A stretch of 45,991 bases of DNA from Candidatus Bathyarchaeia archaeon (GTDB taxonomy: Archaea; Thermoproteota; Bathyarchaeia; Bathyarchaeales; Bathycorpusculaceae). The position numbers were made by a program, and so were the translations under genes. Positions 1-45,991 of this stretch are shown here, in pieces. The notes beneath the pieces were generated by a model. That model ran no database searches. It was not told the DNA's origin and saw only the letters and a program-made list of their open reading frames with translations. Location of the stretch: the NCBI GenBank assembly GCA_038882655.1, contig JAVZNT010000004.1:1-45991 (forward strand). Direction: 5' to 3'. Every line of letters begins with the position of its first letter. The stretch's first letter is position 1.

Positions 1-1137
1 TTATGGTTTTATTGCTATTTTCAGCCCTTCATGTTTCTTCATTGTTTCTATGCCCTTTTCTGTTTCCTCTAGACTGAACTTATGTGTGACTAATTCTCTG
101 AAGGGAACATTATCAAAGTTTGAATACAGAAGGTTTATTGCGGTTTCAAACTGGGTGGGCGGATAAATCCAACTTCCAAGGATATCCAAATCTTTTCTGC
201 AAATAACGTAGGGATGTATTTCGATGCCTCCAGAATCAACGAAATGGCCAACCTCAACATATCGTCCACCGTTTCTCGTCATTTCTATGCCTTGAATGAA
301 GGCTGCGGGTACACCAGTACATTCTACAACAACGTCGCCACCAAGTCCATTAGTGAGCTTTTTGACTTCGCTGATTAAGTCTTCTGCCTTGCTGAAATCC
401 TTTATGTTGAGCGTATGATCAGCACCAAATTTCTGAGCGATTTTTAACCTTGTGTCAGACATATCGATCATTATTGTTTTCCCTGCACCAACTATTTTTG
501 CAACCATCAAAACAAGCAGCCCGATAGGTCCTGCCCCTTGGACTACAACACTTCTACATGGTCCGAAACCCTCACCAATGTAGGAAAGCCCAGGTTCAAA
601 GGCTCTTTCAAGTGCACGGCTGGCAACGGCCATAGGTTCGATCAGAACAGCAACGTCCTCTGGCATGTCAGCGGGTAATTTATAAACCCAAAAGTGCACA
701 GGGTCTACATACACGTATTCGCTGTAACCCCCGAAAAGGTGCGGATGTTCTTTGCAACTTATTGTTGATCCGTATGCGCGTCTATTCTGGCATAGATTCG
801 GTTTATGGGGCATAAACTTGCAAAAATAACATTTTCCACAGAAAAGACTTGTGCCAGGGACAATTGTTATTCTATCCCCTTCAGCTAAAGTTTGTCCCTT
901 AGCTTCAAGCCTCCTAGCTTCCTCTCCGATCTCCTCTACCTTTCCGCAGAATTCATGCCCAAGTATCACCGGATACTGAATTTTCATTCTTCCCTCGTAA
1001 ATATGTACATCTGTCCCACAAATTCCACAAATTTCAGTCCGCATCAAGATTGCGTCTTTTTTAACTTCTGGTTTATCGAAGTATGTTACTTCAATCTTTC
1101 TGGGTTCTACCAAAACAGCGGCTTTAACCTTGGTCAT
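1..1137 (-). CDS. Zn-dependent medium-chain alcohol/polyol dehydrogenase
   Basis: CGTD, GHE, structural Zn motif CxxCxxC..C, GAGPIG Rossmann motif. Start set at ATG 1137 after an AGGGGGA SD-like site. Confidence 0.92.
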   Translation of the reverse strand: MTKVKAAVLVEPRKIEVTYFDKPEVKKDAILMRTEICGICGTDVHIYEGRMKIQYPVILGHEFCGKVEEIGEEARRLEAKGQTLAEGDRITIVPGTSLFCGKCYFCKFMPHKPNLCQNRRAYGSTISCKEHPHLFGGYSEYVYVDPVHFWVYKLPADMPEDVAVLIEPMAVASRALERAFEPGLSYIGEGFGPCRSVVVQGAGPIGLLVLMVAKIVGAGKTIMIDMSDTRLKIAQKFGADHTLNIKDFSKAEDLISEVKKLTNGLGGDVVVECTGVPAAFIQGIEMTRNGGRYVEVGHFVDSGGIEIHPYVICRKDLDILGSWIYPPTQFETAINLLYSNFDNVPFRELVTHKFSLEETEKGIETMKKHEGLKIAIKP

Positions 1138-1270
1138 CTTACTTCCCCCTGAATTTTGGATTCTATTCGCAAACATCCAGCGTCATAAGTTTTATGGTTA
1201 TCTCTACTCTAAAAATATTTTTAAGCCAAAACTTTATTTAGTCAACATTTCACATGATGAGGGAAATGTC

Positions 1271-3127
1271 ATGATAGGCGTTTATAATGGCAGAGTTTTA
1301 AGGGTTGACTTAAACGATTCAAAATTCTCCGTAGAGAATGTGGATCACTCTGTCTTTAAGAACTTTCTTGGTGGCGTTGGGCTAGCTGCAAAAGTAATGA
1401 TTGACGAGGTAAACCCTAAAGTTGAACCGTTTGCGCCTGAAAACTACCTAATCTTTGCGCCCGGAGCATTAACAGGGTCGTCTATACCCGCTGGCAATAA
1501 ATCCGTTTTCGTTACGAAATCTCCTTTAACAAACGCTTGGGGGGAGGCTACTTTTTCTGGCGTCTGTGGAATAAACTTGAAGCGCGCGGGATTTGACGGT
1601 TTGATAATAAAGGGTAAAGCTGAGAGGCCATTATACCTATTTATTTCAGACGATACCTTTGAACTCAGGGATGCTACAAAAATTTGGAACATGGAAACTT
1701 TTGATGCATGTACAGCAATTAAGAAGGAACTTGACTTAAAAGAGGTAGGGATTGCTTGTATAGGTCCGGCTGGAGAGAAACTTGTTAGAATAGCATCCAT
1801 AATTTCTGATGATGGAAGGGCTGCTGGAAGATGTGGTGTAGGAGCTGTGATGGGTTCTAAGAATCTTAAGGCAATAGCTATTCATGGAACTGGCGAGATA
1901 GAGGTTGCTGATAAAAAGAGATTCGATGAAGTAAAGAGGGCTATGTTAAAGGTCATCGCCGAAAAGAAACCGCTGCAATTCGGTACCGCCGGTTCGGTAG
2001 AGGCATTTAATGAAATGGGCAATCTGCCAACTAAAAACTGGACGCTTGGAGTTTTCTCCGGAGCGAAAAATATAAGCGGGCAATTTATAACTGAACGGTT
2101 CTCGCCCAGAAAAAGAGCGTGCTTTGCGTGTCCAGTTGCCTGTGGAAGAGAGATTGAATTAAAAGAGGGACCTTATGCACCGTTAAAATGTTACGGACCA
2201 GAATACGAAACTGTTGCGGCTTTAGGCTCGCTTTGCATGAATGACAAAATTGAGTCAATAATTAAGGCTAATGACATATGCAATAGGTTGGGAGTGGACA
2301 CGATATCAACAGGAGCGGCAATAGCCTTTGCCATGGAATGCTTTGAGAAAGGCTTACTCGCTGGTGCGGATACTGGTGGCTTAGAGGTTAAGTGGGGAGA
2401 TCCTGAAGTGATAGTGAGATTATGTGAACTTATTGGCAGAAAAGAAGGCTTTGGGACTTTATTGGGCGAAGGCGTGAAAGTCGCATCGAAAGTTATAGGT
2501 AGAAATTCCGATAGGTTTGCGTTACATGTTAAAGGTTTAGAACTGCCTATGCACAGCCCATACCGGTTTAAGGAGATGGGACTTGCATACGCAGTTTCTA
2601 ATAGAGGCGCATGTCACAACCGGGGTAGTCCCGCTTATGTCTCGCGAGGAATTCTTATTCCAGAATTTGGCTACACCGAGAAAACTGATGGTTTTACAAC
2701 ACAAAGTAAGGCGAAACTAACCGCCGATCATCAAGACATATGCACAATGATAGATGCGCTTGGCATCTGCAAATTTATCGTCTTCTTCGGGGGAATAAGC
2801 GTCACAATGCTTGCCGAGGCTTATTCAGCGGCAATAGGGTGGCATGTAGAACCTAGTGAAATGAAAAAAACTGGCGCGAGAATATGGTTTTTGCAGCGCA
2901 TCTTCAATTACAACGCTGGCTTAAGGCGAAACGATGACACTTTACCTGAAAGATTTCTGAAAGAACCACTGAAAGAAGGGGCTGCAGCAAACCAAACGGT
3001 AGATCTGGAAACGATGTTAAACGAGTATTACGAAATTCGCGGGTTAGACAATACTGATGGAAAACCAAAGATAAGCAAAATAAAAGAGTTAGCATTAGAT
3101 TTTGTCATTCCTAAAATTTCTACATGA
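1271..3127 (+). CDS. aor: Tungsten-dependent aldehyde:ferredoxin oxidoreductase family protein
   Basis: KSPLT, GRCGVGAVMGSKNLKAI, CFACPVAC, EYET, DTIS, RGACH and DDTLPERF motifs. Start moved to ATG 1271 after GAGGGA. Confidence 0.93.
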   Translation: MIGVYNGRVLRVDLNDSKFSVENVDHSVFKNFLGGVGLAAKVMIDEVNPKVEPFAPENYLIFAPGALTGSSIPAGNKSVFVTKSPLTNAWGEATFSGVCGINLKRAGFDGLIIKGKAERPLYLFISDDTFELRDATKIWNMETFDACTAIKKELDLKEVGIACIGPAGEKLVRIASIISDDGRAAGRCGVGAVMGSKNLKAIAIHGTGEIEVADKKRFDEVKRAMLKVIAEKKPLQFGTAGSVEAFNEMGNLPTKNWTLGVFSGAKNISGQFITERFSPRKRACFACPVACGREIELKEGPYAPLKCYGPEYETVAALGSLCMNDKIESIIKANDICNRLGVDTISTGAAIAFAMECFEKGLLAGADTGGLEVKWGDPEVIVRLCELIGRKEGFGTLLGEGVKVASKVIGRNSDRFALHVKGLELPMHSPYRFKEMGLAYAVSNRGACHNRGSPAYVSRGILIPEFGYTEKTDGFTTQSKAKLTADHQDICTMIDALGICKFIVFFGGISVTMLAEAYSAAIGWHVEPSEMKKTGARIWFLQRIFNYNAGLRRNDDTLPERFLKEPLKEGAAANQTVDLETMLNEYYEIRGLDNTDGKPKISKIKELALDFVIPKIST

Positions 3128-3140
3128 CTGGAGGGGGAAA

Positions 3141-3413
3141 TTGATACGTGTTAAATTAATAGTCTTGCATAAGGCTTTGAAGGAGATTTTAAACAAAGAC
3201 CTAACAATAGAACTCGCAGAAGGAGCAACAATAAGGGACTTAATCCAAAGGCTTGATTTAGTATACAAAGGTGCCGTATCAGAGATCTTGAGAATAGACA
3301 AACAAGTTTCCATTCTTCTCAACGGCCAAGACATTGAGCACCTAGGTAGTTTAAACAAGAAACTTGCCGACGGAGATTGTATAGCATTCATTCCTCTTGT
3401 AGCTGGAGGTTAA
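3141..3413 (+). CDS. MoaD/ThiS/SAMP ubiquitin-like sulfur carrier
   Basis: About 90 aa with ILLNG..I, DGD and C-terminal VAGG; directly after aor. TTG start after GGAGG. Confidence 0.9.
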   Translation: MIRVKLIVLHKALKEILNKDLTIELAEGATIRDLIQRLDLVYKGAVSEILRIDKQVSILLNGQDIEHLGSLNKKLADGDCIAFIPLVAGG

Positions 3414-3590
3414 TTTTCAGCACTTCTTGTTTTACAAGAGTCTAGAGTTTTATTCGGATAAAACCAACAAGATTTTTACGACTAGTTACCTTATGAAAAT
3501 CCACAAGAGAAACATTTCTAAGAAACGATGAAAATCAGCATTAACGATTAAAGAAGGAAAGAAACATGTCAGACAAGGGTGGGATAACCC

Positions 3591-4733
3591 ATTAAACTAT
3601 TCGAATATGAGGCTAAGGAAATCTTCAGAAACTTTGGGATACCTACGCCAAAGGCAGTTGTTGTCAAATCCCCCGCATATGTTGTCTCAGCAGTTGAAAA
3701 AGTGGGTTTGCCTCTCGTCATTAAGGCACAAGTGCTTATGGGGGGAAGAGGCAAAGCTGGAGGCATCCGGTTTGCAAAAAGTCTTGATGAAGCTGTCAAA
3801 GAAGCTGAGACTTTGTTGAACAACAAATTAAAAGGACATACTGTAAAGAGCGTGCTACTAGAGGAAAAGTTGAACATAAAGAAGGAGTACTACGTTGGAG
3901 TCACCATCAACCAGCCCACTGGGAAGCTAGTTATAATGTTCTCAACAGAAGGTGGAATGGACATTGAAGAAATAGCCAAGGAAAAACCGGAAGCACTCAT
4001 TTCTAGAAAGATAAGCATAAGCAGAGGTTTCTATGAGTTTGAGGCGCGCAACATGTGCAAACAACTCGGCCTAGAGGGGGCTCTCCTAACAAGGGTTAGT
4101 GGAATCCTCCGTAAACTTTATGACGTTTTTGTTAAATACGACGCACTAACAGCCGAGATAAACCCGCTAGTTGTAACTGAAAACGAGGAAGTCTACGCTG
4201 CTGACGCTAAAATTGAAATAGATGACGACGCGCTTTACCGCCAAACAAGCCTCAACATCAAACCAGAAGAGAGAATCGAAGACCCCTTGATGGCTGAAGC
4301 CACTAAAATTGGTGTTACCTATGTGAAATTAGACGGAGACATAGGAATAATCGGCTCAGGAGCCGGGCTAACTATGGCTACAATAGACATCATCAACGAC
4401 TTCGGAGGCAAAGCTGCGAACTTTCTTGAAACTGGAGGGAGCATAAGCGAGCAGCTAATGTATAACTCTGTTAAACTCCTCCTTCAAGACAAGAGGCTAA
4501 AAGCCTTATTCATAAACCTCTACGGAGGCATAAACCCGATGGTTCAAGCAGCAAATGGCATAGCCAAAGCATACAAGGAACTGAAAGTCACCATGCCAGT
4601 GCTAGTAAAACTTATTGGAAACGAACAGGAGAAAGCTTGGGAAATTTTGGAAAGCGCCGGCATACCTGTTGTTAAAAGCATACAGACCGAAGAAGCTGTC
4701 GCGAAACTAACGGAAATGATAGGGAGGCACTAG
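3591..4733 (+). CDS. sucC: ADP-forming succinyl-CoA synthetase-like beta subunit (substrate uncertain); probable ATT start
   Basis: (I)[10 protein letters not shown]-terminus, [22 protein letters not shown]. An in-frame TAA at 3585-3587 bounds the start. Confidence 0.88.
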
Positions 4734-4737
4734 CCAC

Positions 4738-5604
4738 ATGGGCATACTTGTCGATGAAAACACGAGAGTTCTGGTGCAAGGCATAACCGGACGTGTCGGA
4801 AGCATTCAGACAAAACTTATGCTTGAATACAGAACAAAGATTGTTGCTGGAGTCACGCCTGGGAAAGGGGGCACAACTGTCTACAACGTGCCGGTCTACG
4901 ACACGGTTGAAGAAGCCGTCGCGAAAACTAGTGCAGACACATCGATACTATTTGTCCCAGCGGCTTTTACAAAAGACGCAGTCATTGAGGCGGTGGACGC
5001 TGGCATAAAACTAATCATAGCGATACCGGAACACGTCCCGGTACATGACACCGTGCGAATGGTCGAATACGCCAAAAACAAAAACGCGAGAATAATAGGC
5101 CCGACAACTCCTGGCATAATCAGCCCTGGAAAAACAAAAATTGGAATCATGCCCGCAAACGTCTTTTATGAAGGAAATGTAGGAATAATCTCTAGAAGCG
5201 GAACCTTGCTTTATGAGATTGCAGGAAACCTTAGCTTAGCAGGAATCGGACAAAGCACATGTCTAGGAATAGGTGGAGATCCCGTTGTTGGAACTAGCTT
5301 AACAGAAGTGTTACAAATGTTCCAAGAAGATGACCAAACAAAGCTCATCGTAATCGTGGGAGAAATTGGTGGAATACAAGAAGAGGAGGCATCAAGCTTC
5401 GTAAAGAAAATGGACAAACCAGTCATCGCCTACATAGCTGGCAGATCAGCGCCTCCCGGACAAAGAATGGGACACGCAGGTGCAATAATTCTCGGTGAAA
5501 AAGGAACAGCTGAAAGCAAAATAAAAGCCCTTAAAAAAGCTGGGGTAAAGATAGCCCGTAAACCTGCAGATATAGTCAGCATTGTAAAAACACTTTTAAT
5601 TTAG
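4738..5604 (+). CDS. sucD: Succinyl-CoA synthetase-like alpha subunit
   Basis: [24 protein letters not shown], and phospho-His motif MGHAGA. Confidence 0.93.
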
Positions 5605-5653
5605 AGAGAAGCTGTCTCTTTATTGATTAGTGAATACTTCATTGAGAGGTTTG

Positions 5654-6928
5654 CTATCCTTGAAGTTTGAAGCGGAGAATTGCGGCGATTCCGCCAAAGG
5701 AGTTTTTCAGCATTTGCCCCTCTTCAGTTTCGTCAGAAATTATTTCAACGTCAGTGTTTGTGTACTCGGCTAGTTGAGCGAAATTTTCTATGAGCTCTTG
5801 TTTTTCAACAATATGTAGGGATGGGACTTTACAGTTTGAGCATGGTTTTCCAGTGAGGCTTTGTTCAAAGCTTATTAATATAGGTCCCTTAACAGTCTGC
5901 TGTTCCTCATAGCCACATGCACCGCACTTGATTCTGACACGTACAATATCAAGACTTTCTGAAAGCAGCAAAGTTTTAACGGCGCCCGCTTCTAAGGCTT
6001 TTCTGACGGTTTCTTCTCCATAAGTTGCGAGGCCCGTGTCATGACCTACCTCATAAAGGAACTGCTGGATTATTTGCCTCTCTTCTATGTAGCGGATTTT
6101 CCTCATAATCTCCGGTGCCTTGTCTACAACCTCTTTTATCCCTTGCTCATCTACGTAGGCGGTGTCAACAGTATCAATAATCTTTTCCTTCAGCTGATAG
6201 TTTAGGTAATCGCCCTTTTCAAAGTCGTATTTGGTGGGGCCTGGGCCACCAATTATTATACCCTTCAAATTTTCTATTGGAAGAAACACTTCATCTGCGT
6301 GTTCGCCCACACGCCTAAAATACTCTTGGAGACGCATTTCCCTAAGCCTTTCAAATCTTCTGGCGGATTGTCCACCGGCACGAGTTTTTCCCGGAACACC
6401 AGATGTTACTTCCCTAATTACTTCGAGTCTTCTGCCTTGAAGGGTTGCGAGGGTTGCGACTGTCGCGTCGATAAGGAGTATGCCATATGTCTCTTTTTCC
6501 CGCAGCATCTCTTGCAAATGCTCTGTGTGGAAACGAGAATCGCATCTATAGAGGTATATGTTTATGGGTTCAGGTGGTATTATCACGTATGTTTCGATTT
6601 TTTCGCTTCCAGCACCATTTTGGGGAACTGCCCCGCAAAATATTACAAGCCCATTCTCTGGGGTTTCCTTGAAAAGTTTTAGGCGTTGCTGAACCTTGAC
6701 GATGGCGTCTTGGACGTTTTTGCGGGTTGTTGTGGATTTTATGTTTGAAGCGGTACCATACTCCTCCCTAAGCATATTCATAACTTCGCTAATCTGCTTC
6801 CCAGGCGGAATGTAAAGTGAAATAAGCTCTGTTCCCCGTCCCTCTTTATCGGCCAGCGCGTTCAGTATCTTTTTTAATCGGAAGAGTTCGAGGGACGTTC
6901 TTTTTTTAGGGGCGCTCAAATTTTTCAC
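5654..6928 (-). CDS. prf1: Peptide chain release factor aRF1
   Basis: TASNIKS, YRCD, GGQS, GPG and FGGIAAILRF motifs. Confidence 0.97.
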   Translation of the reverse strand: MKNLSAPKKRTSLELFRLKKILNALADKEGRGTELISLYIPPGKQISEVMNMLREEYGTASNIKSTTTRKNVQDAIVKVQQRLKLFKETPENGLVIFCGAVPQNGAGSEKIETYVIIPPEPINIYLYRCDSRFHTEHLQEMLREKETYGILLIDATVATLATLQGRRLEVIREVTSGVPGKTRAGGQSARRFERLREMRLQEYFRRVGEHADEVFLPIENLKGIIIGGPGPTKYDFEKGDYLNYQLKEKIIDTVDTAYVDEQGIKEVVDKAPEIMRKIRYIEERQIIQQFLYEVGHDTGLATYGEETVRKALEAGAVKTLLLSESLDIVRVRIKCGACGYEEQQTVKGPILISFEQSLTGKPCSNCKVPSLHIVEKQELIENFAQLAEYTNTDVEIISDETEEGQMLKNSFGGIAAILRFKLQG

Positions 6929-6992
6929 TTAAAGTTTAATGCTATAAGGCTACATGGCAACGCGCCAAATAAAAATATTGGGCAAATAAAGG

Positions 6993-7976
6993 TTAGGACA
7001 AGCCTAGAACTTCTTTGAGAAATGCCTTATACGGTCCGAGTTTCCCGCCGTAGTTGCCAGCGGAAATTCGTAGGACGCCCGGAACGGTTATGGCTGCCTT
7101 TACTCCTTCGCCCATGGCCTTCTTAACGGCTTCAACTGTTAAGCCGTTGATGACTATTTCGTAGACAGAGTCAACATCTTCTGGCAGTTGGGAGCCCGCC
7201 ACAACCTTTTTCAGTGTTGGACAGAAGGGATGGTTTGTTGAAGCTTTTAGCTTATATTTTAAGGAGCCAGCTTTAGAGCCAGACCGGCAGACTCCGCCTG
7301 GAAAGGGCATTATGACCCCATCCGCGACGTTTTTTATTGTCTTTACTGCTTCTTCTGCTGCTTGTAGTCCCGAGTTTTTGTCCTTTGCCAGTATGAGAAA
7401 GTTTCCCCCGGCAACAGCCTCCGCAACGCCAAACGAGTCTTCCACAATGAATTCGCCTTCCATAACAGGAATTCTCCAAACCTTTCTGCCGCCGATAACG
7501 CCTTTCTTTTGGAAGCCATCGCCAAAATAGCGAAGACTACGCCCAACTTTCATTCTTCTTCTCGCATCTGGAAGGGCATCAAAAGCCGCTGTTGTGGGAC
7601 ACGTCATGATACATTGCCCAATACGGAGTATCATCTGGTTTTTTAGGTCGAAACGATTTCGATTGTAGATTTGTATTATGGCGCCCACTCTTCCATCTGG
7701 AGTCTTTTCCCCTGGAACAAGCCCCTCAACTCCAGCCTCTGCTGGAGCCATAATGACGCTGGTTGCGAAACCGGTTGCCACTTCAGCGGCAGTTAAAGCC
7801 CATTTTTCGCTGTCCGCTGTAATGAGCACTCTCCCAGCCCACATTGGAAACATTTCCGCGAACGTGTCCGAAACTTTTACTGTGTGACCCTTCTGGGACT
7901 TTACTATTAAGCATGGTCCAAACTTGTCTTTTTCGTCGTAGCCAGTTATTTCGAGTTTGGCTTCGCTTTGTATCAT
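6993..7976 (-). CDS. ftr: Formylmethanofuran:H4MPT formyltransferase
   Basis: DTFAE, TPDGR, RIGQC..TCPTT, FGDG, RSGSK and SAGNYGGKLG. Start uncertain (7976 or 8012). Confidence 0.95.
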   Translation of the reverse strand: MIQSEAKLEITGYDEKDKFGPCLIVKSQKGHTVKVSDTFAEMFPMWAGRVLITADSEKWALTAAEVATGFATSVIMAPAEAGVEGLVPGEKTPDGRVGAIIQIYNRNRFDLKNQMILRIGQCIMTCPTTAAFDALPDARRRMKVGRSLRYFGDGFQKKGVIGGRKVWRIPVMEGEFIVEDSFGVAEAVAGGNFLILAKDKNSGLQAAEEAVKTIKNVADGVIMPFPGGVCRSGSKAGSLKYKLKASTNHPFCPTLKKVVAGSQLPEDVDSVYEIVINGLTVEAVKKAMGEGVKAAITVPGVLRISAGNYGGKLGPYKAFLKEVLGLS

Positions 7977-8031
7977 GTTCAAACCTAGCTTTGAGGATAG
8001 GCATAATCTCATTTAAGACTTTTCGCTAAAG

Positions 8032-8046
8032 GTGGCAAAATGCCAC
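8032..8046. promoter_or_regulatory. Inverted repeat GTGGCA-AAA-TGCCAC in the ftr/frhB divergent promoter
   Basis: Perfect 6-bp arms with a 3-nt spacer; function inferred only. Confidence 0.35.
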
Positions 8047-8132
8047 ATTAGTAGCTCATAATTAAATAGCTTTAACCGTCCTAAGAAGCCAACCTAAACT
8101 ATTTATTCTTTAACTCTATAAAAGTGCTTAAT

Positions 8133-9182
8133 ATGAAAACCGCTAAGGTCAGCTTTGAAGAGTCCATAGCTGACGCTGTTATCAAGACTGGGAAATGTGT
8201 TGGCTGCGGCACGTGTGTGCTCGTCTGTCCTTTCGACTGCCTTGAATACGTTGAAGAAAAACCCAACTTAGTGAAGGAGTGTAAAGTTTGCGGCGTATGT
8301 GCACAAGCATGCCCACAATACGATTTCCCATTATCAAAAATTGAGAACTTTGTATTTGGAAGAGAATGTAAGCCTGATGAAGCTTTTGGAATTTACAGAA
8401 GACTTGCATTGGCAAGGGCTACGGACAAACAAATCCTAGGAAAATGCCAAGATGGTGGAGCTGTAACAGCTTTACTTTTATTCGCCCTAAAAAATGGCAT
8501 CATTGACGGAGCAATAGTTACAAGAAGCAAGCGAGAAAAGCCATTTTACCCGCATCCTACACTTGCAATAACGGCTGATGATATTCTGCAGTCGGCTGGA
8601 ACTAAATACTTTTACTCGCCAAATATCCTTGCCATAGCAAAGGCTTTGGAACAAAAACGTGGAAAAATAGCGTTGGTTGGAACACCATGCCAAATTCGCG
8701 CAGTAAGAAAAATGCAGTTTGCCGGATTGAAGAAATACATTAATCTGTTAAAGTTTCTAATTGGACTGGCATGCTCCGAGTGTTTTATTTATAACGGACT
8801 CATGAAACAGCACATTGCCGAAAAGTTGGGAGTAGACCTAAACCGCATTAGAAAAGTTAACATTAAAGGCAAGATGCTGCTAACGCTGGAATCTGAGGCG
8901 GTGGCAATACCACTTGCAGAGGCAAAACAGTACGCTAGAAAAAGCTGCCACTTCTGCGAAGACTTCAGCTCTGAGCTAGCGGACATCTCAGTGGGCGGGC
9001 TTGGACTTGAAGGATGGACCTTTGTGATTATACGAACAGAACGAGGCGAAGAACTATTTTCTAACGCGGAAAAAGCAGGAGCCATTATAACTAAAGAGGC
9101 AAGCATGGAGGCAAACGCTTTAAACCTACTAATCAAGCTTTCCAGAAAGAAGAGGGCTTCAGCTAAAGAAGCCGTTAAATAA
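8133..9182 (+). CDS. Coenzyme F420 hydrogenase/dehydrogenase beta subunit (FrhB/FpoF-like) with N-terminal 2x[4Fe-4S] domain
   Basis: CVGCGTCVLVCP, CKVCGVCAQACP, QDGGAVT, GTKY, VGTPCQ and CHFCEDFSSELADISVG. Confidence 0.92.
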   Translation: MKTAKVSFEESIADAVIKTGKCVGCGTCVLVCPFDCLEYVEEKPNLVKECKVCGVCAQACPQYDFPLSKIENFVFGRECKPDEAFGIYRRLALARATDKQILGKCQDGGAVTALLLFALKNGIIDGAIVTRSKREKPFYPHPTLAITADDILQSAGTKYFYSPNILAIAKALEQKRGKIALVGTPCQIRAVRKMQFAGLKKYINLLKFLIGLACSECFIYNGLMKQHIAEKLGVDLNRIRKVNIKGKMLLTLESEAVAIPLAEAKQYARKSCHFCEDFSSELADISVGGLGLEGWTFVIIRTERGEELFSNAEKAGAIITKEASMEANALNLLIKLSRKKRASAKEAVK

Positions 9183-9264
9183 AGGACACTCAGTCTTTTC
9201 TGAAATACTTATAAACATTGCATTCTAAATATGGCTTCTAGCTTGATGCCTCAAGGTGCACCCC

Positions 9265-10155
9265 TTGAATAAGGTCAAAATTGGCGTCTTCAAATGTGGC
9301 AACATTGGAACTGCACCCTTACTTGAACTACTTTTTGACGAACTAGCTGATAGAGAGGACATAAGCGTTCGAACAATAACAACAGGGGCGAAAATGCTTG
9401 CGGAAGAAGTTGCAGAAGCCTTACCAAAAATCTTTGACTTCAACCCAGAATTCATAATCTTCATTTCGCCAAATCCAGCAGTTCAAGGACCCAAAAAGGC
9501 CATGGAAATCCTTTCAGAAAAGAAAATTCCAAGCATATTCATCTCCGACGCTCCAGGAAAACGCCTCAAAGAGGAATTTGAAAAACAAGGTTTCGGCTAC
9601 ATTATAGTTATGGGCGACCCCCTCATAGGCGCCAGAAAAGAGTTTCTAGACCCAACTGAAATGGCGATTTTCAACTCAAACGTGATAAAAGTGCTGGCAA
9701 TCACAGGCGTCTACAAAATGATTTACCAAGAAATCGACCGTATTATTCACTGCTGCAAGGAAGACATAGCATTCGAACTGCCAAGGCTAATTATAGACAC
9801 CGACAATATTAGGGACAACTCTGACTTTAGAAATCCGTACGCCCTTGCGAAGGCCATGGCAGCTTACGAACTGACAAAGAAGACTGCAGAGATAAACGCG
9901 CGGGCATGTTTCATGGAGAAAGAAAAGGAGAAATACATTCCGTTGGTTGTATGTGCCCATGAAATCGCGCAGGTTGCAGCCAGCCTCGCTGAAGAGGCTA
10001 GGGAAATTGAAAAATACGCGGATACGCTTGTTAGAAGACCCCACTCTAAGGAGGGCAGATTAAAGGTTAAAGATAAGCTGATGATGCCCCCCACTTTTGA
10101 TGAGGAAATTTATCAGAAATGGCTTAAAACGTTGAAGCTGAGCGGCAATCCTTAG
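9265..10155 (+). CDS. mtd: F420-dependent methylene-H4MPT dehydrogenase
   Basis: KCGNIG, DELADREDI, SPNP..GP, IGARKEFLDPTEMA.FN, NPYALAKA and RRPH. TTG start after AGGTG (GTG 9256 is an alternative). Confidence 0.93.
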   Translation: MNKVKIGVFKCGNIGTAPLLELLFDELADREDISVRTITTGAKMLAEEVAEALPKIFDFNPEFIIFISPNPAVQGPKKAMEILSEKKIPSIFISDAPGKRLKEEFEKQGFGYIIVMGDPLIGARKEFLDPTEMAIFNSNVIKVLAITGVYKMIYQEIDRIIHCCKEDIAFELPRLIIDTDNIRDNSDFRNPYALAKAMAAYELTKKTAEINARACFMEKEKEKYIPLVVCAHEIAQVAASLAEEAREIEKYADTLVRRPHSKEGRLKVKDKLMMPPTFDEEIYQKWLKTLKLSGNP

Positions 10156-10245
10156 CTTTGTATATACGCTATTAATACATATATAAGATATTTCGAATAA
10201 GTATATATTTTCCGCCTTCTACTTGATTCTTAGGTGAAAAACAAA

Positions 10246-11958
10246 ATGAAAGCTCTTGAAATAACACCTTTGGAAGGAAAAACATTAAGGGTCATAATAG
10301 TTGAGAAAGAATACAGCGAACCATTCTGGATCGCAGAACCCGCAAACAATCACACACCCAAAAACATCCTCTCATCCAGATTTAAGCCGTCCGTAGCCTT
10401 CTGCAGTTTCTTCGAAAAATTAATCGACGAAGTTAAACCAGACTTCATAACAGAAGAGCTAGGAAACCGCTCAACCAAAGAATTTAATGAAGCAAATGTT
10501 CTCGCTCAAATAAGCCAGAAAGCAAAAATCCCCTTCTTCGCTGTCGACATGGACGAAAATGCACGAGGCTACGTGGCTTCCCTCATTGAAGAGAAAAGAC
10601 AGCTTAGAGACAAAATACTGAAAGCGTTGGAAGAAATGCCCGAAAATAGTGCCGAAAAAGAGTACTTGATAGCATATGGGCAGTGCTTACAACAGGAAAT
10701 CGAGGAGTTAGAACGCGAGGCGAAGTTTTCAGTCAGGGAAAGTTGGATAGCCATGGACATTCTTGAAAACGCCAGAAGCTTGGAAAAAACAGAGATTATA
10801 TGCTTGCACATATCAAGTCCAGAACACGTAGGCGGAGTAAAAAAACTTTTAGAGTCTGTTGACGTCAATGTAGAAACAATTCAGCCGACAAAAAAGTTGG
10901 TCTTCACAAAGGAGAAGGCGCCGATGGCTGAGGTTGAGGATTTACTTAAATCCATGCAAATTCAAGTTAAACCAGTTATTAGAACGTCATCCGAAGAGGC
11001 TCCTTACATTCTTTTCTTCTTAGACACAGATAAGAGGGCAAGCCCATTTGACATTTGCATGGCTTACGATGCTGGGTTCAGCGTTGTAGTCCCATACGAA
11101 AACGTAACTGCTGAGGAAGCAAAGAAGATAGTGCAGGACGCCATCTTCTCAAGAGACCCGAAGGGGATTAAGCGTACATGCTTCTTTGTCGGCGGAAAAG
11201 ACATGGAAAAAGCTGAAGAAGTTCTAAAGGTTGTACGCGAAACCATGTTTCCACCCTTTCAAGCCAACACCATAATTGACCCAGCTGGCGCCTATACAAC
11301 AGCAGCAGCCATGGTGGCTAAAGTTGAAGACGCCATAGCAAAAGCCAAGCTTGGAAATTTAAAAGATAAACGAGTAGCGGTTTTCGGCACAGGAGCCGTT
11401 GGAAGGGTTGCAGCCATCCTGTTGGCTAAACTTGGATGCAGCGTAAAGATTGTGAGTCCAAACCCTGACAGAAAAGACGGAGACGAATACGTTTCAAAGC
11501 TGTCCACTCTGCTCCGTGAAAGATACGGCGTGGACGTAGAAGGCGTTTTCGCCCCAACGCCGGAGAAAAAAGTTGAAGTTGTAAATGAGACGGATGTTAT
11601 TCTGTGCGCGTCCGTTGCAGGAGTCCGTATATTAACCAAAGACATGTTGAACTCTGTGAAATTTGTCAAAGTTATAGCCGACGTCAATGCTGTTCCGCCG
11701 CTCGGGGTGGAAGGAATGAAACTTGAAGACGACATGAAAGAATTTGCTCCTGGAATCTTCGGCATAGGTCCACTAACGATTGGACGGCTTAAGTACAAGC
11801 TTGAACGCGAAATTTTAAGGGAAGCCAGAAGAAACGGTAAAGGAACAGTCTACAACTACAACTATGCAATGGAACTGGCAAGGAAGATACTTAAGGGTGA
11901 ACTTCCAGCTGCCAAGCTTGCAGTTACAGTTAGTTACCCTCCAAAGGAACGAAAGTAA
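10246..11958 (+). CDS. Fusion of an unknown ~250-aa N-terminal domain with a NAD(P)-dependent methylene-H4MPT dehydrogenase (MtdA/B/C-like)
   Basis: C-terminal part has DTD..ASPFD..MAYDAG, QDAIFSR, DPAGAYTTAAA, GTGAVG, DVNAVPPLGV and IGRLKY. Confidence 0.85.
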   Translation: MKALEITPLEGKTLRVIIVEKEYSEPFWIAEPANNHTPKNILSSRFKPSVAFCSFFEKLIDEVKPDFITEELGNRSTKEFNEANVLAQISQKAKIPFFAVDMDENARGYVASLIEEKRQLRDKILKALEEMPENSAEKEYLIAYGQCLQQEIEELEREAKFSVRESWIAMDILENARSLEKTEIICLHISSPEHVGGVKKLLESVDVNVETIQPTKKLVFTKEKAPMAEVEDLLKSMQIQVKPVIRTSSEEAPYILFFLDTDKRASPFDICMAYDAGFSVVVPYENVTAEEAKKIVQDAIFSRDPKGIKRTCFFVGGKDMEKAEEVLKVVRETMFPPFQANTIIDPAGAYTTAAAMVAKVEDAIAKAKLGNLKDKRVAVFGTGAVGRVAAILLAKLGCSVKIVSPNPDRKDGDEYVSKLSTLLRERYGVDVEGVFAPTPEKKVEVVNETDVILCASVAGVRILTKDMLNSVKFVKVIADVNAVPPLGVEGMKLEDDMKEFAPGIFGIGPLTIGRLKYKLEREILREARRNGKGTVYNYNYAMELARKILKGELPAAKLAVTVSYPPKERK

Positions 11959-11970
11959 CTCAGCAAAAGG

Positions 11971-12987
11971 CTAAGAGGGAACCTTAAAAGATTGGTTAAT
12001 GGTAATCTCTGCGATGTCTGCTGAATACTCGGCTATACGTTGGATGCTGTCTCTTATAGAGCAGCATGCGCAAATGACCTCGGTGTCTTTTTCCTTCAAA
12101 AATGCTAGGGAGGCTATTTCCCTATCCAACTTCTCTATTTTAGCCTGATTCTCAATAACATCATTCGCTACTTTCACATCTTTTGCGAAAAGGGCGTTTA
12201 CTGCATTGTCGTAAAGTGTTAATGCGTCGCATCCGGCAGAATACATTTTCTCTAACAAAGGCTTTGAAACCTCTTTTCCGCCTCCTTCCATCATGATTAC
12301 GTGTTTTGCCACATTAGCCGCTTGGTCTGAAACTTGTTCTATGCGGTGAATAAGCGTCTGATAATCCAAGCAGTCAATGGGCTCTACCGCAAGCTGATTA
12401 GCCAACGCGGGGTCAACAGCCGCCCTGCGTACAAGCCTCAGCAAGAAGAAAGAGAAGTGGTCAACTTCATCGTCTATCATATAAACTGATTTCGCTAGAG
12501 CTGCATCTTGATCTTTAAGGGCGGTGAAGGCTTCCCGACACATGGAGCTTGATATTTTGTACATTCTATTAATTCCGGTTTCAATAGATGCCTTAGACTC
12601 GTCTATAAGGGTTGCAATGTTCATTTCTTTCGTATCCGCCTCCATTATACGCATGTAAAGCATCTGCACTATCCTCCGGATGGCTTTCTGTTGCGGCACC
12701 GTGAAAAATTTGTCTGACACAAGTCTAATGTAGGAATAACCATTCAAGTAGCATGCAATTATGCCGCGAATGATAAAGGATATGTCCTTTTCTGACTCAA
12801 CATGAAGGGTTATCTTAGCTGGTTCCCGCTCTTTCCGCGCACCGGGAAAAACGACTAGGGAGCGGTCTCTGTTCATTGCAATTGAGACAACATCTCCACT
12901 CTTAAGCTCGTTTAACTCAGTCCAATATTTTGGAAGCGAAATAACAAGCGAAGAGCGCCCGAGAGACATTATTTTACGTTGCTCCAT
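11971..12987 (-). CDS. AbrB-domain / PhoU-domain transcriptional regulator
   Basis: RKIMSLGRSSLVISLPKYW AbrB N-terminus; PhoU repeats DDEVD, RIEQVSD and RIAEYSADIAE. Confidence 0.9.
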   Translation of the reverse strand: MEQRKIMSLGRSSLVISLPKYWTELNELKSGDVVSIAMNRDRSLVVFPGARKEREPAKITLHVESEKDISFIIRGIIACYLNGYSYIRLVSDKFFTVPQQKAIRRIVQMLYMRIMEADTKEMNIATLIDESKASIETGINRMYKISSSMCREAFTALKDQDAALAKSVYMIDDEVDHFSFFLLRLVRRAAVDPALANQLAVEPIDCLDYQTLIHRIEQVSDQAANVAKHVIMMEGGGKEVSKPLLEKMYSAGCDALTLYDNAVNALFAKDVKVANDVIENQAKIEKLDREIASLAFLKEKDTEVICACCSIRDSIQRIAEYSADIAEITINQSFKVPS

Positions 12988-13136
12988 ACAAACTTTCACC
13001 ACTAAACATTAACAAAAAAATCAAATATATATTTTTATAGACAATATAAGTAGAGCTTTCTTAATTCAAACAGCTTAAATAAGTAAAATCGCGATTCTAT
13101 TAGTGAAAAGCCGGTAATGTTGGAAGGTGAAAAAGT

Positions 13137-13328
13137 TTGACAGAGGTTGTTGAGAAAGGTTTGAAAAAGATAGGGATAACGGTTTCTAAACCAGTGTTAG
13201 CCGTCATATGCATAATCTTTGGCATCATAGTGATAGCATGGAAGGAATCCTTAAACTTAGTAGTTGGCATATTTCTCATAATCGAAGGTGTCTTAATGCT
13301 TACAGAACATCTAGAGCTTAAAAAATAG
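13137..13328 (+). CDS. Small two-TM membrane protein
   Basis: Two hydrophobic segments; GGTGA SD before the TTG start. Confidence 0.7.
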   Translation: MTEVVEKGLKKIGITVSKPVLAVICIIFGIIVIAWKESLNLVVGIFLIIEGVLMLTEHLELKK

Positions 13329-13399
13329 CAACCACCACCCCCACCACCAGCCTAAACCTTTACTTTTAGCCACATCTGTAAAATGGAGCAAGAAACTGG

Positions 13400-14614
13400 T
13401 TGGCAACAAATAAAATTCGGAACCTCTTGGTTATCGGGATAGACACAACTTTTATCGCCAAGTCTGCAAAAAGCATTGGCTATAATGTTTATGCAATTGA
13501 TTACTTTGACGACGTTGACCTTCAATGGATTTGCGACGATTACAAGTCTGCAATAAAACATTACAAAGGCGAAAATTACAAGGGCGAGAGCGCCTCTTAT
13601 AATCCAAAAGTTCTCATGGAACTGGCAAAAAGTTTGATAATGGATCGTCATATAGATGCGCTTTTGCTTTCTTCAGGTCTTGACGACCAGTTTGACGTCC
13701 TCTACGAGTTAAATAGCATGGCACCAATATTGGGAAATCCTCCTAGTGTTATTAGAAAAGTTCGCGAAAAGCAGAGGTTCTTTAACGAACTTAAAGCACT
13801 AGGAATACCTCACCCTGAAACAGTTGTCGTTAAAAACGTCCACGAAGCAAAAGAAGCTGCCGCGAGGATTGGGTATCCAGTTGTCTTTAAACCAGCTAGC
13901 GGCTTTGGAGGGATGGGAATAAAAATCGCATCATATCCTTCAGAAACAGAGAGGGCTTTTTCCTCAGCGTCAAAGATATCCGACAGAGTTGTTACTCAAA
14001 AATTGATTAAGGGCTTTCATGCAAGCATGTCTATTTTAGCTGATAAAAAAGAGGTCAAGGTTTTATCTATAAATGAACAATTATTGGGGTTGCCATCAGT
14101 TTTTCAAGATGAGCCTTTTTGCTATTGTGGTAACATTGTGCCTTTTCAGGTAACCAAATCAATTTTGGAAAAATGCAAATTCATAGCTGAAAAAATTGCT
14201 TTGCATTTTGGTCTTATTGGCTCTAATGGCATTGACATTGTTATTTCAGAGGATGGAACACCACATGTGATAGAGGTTAACCCGCGGTTTCAAGGAACTT
14301 TGGGCTGTGTGGAAAAGGTTTTAGGAATTAACATTGTTGACGCTCACGTCAAAGCTTGCCTATACGATGAACTACCAACAACGATGTTGCCTTCAAATTT
14401 TTGCACCCGCCTTATTTTATATGCTCCTAGGCGGGTTGTTGTTCCAGACCTTACAACATTACAAGGTGTGCAAAATATCCCACCTCCACAAAGCATAATT
14501 GAGAAGGGAGAACCTTTATGCTCTGTTTTGGCTGAGGGAGAAAGTCGCAAAATATCTCTTCAGAAAGCTAACGACCTAGCCAAGGTTATTTATAGCAAGC
14601 TTCAACCGCTCTAA
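13400..14614 (+). CDS. ATP-grasp carboligase (COG2232-like, H4MPT/methanofuran-linked type)
   Basis: AIDYFDDVDL, GYPVVFKP.SGFGG, YCGN, GSNGID and IEVNPRFQG. Confidence 0.85.
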   Translation: MATNKIRNLLVIGIDTTFIAKSAKSIGYNVYAIDYFDDVDLQWICDDYKSAIKHYKGENYKGESASYNPKVLMELAKSLIMDRHIDALLLSSGLDDQFDVLYELNSMAPILGNPPSVIRKVREKQRFFNELKALGIPHPETVVVKNVHEAKEAAARIGYPVVFKPASGFGGMGIKIASYPSETERAFSSASKISDRVVTQKLIKGFHASMSILADKKEVKVLSINEQLLGLPSVFQDEPFCYCGNIVPFQVTKSILEKCKFIAEKIALHFGLIGSNGIDIVISEDGTPHVIEVNPRFQGTLGCVEKVLGINIVDAHVKACLYDELPTTMLPSNFCTRLILYAPRRVVVPDLTTLQGVQNIPPPQSIIEKGEPLCSVLAEGESRKISLQKANDLAKVIYSKLQPL

Positions 14615-15336
14615 AGGGGTAATTTCAATTTGCGCACCGCATCAATTATTGGTGGACCTACTGTCGCTGTTATAACGGCGGATAAACTCACTTTTATTGG
14701 AGTCTCAACAGCGCCTAATGCCCATATGGCTTGGAGCTCGTTAGCTCCGTAGCCATAAAATAGATTGTAGGTTTGACATGGTACAAAGATGAAGATTCGG
14801 AAAAGAACATCTGCCTCTAAGCCAATAAACACACTGAAGGCGAGAATATAGATTAAACTTTTTTTAGACTTTGCATTCCATAAACTTTTCCACTTTGATG
14901 TGATAACTGCCAAAAAGAGTAAAGTGACAAAAGCCAAATAGACATCCCACATCCCCCAAAAAGGAAGTTGCCATGAAACTGGTGCGGCGAAAAAGCCTCC
15001 TAAAAGGGCAAGATAATATGTTAAAACTATGCCCCACTTTCTTCTAAAAGCGAGCGCGGAAATCATTGCTCCGAGAGGGGCGCCAAGAGTGAAAAGAAAC
15101 TCGTACACATCGACATAATTTATAAAGTGCCCGACCATAACCCCAACGAAGTTTGAAAGGAAGCCAGCCCACGGTCCAAGCAATATTCCTGTTAGCGGTT
15201 CAGATATGAAAATCCAACTGTACCAAACGCCGGAATATGGTAGAATTGGTGGAACAATTAGTGAATCGCAAATTATATTGAAGGCGGCGAAAACCGAAAT
15301 TAAGGCGATAAAAGTGGACTTTTCAAGTTTTGCCAA
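14611..15336 (-). CDS. Probable ECF transporter S component
   Basis: About 6 TM segments; ALISVFAA and GILLGPWAGFL pattern. TTG start after GGGAG. Confidence 0.6.
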   Translation of the reverse strand: MAKLEKSTFIALISVFAAFNIICDSLIVPPILPYSGVWYSWIFISEPLTGILLGPWAGFLSNFVGVMVGHFINYVDVYEFLFTLGAPLGAMISALAFRRKWGIVLTYYLALLGGFFAAPVSWQLPFWGMWDVYLAFVTLLFLAVITSKWKSLWNAKSKKSLIYILAFSVFIGLEADVLFRIFIFVPCQTYNLFYGYGANELQAIWALGAVETPIKVSLSAVITATVGPPIIDAVRKLKLPL

Positions 15337-15401
15337 CTGACTCCCTTTCACTGTCTTATTTTTCCAAACTAAAACATGCTGATATTTAATAATTTTTAAC
15401 A

Positions 15402-16019
15402 TTAACCAAGAAACAGCTGGACGAGAAATACGATTAGTGCTGTTAATGCGCCGACAGTGATCATTGCTATGCCGTAGAGCCATCCGTTCTCCTTCGCTAT
15501 TCTGCCCAAGTATATGCCTAAAAAGAAGAGAACAACCAAAGAAAGAGGTATTGAAGTGAAGTAAGCGTTAGATATGGAGATTATTCTTATGGATGCTAAG
15601 ATGAAGGGAGTCAATGAGATTGCAGCCGTTAGGGTTGGTGACAAACCATCTATTAGCGCCACATAGAACACCACAAAACGAGCGGCTTCATAATGTATTG
15701 GGTCTACACGCTTTCTTGTTGCTTCCTCCATGTCCTTTAAGTGGCGTTCCCTTTCGGCTTTTTCAGCCATAAAGGCTCCGAAAAACCCAGAAATCCCCAT
15801 AGCTAAGCATGCGCCAAAGCCAGCAAGCAAAATAACCTCTGGTTTTGCCACTCCAGCCATCCATGAGCCTAAAACTATGCCGAAGATTGTCATGGCTCCG
15901 TCGAATCCGTTCATTACAAAGTATCTTCTAGCTATTCCACTCGCCTTGGTTATGTGGAGGTAAACCTTAACTTTTCTAAAGAGGTTTTTGAGAGAATTAC
16001 CCAACTGTTGAATGTTCAC
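15402..16019 (-). CDS. VIT1/CCC1 family membrane protein
   Basis: RRYFVMNGFDG, AMGISGFFGAFMAEKAE and multiple TM segments. Confidence 0.8.
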   Translation of the reverse strand: MNIQQLGNSLKNLFRKVKVYLHITKASGIARRYFVMNGFDGAMTIFGIVLGSWMAGVAKPEVILLAGFGACLAMGISGFFGAFMAEKAERERHLKDMEEATRKRVDPIHYEAARFVVFYVALIDGLSPTLTAAISLTPFILASIRIISISNAYFTSIPLSLVVLFFLGIYLGRIAKENGWLYGIAMITVGALTALIVFLVQLFLG

Positions 16020-16128
16020 CCTTTAAGGGCAACGATTTAAAGCCCATGCTTCAAACGCGGTTTTAATACCACAACTGTTTAATATAAAGCTTTAGAATTC
16101 TCACTCACTCTTTAAAGGAGGAAAACAT

Positions 16129-17172
16129 GTGGCCCTTGCAGAAACTCTGGAAAAGCTCTCAAACGCTTGTGGAGTGGCTGGACGAGAGGAAGAAGTCAGA
16201 AGCCTAATGAAAAATATGCTAAAGCCCTATGTAGACGAAGTTAAGGAGGACAAACTTGGAAACGTTATAGGCGTTAAAAAGGGCAAAAAAGATGCACCCA
16301 AAGTTATGCTGGCAGCCCACATGGATGAAATCGGACTTTTTGTCAAGACAATTTCAAAAGAGGGATTCCTCCAGTTCACAAAAATTGGCGGCATAGACGA
16401 CCGCATACTGCTCGCCCAAAAAGTGATAGTGCATACAGAAAAAGGCCCCTTACATGGCATAATAGGCTCTAAGCCTCCCCACATACAAAAGGAGGAAGAA
16501 CGCAAAAAAGTTATGGCTTATGACGAGCTTTTCATAGATATCGGAGCGGAAAACCAAGAAGAGGCCAAAAAGATGGGTGTAAAAATCGGAGACCCTGTAA
16601 GTTTCGACATAAAATTCGCCAAGATAAGCAACGACATAGTTATTGGAAAGGCCTTCGACGACCGCGTCGGCTGCGCAGTCATGGTTGAAACAATGAAACA
16701 GATCAAAGAGACAGAATGCAATGTTTACGCCGTTGGAACAGTGCAAGAAGAAGTAGGCTTAAGAGGGGCGACAACAGTGGCATTTGGCATATACCCAGAC
16801 TTGGGCATAGCCCTAGACGTCACCATAGCAGGCGACGTCCCAGGCGTAAAAGAGGTGGAAGCCCCGGTAAAGTTGCGGAAAGGTCCGTCGATAACCGTTG
16901 CCGACTATGGGCTTATAACTCATCCAAAAGTTTTGCGCCTACTGGTTGATGTGGCTGAAGAAAACAAGATTCCATATCAGCTTGAAACTGGTTTACAAGG
17001 CTCAACAGATGCTGCCCGCATATCCCTAACAAGAGAAGGTGTCCCCAGCGGCGTTATATCAGTGCCAACACGCTACATTCACAGCCCAGCATCTCTACTA
17101 AGCCTAAAAGACGCTGAAAATGCCGTCAAGCTAACAGTGACAGCCATCCAGAAAATCCCAAAACACTTCTAA
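16129..17172 (+). CDS. M42 family (TET) aminopeptidase
   Basis: AAHMDEIG, KAFDDR, QEEVGLRG, ALDV and RYIHS. Confidence 0.95.
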   Translation: MALAETLEKLSNACGVAGREEEVRSLMKNMLKPYVDEVKEDKLGNVIGVKKGKKDAPKVMLAAHMDEIGLFVKTISKEGFLQFTKIGGIDDRILLAQKVIVHTEKGPLHGIIGSKPPHIQKEEERKKVMAYDELFIDIGAENQEEAKKMGVKIGDPVSFDIKFAKISNDIVIGKAFDDRVGCAVMVETMKQIKETECNVYAVGTVQEEVGLRGATTVAFGIYPDLGIALDVTIAGDVPGVKEVEAPVKLRKGPSITVADYGLITHPKVLRLLVDVAEENKIPYQLETGLQGSTDAARISLTREGVPSGVISVPTRYIHSPASLLSLKDAENAVKLTVTAIQKIPKHF

Positions 17173-17257
17173 GCTCTCTCCAAGAAACATCATCTCCTCA
17201 TTTGTTAAAATGTAAAACAAATTTAAAAGGAAGTCATTTACTAATAACGACAAGGTT

Positions 17258-17695
17258 ATGCCAGAAAAAAGAAATTATAAATTTCTTGAGCATATGGCAG
17301 ATGCATACATTGCCGCTTACGGAAGAGACTTAGCTGAAGCCTTTGAAAACGCTGCAGCCGCCATGTTTGAGGTAATGACAGACATTGAAAAGGTCAACCC
17401 GGAAATTGAGGATTATGTTGAAGTTGAAGCAGCGGATGAATATGCCTTGCTTTACAACTGGCTTGAAGAACTTCTTGTAAAATCAGAAGTTAACGAAATA
17501 TTATACTCAAAATTTGAAATATCAGAAATAGCCGGAACGGCTGACGGTTTTAGGCTTAAAGCCAGAATATGGGGTGAAAAGTTCAACCCCGAAAAACATC
17601 CACAAAAGGTTGGCGTAAAGGCTGTTACATACCATCAAATGGAGATAATCAAAGAACAGGACAAAACAACTGTAAAATTTATACTCGACATTTAA
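17258..17695 (+). CDS. Archease (RtcB cofactor)
   Basis: EHMADA, VKAVTYH and C-terminal LDI. Confidence 0.95.
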   Translation: MPEKRNYKFLEHMADAYIAAYGRDLAEAFENAAAAMFEVMTDIEKVNPEIEDYVEVEAADEYALLYNWLEELLVKSEVNEILYSKFEISEIAGTADGFRLKARIWGEKFNPEKHPQKVGVKAVTYHQMEIIKEQDKTTVKFILDI

Positions 17696-18348
17696 GTTAG
17701 GTTAAGTCCCTTCAACCCCTTCAATATCTCTTGGACAATGACGTCTGGCGGTGTTTCGAGTTTTTCGCATCTGACCTCCACAAACGGAACCATCTTCTCC
17801 CTATAATATTCCAATAGAGGTTGTGTTTGCCTTTCATAAATCTCTATACGCCTTTTAATAACTTCCGGCATATCGTCGGAACGTTGGTATAATGGTCCGC
17901 TACACTTGTCGCACATCATGTCAGTTTTGGGCTTTAAGAAGAGTAGGTTATAGATCGCCCCGCAGTTTTTGCATACTCTCCTAGAGGATAGGCGTTCAAT
18001 AATTATCCAGTCGGGCACTACTAGATGGATTATGGCGTCTGTTTTAGCTATTTCGTCAAGAGCTTTGGCTTGTTTAATCGTTCTAGGATAGCCGTCTAAA
18101 AGGAAACCCTTGCCCTTTGGAATTTTAGCCAAGTTCTCCTTTAGAACTTGAAGGGTTATGTCATCTGGGACAAGCAAACCCTTCTCCACATAAGCTTTCA
18201 CCTTTCTTCCTAAGGGCGTATCCTCTTTTATCATTTCTCGGAAGATATCTCCTGTGGCGATAACTGCAACATTAAGTATCTCCTTCAGTCTTGAAGCATA
18301 TGTCCCCTTCCCTGAGCCTGGCGCGCCAAAGATTATCAGATTAACCAT
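17692..18348 (-). CDS. adk: Adenylate kinase (bacterial-type, Zn-finger LID)
   Basis: GAPGSGKGT, TGDIFR, LVPD, LDGYPR, CxxC..CxxC LID and QRSDD. Confidence 0.95.
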   Translation of the reverse strand: MVNLIIFGAPGSGKGTYASRLKEILNVAVIATGDIFREMIKEDTPLGRKVKAYVEKGLLVPDDITLQVLKENLAKIPKGKGFLLDGYPRTIKQAKALDEIAKTDAIIHLVVPDWIIIERLSSRRVCKNCGAIYNLLFLKPKTDMMCDKCSGPLYQRSDDMPEVIKRRIEIYERQTQPLLEYYREKMVPFVEVRCEKLETPPDVIVQEILKGLKGLNLT

Positions 18349-18425
18349 TACTCACGTCTCCAATCTTGGCAGTTTTGTAAGAGTTTTAGAATTAAAATGT
18401 TTGCTGTGACTACGTCTAGCTAGAA

Positions 18426-18896
18426 TTAACGGATGGGGAAGGATATCTCTTTAACAAGAGTTTCTGGGACTATTGCTTTGCCCCTCTTTTTATTTAGCTT
18501 AACGAAACCTATTTTCCTGAGGGCTTGCAAGTCGTGATAGACATTTTTCACATCGCGCCTCAATTTTTTAGCCAAATCATTTATTGATTCCACCCTTGAT
18601 GTTGCTAACTGATACGGTAGTTCGATCCTTTTTGGCGTGAGAACTGACACTTGGTCTGGTTTAAGCTCTCTTACTTCCTCAACAGTGTAGTCTAGGGTTC
18701 CCTCTTCTAAATATCCCTTATAATTATCTATGAGTTCAGCCCACTCAAAAAAGGTTCTGGCAAATTTTGTGCTAAGCCTACCTTTGAGGAATAATTCTTC
18801 AAATTTTCCAAAACTCATTCCAAACTCAAGTTCAAAATTCCTAATCCTTTCAGCAACTTCTTCTGGTGTTAGGTTTCGAACAATTCTAATGAGCAT
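18426..18896 (-). CDS. HTH DNA-binding protein (HVO_A0114-like C-terminus)
   Basis: LTPKR.EL and SINDLAKKLRRDVKNVYHDL..L...G wHTH. Confidence 0.7.
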   Translation of the reverse strand: MLIRIVRNLTPEEVAERIRNFELEFGMSFGKFEELFLKGRLSTKFARTFFEWAELIDNYKGYLEEGTLDYTVEEVRELKPDQVSVLTPKRIELPYQLATSRVESINDLAKKLRRDVKNVYHDLQALRKIGFVKLNKKRGKAIVPETLVKEISFPIR

Positions 18897-18993
18897 TAAT
18901 AATAGAAGGATTGGCTTCTTTAAATTGTTTCATGCAAAACGTTTAAGGCACACAATAAAAAATTTAAACCTCACCAATGAAGGGAACGGGAAA

Positions 18994-19911
18994 ATGAGCA
19001 TATCAAGGTTAGACAAGCACATTTTCATGATTGACGTTGAGGTGGCTGGAATACAACACTTTATCGCCAGTTACGTCCTAATAGGCGAAAAAATAGCCAT
19101 AGTTGAGACGGGCCCCACATCCTCTATTCAAAATCTTGTCCGCGGCTTGACGGGTTTAGGCATAAAATCCTGTGACGTTTCCTACATCGCAGTTTCACAC
19201 ATCCACTTGGACCACGGTGGGGGCGCCGGCACTCTCGCAAAGCATTTTCCAAAAGCGCAGGTAATCGTCCATGAAAAAGGAGCACCACACCTTGTAAATC
19301 CAGAAAGGCTTTGGCAGCAATCAAAAATGATTCTCGGAGAAGTAGCTGAAATCTATGGTGCACCAGAACCAGTTTCAGCTGACCAAATCATAGCTGCGAA
19401 AGATGGCATGACCTTGGAAATTGGGCGAGGCGTATCGCTAAAAGTTGTGGAAACCCTTGGACACGCCTCTCATCATTTAAGTTATTATGAACCATTAAGC
19501 AATAGCATATTCGTTGGAGATGCTGCTGGAATTTATTTGAATGATATAGACGTTATAGTTCCAACAACACCTTCACCTTTCAGATTGGATATGGCTCTTA
19601 CATCCTTGAAAAAGTTGGCAAATCTAAAACCCTCAGTCCTATATTACACGCATTTTGGCAGGGCGAAAAACGCCATGGAAAAACTTCAAGTATATTCTGA
19701 TCAACTTAGGCTTTGGGCTAACATTGCAAAGCAATCATTAGACGAAGGGAAAGATTTAGAGGAAATCAGCCGTAAAATTGCAGAAAAGGACCGAGTTATT
19801 AAAAAGGCAGCGAAGTATATTAAAGTGCATAGGGTTTTGGGTGAAACCGTTCTTAAAACAAGCGTTTTGGGCGTGGTGGAGTTCGTGAAGAATTTCGGCC
19901 CTCCACCTTAG
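18994..19911 (+). CDS. MBL-fold metallo-hydrolase
   Basis: SHIHLDHGGG, GHASHH, GDAAG and THFG. Confidence 0.92.
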   Translation: MSISRLDKHIFMIDVEVAGIQHFIASYVLIGEKIAIVETGPTSSIQNLVRGLTGLGIKSCDVSYIAVSHIHLDHGGGAGTLAKHFPKAQVIVHEKGAPHLVNPERLWQQSKMILGEVAEIYGAPEPVSADQIIAAKDGMTLEIGRGVSLKVVETLGHASHHLSYYEPLSNSIFVGDAAGIYLNDIDVIVPTTPSPFRLDMALTSLKKLANLKPSVLYYTHFGRAKNAMEKLQVYSDQLRLWANIAKQSLDEGKDLEEISRKIAEKDRVIKKAAKYIKVHRVLGETVLKTSVLGVVEFVKNFGPPP

Positions 19912-19982
19912 CCTTATCGGTTTATGTGCCGAAATGCTTTATATTTAGCGTTTACTTGAGGAAGGCTTAGGGTGAAAATGTT

Positions 19983-21464
19983 ATGGGCGAAGAAGGAGAG
20001 GGAAGACCTCCCTCTGAAAAAGTGCCCCTTGAAAAAGTGAATGATTACACTTGGCGTATCCCAAAATATAAACCTGGAATGCGAGTTCCGGGCATAATTT
20101 TTGCGGATAAAGTGTTGTTGGAGAAAATGCAGACGGATAGAACCCTTGAACAGTGCGCTAACGTCGCTCACTTGCCCGGCATATACAAGTACTCTATAAC
20201 GTTGCCTGATGGGCATGAGGGTTATGGCTTTCCAATAGGTGGAGTGGCAGCAACAGACTACAATGAAGGGGTAATAAGCCCGGGTGGGGTTGGTTACGAC
20301 ATAAACTGTGGTGTGCGCCTCCTAACAACAAACCTCTCAGAACAAGACCTTAAACCCAAACTTGTTCAGTTGACAAACACCATTTTTGAGAATGTGCCAT
20401 GCGGTCTTGGAAGTCGCCGAAAAGACTTCAGAGTAACAATCAATGACTTGGACAGGCTTGCAATGGAAGGTGTCCAGTGGGTTATAGACCAAGGTTTGGG
20501 ATGGAATGAGGATGCGGAACACTGCGAAGAACATGGTTGTATGAAAAATGCCAACCCGGACAAGGTTTCGACAACCGCCAAAAACAGGGGACTAACACAA
20601 ATAGGCACTTTGGGCTCTGGAAACCACTTCCTAGAAATTCAAAAAGTTGATAAAATCTATGACGAGCGAACAGCCAAAGCCTTTGGAATCGAACATGAGG
20701 GACAAGTAACCGTTATGATTCACTGCGGCTCCAGAGGTTTCGGACACCAAATTTGCTCTGACTACTTGCGGGTTATGGAGAGGGCTATCCATAAATACAA
20801 AATAGTTTTGCCCGACAGAGAACTTGCATGCGCACCAGGAAACAGCAATGAGGCTGAAGACTATTATGGGGCTATGGCATGTGCAGTAAACTATGCCTTT
20901 GCAAATAGGCAGACAATAATGCACTGGGTTCGCCAAAGCTTCCAGCAAGTTTACAAAGAAGACCCCGAAAAGTTCGGCTTAAAACTTGTTTACGACGTGG
21001 CCCACAACATTGCAAAAATAGAAACTCATAGGGTTAATGGCGAGCAGAGGAAAGTTTGGGTTCACAGAAAAGGCGCCACAAGAGCCTTTCCGCCGGGACA
21101 CCTTGAGATCCCAGCAAACTACCGAAGCGTCGGACAGCCAGTAATAATACCTGGAAGCATGGGAACAAGCTCGTGGGTTTTAGTCGGCACCGAAAAAGCT
21201 ATGGAAATAAGCTTTGGCTCAACAGCCCACGGAGCCGGAAGAATGCTAAGCCGCGCAGCTGCAAAACGAAGATTTTACGGTGGAGATGTAAAAAGAAGCC
21301 TTGAACAGAGAGGCATAGCCGTTAGAGCCGCAAGCGCGGTCGTACTAGCCGAAGAGGCAGACCCAGCATACAAAAACGTGGACATAGTAGCGGACGTTAG
21401 CCACAAAGTCGGGATAGCCACAAAAGTCGCAAGACTCGTACCACTAGCGGTTGTCAAAGGCTAA
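19983..21464 (+). CDS. rtcB: RNA-splicing ligase RtcB
   Basis: PDGHEGYGFPIGG, GYDINCG, GTLGSGNHF, HCGSRG, HNIAK, HRKGAT and HGAGR. Confidence 0.97.
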   Translation: MGEEGEGRPPSEKVPLEKVNDYTWRIPKYKPGMRVPGIIFADKVLLEKMQTDRTLEQCANVAHLPGIYKYSITLPDGHEGYGFPIGGVAATDYNEGVISPGGVGYDINCGVRLLTTNLSEQDLKPKLVQLTNTIFENVPCGLGSRRKDFRVTINDLDRLAMEGVQWVIDQGLGWNEDAEHCEEHGCMKNANPDKVSTTAKNRGLTQIGTLGSGNHFLEIQKVDKIYDERTAKAFGIEHEGQVTVMIHCGSRGFGHQICSDYLRVMERAIHKYKIVLPDRELACAPGNSNEAEDYYGAMACAVNYAFANRQTIMHWVRQSFQQVYKEDPEKFGLKLVYDVAHNIAKIETHRVNGEQRKVWVHRKGATRAFPPGHLEIPANYRSVGQPVIIPGSMGTSSWVLVGTEKAMEISFGSTAHGAGRMLSRAAAKRRFYGGDVKRSLEQRGIAVRAASAVVLAEEADPAYKNVDIVADVSHKVGIATKVARLVPLAVVKG

Positions 21465-21668
21465 AACTAACGACCTCTTTACAGAAGTACACTTCTATAA
21501 GTTATAAAACTGTGAATAAATAAGTTCTGATGTCTCAGTTAGAATAGATGTTTTCAAAATAAGGGATACTTTGAGTTTAAAAACTGAGTTCTTTTGTGGA
21601 GTATAGAACGCAGACAAGCATTTAAAATGCTTTGCCTTTAACTATTTCAGAGAAAGCGTGTTTAAACA

Positions 21669-22482
21669 TGAAGGAATTCTTTCAAGTTAACGTTGCTTTC
21701 TTTGCATCATTTTTAGTTCTGATCCTTATGAGCTGCATAGCCCTAATTTTTTCCATGTTTTTATACTTAAAAACCCGCACCATAAGAAAACTTTCAAAGA
21801 ATTTATCTATCAAAGTCTTTAACAAAACCTTCAATGTCTTTGACCCTTACCCCGACAGAAGAAAAATAATTCACAATTTAATCTTTCTCATTCCAATTTT
21901 TGCTACAGCGGGCTCCCTAACACTTGTTTTCATTATGGCAGTCGCAGTCTTTGAAATGGGTCTTCTTTTAAGCCTCATTATACTTATTATTTGTGTTAAT
22001 TTAATTGCGCTTGATGGAGCTTTTGATGTTTACAAATATGCAGGAATTTCATAAGAGCCGCCAGAAACAAGGCATCCTTTGGTAAGGGCGACTTAGCTGC
22101 TTTTTATCTGATAAGAGAGAGCCTTCCAAGATTAACAGTGTACTACTTCTTTCTAGCAATAACATTCCTTATTTTATCTATAATATTGCCGTATATTGTG
22201 CCAGCATCATTATCAGCTCTTGCTACATTCTTTTTAATGTTCGAGTCTATTGCATCTATAGAAACCTTAACTACCTTGACTCCGTATTTTATCGTACTTT
22301 TATTTGTTGCGATTAGCATAGTTATAGTTCACGTAATTGCTAAAAAAGTCAGGAGCAAGATTATTGGTTTCCCTATTCCAGAGAGCACGCCAGTGCTTGA
22401 CTTTGAGGCCATCAAAGATAAGCTGGCCTTAGGTCACGGTGCTCTCTTAGCTGGAGCCGACGAGAAAATAGAAAAAGAATAG
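21669..22482 (+). pseudogene. Frameshifted multi-TM hypothetical protein (two ORF halves)
   Basis: ORF1 stops at 22054. The ORF2 frame is open upstream through 22048 (FIRAARNKASFGKGDL). One extra T in GGAATTTC joins the halves. Confidence 0.6.
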
Positions 22483-22507
22483 TGAACGTTAAATCCTTTC
22501 AATGAAA

Positions 22508-22582
22508 CGGGCGGGGTGGGATTTGAACCCACGATCACAAGCTTAGGAGGCTTGCGCCCTATCCTTGCTAGGCTACCCGCCC
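22508..22582 (-). tRNA. tRNA-Arg(CCT), no intron
   Basis: Acceptor GGGCGGG/CCCGCCC, anticodon arm CAAGC-CTCCTAA-GCTTG, T-loop GTTCAAATC. Confidence 0.95.
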
Positions 22583-22675
22583 ACCCGATTAGAAAATAAA
22601 CAACAATTTCAACTTAAATGTATCTTGACGCGGAAAACTTAAACATTGGAAAGCCTTTTGAGAATACTGCTAGCA

Positions 22676-22801
22676 GCGGGGGTACCCGAGCCAGGTCTAA
22701 ATAGGCTTAAGGCTGATGGGGCGAAGACCAGCCTAGGATAGGGGGGAGGACTTAAGATCCTCTGGCGTAGGCCTCCGTGGGTTCAAATCCCACCCCCCGC
22801 A
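22676..22801 (+). tRNA. tRNA-Leu(TAA) with a 41-nt intron (22701-22741) at non-canonical position 22/23
   Basis: Acceptor GCGGGGG/CCCCCGC, anticodon arm GAGGA-CTTAAGA-TCCTC, long variable arm. Intron removal gives 85 nt. Confidence 0.92.
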
Positions 22802-22861
22802 CTAACCAGAATAATCATAGTTTACTAGCTCTTCAACAAAAGGCAACAGTGTCGGTTAAAA

Positions 22862-23191
22862 ATGGATGAGGTGACAAGGCGCATAGCAAGACAGCGAATT
22901 CAAACTCTCTTTACTCTAGCTAGGGAAACCTATCATGAAGACCCGCTTTTGGCTCAGCGTTATGTGGATATAGCCCGCCGCCTGGCTATGGCAGCTAAAA
23001 TCCGCCTTCCAACAGAGTATAGGCGTATGGTTTGCCGCCACTGCAAAAGCTTTATCTTGCCCGGTGTTAGCTGTCGTGTCCGCATAAAACAGCAGAGAGA
23101 ACCCCACGTGGTTATCACATGCCTAAAATGTGGGAGACATATGCGCATACCTCTCAAAAGGAAGAAGAAAGATGAGCAAACTTACCAGTAG
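22862..23191 (+). CDS. rnp4: RNase P protein Rpp21
   Basis: IARQRI..L, A.RYV..A, CRHC and CLKCG. Confidence 0.93.
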   Translation: MDEVTRRIARQRIQTLFTLARETYHEDPLLAQRYVDIARRLAMAAKIRLPTEYRRMVCRHCKSFILPGVSCRVRIKQQREPHVVITCLKCGRHMRIPLKRKKKDEQTYQ

Positions 23192-23465
23192 AATGACGCG
23201 CCGCATTAAAAGCGAGTTTGGTGGAGAAAAACCAACGATTTGGATTGGGAAAAAACAAGTCTCCGATGAACTGATTAAAGAGATTGAGAAGCAACTTGAG
23301 AAAAGAAAAATCATTAAAATCAAAATTTTGAAAAGCGCCTTACAAGAAGCGAAAGCCAGCGAAATTGCCATGGCTATTTCGAGGCAGACAGATGCTGACT
23401 TGGTGGAGGTTAGAGGGCACACATTCATTCTTTACAAGCGTCGAAGAAAAGCTCCAAAAAAGTGA
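23172..23465 (+). CDS. YhbY/CRM RNA-binding protein
   Basis: PTIWIGK, IKIKIL and VRGHTFILY. Confidence 0.9.
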   Translation: MSKLTSRMTRRIKSEFGGEKPTIWIGKKQVSDELIKEIEKQLEKRKIIKIKILKSALQEAKASEIAMAISRQTDADLVEVRGHTFILYKRRRKAPKK

Positions 23466-23515
23466 AAGCCTTTATATTGGGCTTGGTGAATTACTGAAGG
23501 AAAACAACGGGGAAA

Positions 23516-23989
23516 ATGGAATTGCCAACTCCAAACGATGTACCAGCACCAGAATTCATTCAAAAACTAGCTAATTATTTAAAGGAAAATGTAGACGAGG
23601 TAACGCCTCTAGCATGGGCAAATATGGTCAAGACAGGCGCTCACACGCAGAGAACACCCGACAACCCAAATTGGTGGTATGTACGATGCGCCTCGCTATT
23701 GCGGAAAATATACATTCATGGACCAATAGGAATAGAGAGACTTCGCGCAGACTACGGCGGTAGAAAAGACTTTGGCGTTAGACCAGAACATGCCGTTAAG
23801 GCTGGTGGAGCAATAATAAGAAACGCTTTACAACAGCTTGAGAACGCCGGACTTGTCGAAAAGTTTCAGAACAAAGGAAGGCGAATAACAAAGGAAGGAA
23901 GAAAACTTCTCGAAGAGATAGTTGAAGAAGTGAAGAAAGACTTGCTAAAGGAAATGCCCGAACTGGAAAAATACCAAAAGAGTGAGTGA
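23516..23989 (+). CDS. rps19e: 30S ribosomal protein S19e
   Basis: [25 protein letters not shown] and LQQLE.AG. Confidence 0.96.
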
Positions 23990-23990
23990 A

Positions 23991-24320
23991 ATGTCGGAGG
24001 AAGAGCTTGAGGAGCTTCGCCAGAAAAAACTTTTGGCACTGCAACGGAGAATAGCTGAAGAACAACGAAGAGCCCAAATGGAACAACAGCTCGAAATGCA
24101 GAAACAAGCCATACTAAAAAACATACTAACACCAGAAGCGAGGCAAAGGCTGGCAAACCTGAAACTCGTCAAGCCAGAGTTTACGGCGCAACTAGAACTT
24201 CAGCTAATCCAGCTAGCTCAAACGGGAAAGTTGCCAGTACCCCTAACTGACGAGCAGCTCAAACAAATACTAATTCAACTGCAAACCCAAAAACGAGAAA
24301 TAAGGATAAGAAGGGTTTAA
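23991..24320 (+). CDS. PDCD5-like DNA-binding protein
   Basis: [28 protein letters not shown]; conserved position in the operon. Confidence 0.93.
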
Positions 24321-24321
24321 T

Positions 24322-24477
24322 ATGGCTAGATTCAAGCCCACAGCTAAAAAGAGGAGACTGGCAAAAGCTGGAAAACAGAAAAGAGCTGTTCCAACATGGG
24401 TTATTGCCAAGACCGCCGGGAAATTTAGGACACACCCAAAAAGGAGGCATTGGAGAACACGGAAAATAAAGGCTTAG
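24322..24477 (+). CDS. rpl39e: 50S ribosomal protein L39e (absent from ORF track)
   Basis: Hand translation: [51 protein letters not shown]. Confidence 0.95.
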
Positions 24478-24491
24478 GAGGGTGAAGCATC

Positions 24492-25019
24492 ATGAAGGCG
24501 GAAGAATCCGAAGAAAAGGCAAGCGAAGAAGTTGAGAAGGAAACTGGCGAAGAAAAAGTCGAGCAGAGAGTAGAGGAAGTCGTTGAAGAGGCAAAGGAAG
24601 AAGGAGTTACAGAGGAATCTTTAGAGGGAGATTTGGAAGAGGCTGAAGCTGAAAAACCTATAGAGGAGGAAGCAGCCGAAGAAGAGACTAAGCCTCCAAG
24701 GGAGGAGATTGAAGAAGAAATTGTTGAAGAAAGATTTTACACAATACCGCTTGGCAAGGCTTGGCTCGTGCCCCCGAACAAGAGGGCGCCAAAAGCCATT
24801 AGGATATTACGGGATTTTATTAAGAGGCATATGAAGCTGGAAGCCAAAAAAGAGGGCGAGGAAGAAGAGGAAGCCGAGTCTAAAAAGCTCATAATAAGTA
24901 ATGAGGTAAATGAGAAGGTTTGGAGCAGAGGCATAGAGAAGCCTCCGCGGAAAATTCGTGTAAGGGCTGCCAGAGATAGGGATGGAAACGTTACTGTTTA
25001 TTTGGCCGAAGGAGACTGA
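24492..25019 (+). CDS. rpl31e: 50S ribosomal protein L31e with long acidic N-terminal extension
   Basis: ERFYTIPL, RAPKAI, VNEKVWSRGIEKPPRKIRV. Confidence 0.93.
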   Translation: MKAEESEEKASEEVEKETGEEKVEQRVEEVVEEAKEEGVTEESLEGDLEEAEAEKPIEEEAAEEETKPPREEIEEEIVEERFYTIPLGKAWLVPPNKRAPKAIRILRDFIKRHMKLEAKKEGEEEEEAESKKLIISNEVNEKVWSRGIEKPPRKIRVRAARDRDGNVTVYLAEGD

Positions 25020-25021
25020 GC

Positions 25022-25702
25022 TTGGCAATTTACGTAGCAAGTCTCTTTGGAAGTGCAAGCATAGGGGTATACTCGCTAGCCACTGAGAAGATGCTCATAA
25101 TCCCCAAGTTTGTTCCTCTAAAAAAGGCTGAGAGAATTGGAAATTGGCTTAAAGTTAAACTTGTACACACGACCATAGGTGGCTCAATACTGGTCGGCGC
25201 CTTGGCATGCGCCAACTCAAACGGGATTCTCCTACCCCACTTTGTAAGGGACGATGAAATTGAGGTGATAAAGGCTACATTTGACGGAAACATAACGGTA
25301 ATGGAGACGAAGAAGACGGCTTATGGGAACATGGTTTTGGCAAACGATTACGGTGCAATTGTAGACCCAAGGCTTAAGGCTTCTGAAATTAGGAAAATTT
25401 CCGACACTCTTGGTGTTGAAGTTGTTCCGGGAGAGATAGCTCAACTCCCATATGTAGGTTCTTTGGCGGTTGCAACCAACAAGGGTGCGTTGGCACATCC
25501 TCTACTGAAGGAAGAGGAGAGGAAGCTTTTGGAAGAAGTTCTTAAAGTGCCCGTGGACGTGGGCACGGTTAACTGCGGTATACCATATGTAGGAACTGGC
25601 CTCATAGGTAACAGCCACGTTGCTGTTGCTGGTTCGTTAACAACAGGTCCAGAAATGTTTATAATTGGACATGCCTTGGGTGTAGTAAAGGAAGATGAGT
25701 GA
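25022..25702 (+). CDS. eif6: Translation initiation factor 6
   Basis: IGVY, ANSNG, GNMVLAND, GTVNCG and TTGPE. Confidence 0.95.
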   Translation: MAIYVASLFGSASIGVYSLATEKMLIIPKFVPLKKAERIGNWLKVKLVHTTIGGSILVGALACANSNGILLPHFVRDDEIEVIKATFDGNITVMETKKTAYGNMVLANDYGAIVDPRLKASEIRKISDTLGVEVVPGEIAQLPYVGSLAVATNKGALAHPLLKEEERKLLEEVLKVPVDVGTVNCGIPYVGTGLIGNSHVAVAGSLTTGPEMFIIGHALGVVKEDE

Positions 25703-25934
25703 AGTGAAAGTTTTCAGAGTCACCGGAGAAATCAGAAAACCAAACTTGAAAACCCACTTTAGAAAAGAAGTCATAGCAATCAAGCCAGAACATGCTGTAG
25801 AGAAAGTCTATACCGAATTGGGCAGCAAACACCGCGTTAAACGCTTCCACATAAAGATAACCAGCGTTGACGAAATCTCACCAGGGGAAATTGAGGACCC
25901 TTTGATAAGGAAGATAATTGCAGGAGAAATATAA
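25695..25934 (+). CDS. rpl18a: 50S ribosomal protein L18Ae/LX (eL20)
   Basis: FRKEV.A.KPEHAVEKVYTELGSKH; synteny. Confidence 0.92.
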   Translation: MSEVKVFRVTGEIRKPNLKTHFRKEVIAIKPEHAVEKVYTELGSKHRVKRFHIKITSVDEISPGEIEDPLIRKIIAGEI

Positions 25935-25935
25935 G

Positions 25936-26382
25936 TTGGCGGCAAAAGCTGAGGAAGAGCTTAGAAGATTAAGTGTTGAAATGCGGATTTTGGAGCAGAC
26001 AGCAGAAACCATACAATCGCGAATAAGCATGATAAACGCCGTAATAACAGACTTAACTTATGCAAGCATGACATTGGAAGGTTTGGAAAAACAGAGGGAA
26101 AACGAGGAACTTCTGGTCCCGGTAGGGGGGAACTCCTACATAAAAGCGAGACTTGAAACGCCGGATAAAGTTACTGTTGGAATAGGCGCAGGCGTCTCGG
26201 TTGAGAAAACTTTGCAGGAGGCTAAGGAGATAATTAGGAAAAGGCTTGAAGATTTGGAGAAGAGTAGGACTTCCCTTCAGCAGCAGTTTTCACAAGTTGT
26301 TGACAGGATAAACGAGGATAGGGAACGCTTTGAGGAGTTGGCAGCCCAATTAAGAAAGGAGACTCCCTCAAGAAATGTTTGA
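25936..26382 (+). CDS. pfdA: Prefoldin alpha subunit
   Basis: Coiled coils flanking LLVPVGG and VGIGAGVSVEK. Confidence 0.93.
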   Translation: MAAKAEEELRRLSVEMRILEQTAETIQSRISMINAVITDLTYASMTLEGLEKQRENEELLVPVGGNSYIKARLETPDKVTVGIGAGVSVEKTLQEAKEIIRKRLEDLEKSRTSLQQQFSQVVDRINEDRERFEELAAQLRKETPSRNV

Positions 26383-27280
26383 AAGGCTTAAGTCCGGCTT
26401 AAGCAGCCTAGTAAACAAGATTACAACAACAGAGTTTAAACCCGAAAACCTCGGCCCAATACTTTCAGAGTTTAGGCTAAACCTAATAGAAAATGACGTT
26501 GCAGTGCCAGTGGCAGAGCGCATATGCGAAGAAATGGAAAAGCGCCTAAACGGCGTTCAAGTCAAAAGGCTTGAGGACAAAAAGAAGGTTGTGGAGCAGC
26601 ACCTCCGCGAAGTGCTCTTGGAGGTCATGCTTACAAATAGTAAAATAGATTTGTTTAAGGCTGTTGAAGAAAAAAGAAGGAAGAAGGAGCCTTTTGTCAT
26701 CGTTTTTGTTGGGATAAATGGCACCGGAAAAACGACAACAATAGCCAAAGTTGCCAAGCTTTTAAACAATAGAGGGTACTCCGTCGTGCTTGCGTGCAGC
26801 GACACTTACAGGGCGGGTTCAATCGAGCAGTTGGAAACTCATGCCAAGCGTTTGGGCATACGAATGATAAAGCATAAGTACGGTGCAGACCCGGCGGCTG
26901 TAGCCTACGACGCAATAAGCCATGCGAAGGCCCATGGAACCCACGCTGTTTTAATAGATACTGCCGGTAGAATGCAGACAAACCGCAATCTAATGAGTGA
27001 ACTAGCAAAAATTAAGCGGGTTGTAAAACCTGACCTAACTATTTTGACGGTTGATTCTTTGACTGGAAATGATGCGGTAATGCAGGCGGAAGAGTTCCAC
27101 AAAAGCGTCGGCATAGACGCAACAATACTGACGAAAGTGGACGCCGACATTAAAGGCGGCTCAGCTCTAAGCGTAACCTATATCACACAAAAACCCATCT
27201 TGTTTGCTGGAACCGGGCAAAAGTATGATGATTTGGAGGAGTTTCAGCCGGAAAAATTTGTGGACATGATTTTGAAATAA
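26375..27280 (+). CDS. ftsY: SRP receptor FtsY (NG domain only)
   Basis: GINGTGKTTT, DTYRAG, DTAGR, TKVD and GTGQ. Confidence 0.96.
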   Translation: MFERLKSGLSSLVNKITTTEFKPENLGPILSEFRLNLIENDVAVPVAERICEEMEKRLNGVQVKRLEDKKKVVEQHLREVLLEVMLTNSKIDLFKAVEEKRRKKEPFVIVFVGINGTGKTTTIAKVAKLLNNRGYSVVLACSDTYRAGSIEQLETHAKRLGIRMIKHKYGADPAAVAYDAISHAKAHGTHAVLIDTAGRMQTNRNLMSELAKIKRVVKPDLTILTVDSLTGNDAVMQAEEFHKSVGIDATILTKVDADIKGGSALSVTYITQKPILFAGTGQKYDDLEEFQPEKFVDMILK

Positions 27281-27354
27281 GCAGCCATACTGTCTTCTAC
27301 CGCGAAAAGCAGTTCATAATCTAAGGGTAAATTGCCAGCCACATAACGCTTTAC

Positions 27355-28269
27355 CTAGAATTTTCCAAGCAGTTTAAGCAGTATAGCCTTCGCTGAGTAA
27401 AGGCGATTCTCGCTTTGCTCATAAATAATGGAGTTTGGGCTTTCTATGATGTCTGCGCTTATTTCGTAGCCTCTGTGGATGGGCATGTCGTGCATTATGT
27501 AGGCTTTGCTCCCCCGCAGTAACTCCTTATTTATCTGGTATGGCATCATGAGTCTGAGGCGTTTTTCCTTTTCAGCGGCGAATTTCGGGTCTGTGAAGAA
27601 TTCCATGTCAACCCATGTGTCAGTGTAGACGAAGTCCGCGTCCTTTATGGCTTCCCTAGCGTCCAGTGTAGTCTCGTAAAGTCCGGTTTTTTTAGCCTCC
27701 TCTAGAAGCTCATCATCCCTTGCAGGTTCATTGAAAATCGGCGTTACAGTGGTTATATTCACTCCGGTTTTTGTGCATCCTTCAATGAGAGAGTTGCAGA
27801 CGTTATTATGAACCCCAATGTAGACCAGTTTTAAGCCCTTTAGTTCGCCCTTCTTCTCCTTCATGGTCATTAGGTCCGCTATTGCTTGGCTCGGATGATA
27901 TTTTTCATCGCAGCCATTTATTACTGGAACTCGAGAGGCTTGGGCCATTATCTGTAGGTCGGCGTTTTGCAGAAGCCTGGCCATTATGCAGTCAACATTC
28001 CGCGACAAGTATTGGGTTTCATCGTATATGTCGGCTATTGTAAAGTTGGTGGTTCTCCAATCAATGTAAAGTGCGTGGCCCCCCAGGTGTGTCATAGCCA
28101 CCTCAAAAGAGACCCTCGTACGCGTGGAAGTCTTCTGGAATATCATTGCGAGGGATTTGCCATCCAAAGCTCTGTGATATTTTTCCGGGTTTTGCTTTAC
28201 CTCAATAGCCTTGTCAATTATTTCTAAAAGTTGTTGCCCAGACAAAATTTTGAAGTTAATTAAGTGCAT
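27355..28269 (-). CDS. argF: Ornithine carbamoyltransferase-family transcarbamylase
   Basis: STRTR.SF, HPSQ and Q.ENR; variant HDMP and DTWVDME motifs. Confidence 0.85.
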   Translation of the reverse strand: MHLINFKILSGQQLLEIIDKAIEVKQNPEKYHRALDGKSLAMIFQKTSTRTRVSFEVAMTHLGGHALYIDWRTTNFTIADIYDETQYLSRNVDCIMARLLQNADLQIMAQASRVPVINGCDEKYHPSQAIADLMTMKEKKGELKGLKLVYIGVHNNVCNSLIEGCTKTGVNITTVTPIFNEPARDDELLEEAKKTGLYETTLDAREAIKDADFVYTDTWVDMEFFTDPKFAAEKEKRLRLMMPYQINKELLRGSKAYIMHDMPIHRGYEISADIIESPNSIIYEQSENRLYSAKAILLKLLGKF

Positions 28270-28374
28270 TTACTTTTCACCAGCGTTGAACCCTAAGGCT
28301 TCAACAGTTTTAAGCATTATAAGTTTTATGGAAACCTTTATCCTTAAATGAGGCATCTTGCATTTTGATGCAAA

Positions 28375-29184
28375 ATGATTTTGATAGCCGCATCCACAAA
28401 AGACTTGGCAAGTGTAAACATTGCAAAACTGATTTTAGGCAGTTACCCATTCAAGCCGGTCAAAGAAAAAGTGTATGCTACTGAAGTTTCAGGTCGAAAA
28501 GTTGAACTTATAATGTTAGATGAAGAGCTGGTCTATACACAGAACATAACTGCGCGCTATCCCGCACTTGATCTTATCATTTTCATTTCAAGACACAGCA
28601 GCTTAAGCGGAACTCCAACGCTGTCAGTACATACTCCTGGAAACTTTGAAAAGGCGGATTTAGGCGGAATCCCGAGAAAAGTGTCCATTGCACCAGCAAA
28701 CGCCATGAAAACGGCACTTAGAACAATGGCGAAACTTGTTGAAGAAAAATATCTGAATTATAAGATCTCTTATGAGTGCACCCATCATGGCCCCTCACTA
28801 GATGCGCCAGCAATGTTCGCAGAATTAGGAAGCACCCCGAAAAATTGGGAGGATTTGGAGGCGGCGGAAGTTGTTGCCCACGCCGCAATGAAAGTTGTGG
28901 TAGATTTTGACAAGCAAACCAGCAAGGCTGCACTTGGCATTGGAGGACCTCACTATAACGAGAAATTCACTAGAATGGCTTTAGAGGACGGTATAGCCTT
29001 TGGTCACATTGTGCCAAAATACGCTGTCGCCAAAATTGATGAGGCCATTTTAAGGCAGTGTGTTGAAAAAACTTTGGAAAAAGTTGAGTTCGCAGTTTTA
29101 GATTGGAATGGAATAAAGGGTGAAGATAAACCAAACATTGTTCAGCTGCTTAATAGAATAGGGTTAGAATTCCAAAAAGTTTAA
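28375..29184 (+). CDS. dtdA: Archaeal D-aminoacyl-tRNA deacylase
   Basis: SRHSS, SVHTPGN, ECTHHGP, ELGS and GGPHY. Confidence 0.93.
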   Translation: MILIAASTKDLASVNIAKLILGSYPFKPVKEKVYATEVSGRKVELIMLDEELVYTQNITARYPALDLIIFISRHSSLSGTPTLSVHTPGNFEKADLGGIPRKVSIAPANAMKTALRTMAKLVEEKYLNYKISYECTHHGPSLDAPAMFAELGSTPKNWEDLEAAEVVAHAAMKVVVDFDKQTSKAALGIGGPHYNEKFTRMALEDGIAFGHIVPKYAVAKIDEAILRQCVEKTLEKVEFAVLDWNGIKGEDKPNIVQLLNRIGLEFQKV

Positions 29185-29276
29185 CAAATCGCTGCCTTTA
29201 CAATGGAGCCTTGAATAGAAAAGTTAATAGAAATGCTTGTTTATCTGTATCAAAGCGCAACTTGCTGGTTGGCAAA

Positions 29277-29444
29277 ATGGGTTTAAGGTCTTTCCTATCG
29301 CAATGCGCAAGAACATTAAAACTAGCAGTCAAGCCCGGAAGAAGCGAGCTATGGCTATCGATAAAAATATGCTTTTTAGGTATAGGTGTTATCGGGCTTA
29401 TAGGGTTTATAATAGCTATGTTGACAAGACTAATACCGTTTTAA
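29277..29444 (+). CDS. secE: Protein translocase SecE/Sec61-gamma
   Basis: RTLKLAVKP..EL plus TM segment GLIGFII; precedes spt5. Confidence 0.88.
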   Translation: MGLRSFLSQCARTLKLAVKPGRSELWLSIKICFLGIGVIGLIGFIIAMLTRLIPF

Positions 29445-29466
29445 ATTAGATGGAGCGAGGGAAAAT

Positions 29467-29940
29467 TTGGAAAAAATGTCCACGAAAATTTTCGCTGTAA
29501 GAACCACGACGGGCCAAGAGAGAAATGTGGCTAAGCTTGTCGCGGCAAGAATAGAGATGAACAAAATACCGGTGAAAGCAATCCTAGTCCCAGACACGTT
29601 AAGAGGTTATATTTTCATGGAGGCAGAAGGTCCCCACTTTGTTGAGCAAGCTATAGCTGGCATAAAACATGTCAGGTCAAGGGTTCCAGACTTCGTTAGC
29701 TTTTCTGAAATTGAAAAGTACGTTGTAAGAAAACCCGTTATAGAGGAGTTGCATGAAAACGACATAGTTGAAGTTACAGACGGCCCCTTCAAAGGAATGC
29801 GGGCCAAAATCACCCGCATCGATAGAGCAAAGGAGGAGGTAACACTGGAACTTCTTGAAGCTACTTTTACCCTTCCAATAACTGTTCATTCGGACTATGT
29901 TAAGCTTGTTGAAAGGGCAAAGACTGAAGGAGGCACGTAG
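29467..29940 (+). CDS. spt5: Transcription elongation factor Spt5/NusG
   Basis: [14 protein letters not shown] and KOW motif GPFKG. Confidence 0.96.
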
Positions 29941-29942
29941 CA

Positions 29943-30437
29943 ATGAGCGAGAAAAAAGTTGTGGAATTGCTCGTAAGCGGAGGACAAGCAACAGCTGGTC
30001 CACCATTGGGTCCGGCTCTTGGACCTCTTGGCGTTAACGTTATGGCCGTTGTGAACAAAATTAATGAACTTACGAAAGATTATGCCGGAATGAAGGTTCC
30101 AGTGAAAGTTACCGTTGACCCTGAAACAAAAACCTTTGAAGTTAATGTTGGAACACCAACAGCGTCAGCCCTCGTTGTTAGCGAACTTAAAATCGATAAG
30201 GGTTCCGGAAACCCAAAGGCGCAGAAAGTTGGAAACTTAACAATGGAACAGCTTATTCGCATAGCGAAGATAAAGCTTCCAGAACTGCTTTCAAAAACGT
30301 TGAGGTCTGCGGCTAAGGAAATCCTTGGAACATGTGTGAGTATGGGCGTAACTGTTGAGGGAAAAGACCCTAAAGAAGTTATGCGGGAAATCGACGAGGG
30401 GAAATATGATAAGATATTCGCTGAAAGCGAGACTTAA
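29943..30437 (+). CDS. rpl11: 50S ribosomal protein L11
   Basis: [12 protein letters not shown] and GTCVSMGV. Confidence 0.97.
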
Positions 30438-30491
30438 GGGAACATTTTTATAATGGCTTTATAATCCATCAATGGCACGGAGCCAGCAAAA

Positions 30492-31145
30492 ATGCCAATA
30501 GAACAGAAAACGCTGCTTTCAGCCCTGAAAGAGGCAAAAGAGAAGGGCGGTAAAAGAAACTTCACTCAGTCAGTTGAGCTTATATTAAACTTACAAGACG
30601 TCGACATGAAATCTCCAGAGGGAAGACTTCAAGAAAACGTGGAACTGCCTTATCCGCCAGCGGAAAAGACAAACAAAGTTTGCGTGATCGCCACAGGTGA
30701 GCTTGCCCTTAAAGCGAAAAGGGCTAATGCAGACCTAGTGTTGGATAGGGCTGAACTTGAAGGGTTAGCTGGAAAGAAAAGGGACTTGCGGAAACTAGCC
30801 AACGAATACGACTTCTTCGTGGCTGAAGCGCCCTTAATGCCGTTGGTTGGGAAGGTTTTAGGTCCAGTTCTTGGACCGAGAGGGAAAATGCCCATACCGG
30901 TTCCGCCAACAGCAGATATCGAAAGCTTGCTAAACAAGTACCGCAGAACAGTCGTTGTTAGAATGCGCAGCCAGCCGGTAATCCAGTGCCGAATTGGAAC
31001 AGAAAACATGAAAGAGGAAGAATTAGCTGAAAATATACAAGCGGTTTTGAGGGTTGTTGAGGGAAAACTGAAAAGGGGAATGAAAAACATTAAATCAATC
31101 TGCATAAAAACAACCATGGGCGCTCCGGTAAAGATTAAGCTGTAA
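30492..31145 (+). CDS. rpl1: 50S ribosomal protein L1
   Basis: RNFTQSVE, LGPRGKMP and KTTMG. Confidence 0.97.
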   Translation: MPIEQKTLLSALKEAKEKGGKRNFTQSVELILNLQDVDMKSPEGRLQENVELPYPPAEKTNKVCVIATGELALKAKRANADLVLDRAELEGLAGKKRDLRKLANEYDFFVAEAPLMPLVGKVLGPVLGPRGKMPIPVPPTADIESLLNKYRRTVVVRMRSQPVIQCRIGTENMKEEELAENIQAVLRVVEGKLKRGMKNIKSICIKTTMGAPVKIKL

Positions 31146-31158
31146 AGAGGGGAAGTGT

Positions 31159-32034
31159 CTGCCGTCCCAACAAGTTTTGAAAGAAAAGATCGACGAGGTC
31201 GAGGAAATAACAAAAATTCTTAAGCAATATAGAGTGGTGGGTATCGCAAGCCTCCAAAAGGTTAGGGCTTCCCAGCTTCAAGAGTTTAAGAAAAAGCTGG
31301 CGGCAGACGTTTACATGCGTGTCGTAAAAAACAAGTTGATGAAGAGGGCTTTTGAGAACTGCAAAGAAAAACAGGGAATGGAAAAGCTAGAGAAATATCT
31401 AACAGGATCAAACGTCTTCCTCTTCACAAACCTTAACCCATTCAAATTGGCACTGCTCCTTGAAAAGGGAAAAGTCCGCCTAACAGCAAAGGCTGGTGAC
31501 ATAGCATCCTTCGACGTTATAGTCCCCGCAGGAAACACTGGACAACCACCAGGACCAATAATAAGCCAGTTGAACGCTGTGGGTTTGCCGACGAGAATTG
31601 AGGCTGGAAGCGTGTGGATAACAAAGGACACTTTGGTGGCGCGCAGAGGCGACGTAATTTCCGACAGACTTGCAAGTGTTTTGTCGAAGCTTGGGATAAA
31701 GCCTGTTGAAGCAGGACTCATAATGAAAGTGGTATATGACGAAGGCTTAATTATAGAGGGCGAACAACTCAAAATAGATTTAGAGGAAAACAGGAAACGG
31801 TTTGAAACCGCCCATGCCGAAGCCTTTAAGCTGTCAATAGGCTTGGCTTACCCGGCAAAAGAAAACATACAAGTCTTAATTCAAATCGTCCGTCAAGAGG
31901 CGTATGCTCTCTCATTAGGTGTAGCCATACCAACAAAGGAAACAATAAAAGACCTTATTCGAAAGGCTCATGCGGAAATGTTAAGCTTAAGTATGAGAAT
32001 CCCCAATTTGGAAGAGGAAACCAAGCAAAGTTAA
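31159..32034 (+). CDS. rpl10: 50S ribosomal protein L10 (P0); start CTG 31159 or TTG 31177
   Basis: VVKN.L, NPFKL, GNTGQPPGP and KLGIKP. Confidence 0.95.
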   Translation: MPSQQVLKEKIDEVEEITKILKQYRVVGIASLQKVRASQLQEFKKKLAADVYMRVVKNKLMKRAFENCKEKQGMEKLEKYLTGSNVFLFTNLNPFKLALLLEKGKVRLTAKAGDIASFDVIVPAGNTGQPPGPIISQLNAVGLPTRIEAGSVWITKDTLVARRGDVISDRLASVLSKLGIKPVEAGLIMKVVYDEGLIIEGEQLKIDLEENRKRFETAHAEAFKLSIGLAYPAKENIQVLIQIVRQEAYALSLGVAIPTKETIKDLIRKAHAEMLSLSMRIPNLEEETKQS

Positions 32035-32061
32035 AATAGTTTGAGTAGAGGTGAAAAAAGT

Positions 32062-32385
32062 ATGGAATACATTTACGCTGCGATGCTCCTCCACAAAGCT
32101 GGAAAACAAATAAACGAAGAAAACCTAACACAAGTTTTAACAGCTGCTGGAATAAATGTTGATGCTGTCAGAGTTAAAGCCCTAGTTGCTTCACTAGCAG
32201 AAGTCAACATAGACGAAGTTATAAAGTCGGTACCAACAATGATGGCGGCACCAGTTGCTGCATCCACAGCCGCAGCACCAGCAGCAGAAGCTAAGCCAAA
32301 AGAGGAAGAGAAGAAAAAAAAGGAAGAAGAGGAAAAAGCCAAAGAAGAAGCAGCGCTTGAGGGGCTTGGAGCACTTTTCGGCTAA
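32062..32385 (+). CDS. rpl12: 50S ribosomal protein P1/L12
   Basis: [11 protein letters not shown], Ala-rich hinge, C-terminal GLGALFG. Confidence 0.97.
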
Positions 32386-32478
32386 AAATATCTTCTCTTA
32401 TTTTGTAGGCTATCAAAAATCTTCATATTAAAAGAAGCTAGCAATGAATATAAACCAAATTCTAAATTATCACCTATC

Positions 32479-32892
32479 ATGAAGCTCTGCAGCGCCTGCT
32501 TGTTAGGAGTAAAATGTAGATATGATGGAAGAGACGCCCTTGACAAAAAAGTTATCACGCTGCTGAAAACGGAAACCCTCATACCGGTATGTCCAGAACA
32601 GCTTGGCGGCCTGCCAACACCAAGGGAACCGGCAGAAATCAAGGAAGGAAGAGTAATCACAAGGTTAGGAAAAGACGTAACAAAGAACTTCAAGCGTGGA
32701 GCCGAAGAAGTTTTGAAAATCGCAAAATTGTTAGGCGTAAAAGAGGCGGTGTTAAAGCAGGGAAGCCTTTCATGTGGCTGTGGGCGCATTTATGATGGAA
32801 CATTTTCTGGCAAAATTATAAAAGGCGATGGAATCACCACAGCCTTGCTTAAAAAGCATGGAATTATGGTGATAACAGAAGAAGACCTATAG
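32479..32892 (+). CDS. DUF523 / 2-thiouracil desulfurase (TudS)-like Fe-S protein
   Basis: SACLLG..CRYDG, CPEQLGGLPTPR and SCG. Confidence 0.88.
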   Translation: MKLCSACLLGVKCRYDGRDALDKKVITLLKTETLIPVCPEQLGGLPTPREPAEIKEGRVITRLGKDVTKNFKRGAEEVLKIAKLLGVKEAVLKQGSLSCGCGRIYDGTFSGKIIKGDGITTALLKKHGIMVITEEDL

Positions 32893-32900
32893 ATTTTGAT

Positions 32901-33911
32901 TCACGTTGCATACTTTGTTTCTTTTGAGACTTTCAGTAATAGCAAAGGCAGCCACCCACAAATAATCATTAGGGTTCCGGGAAAAGCCCCCAGCCTGAAG
33001 CTCAGTATCAACGCCTCAAAAATAAAGAAGGAGATTGCCATTGCAGCGGCAGACAGAACTGCAAAGTTTTTCCCATACTTTTTGTAGGTTTGCACAGCTA
33101 TAAGACCTGCAAAGAAGAAGTCTCCTAAACCAAGCGACATGTAAAGTGTTCCAAAACTTGTTGTTATTGCCGGAACTGTAGGTAGGGTAACAAGTACAGG
33201 CAGCCCTAGGGCGAAAACATGTGTTGCTGCCGAAACCATTGTCCGAGTTACAAGGACAAGAATTATATCTGCAACCGTCAAAAGTCCGGCAAAAATTAGG
33301 GTAGTTTTCCATGTGAAAAGTGCCCCCAGATAAAGGATTACCAAAACAGCGAAAATTATGCCATACATGTTAAGCAAATATGGAAACCATATTGGACTTC
33401 TACTGTAAAAAGCATAGAGGACCATAAATAAGGCGGATGGCAGAAAAGCCAAATACCATCGCCGCCCAGCCCTTGTTCTTGTTTGCTCATAGGTTAGGGC
33501 TATGAAAGAAAAGCCGCATAAGCTGTAAAATGCTGCAGCTCCATATGCAGATAGCCCCCCCAATACGTCCATGCTGAAGAGGCTGACAGTTGCCGCTAAA
33601 AAGCTGGCTGCGATAAATGCTGCGCAGAAAAATTGGGCTTTGGTTTTTCCAAAATCTGAAAAGAGGTAAGTGAAAATGAAGAGGAGAGCTGCGTAAGCGA
33701 ATACGAATATTGCTATGACAGCTAATTGTGGGGCAAAAACCATAAGCGACACGGCTACACTTATTGCTGTCACAAGCATGACAGCGTCTTTAACGCCGAA
33801 TTCTCTTTCCTCAAAAGTCTTCTTCAATTTTCTCTCAACCTTACCATTCAGAAAAGTGGCTACCATGGTAACAGCAAAAAGGGCTACTGGCATGGCAATG
33901 TCGAAATACAT
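32901..33911 (-). CDS. Presenilin/SPP-like GxGD intramembrane aspartyl protease
   Basis: Multi-TM; TVADIILV and LGLGDFF catalytic Asp motifs; FPGTL at the PAL position. Confidence 0.75.
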   Translation of the reverse strand: MYFDIAMPVALFAVTMVATFLNGKVERKLKKTFEEREFGVKDAVMLVTAISVAVSLMVFAPQLAVIAIFVFAYAALLFIFTYLFSDFGKTKAQFFCAAFIAASFLAATVSLFSMDVLGGLSAYGAAAFYSLCGFSFIALTYEQTRTRAGRRWYLAFLPSALFMVLYAFYSRSPIWFPYLLNMYGIIFAVLVILYLGALFTWKTTLIFAGLLTVADIILVLVTRTMVSAATHVFALGLPVLVTLPTVPAITTSFGTLYMSLGLGDFFFAGLIAVQTYKKYGKNFAVLSAAAMAISFFIFEALILSFRLGAFPGTLMIICGWLPLLLLKVSKETKYAT

Positions 33912-33943
33912 AAGCGCACATAGGCTAAACAGACATTTAAACC

Positions 33944-34798
33944 TTAAACCTCGAAAGTGCAATTAAAAACTGCCAAAGAAGCAATTAGCGCCTCTTCAGT
34001 TCGCACAGTTTCTGTCCACTGCCTCGGAATTGTGTTGACGACAAAATCCACGATTTGGTCTAGGTTTAACTTTTCTTGCATGGTTATTTCGTACAGCCCT
34101 CTTGTTGGCGCCCCAAAAGCTATCAGTATTTTTTCCGCCTTTTCCCATCTCTCAGCAATTCTCCCTTTAACATCTGTGAAGAGGGCGCCGTATTTTGATG
34201 TGGCTATTTTGAGGTCAAATTGCCTATTCATTACTAGTTTTCCGAATGGGTAGTTCCAAATGGTTACTGTATACCCCCAGTATGTGGGGATTTCACTACG
34301 ACTCGCAAGGTTTACTACAACATGCCTATTTACACTGTTTATTTTCACTGTTACTCGTTTTCCAAGAGGCAAACGCGTATCTGGAATTAGTGCAGGCTTG
34401 TCCACTCCTACATCTACAATAATGCCATTATCCGCCTTCGCCACTGTAACGCCTTCTCTGTATTCGCCAACTTTTAGGTCTGCTGCCTTTTTGCCCAAAG
34501 GATGGTGTGGTGTTCTTAAAGGCGGAAGAATGCCAGCGTAACGCAGTTTAGGCTCTAACTTGAACAATTTCTTGCGCAGATACTGCGGAGTTTCCATGTA
34601 ACTTAGTAGCGTGGCGATTAAATCTATGTCTTCTTTTTGGTTCAGCCTTAACTCGTCCTTGTAAATTATTATTTCTTCAACCCCAAAAATGGCGGCTGCT
34701 CTCCCAATCAAGCCTATTTTTGAAGTTTTTTCTCGAAGATGCGGGATGTCGGAAACAACTGATGCGGGAATAGCTATTGCGATGCTCTTTCTCTGCAA
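33944..34798 (-). CDS. SPOUT RNA methyltransferase (DUF171/COG2106)
   Basis: RAAAIF, ETPQYLRK, PPLRTPHH, YWGY and TVRTEEA. Confidence 0.9.
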   Translation of the reverse strand: MQRKSIAIAIPASVVSDIPHLREKTSKIGLIGRAAAIFGVEEIIIYKDELRLNQKEDIDLIATLLSYMETPQYLRKKLFKLEPKLRYAGILPPLRTPHHPLGKKAADLKVGEYREGVTVAKADNGIIVDVGVDKPALIPDTRLPLGKRVTVKINSVNRHVVVNLASRSEIPTYWGYTVTIWNYPFGKLVMNRQFDLKIATSKYGALFTDVKGRIAERWEKAEKILIAFGAPTRGLYEITMQEKLNLDQIVDFVVNTIPRQWTETVRTEEALIASLAVFNCTFEV

Positions 34799-34887
34799 AT
34801 CCCTTACACCATTTTACATTATTGTTGTACTATTAGTAATGGTCTTTGCTTAAAAGCTAAAAGCAGACAGCCACTAACTGCATAGCG

Positions 34888-36024
34888 ATGAAAATGCGAA
34901 GGACAGTGGTTCTAGATGAGCCAAAAGAGATTAAGAGAATAGATAAAAGCGGCATGCTCTCCTTCTGTGTCAACGCTGCAAAACATTATGAAAATGCTGT
35001 TCAAATAGCCCAAAAAGTTGCAGTTGATTATCCAAAACCCAGGTCGATAATCGTGGCTGGCATGGGCGGCTCAGCAATAGGCGGAGAGCTCCTAAAAGAC
35101 TGGGCAAACGATACGCTGGCAATTCCTGTGGAAGTTTGCAGAGAGTATGCACTGCCAGCTCACGCCGACAAGAACACATTAACATTTATCGTAAGTTACT
35201 CCGGAGAAACCGAGGAAACCTTAAGCGCTTTTCTAGACGCAGTGAAACGGAATTGCATGATAATCTGCATAAGCTCAGGAGGCACCCTCCTAGATTTTGC
35301 AGAAAAATTGAAAATTCCAAGCGTTCGTGTTCCAGAGAGAATTCCGCCGAGGGCAGCCCTCCCATACCTTTTCACTCCTAAGCTGATAATTCTGGAAAAA
35401 CTTGGCTTGTTGACAAAAGTTGGAGCTGAAATCTCTGAAGCTATTGCAATGTTGGGACAGGTTTGTAGTGAAAATGCGCCGGAAAAACCTTCGAAGGAAA
35501 ACTTTTCCAAAAAACTCGCATCCGACATTTGGGGAACAGTCCCGTTTGTCTACGGCTTTGGACTTTACCGTTCAGTGGCACAGCGCTTCAAACAACAATT
35601 TAATGAGAACAGCAAGGTTCCGTCAAAATGGGAAGTTTTTCCAGAGCTAAACCATAATGAGATTGTCGGTTGGGAGAAAGCTGAAAAACTAGCAGACTGT
35701 TTTTCAGCGGTAATTATACGAGATAAGGATGAGCCAGAGCAGATTAGATGTAGAATAGAAGCAACTAAAGAATTGTTAAGCGGTAAAGTGAAGAGAATTT
35801 ACGAGGCATGGAGCCATGGTGAAGGAAGGTTGGCTAGAATGTTGTCTGCAACCATTATTGGGGACTTCACAAGTGTTTATCTTGCAATCCTGCGAGGTGT
35901 TGACCCGACGCCGGTAAAGACAATCTCCATGCTAAAGGATAAAATCGCTAAAACCGGGCTAAAAGGGAACATAGTTAACGAATTGCAACGCCTTGCTAAG
36001 AGTCCTAAAGCCTTTGGGCGATGA
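34888..36024 (+). CDS. Bifunctional phosphoglucose/phosphomannose isomerase
   Basis: GMGGSAIGG, SYSGETEET, SSGG, NENSK and PELNHNE. Confidence 0.93.
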   Translation: MKMRRTVVLDEPKEIKRIDKSGMLSFCVNAAKHYENAVQIAQKVAVDYPKPRSIIVAGMGGSAIGGELLKDWANDTLAIPVEVCREYALPAHADKNTLTFIVSYSGETEETLSAFLDAVKRNCMIICISSGGTLLDFAEKLKIPSVRVPERIPPRAALPYLFTPKLIILEKLGLLTKVGAEISEAIAMLGQVCSENAPEKPSKENFSKKLASDIWGTVPFVYGFGLYRSVAQRFKQQFNENSKVPSKWEVFPELNHNEIVGWEKAEKLADCFSAVIIRDKDEPEQIRCRIEATKELLSGKVKRIYEAWSHGEGRLARMLSATIIGDFTSVYLAILRGVDPTPVKTISMLKDKIAKTGLKGNIVNELQRLAKSPKAFGR

Positions 36025-37066
36025 ACTCTTCAAACATTCTCTCAGCAATTTCCAAAGAAAGTAATTGTGGCGGGTGTTTAAAGGCGTACGCGCATACGGG
36101 AAGAACAGCCCCCTTTAATTTTCGGTTTAATGCTATCTTAACAGCTCTTATAACATTAAAAAGCACCGAACCAGCATTTGGCGCGTCCACTGTTGAAAGG
36201 CGCATGTCTATTTGCATGGGTATTCCGCAAAAGTATAGCCCTCTAATCCAGAAGTAGCTGTCACGTCTGTTTTGTAAGAAATCAACATAGTCTGTTGAGC
36301 CCGCAACCACCTCCGCCTCATATGGCAACGTAGCCTTAACAGTTTCAGTCTTAACAGTCCTTTTCAGTTCGCGTGTCCTGTCCAGCGTGTCAAGCGATTC
36401 GGTTCCCCCGCCAACATCAAGCTGATAAGTATCAGTTATGCGCACACCATGCCTAGAAAGAAGCCGCAGGAGTGTTTTATGTAGTGTTGTGGCGCCTATT
36501 TGGTCTATGAGGTCGTCGCCGACGAGGGGCAGTCCGGCTTCTTCAAAACGCCTAGCCCAAGATGAATCGCTTGCTATAAAAGCGGGCGTGGCGTTCACGA
36601 AGGCGCATCCAGCCTCCAAGGACTGGGTTGCATACCATTCAGAAGCTTTCACGGCACCGCTTGGAAGCAAGTTAAGAACGATTTCCGCCTCACTTTCTTT
36701 CAGCACATCCACAACACTGGCTTCTTTCGAGTCGCTTATTTGGATTACTTCTTTTGTGTATTCGCCTACGCCGTCTAGCACTGGTCCCCTCTGGACTATT
36801 ATGCCGGAAGGCGGCACATCCACAATTTTGGGGGCACTATTTGGCGGGGCAAAGATAGCTTCTGAAAGATCTCGTCCAACCTTTCTTTTGTCAATGTCGA
36901 AAGCTGCAACTATTTGAATATCTTTTGGGTGAAAGCCTCCCAAGAAAAGGTTACGTAAACCTACACATTCATCATCGCTATCGAAGTTCTTGTAGTAGCG
37001 CAAGCCCTGCACCAGGGCAGATGCGCAGTTTCCAACGCCAACAACCGCTACTTTTATTTCGGGCAA
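36005..37066 (-). CDS. ino1: myo-Inositol-1-phosphate synthase
   Basis: GVGNCASALVQG, FVNATP, GDD..QIGAT and DAPNAG. TTG start after GGTGG. Confidence 0.9.
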   Translation of the reverse strand: MPEIKVAVVGVGNCASALVQGLRYYKNFDSDDECVGLRNLFLGGFHPKDIQIVAAFDIDKRKVGRDLSEAIFAPPNSAPKIVDVPPSGIIVQRGPVLDGVGEYTKEVIQISDSKEASVVDVLKESEAEIVLNLLPSGAVKASEWYATQSLEAGCAFVNATPAFIASDSSWARRFEEAGLPLVGDDLIDQIGATTLHKTLLRLLSRHGVRITDTYQLDVGGGTESLDTLDRTRELKRTVKTETVKATLPYEAEVVAGSTDYVDFLQNRRDSYFWIRGLYFCGIPMQIDMRLSTVDAPNAGSVLFNVIRAVKIALNRKLKGAVLPVCAYAFKHPPQLLSLEIAERMFEEFIAQRL

Positions 37067-37152
37067 CCCTAACCCACCATTTTGTTCCTTCAATATTGCA
37101 TACGGATTTATAAAGCTCTATGCCAATCCATTAGCGGTTAAGCGTGATAAAA

Positions 37153-37392
37153 ATGAAGACTTGGTTAGACGTTTCGGTTCTACGCTGCCCAAACTGCAGA
37201 CGCCACTATGTTGAAGCCTCATGGTATGTTGTTGAAATGGAGGCCGACATTGAATGCGGAGAATGCGGAAGAGAATTCAACAGCAAAAAGAACGCGCTAG
37301 ACAGAGTCCTCCTAGGATTCGAAATAGATGAAAGCGGAAAACTCCAAAAAGTGGAGGTTGCCAAACACCTAAAAATAGAGAAAACAGAATAA
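37153..37392 (+). CDS. Small Zn-ribbon protein
   Basis: CPNC..CGEC pair; occupies its own intergenic slot. Confidence 0.7.
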   Translation: MKTWLDVSVLRCPNCRRHYVEASWYVVEMEADIECGECGREFNSKKNALDRVLLGFEIDESGKLQKVEVAKHLKIEKTE

Positions 37393-37458
37393 ACTAGCCG
37401 TTGTCACTTAAGCACCGTCACTAGGAAGCCTTAAACATTTCAAAGCTCAACATAAAAG

Positions 37459-39228
37459 GTGGTTGAGAACTTGAAAGGCCAAGCACCGGACAAGTTCACA
37501 ATAATCAACGAATTAGCCCGCAGAAGAGGCTTCTTCTGGCAATCCTACGAAATATACGGAGGTGTGAGCGGTTTTGTAACTTACGGCTTTTTAGGCACGA
37601 AACTAAAACAGAATATTGAAAACAAGCTTAGGGAAATCTTCGTTAAAAAGCTTGGAATAATGGAAATCGAAGCTCCAATCATTGCGCCAAGCAGGGTTTT
37701 TGAAGCTTCAGGCCACGTGGATCACTTCAAAGAGCCCATGGTTGAGTGCCTAAAATGTAAAAGGCGTTTCCGGGCAGACCACTTACTCCAAGAAACAGCG
37801 AAGCTAAGCGAGGCCGAAGTCGAAAAACTAAGCCTAGAAGAGTTGAAGGAAGCCATCGAAAAACACGATGTGCGTTGCCCAGAATGTGGAGGCGAGTTTG
37901 ATGAACCAAAACATTTCCTAACAATGTTTAAAACAACAATAGGCCCCTATTCTGAGGCTGTGGGTTATGGCCGTCCAGAGGCTGCTCAAGGCATATTCGT
38001 TGAGTTTAGGCGTTTATATGAAATGGCGCGGGAAAAGCTGCCCTTTGGCGTAATGCAAATTGGCCATGCTTTAAGGAATGAAATTTCGCCGAGGCAGGGT
38101 TTGATAAGGCTCAGGGAATTCACAATAGTGGATATAGAGTTCTTCTTTGATCCAGCAGACCCGAACTGTTTCTTATTGGAAGAGGTGAAAGACGAGACTT
38201 TAAGGCTTGTTCTGGCTGAAAGCAAGCTCCGCGGCTCTGAAGAAATAGTGGAAGTTACGGTTAAAGAGGCGCTTAAGAAAGGCTATATTAAGGTTTCTTG
38301 GCAAGCGGTTTTCATGGCGTTAGCAAAAAAGCTACTTATGGAGCTGGGCGTTCCAGCTGAAAATCAAAGATTTATTGAGAAATTGCCATGGGAGCGGGCG
38401 CACTATTCTCTCCAAAGTTTTGATCAAGAAGTCTACGTTGACCGCTGGGGATGGATTGAAGTTTCTGGGCATGCCTACAGAACGGATTATGATTTAAGGC
38501 AACACATGCGGTTCAGCGGAGCAGACGCCAGAGTTTTTAAAGAGTATGAAAAGCTGATGGTGAAAGAGAGAAAGATCGTTAAGCCTTTAATGGCGAAGCT
38601 CGGACCTGTGTTAAAAGAAGAATCCCAAAAGATCGCTGAAATGCTTTCTGAGGCTGATCCCGAAGAGGTTGAAGCCTCATTCAAAGCAAAGGGCTTTTTC
38701 ATGCTTGGAAAGTACAAAATTTTGCCCGAACACGTTGAAATTGCAACGTGCAAGGTTGAGGAGAGAGGGAGACGTTTCATACCACATGTTGTGGAGCCAA
38801 GTTTCGGTTCGGATAGACTTGTTTATGTAACTCTTGAGTATGCCTACCGTGTAAAAGATGATAGGGTGGTGTTAAGTTTTCCAAGGGACATAGCCCCAAT
38901 ACAAGTTGGAGTTTACCCACTGGTAAGTAAGGACGGTTTGCCTGAGAAAGCACTGCAAGTTTACAAAATGCTGGTTAATGAGGGCTTTTCAGTGGAGTAT
39001 GATGAAGCGGGTTCAATTGGAAGACGTTATGCAAGGGCAGATGAGGCAGGCATACCGCTTGGAATAACCATTGACTATGAAACGCTTAAAGATAACACTG
39101 TCACCATTCGAGATCGCGACATTTGGAGGCAGGTTAGGACCCACGTAGACACTCTACCAGAGCTTTTGCACAAGTACTTCCGCAAAAAAACCGAGTTTGA
39201 CGATTTGGGCACACTTGTAAAGGAGTAG
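37459..39228 (+). CDS. glyS: Glycine-tRNA ligase (alpha2, archaeal/eukaryotic type)
   Basis: RRGF, SGHVD.F, RPEAAQG, RNEISPR, VVEPSFG and IGRRY.R.DE.G. Confidence 0.96.
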   Translation: MVENLKGQAPDKFTIINELARRRGFFWQSYEIYGGVSGFVTYGFLGTKLKQNIENKLREIFVKKLGIMEIEAPIIAPSRVFEASGHVDHFKEPMVECLKCKRRFRADHLLQETAKLSEAEVEKLSLEELKEAIEKHDVRCPECGGEFDEPKHFLTMFKTTIGPYSEAVGYGRPEAAQGIFVEFRRLYEMAREKLPFGVMQIGHALRNEISPRQGLIRLREFTIVDIEFFFDPADPNCFLLEEVKDETLRLVLAESKLRGSEEIVEVTVKEALKKGYIKVSWQAVFMALAKKLLMELGVPAENQRFIEKLPWERAHYSLQSFDQEVYVDRWGWIEVSGHAYRTDYDLRQHMRFSGADARVFKEYEKLMVKERKIVKPLMAKLGPVLKEESQKIAEMLSEADPEEVEASFKAKGFFMLGKYKILPEHVEIATCKVEERGRRFIPHVVEPSFGSDRLVYVTLEYAYRVKDDRVVLSFPRDIAPIQVGVYPLVSKDGLPEKALQVYKMLVNEGFSVEYDEAGSIGRRYARADEAGIPLGITIDYETLKDNTVTIRDRDIWRQVRTHVDTLPELLHKYFRKKTEFDDLGTLVKE

Positions 39229-39305
39229 CTTTCGTTACCTTTTTTAATACTTCTGTAGTATTAGTGCTGGAAAAGGCGCAACGTGGTTTTGCGGCGGGAA
39301 GAAAC

Positions 39306-39965
39306 TTGGTGCTTCCAGCAGAAACGGAGGAACGCGTTAAACGCAGAGCATTAAGCGTCTGCCAAGAACACCTAAGGAAGGTGTTAGACTTAATACGGAA
39401 AGTTCCCCAGATGATTGAATGCTTCATAAAAAATGACAAGGCAAGGGCGAAGCAAATCTACAACGAGATTAGAATGGGTGAGGAGGACGTTGACAATGCT
39501 AGGCGCCTAGTTTCCCGTGAACTCGCGGAAATAGGCGCTATACTCCTAAGCCGCGAAGACTTCTTAAGATTCACAAATTTGGCTGGAGAAATTGCCGATT
39601 TCTCAGAGGGAATAGCCTTCCGCATCCTTGAGATAATGGAGCACAACTGGAACGTGCCAACAGAAATAAAAAAGGACCTTTTGAAGCTCTCAGAAGCCTC
39701 CTTGGAAGCCGTGCTTAAGCTGAGGGAGATGATGATGGTTTTAGCTTACGGTTCAGAGAAAGCCATGGGAAAAGCCAGCGAGGTTGAATCAGCTGAACGC
39801 GTCGTTGACGAGCTTTATCGAACCCTTGAAATAAAACTCCTAAATAGCAAGCTAGAAATCCCGGCACTCATACTTTTGAGGGACGTTTTACAACTTTTGG
39901 AGGATTCCGCTGACAAGGCTGAAGACGCCGCAGACGCCGCAAGGGTCTTATCCTTCATAATGTAA
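39306..39965 (+). CDS. DUF47 / PhoU-like protein
   Basis: EEDVDNARR, REDF, ERVVD and LEDSADKAEDAAD. Start uncertain. Confidence 0.85.
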   Translation: MVLPAETEERVKRRALSVCQEHLRKVLDLIRKVPQMIECFIKNDKARAKQIYNEIRMGEEDVDNARRLVSRELAEIGAILLSREDFLRFTNLAGEIADFSEGIAFRILEIMEHNWNVPTEIKKDLLKLSEASLEAVLKLREMMMVLAYGSEKAMGKASEVESAERVVDELYRTLEIKLLNSKLEIPALILLRDVLQLLEDSADKAEDAADAARVLSFIM

Positions 39966-39987
39966 TGCAAAGCGAAGAGGCAAAACG

Positions 39988-40545
39988 GTGCCAAGAAAAA
40001 TACCAGTAGAATTTATTGAAAACTTCCTAGTGGTTTGGAACCCAAGCGACGGGTCTGAACTTTATAAGATGGGTTTTTATGGCAAGCCCCTTGGAATACC
40101 GAAGCCTAAAATTCCAGAGTTTAATGTCCCTTTGATTCTGGATTTGATGGAGGGTCTATATCTCGCCGAAAAGGGAATAATAACCGTTTACGAAGGCGCA
40201 GAAAAAACCCGTGTAAGCCTTAAGAAACTGCAGCAGAAAGCCAGAACATTATATGAGGAGTTTGACGAGAAATACGCTATTTACCGTGACCTGCGAGACA
40301 GCGGAATGGTTGTCACGCCGGGAATAAAGTTTGGATGCGACTTTGCAGTTTACAAGCATGGACCGGGTCTGGAACATGCGCCCTACATGGTTTCAGTTAA
40401 GAAGGCTTCATCTGAATTGACAGCCACAGAAATAGTGAAGGCTGGAAGATTGGCGACAACTGTGCGAAAAAGGTTCATAGTTGCAGTGCCAGACTTGGAG
40501 AAAGGGAAAATAAGGTATCTAATATTTAAATGGTTTAAAGCATAG
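39988..40545 (+). CDS. endA: tRNA-intron endonuclease, catalytic subunit
   Basis: PGIKFGCDFAVY, H(APY) and GRLATTVRK giving the Y-H-K triad. Confidence 0.93.
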   Translation: MPRKIPVEFIENFLVVWNPSDGSELYKMGFYGKPLGIPKPKIPEFNVPLILDLMEGLYLAEKGIITVYEGAEKTRVSLKKLQQKARTLYEEFDEKYAIYRDLRDSGMVVTPGIKFGCDFAVYKHGPGLEHAPYMVSVKKASSELTATEIVKAGRLATTVRKRFIVAVPDLEKGKIRYLIFKWFKA

Positions 40546-41028
40546 CTACATTTTGCCAACACTTTTCAAAATTATCTGAAGAATTTCTTCTTCTAGGGTT
40601 AATCCTTCCTTCGGATTCTCAACTATTCTCCCTAATTCTATTCCTTCCCTATTAAAGACTAGGATTAGAGGAATTTTGTCCACTTGGAATTTTAGGACCT
40701 CGGGAGGCGACGGAGGAATGCTCCACTTTCGGCTGGGGTTTAGCGGGTCACTCTTTAACCCGCCGAAAATTCTGACTTCTAATCTGGTGGCGTCCGATAT
40801 TAATGCCAAAACTGGGATGTTGGCGGCGCAGTCTTTGCACCATTCAGCGGAAAAAGCAACCACTACAACATTGTTTATGAGATTCTTTAATTTGCTAGTT
40901 GCCCCCAAGTTTAGCTTGTATGCCTTCTTCCGCTCGAGAAACTTTTCACGGAAAGGTTCGCTGATGCTTGCAATGTATTGGTTTACAGGTACTGTTTTCT
41001 GTTTGATTTCTTCCAAATTAATCTTCAT
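40546..41028 (-). CDS. Thioredoxin-family protein
   Basis: WCKDC, IP and GRIVENP. Confidence 0.85.
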   Translation of the reverse strand: MKINLEEIKQKTVPVNQYIASISEPFREKFLERKKAYKLNLGATSKLKNLINNVVVVAFSAEWCKDCAANIPVLALISDATRLEVRIFGGLKSDPLNPSRKWSIPPSPPEVLKFQVDKIPLILVFNREGIELGRIVENPKEGLTLEEEILQIILKSVGKM

Positions 41029-41030
41029 TG

Positions 41031-42311
41031 CTAGCCCGGCATTATTGTCTGGTTTACGAACTCGCCTCTAACGTACTGGTGGGGATAAATTTTTGTTGCC
41101 TTCAAGGTGCAGCCTTCCGCTATCGTAACGTCGTCGGCTATCACTGAGACCTCGCTTATTTTTGTCGGTTTTCTTGCACAGGAGAGGATTGTCACATGCC
41201 TCCCTATGATACTGTCTTTTATTTCGGCTTTCGCCTCTATTATGGCGCGGTCCATTATGGCGGAGTTCTCTATAGCCACACCATTCTCTATCTTGGTGTA
41301 GTTATCGATGCACGAGTTCACGATGCGCACTCCGTCGCCTATTTCGCAGTGTCTTCCAATTAAAACTGAACCTTCAACCTCTATTTTTCCCTCTTTAATT
41401 TTCTTTATGATTTCTCTTCTCCGCTTTGTGGATTCTGGGCTCTCACCTTGAACCCAAACTCCTGCTTTTTCGTCTATTCGCCCGCCGAAATCTGTAAGCG
41501 AAGAGAAGCGCCCTTCAAGCATGTCTCTCATGGCTTCCAAATAGCGTTTTGGAGTGCCAACATCATACCAGTTTCCCTTCAGAACGTAACCATACACAGG
41601 TCTGCCGGTCTCTATTATATATGGGATAAAGTCGTAGCCGAAATCTAAGCGTTTTCGCTCTTTAATCAGTGTTTTAACACCCTTTTCTTTGAAGATTCGC
41701 CTTATTTCTGGAGAAACCATGTATAAGCCGGTGTTAGCCAGATTTGACGGTGCCTCCTTTGGTGTTGGCTTTTCAACAAACTTTCGGATTCTCATGTGTT
41801 TGTCTATGTCTGCTATTCCGTAACCCTCAACGTTTTCAACCTCTCGAAGGGCTATTGTTATGACCGCTTCCTTGTTGCGGTGAAATTCAATAAGCTCTTT
41901 TAGATTGACATCAAATATGTTGTCGCCTTGCACTGCAAACACGGGGTCCCTCACATTGTAGTATTCTATGTTTATCCTCGCTGAGTCGGCACTTCCCAAA
42001 TCGTCTATGTTAGGCTGGTATTTGATATGCACGCGGGGTGTTATGCCATAACGAGATGAAAAGCCATAACCAGACTCGAAGTAGTCGTGTAAATCTCTAT
42101 AATTCGTGTATCCCTTAACACCGAAAATGAAGTTTCTTATTCCTTGACGGGCAAGAGATAACAATGAAAACTCTATTAGGGGCCTGTTCAGCAGACGGAT
42201 GCATGCCTTGCTCGTTTCTGCTGTTAAGGGCAAGAGCCTCGTAGCTTTACCCCCTACTGGAATTATTACTCTCAGTCTCTCTGGCTCATAGTTGTGGCGC
42301 AAAATCTCCAC
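41031..42311 (-). CDS. NDP-sugar pyrophosphorylase with C-terminal LbH repeats
   Basis: GGKATRLLPLT, QGD, FVEKP, NTGLY and WYDVG. Confidence 0.9.
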   Translation of the reverse strand: MEILRHNYEPERLRVIIPVGGKATRLLPLTAETSKACIRLLNRPLIEFSLLSLARQGIRNFIFGVKGYTNYRDLHDYFESGYGFSSRYGITPRVHIKYQPNIDDLGSADSARINIEYYNVRDPVFAVQGDNIFDVNLKELIEFHRNKEAVITIALREVENVEGYGIADIDKHMRIRKFVEKPTPKEAPSNLANTGLYMVSPEIRRIFKEKGVKTLIKERKRLDFGYDFIPYIIETGRPVYGYVLKGNWYDVGTPKRYLEAMRDMLEGRFSSLTDFGGRIDEKAGVWVQGESPESTKRRREIIKKIKEGKIEVEGSVLIGRHCEIGDGVRIVNSCIDNYTKIENGVAIENSAIMDRAIIEAKAEIKDSIIGRHVTILSCARKPTKISEVSVIADDVTIAEGCTLKATKIYPHQYVRGEFVNQTIMPG

Positions 42312-42416
42312 CAGCTTTTACAATGCATATTATGGCGAAGCGTATTAAACTTTCTAAAGAAAACGCGAATTTTATAACCAAAGCCAAATTATTTTAGTGC
42401 AAAAGGCTTGACTAGC

Positions 42417-43280
42417 ATGAAAAGATTGGCTGGCTTCGTCCGTTTAATGCGACCCGTAAACTGTTTAATGATGGGCTTTGCTGTCATAGTAGGCGCAGCC
42501 ATCGCAGACCCGAAAGCTTTAGCTGGTTCGTGGAGTTTTATCTACGGGTTTTTCACGGGTTTTCTGCTAACGGCAGCAGCTATGGCCATAAACGACTATT
42601 ATGATAGGGAGATAGACGCCATAAACGAGCCTTCTAGACCTATCCCAAGCGGCGTGACCAAACCGAATGAAGCGCTGGTTTTCTCCTTCTCACTTACAGC
42701 GTTAGGCTTAGCGGCAGCCGCCCTTACCTGTGCCGCCACAACGTCCATCCATTGTTTTTTAACAGCCTTAATTTTTTGGCTTATTTCACTGGCATACGCT
42801 ACAGCAGGAAAGCGAACGGGACTTTTAGGAAACTTTTTAGTTAGCGCTTGTGTCTCAGCCCCGTTTGTTTACGGAAGCTTGGCAGTAACTGGCAACGTTG
42901 AACTAAACATCTTGATTTTTACCTCCATGGTTTTCCTATCAAACACAGGAAGAGAAATAACCAAGGGAATTGTGGACATCGAAGGAGACAAAACGCGAAA
43001 AGTCAAGACTTTAGCCGTACGCTATGGACCGCGAAAAGCTGCAATAACAGCAGCAACTTTTTATCTGGTGGCGGTGACGCTAACACCACTACCGCCAATA
43101 TTAAACCTTGTTACTTTTTGGTTCATCCCATTAGTGGCGATAACAGACGCTGGGCTGGTGGCATCATCAATAATGCTTTTATCAAACTATTCAAAGGAAA
43201 ATGCCCGAGGAATCAAAAACCGGGTTTTAATTTGGTTCTTTGTGGGGCTAATAGCCTTTGTTGTAGGAAGCTTACGTTGA
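42417..43280 (+). CDS. UbiA prenyltransferase, probable DGGGP synthase
   Basis: NDYYDREIDAINEPSRPIPSG and REITKGIVDIEGD. Confidence 0.88.
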   Translation: MKRLAGFVRLMRPVNCLMMGFAVIVGAAIADPKALAGSWSFIYGFFTGFLLTAAAMAINDYYDREIDAINEPSRPIPSGVTKPNEALVFSFSLTALGLAAAALTCAATTSIHCFLTALIFWLISLAYATAGKRTGLLGNFLVSACVSAPFVYGSLAVTGNVELNILIFTSMVFLSNTGREITKGIVDIEGDKTRKVKTLAVRYGPRKAAITAATFYLVAVTLTPLPPILNLVTFWFIPLVAITDAGLVASSIMLLSNYSKENARGIKNRVLIWFFVGLIAFVVGSLR

Positions 43281-43377
43281 GCGTGTGTTAGCATGTTTTT
43301 ATTGTCCCAAAAGTTGGAATTAATAAGCAGTTCACGCGTTATTTAGACTTGATAAACCGCTTGTGAAGTGCTTCTAA

Positions 43378-43824
43378 TTGAGCGCAGAAGATGAAGATAA
43401 ACTTGAATATGCTCTTCGCGGTAAGGCTTGGAAAGTTTACTGGCTTCTTTTAAAGAATGGACGCCCGATGAGTGTGCGGGAAGTTCAAAGGGCTTTACAC
43501 TTTAGCAGCCCAAGTGTGGCACAGCATCATCTGGAGCAACTGCGAGAGGTTGGGTTGGTTAAAAAACAGGAGGCAGGCAGTCATTATTATCTTGCAGGCG
43601 AAATAAAAATTGGTGTGCTCCGTCACTTTGTTAAATTGGGTAAGCTTCTTTTTCCAAGATACTTGTTTTATGCGGTTTTCTCCACAACCTTCTATGCGAT
43701 TTACCTCATACTTTCCATGCCTAATTTCACACGAGAAAGCCTATCCCTCATAGTTTTCGGGGCTATTGTCTCGGCAATATTTTGGTATGAGACTATAAGG
43801 GTATGGTTGTTGAAGCCGTTCTAA
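43378..43824 (+). CDS. Membrane-anchored winged-HTH regulator
   Basis: SVREVQRALHFSSPSVAQHHL..L wHTH followed by two C-terminal TM helices. Confidence 0.82.
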   Translation: MSAEDEDKLEYALRGKAWKVYWLLLKNGRPMSVREVQRALHFSSPSVAQHHLEQLREVGLVKKQEAGSHYYLAGEIKIGVLRHFVKLGKLLFPRYLFYAVFSTTFYAIYLILSMPNFTRESLSLIVFGAIVSAIFWYETIRVWLLKPF

Positions 43825-43895
43825 CCGCTAGACAAATTGTGCCAAAAATTAGGATAAAATTAGAGAAAATAACTAATTCAAAGTGGTGAACATAA

Positions 43896-45725
43896 GTGTT
43901 AAATGGAATTAAAAAGCAAGCATTGACTTATGGAGTCGCTGCTGTGCTCATCGCCCTCATATTAGGTGCGCTGTGTTACAACTTTGGAGTACAACCAGCA
44001 GGAAAACAAAACGTAAATCAACCCTCCCCGCAACCATCACCCCAACCGTCACCAGAGCCCGTACCTCAACCTTCAGGGCAATTTCTAAAAACCTTCACGT
44101 CCTACGAGGAGCTGTTAAACTTTCTATTGGAAAACACAAACATTAGGGGAACCTATCCATATTTTGGACCACTAGACAGAAATGTCTTGGCGGAGGTAGC
44201 AAGCTCACAGCCTGTTTACTTGACTCCTGGCAAGGAGGGCACGTATTCAACCACAAATGTGCAAGTTGCAGGCGTCGATGAAGCTGATATCGTGAAGACT
44301 GATGGCGAATATGTTTACGTAATAGTTAACAACAGCGTTTACGTTTTGAAAGCTTATCCACCAGAAAGCGCCCCTTTGATGTCAAAAATAACGTTCGAAA
44401 ATTGTACGTATCTAGCTGGGATATTTGTAAGCGCAGACAGCAGTAAATTGGCAGTTCTGGGAAGCAAATATCGCTTCCTCCCATGGCGGTATGATTACTA
44501 CTACATCGTTTACTACGTTGACGTTAAGACGTTCATCTACGTGTATGACATTTCAAATAAGTCAAGGCCCATCCTGATAAGAAATTTCATGATGAGTGGA
44601 AGCTATTTTAATTCAAGAATGATAGGCGAATACGTGTACGCCATTATAAGTCAGCCAGTATACATAATCTACGATACTGTTATCCTCCCGAAAATTTACT
44701 CGAGCGATGGAATTAGAGAAATCGAAGCCACAAAAATATATCATTCCAATGTTTCCGAGGATTATTATTCCTTTACAACTATCGTTACCTTAAACGTTGC
44801 AAATGCAACTGAAGAAGAAAACACTTTAACCATAATGATGGGGGGAACAAGTAACCTATACGTTTCGCTAAACAACATCTACGTAACATTTCACAGCTTT
44901 GATTGGCAAACAACAGTTTACAGAATAAAAATAGAAAACAGAACCATGAGTTGGGAAGCGACTGGCAGGGTGCCAGGCCACGAAATTAACCAGTTCTCCA
45001 TGGACGAATACGATAACTACTTTAGAATAGCAACTATGAGGTGGGTTAATGGGATTCAGAATGACTTGTACATACTGGACATGAATTTAACAATAGTTGG
45101 AAACTTACCGAACATAGCGTCTAACGAAACTTTAGACTCGGCAAGATTCATCGGAAACCGCTGCTATCTCGCGACATCGGTTCGGCGGATTGACCCATTC
45201 TTTGTAATAGATATAGAAAACCCGTATAAACCAGAGATTTTAGGCAGTTTGAAAATTCCTGGATTTACAAGGTACTTGCATCCATATGATGAAACACATC
45301 TGATAGGTGTTGGTAGAGATGAAAATAACAGGGTGCAAATACTGCTGTTTGACGTAAGCAATGTTAGCAATCCAATAGCAGTCGGCAACTTCACGGTTCT
45401 AGGGGAATATTCAGATACACCAGTTTTGTGGGAGCACAAGGCGTTTCTCTTCGATAAGGCAAAAGAGTTGTTGGTCATTCCATTGTCTATCTATGACTAT
45501 TCAAAAACCTTCTGGCAGGGAGTTTACGTATTCAACACAACAAACTGTGAACTTATGCTTAAAGGGAACATCACGCATCTAGAAAGCGTCAACCAGTGGG
45601 ATTACATCTACTGGATTAAAAGAGCGTTATTCATTGAGGACATGCTTTACACGTTGTCTGACAAGAAGCTAAAGGTAAACTGGTTGGAAGACCTCTCGCC
45701 AAAAAGGGAAATAGTCTTCCCTTAA
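43896..45725 (+). CDS. Secreted or N-anchored beta-propeller domain protein (Beta_propel family)
   Basis: N-terminal TM, PQPS linker, STTNVQVAGVDEADIVKTDG, NQFSMDEY, LKIPGF.YLHP and HKAFL. Confidence 0.88.
   Translation: MLNGIKKQALTYGVAAVLIALILGALCYNFGVQPAGKQNVNQPSPQPSPQPSPEPVPQPSGQFLKTFTSYEELLNFLLENTNIRGTYPYFGPLDRNVLAEVASSQPVYLTPGKEGTYSTTNVQVAGVDEADIVKTDGEYVYVIVNNSVYVLKAYPPESAPLMSKITFENCTYLAGIFVSADSSKLAVLGSKYRFLPWRYDYYYIVYYVDVKTFIYVYDISNKSRPILIRNFMMSGSYFNSRMIGEYVYAIISQPVYIIYDTVILPKIYSSDGIREIEATKIYHSNVSEDYYSFTTIVTLNVANATEEENTLTIMMGGTSNLYVSLNNIYVTFHSFDWQTTVYRIKIENRTMSWEATGRVPGHEINQFSMDEYDNYFRIATMRWVNGIQNDLYILDMNLTIVGNLPNIASNETLDSARFIGNRCYLATSVRRIDPFFVIDIENPYKPEILGSLKIPGFTRYLHPYDETHLIGVGRDENNRVQILLFDVSNVSNPIAVGNFTVLGEYSDTPVLWEHKAFLFDKAKELLVIPLSIYDYSKTFWQGVYVFNTTNCELMLKGNITHLESVNQWDYIYWIKRALFIEDMLYTLSDKKLKVNWLEDLSPKREIVFP
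44020..44075 (+). repeat. Coding (QPSP)n Pro-rich linker repeat
   Basis: Degenerate 12-nt repeat encoding QPSPQPSPQPSPEPVPQPS. Confidence 0.75.
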
Positions 45726-45729
45726 ACTC

Positions 45730-45991
45730 CTACTCTTCTTTCTTTGGCTCCATGTGAACGGTGACTATGGTTTCTGTGAATTTGCGTTTTACTCCATTTT
45801 CTATTTTTGACGCAACCTTGTGGGCTTCCTCTATCGTTATTTGGCTTGTGAAACAGCAGTCTATGTTTATGTAGCGTTTTCCATTTACAACATAGGTGAC
45901 TAATCTTTTCACAGTAAACATTTGTTGGAAGCTTGCAGCCGTCTTGTAAATTACCTGCTGAATTTCTCCTTCGTCTACTGCTGGTCCTCGC
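45730..45991 (-). CDS. Partial: C-terminal dimerization domain of a cation diffusion facilitator
   Basis: TIEEAHKVASKIE and VTVHMEP; the frame is open to the window edge. Confidence 0.8.
   Translation of the reverse strand, partial: RGPAVDEGEIQQVIYKTAASFQQMFTVKRLVTYVVNGKRYINIDCCFTSQITIEEAHKVASKIENGVKRKFTETIVTVHMEPKKEE

What the first reader, a model, noticed from the sequence alone, without database searches (positions are those of the whole stretch)
8133..11958. Tandem F420- and NAD(P)-dependent methylene-H4MPT dehydrogenases plus an FpoF-like gene: possible F420/NAD(P)/ferredoxin exchange hub
Seen: three co-oriented genes (FrhB/FpoF-like with 2x[4Fe-4S], archaeal Mtd, MtdA/B-like) divergent from ftr. 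Established: Mtd and MtdA/B/C catalyse the same methylene/methenyl-H4MPT step with F420 and NAD(P) respectively; MtdA/B/C are best known from methylotrophic bacteria and Planctomycetes; methanogens couple Hmd and Mtd as a cycle; FpoF can link ferredoxin and F420. Inference: run in opposite directions, the two enzymes would form an H4MPT-mediated F420H2:NAD(P)+ transhydrogenase, or let the cell pick the C1 electron carrier. The Mtd-like Rossmann fold (GTGAVG, then VSPNPDRK with no acidic residue at the end of beta-2) suggests NADP. Archaeal MtdA/B-like homologues alone may not be new; the pairing is the notable part.
Basis: partly seen in the sequence, partly recalled or inferred. Interest (0 to 1): 0.8.

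Follow-up and report, generated by a model that had tools for sequence, protein, structure and literature searches.

The report
Paired F420 and NAD(P) methylene-H4MPT dehydrogenases
A hot-spring archaeon encodes, side by side, two enzymes for the same one-carbon step that use different electron carriers, and the second one carries a large undescribed extra domain, so the pair may let the cell trade electrons between its F420 and NAD(P) pools.

Summary
The genes are real and lie where stated: ftr (-), then a co-oriented FrhB-like F420 oxidoreductase with two [4Fe-4S] motifs, F420-dependent Mtd, and an MtdA-like gene.

An unassigned 258-aa N-terminal domain ("X") is fused to the MtdA-like half. 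Two earlier notes of this scan found the same fusion on other DNA.

- **Synteny:** Mtd sits directly upstream of X-MtdA in 58 of 73 usable Bathyarchaeia loci, but in only 4 of 11 genomes of an evenly drawn class sample.
- **Co-occurrence:** All 11 of 11 X-MtdA genomes have Mtd. None of 19 genomes with a short, X-less MtdA-like gene has it.
- **Substrate:** A relative is fused to genuine Mer, which argues for H4MPT.
- **FrhB-like:** It lies within 250 nt of Mtd in 20 of 98 Mtd-positive genomes. Its architecture matches the F420-reducing subunits of Ethanoperedens CODH and Fwd.
- **Fno, Mer:** Not found in 13 genomes of the genus.

The exchange-hub reading is coherent and partly supported, but unproven:
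- Fno is also missing from most Mtd-only genomes.
- A SudA/NfnB-type gene is present.
- X tracks MtdA rather than Mtd.
- The co-fold with Mtd gave weak support only.

I found no published description.

The parts
6993..8012 (-). ftr, formylmethanofuran:H4MPT formyltransferase, divergent from the three-gene row
   Evidence: Pfam FTR 189 bits and FTR_C 208 bits. TIGR03119 404 bits against a cut-off of 292.6.
8124..9182 (+). FrhB-like F420 oxidoreductase with an N-terminal 2x[4Fe-4S] ferredoxin domain (residues about 18-65) and an FrhB-type FAD/[4Fe-4S] domain (about 86-350). The alternative ATG start is at 8133.
   Evidence: Pfam Fer4, FrhB_FdhB_N and FrhB_FdhB_C. NCBIfam FrhB and FpoF scores fall below their cut-offs. 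Best full-length solved relatives are 8riu_B (ACDS zeta, E 1.7e-53, residues 18-344 on 15-340) and 8rja_E (FwdI, E 4.7e-49).
9256..10155 (+). mtd, F420-dependent methylene-H4MPT dehydrogenase
   Evidence: PF01993 383 bits. NF002162 equivalog 375.3 bits against a cut-off of 297.
10234..11007 (+). N-terminal 'X' domain of the 574-aa protein (residues 1-258). Conserved and unassigned. The true start is probably the ATG at 10246, preceded by GGTGA.
   Evidence: No Pfam or NCBIfam match. There are 33 invariant columns in 32 sequences. AF2 model pLDDT 82.3. No Foldseek PDB hit at E<=0.001. 115 relatives among 1.84 billion representatives. Start inferred.
11008..11958 (+). MtdA-like NAD(P)-type methylene-H4MPT dehydrogenase domain (residues 259-574): Mpt_N plus a Rossmann fold with GTGAVG, then S408 and R413 invariant after beta-2
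   Evidence: PF09176 105 bits. PDB MtdA 6tlk, 6tge and 1lu9, E 1.6e-35 to 5.7e-35 over residues 259-559. Invariant columns.
11971..13002 (-). AbrB/SpoVT-PhoU-domain gene, convergent, 12 nt from the stop of X-MtdA. This is the most constant neighbour.
   Evidence: Pfam PhoU 66 bits and MazE/AbrB-type 20 bits. Directly downstream and convergent in 69 of 71 loci with room. It also lies beside solo X in G005 and beside a short MtdA-like gene in G148.
13400..14614 (+). ATP-grasp ligase, a neighbour in part of the loci. Membership in the unit is uncertain.
   Evidence: Pfam ATP-grasp_3 109 bits. Weak MptN (51.6 bits against a cut-off of 350) and RimK matches. tblastn match in 20 of the 80 loci, counted by eye from the table. 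An ATP-grasp gene also lies beside the short MtdA-like gene of G008.

Best explanation
This is a Bathyarchaeial H4MPT one-carbon node with three redox modules.

- Mtd interconverts methenyl- and methylene-H4MPT with F420.
- The next gene encodes an MtdA-type dehydrogenase that most likely does the same reaction with NAD(P), probably NADP. It is extended by an undescribed 258-aa domain, X.
- The FrhB-like iron-sulfur flavoprotein connects F420 to ferredoxin or to an Fe-S enzyme.

Both dehydrogenases draw on one H4MPT pool. Together they can therefore pass hydride between F420H2 and NAD(P)+, one oxidising what the other reduces. They can equally split formaldehyde-derived methylene-H4MPT (Fae is present) between the two carriers.

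Shown: gene identities, domain architecture, synteny and co-occurrence.

Inferred: NAD(P) use, H4MPT substrate, simultaneous activity, net transhydrogenation, and any role of X. My guess is that X is an oligomerisation or regulatory module of the MtdA-like enzyme.
For: 1. **Identities.** Family scores are above cut-offs for Ftr and Mtd. There is strong homology to solved MtdA.
2. **Conserved pairing.** Mtd is directly upstream and co-oriented in 58 of 73 loci at 55-95% identity. Flanking genes decay over the same loci: Ftr in 29 of 80, FrhB-like in 27 of 80.
3. **Module behaviour** in 151 class genomes.
   - X-MtdA genomes with Mtd: 11 of 11.
   - X-domain genomes with Mtd: 13 of 13.
   - Short MtdA-like genomes with Mtd: 0 of 19.
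   - The contrast holds within one genus (g4): G038 has the long form plus Mtd, and four others have the short form without Mtd.
4. **Substrate.** G063 and G107 carry MtdA-like domains fused to genuine Mer (TIGR03555 447 bits against a cut-off of 349), followed in G063 by a FrhB-like gene.
5. **FrhB-like links** (my reading of the coordinates).
   - Within 250 nt of Mtd in 20 of 98 Mtd-positive genomes, across 9 GTDB families and in three orientations.
   - Next to the short MtdA-like gene in 3 Mtd-less genomes.
6. **Genus context.** Fno 0 of 13, Mer over cut-off 0 of 13, MTHFR 1 of 13. The window's own genome has Fae, Mch, FwdA, CdhA and CofE.
7. **Co-fold of X-MtdA with Mtd: weak support**.
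   - Score 0.36, best of 3 controls 0.00.
   - The mark was reached by 58 of 80 solved complexes and 2 of 110 mismatches. At 0.60 or under it was reached by only 7 of those 80 and by both mismatches that passed.
   - Runs agree in at least 84% of contacts, and partner pLDDT is at least 85.
   - A pass this weak is more often wrong than right unless the guess was likely beforehand.
8. **Precedent.** The Hmd-Mtd cycle of methanogens is a known H4MPT-mediated carrier exchange. This is recalled, not taken from a call.
Against: - No enzyme activity, cofactor specificity or expression data exist.
- Fno is also not found in 65 of 87 Mtd-positive genomes that lack the long form. Its absence therefore creates no specific need.
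- The window's genome has a 481-aa SudA/NfnB/GltD-type gene (Fer4_20, 155 bits). It could make NADPH from ferredoxin.
- In the evenly drawn class sample, Mtd and X-MtdA are adjacent in only 4 of 11 genomes. In one more they are near on opposite strands, and in six they lie on separate contigs.
- X follows MtdA, not Mtd.
  - In metagenome loci, a solo-X gene is followed by an X-MtdA gene in 35 of 35 cases with room.
  - Mtd lies within 5.5 kb in only 3 of 18 such loci.
- AT-rich TATA-like stretches precede each gene, so co-transcription is not assured.
- Kin are not independent, so the counts overstate the support.
Confidence: 0.4

Rival explanations
1. Division of labour without net transhydrogenation. 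X-MtdA is the oxidative enzyme of a methylotroph-style formaldehyde-disposal route (Fae, MtdA-type, Mch, Ftr, Fwd) and yields NAD(P)H. Mtd serves the reductive direction or a different condition. The two are regulated apart, perhaps by the AbrB-PhoU neighbour.
For: - Fae (246 bits), Mch, Ftr and FwdA are present.
- Mer was found in 0 of 13 and MTHFR in 1 of 13 genomes of the genus, so the route seems to end at methylene-H4MPT.
- Short MtdA-like genes stand alone in 19 Mtd-less genomes, so the MtdA type can carry the step by itself.
- TATA-like stretches lie before each gene.
- The AbrB-PhoU gene is adjacent in 69 of 71 loci.
Against: - It does not explain why the X-bearing form is found only with Mtd (11 of 11) while X-less forms exclude it (0 of 19).
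- It does not explain the tight 78-nt co-oriented spacing.
- It is not exclusive of the best explanation if both enzymes are present at once.
Confidence: 0.3
2. The long protein has a different job. X adds or changes the chemistry, for example a second catalytic step on a pterin intermediate or a cofactor-biosynthesis role. The MtdA-like half may no longer act as a plain methylene-H4MPT dehydrogenase.
For: - X has 33 invariant columns, many of them acidic or His (E24, E26, E29, D70, E75, D105, E169, H198).
- X occurs in both domain orders with MtdA (P0150 is permuted).
- X has a constant solo paralogue upstream, in 35 of 35 loci.
- An ATP-grasp gene with weak MptN/RimK likeness is nearby.
Against: - The core motifs shared with MtdA are invariant in the C-terminal half.
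- Relatives are fused to Mer.
- X has no detectable similarity to any enzyme family: Pfam 0 of 32 consistent, PDB profile none, Foldseek best E 0.014.
Confidence: 0.12
3. The adjacency is inherited gene order within one clade, without functional coupling. The two genes are simply both C1 genes.
For: - All 80 loci come from one class.
- Adjacency falls to 4 of 11 in an evenly drawn sample.
- In metagenome loci of another lineage Mtd is rarely nearby, in 3 of 18.
Against: - Flanking genes turn over while the pair persists down to 55% identity.
- Genome-level co-occurrence is 11 of 11 against 0 of 19, also within one genus.
- FrhB-like and Mtd are adjacent in three different orientations across 9 families.
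Confidence: 0.12

Closest known systems
MtdA / MtdB / MtdC, NAD(P)-dependent methylene-H4MPT dehydrogenases of methylotrophic bacteria (solved MtdA: 1lu9, 6tlk, 6tge)
   Same: The Mpt_N and Rossmann domains align end to end: residues 259-559 on 5-294, E 1.6e-35. GxGxxG and most core motifs are kept.
   Different: - Archaeal, and twice as long, with a 258-aa unassigned N-terminal domain.
- Encoded next to F420-dependent Mtd.
- Cofactor and substrate are untested.
- I had no labelled MtdB or MtdC sequences, so its placement among A, B and C was not determined.
Hmd-Mtd cycle of hydrogenotrophic methanogens (recalled, not from a call)
   Same: Two enzymes act on the methenyl/methylene-H4MPT couple with different electron partners, so that H4MPT shuttles hydride between the carriers.
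   Different: Here the second partner would be NAD(P) rather than H2, and no biochemical evidence exists. Hmd itself was not searched for.
Fno, F420H2:NADP+ oxidoreductase
   Same: It performs the net reaction proposed for the pair.
   Different: It is a single small enzyme with direct hydride transfer. It was not found in 13 genomes of this genus. It is present over cut-off in 38 of 151 class genomes, including one X-MtdA genome, G038.
ACDS zeta subunit and FwdI of Ca. Ethanoperedens thermophilum (8RIU, 8RJA; PMC11493965, abstract and passages read)
   Same: The architecture matches the FrhB-like protein: an N-terminal 2x[4Fe-4S] ferredoxin domain plus an FrhB-type FAD/[4Fe-4S] F420 reductase. 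Alignment covers the full length, E 1.7e-53 and 4.7e-49.
   Different: - Here the gene lies beside ftr and mtd, not in a cdh or fwd operon.
- The score is no higher than to plain FrhB (185 bits each).
- The partner is unknown.
FolD-type and other fused C1 enzymes; the MtdA-Mer fusion seen here in G063 and G107
   Same: Consecutive or alternative H4MPT-level steps are joined in one gene or gene row.
   Different: In the window the fused partner is not a known enzyme domain.

Membership tests
Mtd (F420-dependent methylene-H4MPT dehydrogenase) | Full-length match to PF01993 and NF002162 above the curated cut-offs | tested here: met
   383 bits against a cut-off of 25, and 375.3 bits against 297.
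Mtd (F420-dependent methylene-H4MPT dehydrogenase) | F420 is available in the organism | tested here: inconclusive
   CofE matches three times over cut-off in the window's genome. CofH was not found: 18.5 bits against a cut-off of 374, in an assembly 84% complete.
MtdA/B/C (NAD(P)-dependent methylene-H4MPT dehydrogenase) | Mpt_N domain followed by a Rossmann domain, homologous over the whole length of solved MtdA | tested here: met
   PF09176 105 bits. 6tlk_A E 1.6e-35, residues 259-559 on 5-294.
MtdA/B/C (NAD(P)-dependent methylene-H4MPT dehydrogenase) | Single-module protein of about 290-300 aa | tested here: not met
   The protein is 574 aa with a conserved 258-aa N-terminal domain. All 80 related loci match from query residues 1-8 onward, so all include the N-terminal domain.
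MtdA/B/C (NAD(P)-dependent methylene-H4MPT dehydrogenase) | Uses NAD(P), not F420 | not testable with these tools
   Only indirect signs are available. GTGAVG is present, there is no acidic residue at the end of beta-2, and S408 and R413 are invariant. The reading of these residues as NADP-binding is inference.
MtdA/B/C (NAD(P)-dependent methylene-H4MPT dehydrogenase) | Acts on methylene-H4MPT | not testable with these tools
   Indirect evidence only: a 40%-identical domain is fused to genuine Mer in G063, and no FolD was found in the window's genome.
FrhB / FpoF | Score above the NCBIfam equivalog cut-offs | tested here: not met
   FrhB 226.6 bits against 331.5. FpoF 124.3 against 475 and 128.1 against 444. 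The Pfam FrhB_N and FrhB_C domains are met.
ACDS-zeta / FwdI-type F420 reductase subunit | N-terminal 2x[4Fe-4S] domain plus an FrhB-type domain | tested here: met
   Two CxxCxxCxxxCP motifs. Full-length alignment to 8riu_B and 8rja_E. The architecture is as described in PMC11493965.
ACDS-zeta / FwdI-type F420 reductase subunit | Encoded in, and bound to, a CODH or Fwd complex | tested here: not met
   The gene lies between ftr and mtd. FwdA is on contig C7 and CdhA on C10. Binding is not testable here.
TraB / PrgY / Tiki / ChaN superfamily (for domain X) | Detectable match to PF01963 or to a solved member | tested here: not met
   - Pfam: 0 of 32 members match TraB at E<=5.
- PDB profile: no hit.
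- Foldseek: ChaN 2g5g at rank 17, TM 0.30, E 0.11.
- ESM Atlas: nearest named cluster is TraB at 0.78, which is below lead level.
- The motif-level likeness is my recall and that of earlier notes.

The most novel reading that the evidence does not exclude
Mtd and X-MtdA form a physical complex, with X as the docking or gating module. This complex works as an H4MPT-cycling, Fno-independent F420H2:NADP+ transhydrogenase. The FrhB-like protein feeds it from ferredoxin. That would make a three-carrier (ferredoxin, F420, NADP) exchange machine specific to Bathyarchaeia and perhaps Asgard archaea.
Probability: 0.15. Interest if true: 0.85.

Novelty: new variant of a known kind. Interest (0 to 1): 0.6.

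Why it matters
Bathyarchaeia are among the most abundant sediment archaea, and how they balance ferredoxin, F420 and NAD(P)H is poorly known.

A conserved two-gene module that puts an F420 enzyme and an NAD(P) enzyme on the same H4MPT couple would explain how lineages without Fno link these pools. It would be a second natural example of carrier exchange through H4MPT.

It also brings to light an unassigned, conserved 258-aa domain tied to MtdA-type enzymes, and natural MtdA-Mer fusions. Both are directly testable with recombinant proteins.

Genome-based pathway maps that list only 'Mtd' miss this second dehydrogenase.

Tried and rejected
- **Expression.** No RNA holder was listed. Laying four runs gave 0 reads from the one raw RNA run, of which about 12 in 100 was read, and 0 from another RNA run. 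Only short contigs came from two runs marked 'RNA? (probably DNA)'. This gives no evidence on co-expression either way.
- **Fold of X.**
  - Foldseek against the PDB gave no hit at E<=0.001.
  - The PDB sequence profile gave none.
  - Pfam was 0 of 32 consistent.
  - PF01963 was not found in 41 Bathyarchaeia genomes at E<=1e-15. I therefore had no TraB alignment for a profile-profile test.
- **Metagenome scan.** The first scan, with a 31-sequence solo-X alignment, failed because the alignment was too diverse. It was repeated with a 12-sequence subgroup.
- **X as a docking domain for Mtd.** I considered this and downgraded it. X travels with MtdA (35 of 35) rather than with Mtd (3 of 18) in other lineages.
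- **F420 absent.** I considered this because CofH was not found. I rejected it because CofE is present three times.
- **Fno absence as a discriminator.** Rejected: Fno is found in 1 of 11 X-MtdA genomes against 22 of 87 other Mtd-positive genomes.
- **Catalytic residues of MtdA.** The structural paper for 6TLK, 6TGE and 6TM3 is not in the library, so I made no residue-by-residue check.
- **Literature.**
  - Searches found no description of MtdA/B-type enzymes or this pairing in Bathyarchaeia. The passages I read were in PMC5103831, PMC10974373, PMC12533140, PMC11287216, PMC10321748 and PMC11697101.
  - One search failed on term format.
  - Supplementary tables were not visible and may list the gene.
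- **Tree.** The tree is the quick tree. The careful search did not finish.

Full report
**What is there**

The stretch holds four strongly supported genes.
- ftr, 6993-8012 (-), TIGR03119 404 bits.
- A 352-aa FrhB-like protein, 8124-9182 (+). It has two CxxCxxCxxxCP motifs at its N-terminus, plus FrhB_FdhB_N and FrhB_FdhB_C domains.
- F420-dependent Mtd, 9256-10155 (+), NF002162 375 bits against a cut-off of 297.
- A 574-aa ORF, 10234-11958 (+).

The quoted motifs GTGAVG and VSPNPDRK are present.

Residues 1-258 are an additional domain, here called X, with no Pfam or NCBIfam match. The likely true start is the ATG at 10246. A GGTGA lies upstream, and homologues begin MKxLEI.

**The X-MtdA fusion is a family, not an accident**

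- A search of 5.8 billion proteins returned 901 relatives in the 315-1005-aa window. The best 120 are 485-598 aa, most are Bathyarchaeia, and NCBI names them 'NAD(P)-dependent methylenetetrahydromethanopterin dehydrogenase'.
- In 32 sequences, X is on average 63% identical to the window's copy and the MtdA half 70%. X has 33 invariant columns.
- A profile of X found only 115 relatives at E<=0.001 among 1.84 billion representatives. They fall into three kinds:
  - fused forms of 551-579 aa;
  - solo proteins of about 200-265 aa;
  - one permuted protein, P0150, with MtdA first and X at residues 316-490.
- X folds confidently (pLDDT 82.3) as a five-stranded alpha/beta domain with a long helical hairpin.
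- X has no significant match elsewhere:
  - Foldseek against the PDB: best E 0.014, with ChaN at rank 17 and TM 0.30.
  - PDB sequence profile: none.
  - Pfam: 0 of 32 members consistent.
  - ESM Atlas: nearest named cluster is TraB at 0.78, below lead level.
- A TraB/Tiki-like ancestry is my recollection from motif order, and two earlier notes of this scan suggest it too. It was not confirmed here.

**Synteny**

I examined the 80 best of 142 related loci in one-genome-per-species contigs. All 80 carry Bathyarchaeia labels except one labelled Limnocylindrales, and they are 55-95% identical.
- Mtd lies directly upstream and co-oriented in 58 of 73 loci with at least 1100 nt upstream. Seven loci were dropped for lack of room.
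- An AbrB-PhoU gene lies convergent and directly downstream in 69 of 71 loci. Nine were dropped.
- A FrhB-like gene lies directly upstream of Mtd in 10 loci, and anywhere within 8 kb in 27 of 80.
- Ftr is present in 29 of 80.
- Where Mtd is missing upstream, unrelated genes take its place.

These loci are ranked by likeness to the window, so they are biased. In an evenly drawn sample of 151 class genomes, the 11 X-MtdA genomes split as follows:
- Mtd adjacent in 4.
- Mtd nearby on the other strand in 1.
- Mtd on another contig in 6.

**Co-occurrence**

In the same 151 genomes, Mpt_N occurs in 32, in three forms:
- 11 as X-MtdA (open frames of 567-614 aa);
- 2 as frames of 647-649 aa (G063, G107);
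- 19 as short frames of 296-350 aa.

Mtd occurs in 98 of 151. All 11 X-MtdA genomes have Mtd, and so do all 13 genomes with any X domain. None of the 19 short-form genomes has it. The contrast appears even within one genus (g4): G038 has the long form with Mtd adjacent, while four others have the short form and no Mtd.

The 647-649-aa forms are different fusions. G063's protein is an MtdA-like domain joined to genuine Mer (TIGR03555 447 bits against a cut-off of 349), followed by a co-oriented FrhB-like gene. G107 has the same long frame carrying Mer. This natural fusion argues that the archaeal MtdA-like domain, 40% identical to the window's, works on methylene-H4MPT.

A quick maximum-likelihood tree (midpoint root, careful search unfinished) gives three results:
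- The Bathyarchaeial long forms fall in one clade (SH-aLRT 97).
- Most short Bathyarchaeial forms and the Mer fusion fall in another.
- Other fused forms branch basally.

**X goes with MtdA rather than with Mtd**

I collected 80 metagenome loci with a solo-X profile.
- All 35 loci with at least 2.5 kb downstream carry an X-MtdA gene directly after solo X on the same strand.
- Mtd lies within 5.5 kb in only 3 of 18 loci with room on both sides, and a FrhB-like gene in 2 of 18.
- The same tandem is seen in G053.

X is therefore best seen as a module of the MtdA-type enzyme. It may well oligomerise with its solo paralogue.

A co-fold of full-length X-MtdA with Mtd gave weak support only.
- Score 0.36, best of 3 controls 0.00.
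- The mark was reached by 58 of 80 solved complexes and 2 of 110 mismatches. At 0.60 or below it was reached by only 7 of those 80 and by both mismatches that passed.
- Runs agree in at least 84% of contacts, and partner pLDDT is at least 85.

**The FrhB-like protein**

It is the only FrhB-family gene found in the window's genome. NCBIfam places it below the FrhB and FpoF cut-offs.

Its closest full-length solved relatives are two F420-reducing subunits of Ca. Ethanoperedens:
- the zeta subunit of the F420-reducing CODH (8riu_B, E 1.7e-53);

Both have the same ferredoxin-domain plus F420-reductase layout (PMC11493965, abstract and passages read).

Full-length homologues at E<=1e-60 occur in 103 of 151 class genomes. 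Reading the printed coordinates together gives these links:
- Within 250 nt of an Mtd match in 20 of 98 Mtd-positive genomes. These span 9 GTDB families: 7 co-oriented upstream, 2 divergent and 11 convergent.
- Within 3 kb in 24 of the 98.
- Next to the short MtdA-like gene in three Mtd-less genomes (G032, G121, G142).

The FrhB-like gene beside the MtdA-Mer fusion is only 33% identical to the window's, so it is a paralogue at best. The three modules are thus linked pairwise in several arrangements. This supports the idea of a redox node, though not any particular electron path.

**Genome context**

The window's genome is 1.02 Mb in 27 contigs and 84% complete.
- Found: Fae (246 bits, in a 482-aa frame), Mch, FwdA, CdhA and three CofE matches.
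- Not found: Fno, Mer, MTHFR, FolD, CofH, or an RFAP synthase over cut-off.

The key absences hold for the genus, in 13 genomes of which 6 are at least 90% complete:
- Fno: 0 of 13.
- Mer over cut-off: 0 of 13.
- MTHFR: 1 of 13.

The recognisable H4MPT route therefore runs between CO2 and methylene-H4MPT, with Fae as an entry. This is the layout of the methylotrophs' formaldehyde-oxidation module.

Two facts stand against a special need for an F420-to-NADP link:
- Fno is over cut-off in only 1 of 11 X-MtdA genomes, but also in only 22 of 87 other Mtd-positive genomes.
- The genome has a 481-aa SudA/NfnB/GltD-type gene.

**Reading**

The best-supported account is a shared-substrate node. Mtd (F420) and X-MtdA (probably NADP) act on one methenyl/methylene-H4MPT pool, and the FrhB-like protein ties F420 to Fe-S carriers.

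Whether the two dehydrogenases run against each other as a transhydrogenase cannot be decided from sequence. They may simply offer alternative outlets, or serve different directions. By analogy with the Hmd-Mtd cycle, and with the midpoint potentials as I recall them (methenyl/methylene-H4MPT below F420, which is below NADP), the cycle is feasible. I give the node-with-exchange reading 0.4, division of labour 0.3, and the rest to a changed function of the long protein or to mere inherited order.

**Novelty and limits**

Five literature searches, and the passages read, turned up no description of MtdA-type enzymes, the X fusion, or the Mtd pairing in Bathyarchaeia. The large genomic surveys mention only 'Mtd' in the passages I saw. 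Supplements were closed.

The same fusion was noted twice before in this scan on other genomes.

All counts come from related genomes and overstate independence. No expression evidence could be obtained.

Noticed in passing
window 11971-13002 (-): An AbrB/SpoVT-PhoU-domain gene is the most constant neighbour of MtdA-like genes. It lies convergent and directly downstream in 69 of 71 loci. It also lies beside a solo-X gene in G005 (L093:3825-4901) and beside a short MtdA-like gene in G148 (L095:6323-7348). It is a possible regulator, with function unknown.
   Followed up: partly
L094:3233-5152 (-) and L094:2064-3140 (-) (genome G063); the same long frame occurs in G107: A natural fusion of an MtdA-like domain (N-terminal) to genuine F420-dependent Mer (TIGR03555, 447 bits), followed by a FrhB-like gene with two [4Fe-4S] motifs. 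These genomes have no Mtd.
   Followed up: partly
P0150 (496 aa): A permuted architecture: the MtdA-like part comes first (Mpt_N at 16-95) and the X domain sits at the C-terminus (316-490).
   Followed up: partly
L099-L176 (metagenome loci), e.g. L114:6001-6573 then 6630-8282: A solo-X gene of about 209 aa is always followed by an X-MtdA fusion gene: 35 of 35 loci with room. The same tandem occurs in G053:C22:6914-7558 and 7659 onward.
   Followed up: yes
window 13400-14614 (+): An ATP-grasp ligase with weak MptN (H4MPT:glutamate ligase, 51.6 bits against a cut-off of 350) and RimK likeness. An ATP-grasp gene also lies beside the short MtdA-like gene of G008 (L096:2453-3670). It may act in cofactor tailoring.
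   Followed up: no
genus-wide (G000, G151-G158, G162-G165): No Mer (0 of 13 over cut-off) and almost no MTHFR (1 of 13), even though CdhA is present in the window's genome. No known enzyme for the methylene-to-methyl step of the archaeal Wood-Ljungdahl route was found in this genus.
   Followed up: partly
G000:C11:14758-15087 (within a 481-aa frame): A SudA/NfnB/GltD-type Fer4_20 protein (155 bits), a candidate ferredoxin- or NADH-linked NADP reductase. It is present in 12 of 13 relatives searched.
   Followed up: no
G077:C39:2270-5186 and G136:C12:34973-37889: FrhB-like (divergent), Mtd and CofE lie in a row. This places an F420-reductase, an F420-user and an F420-biosynthesis gene in one cluster in another family.
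   Followed up: no
window 4738-5604 (+) and 5654-6928 (-): A succinyl-CoA ligase alpha-type gene and eRF1 flank ftr. eRF1-ftr synteny is kept in 25 of the 80 related loci, counted by eye from the table.
   Followed up: no
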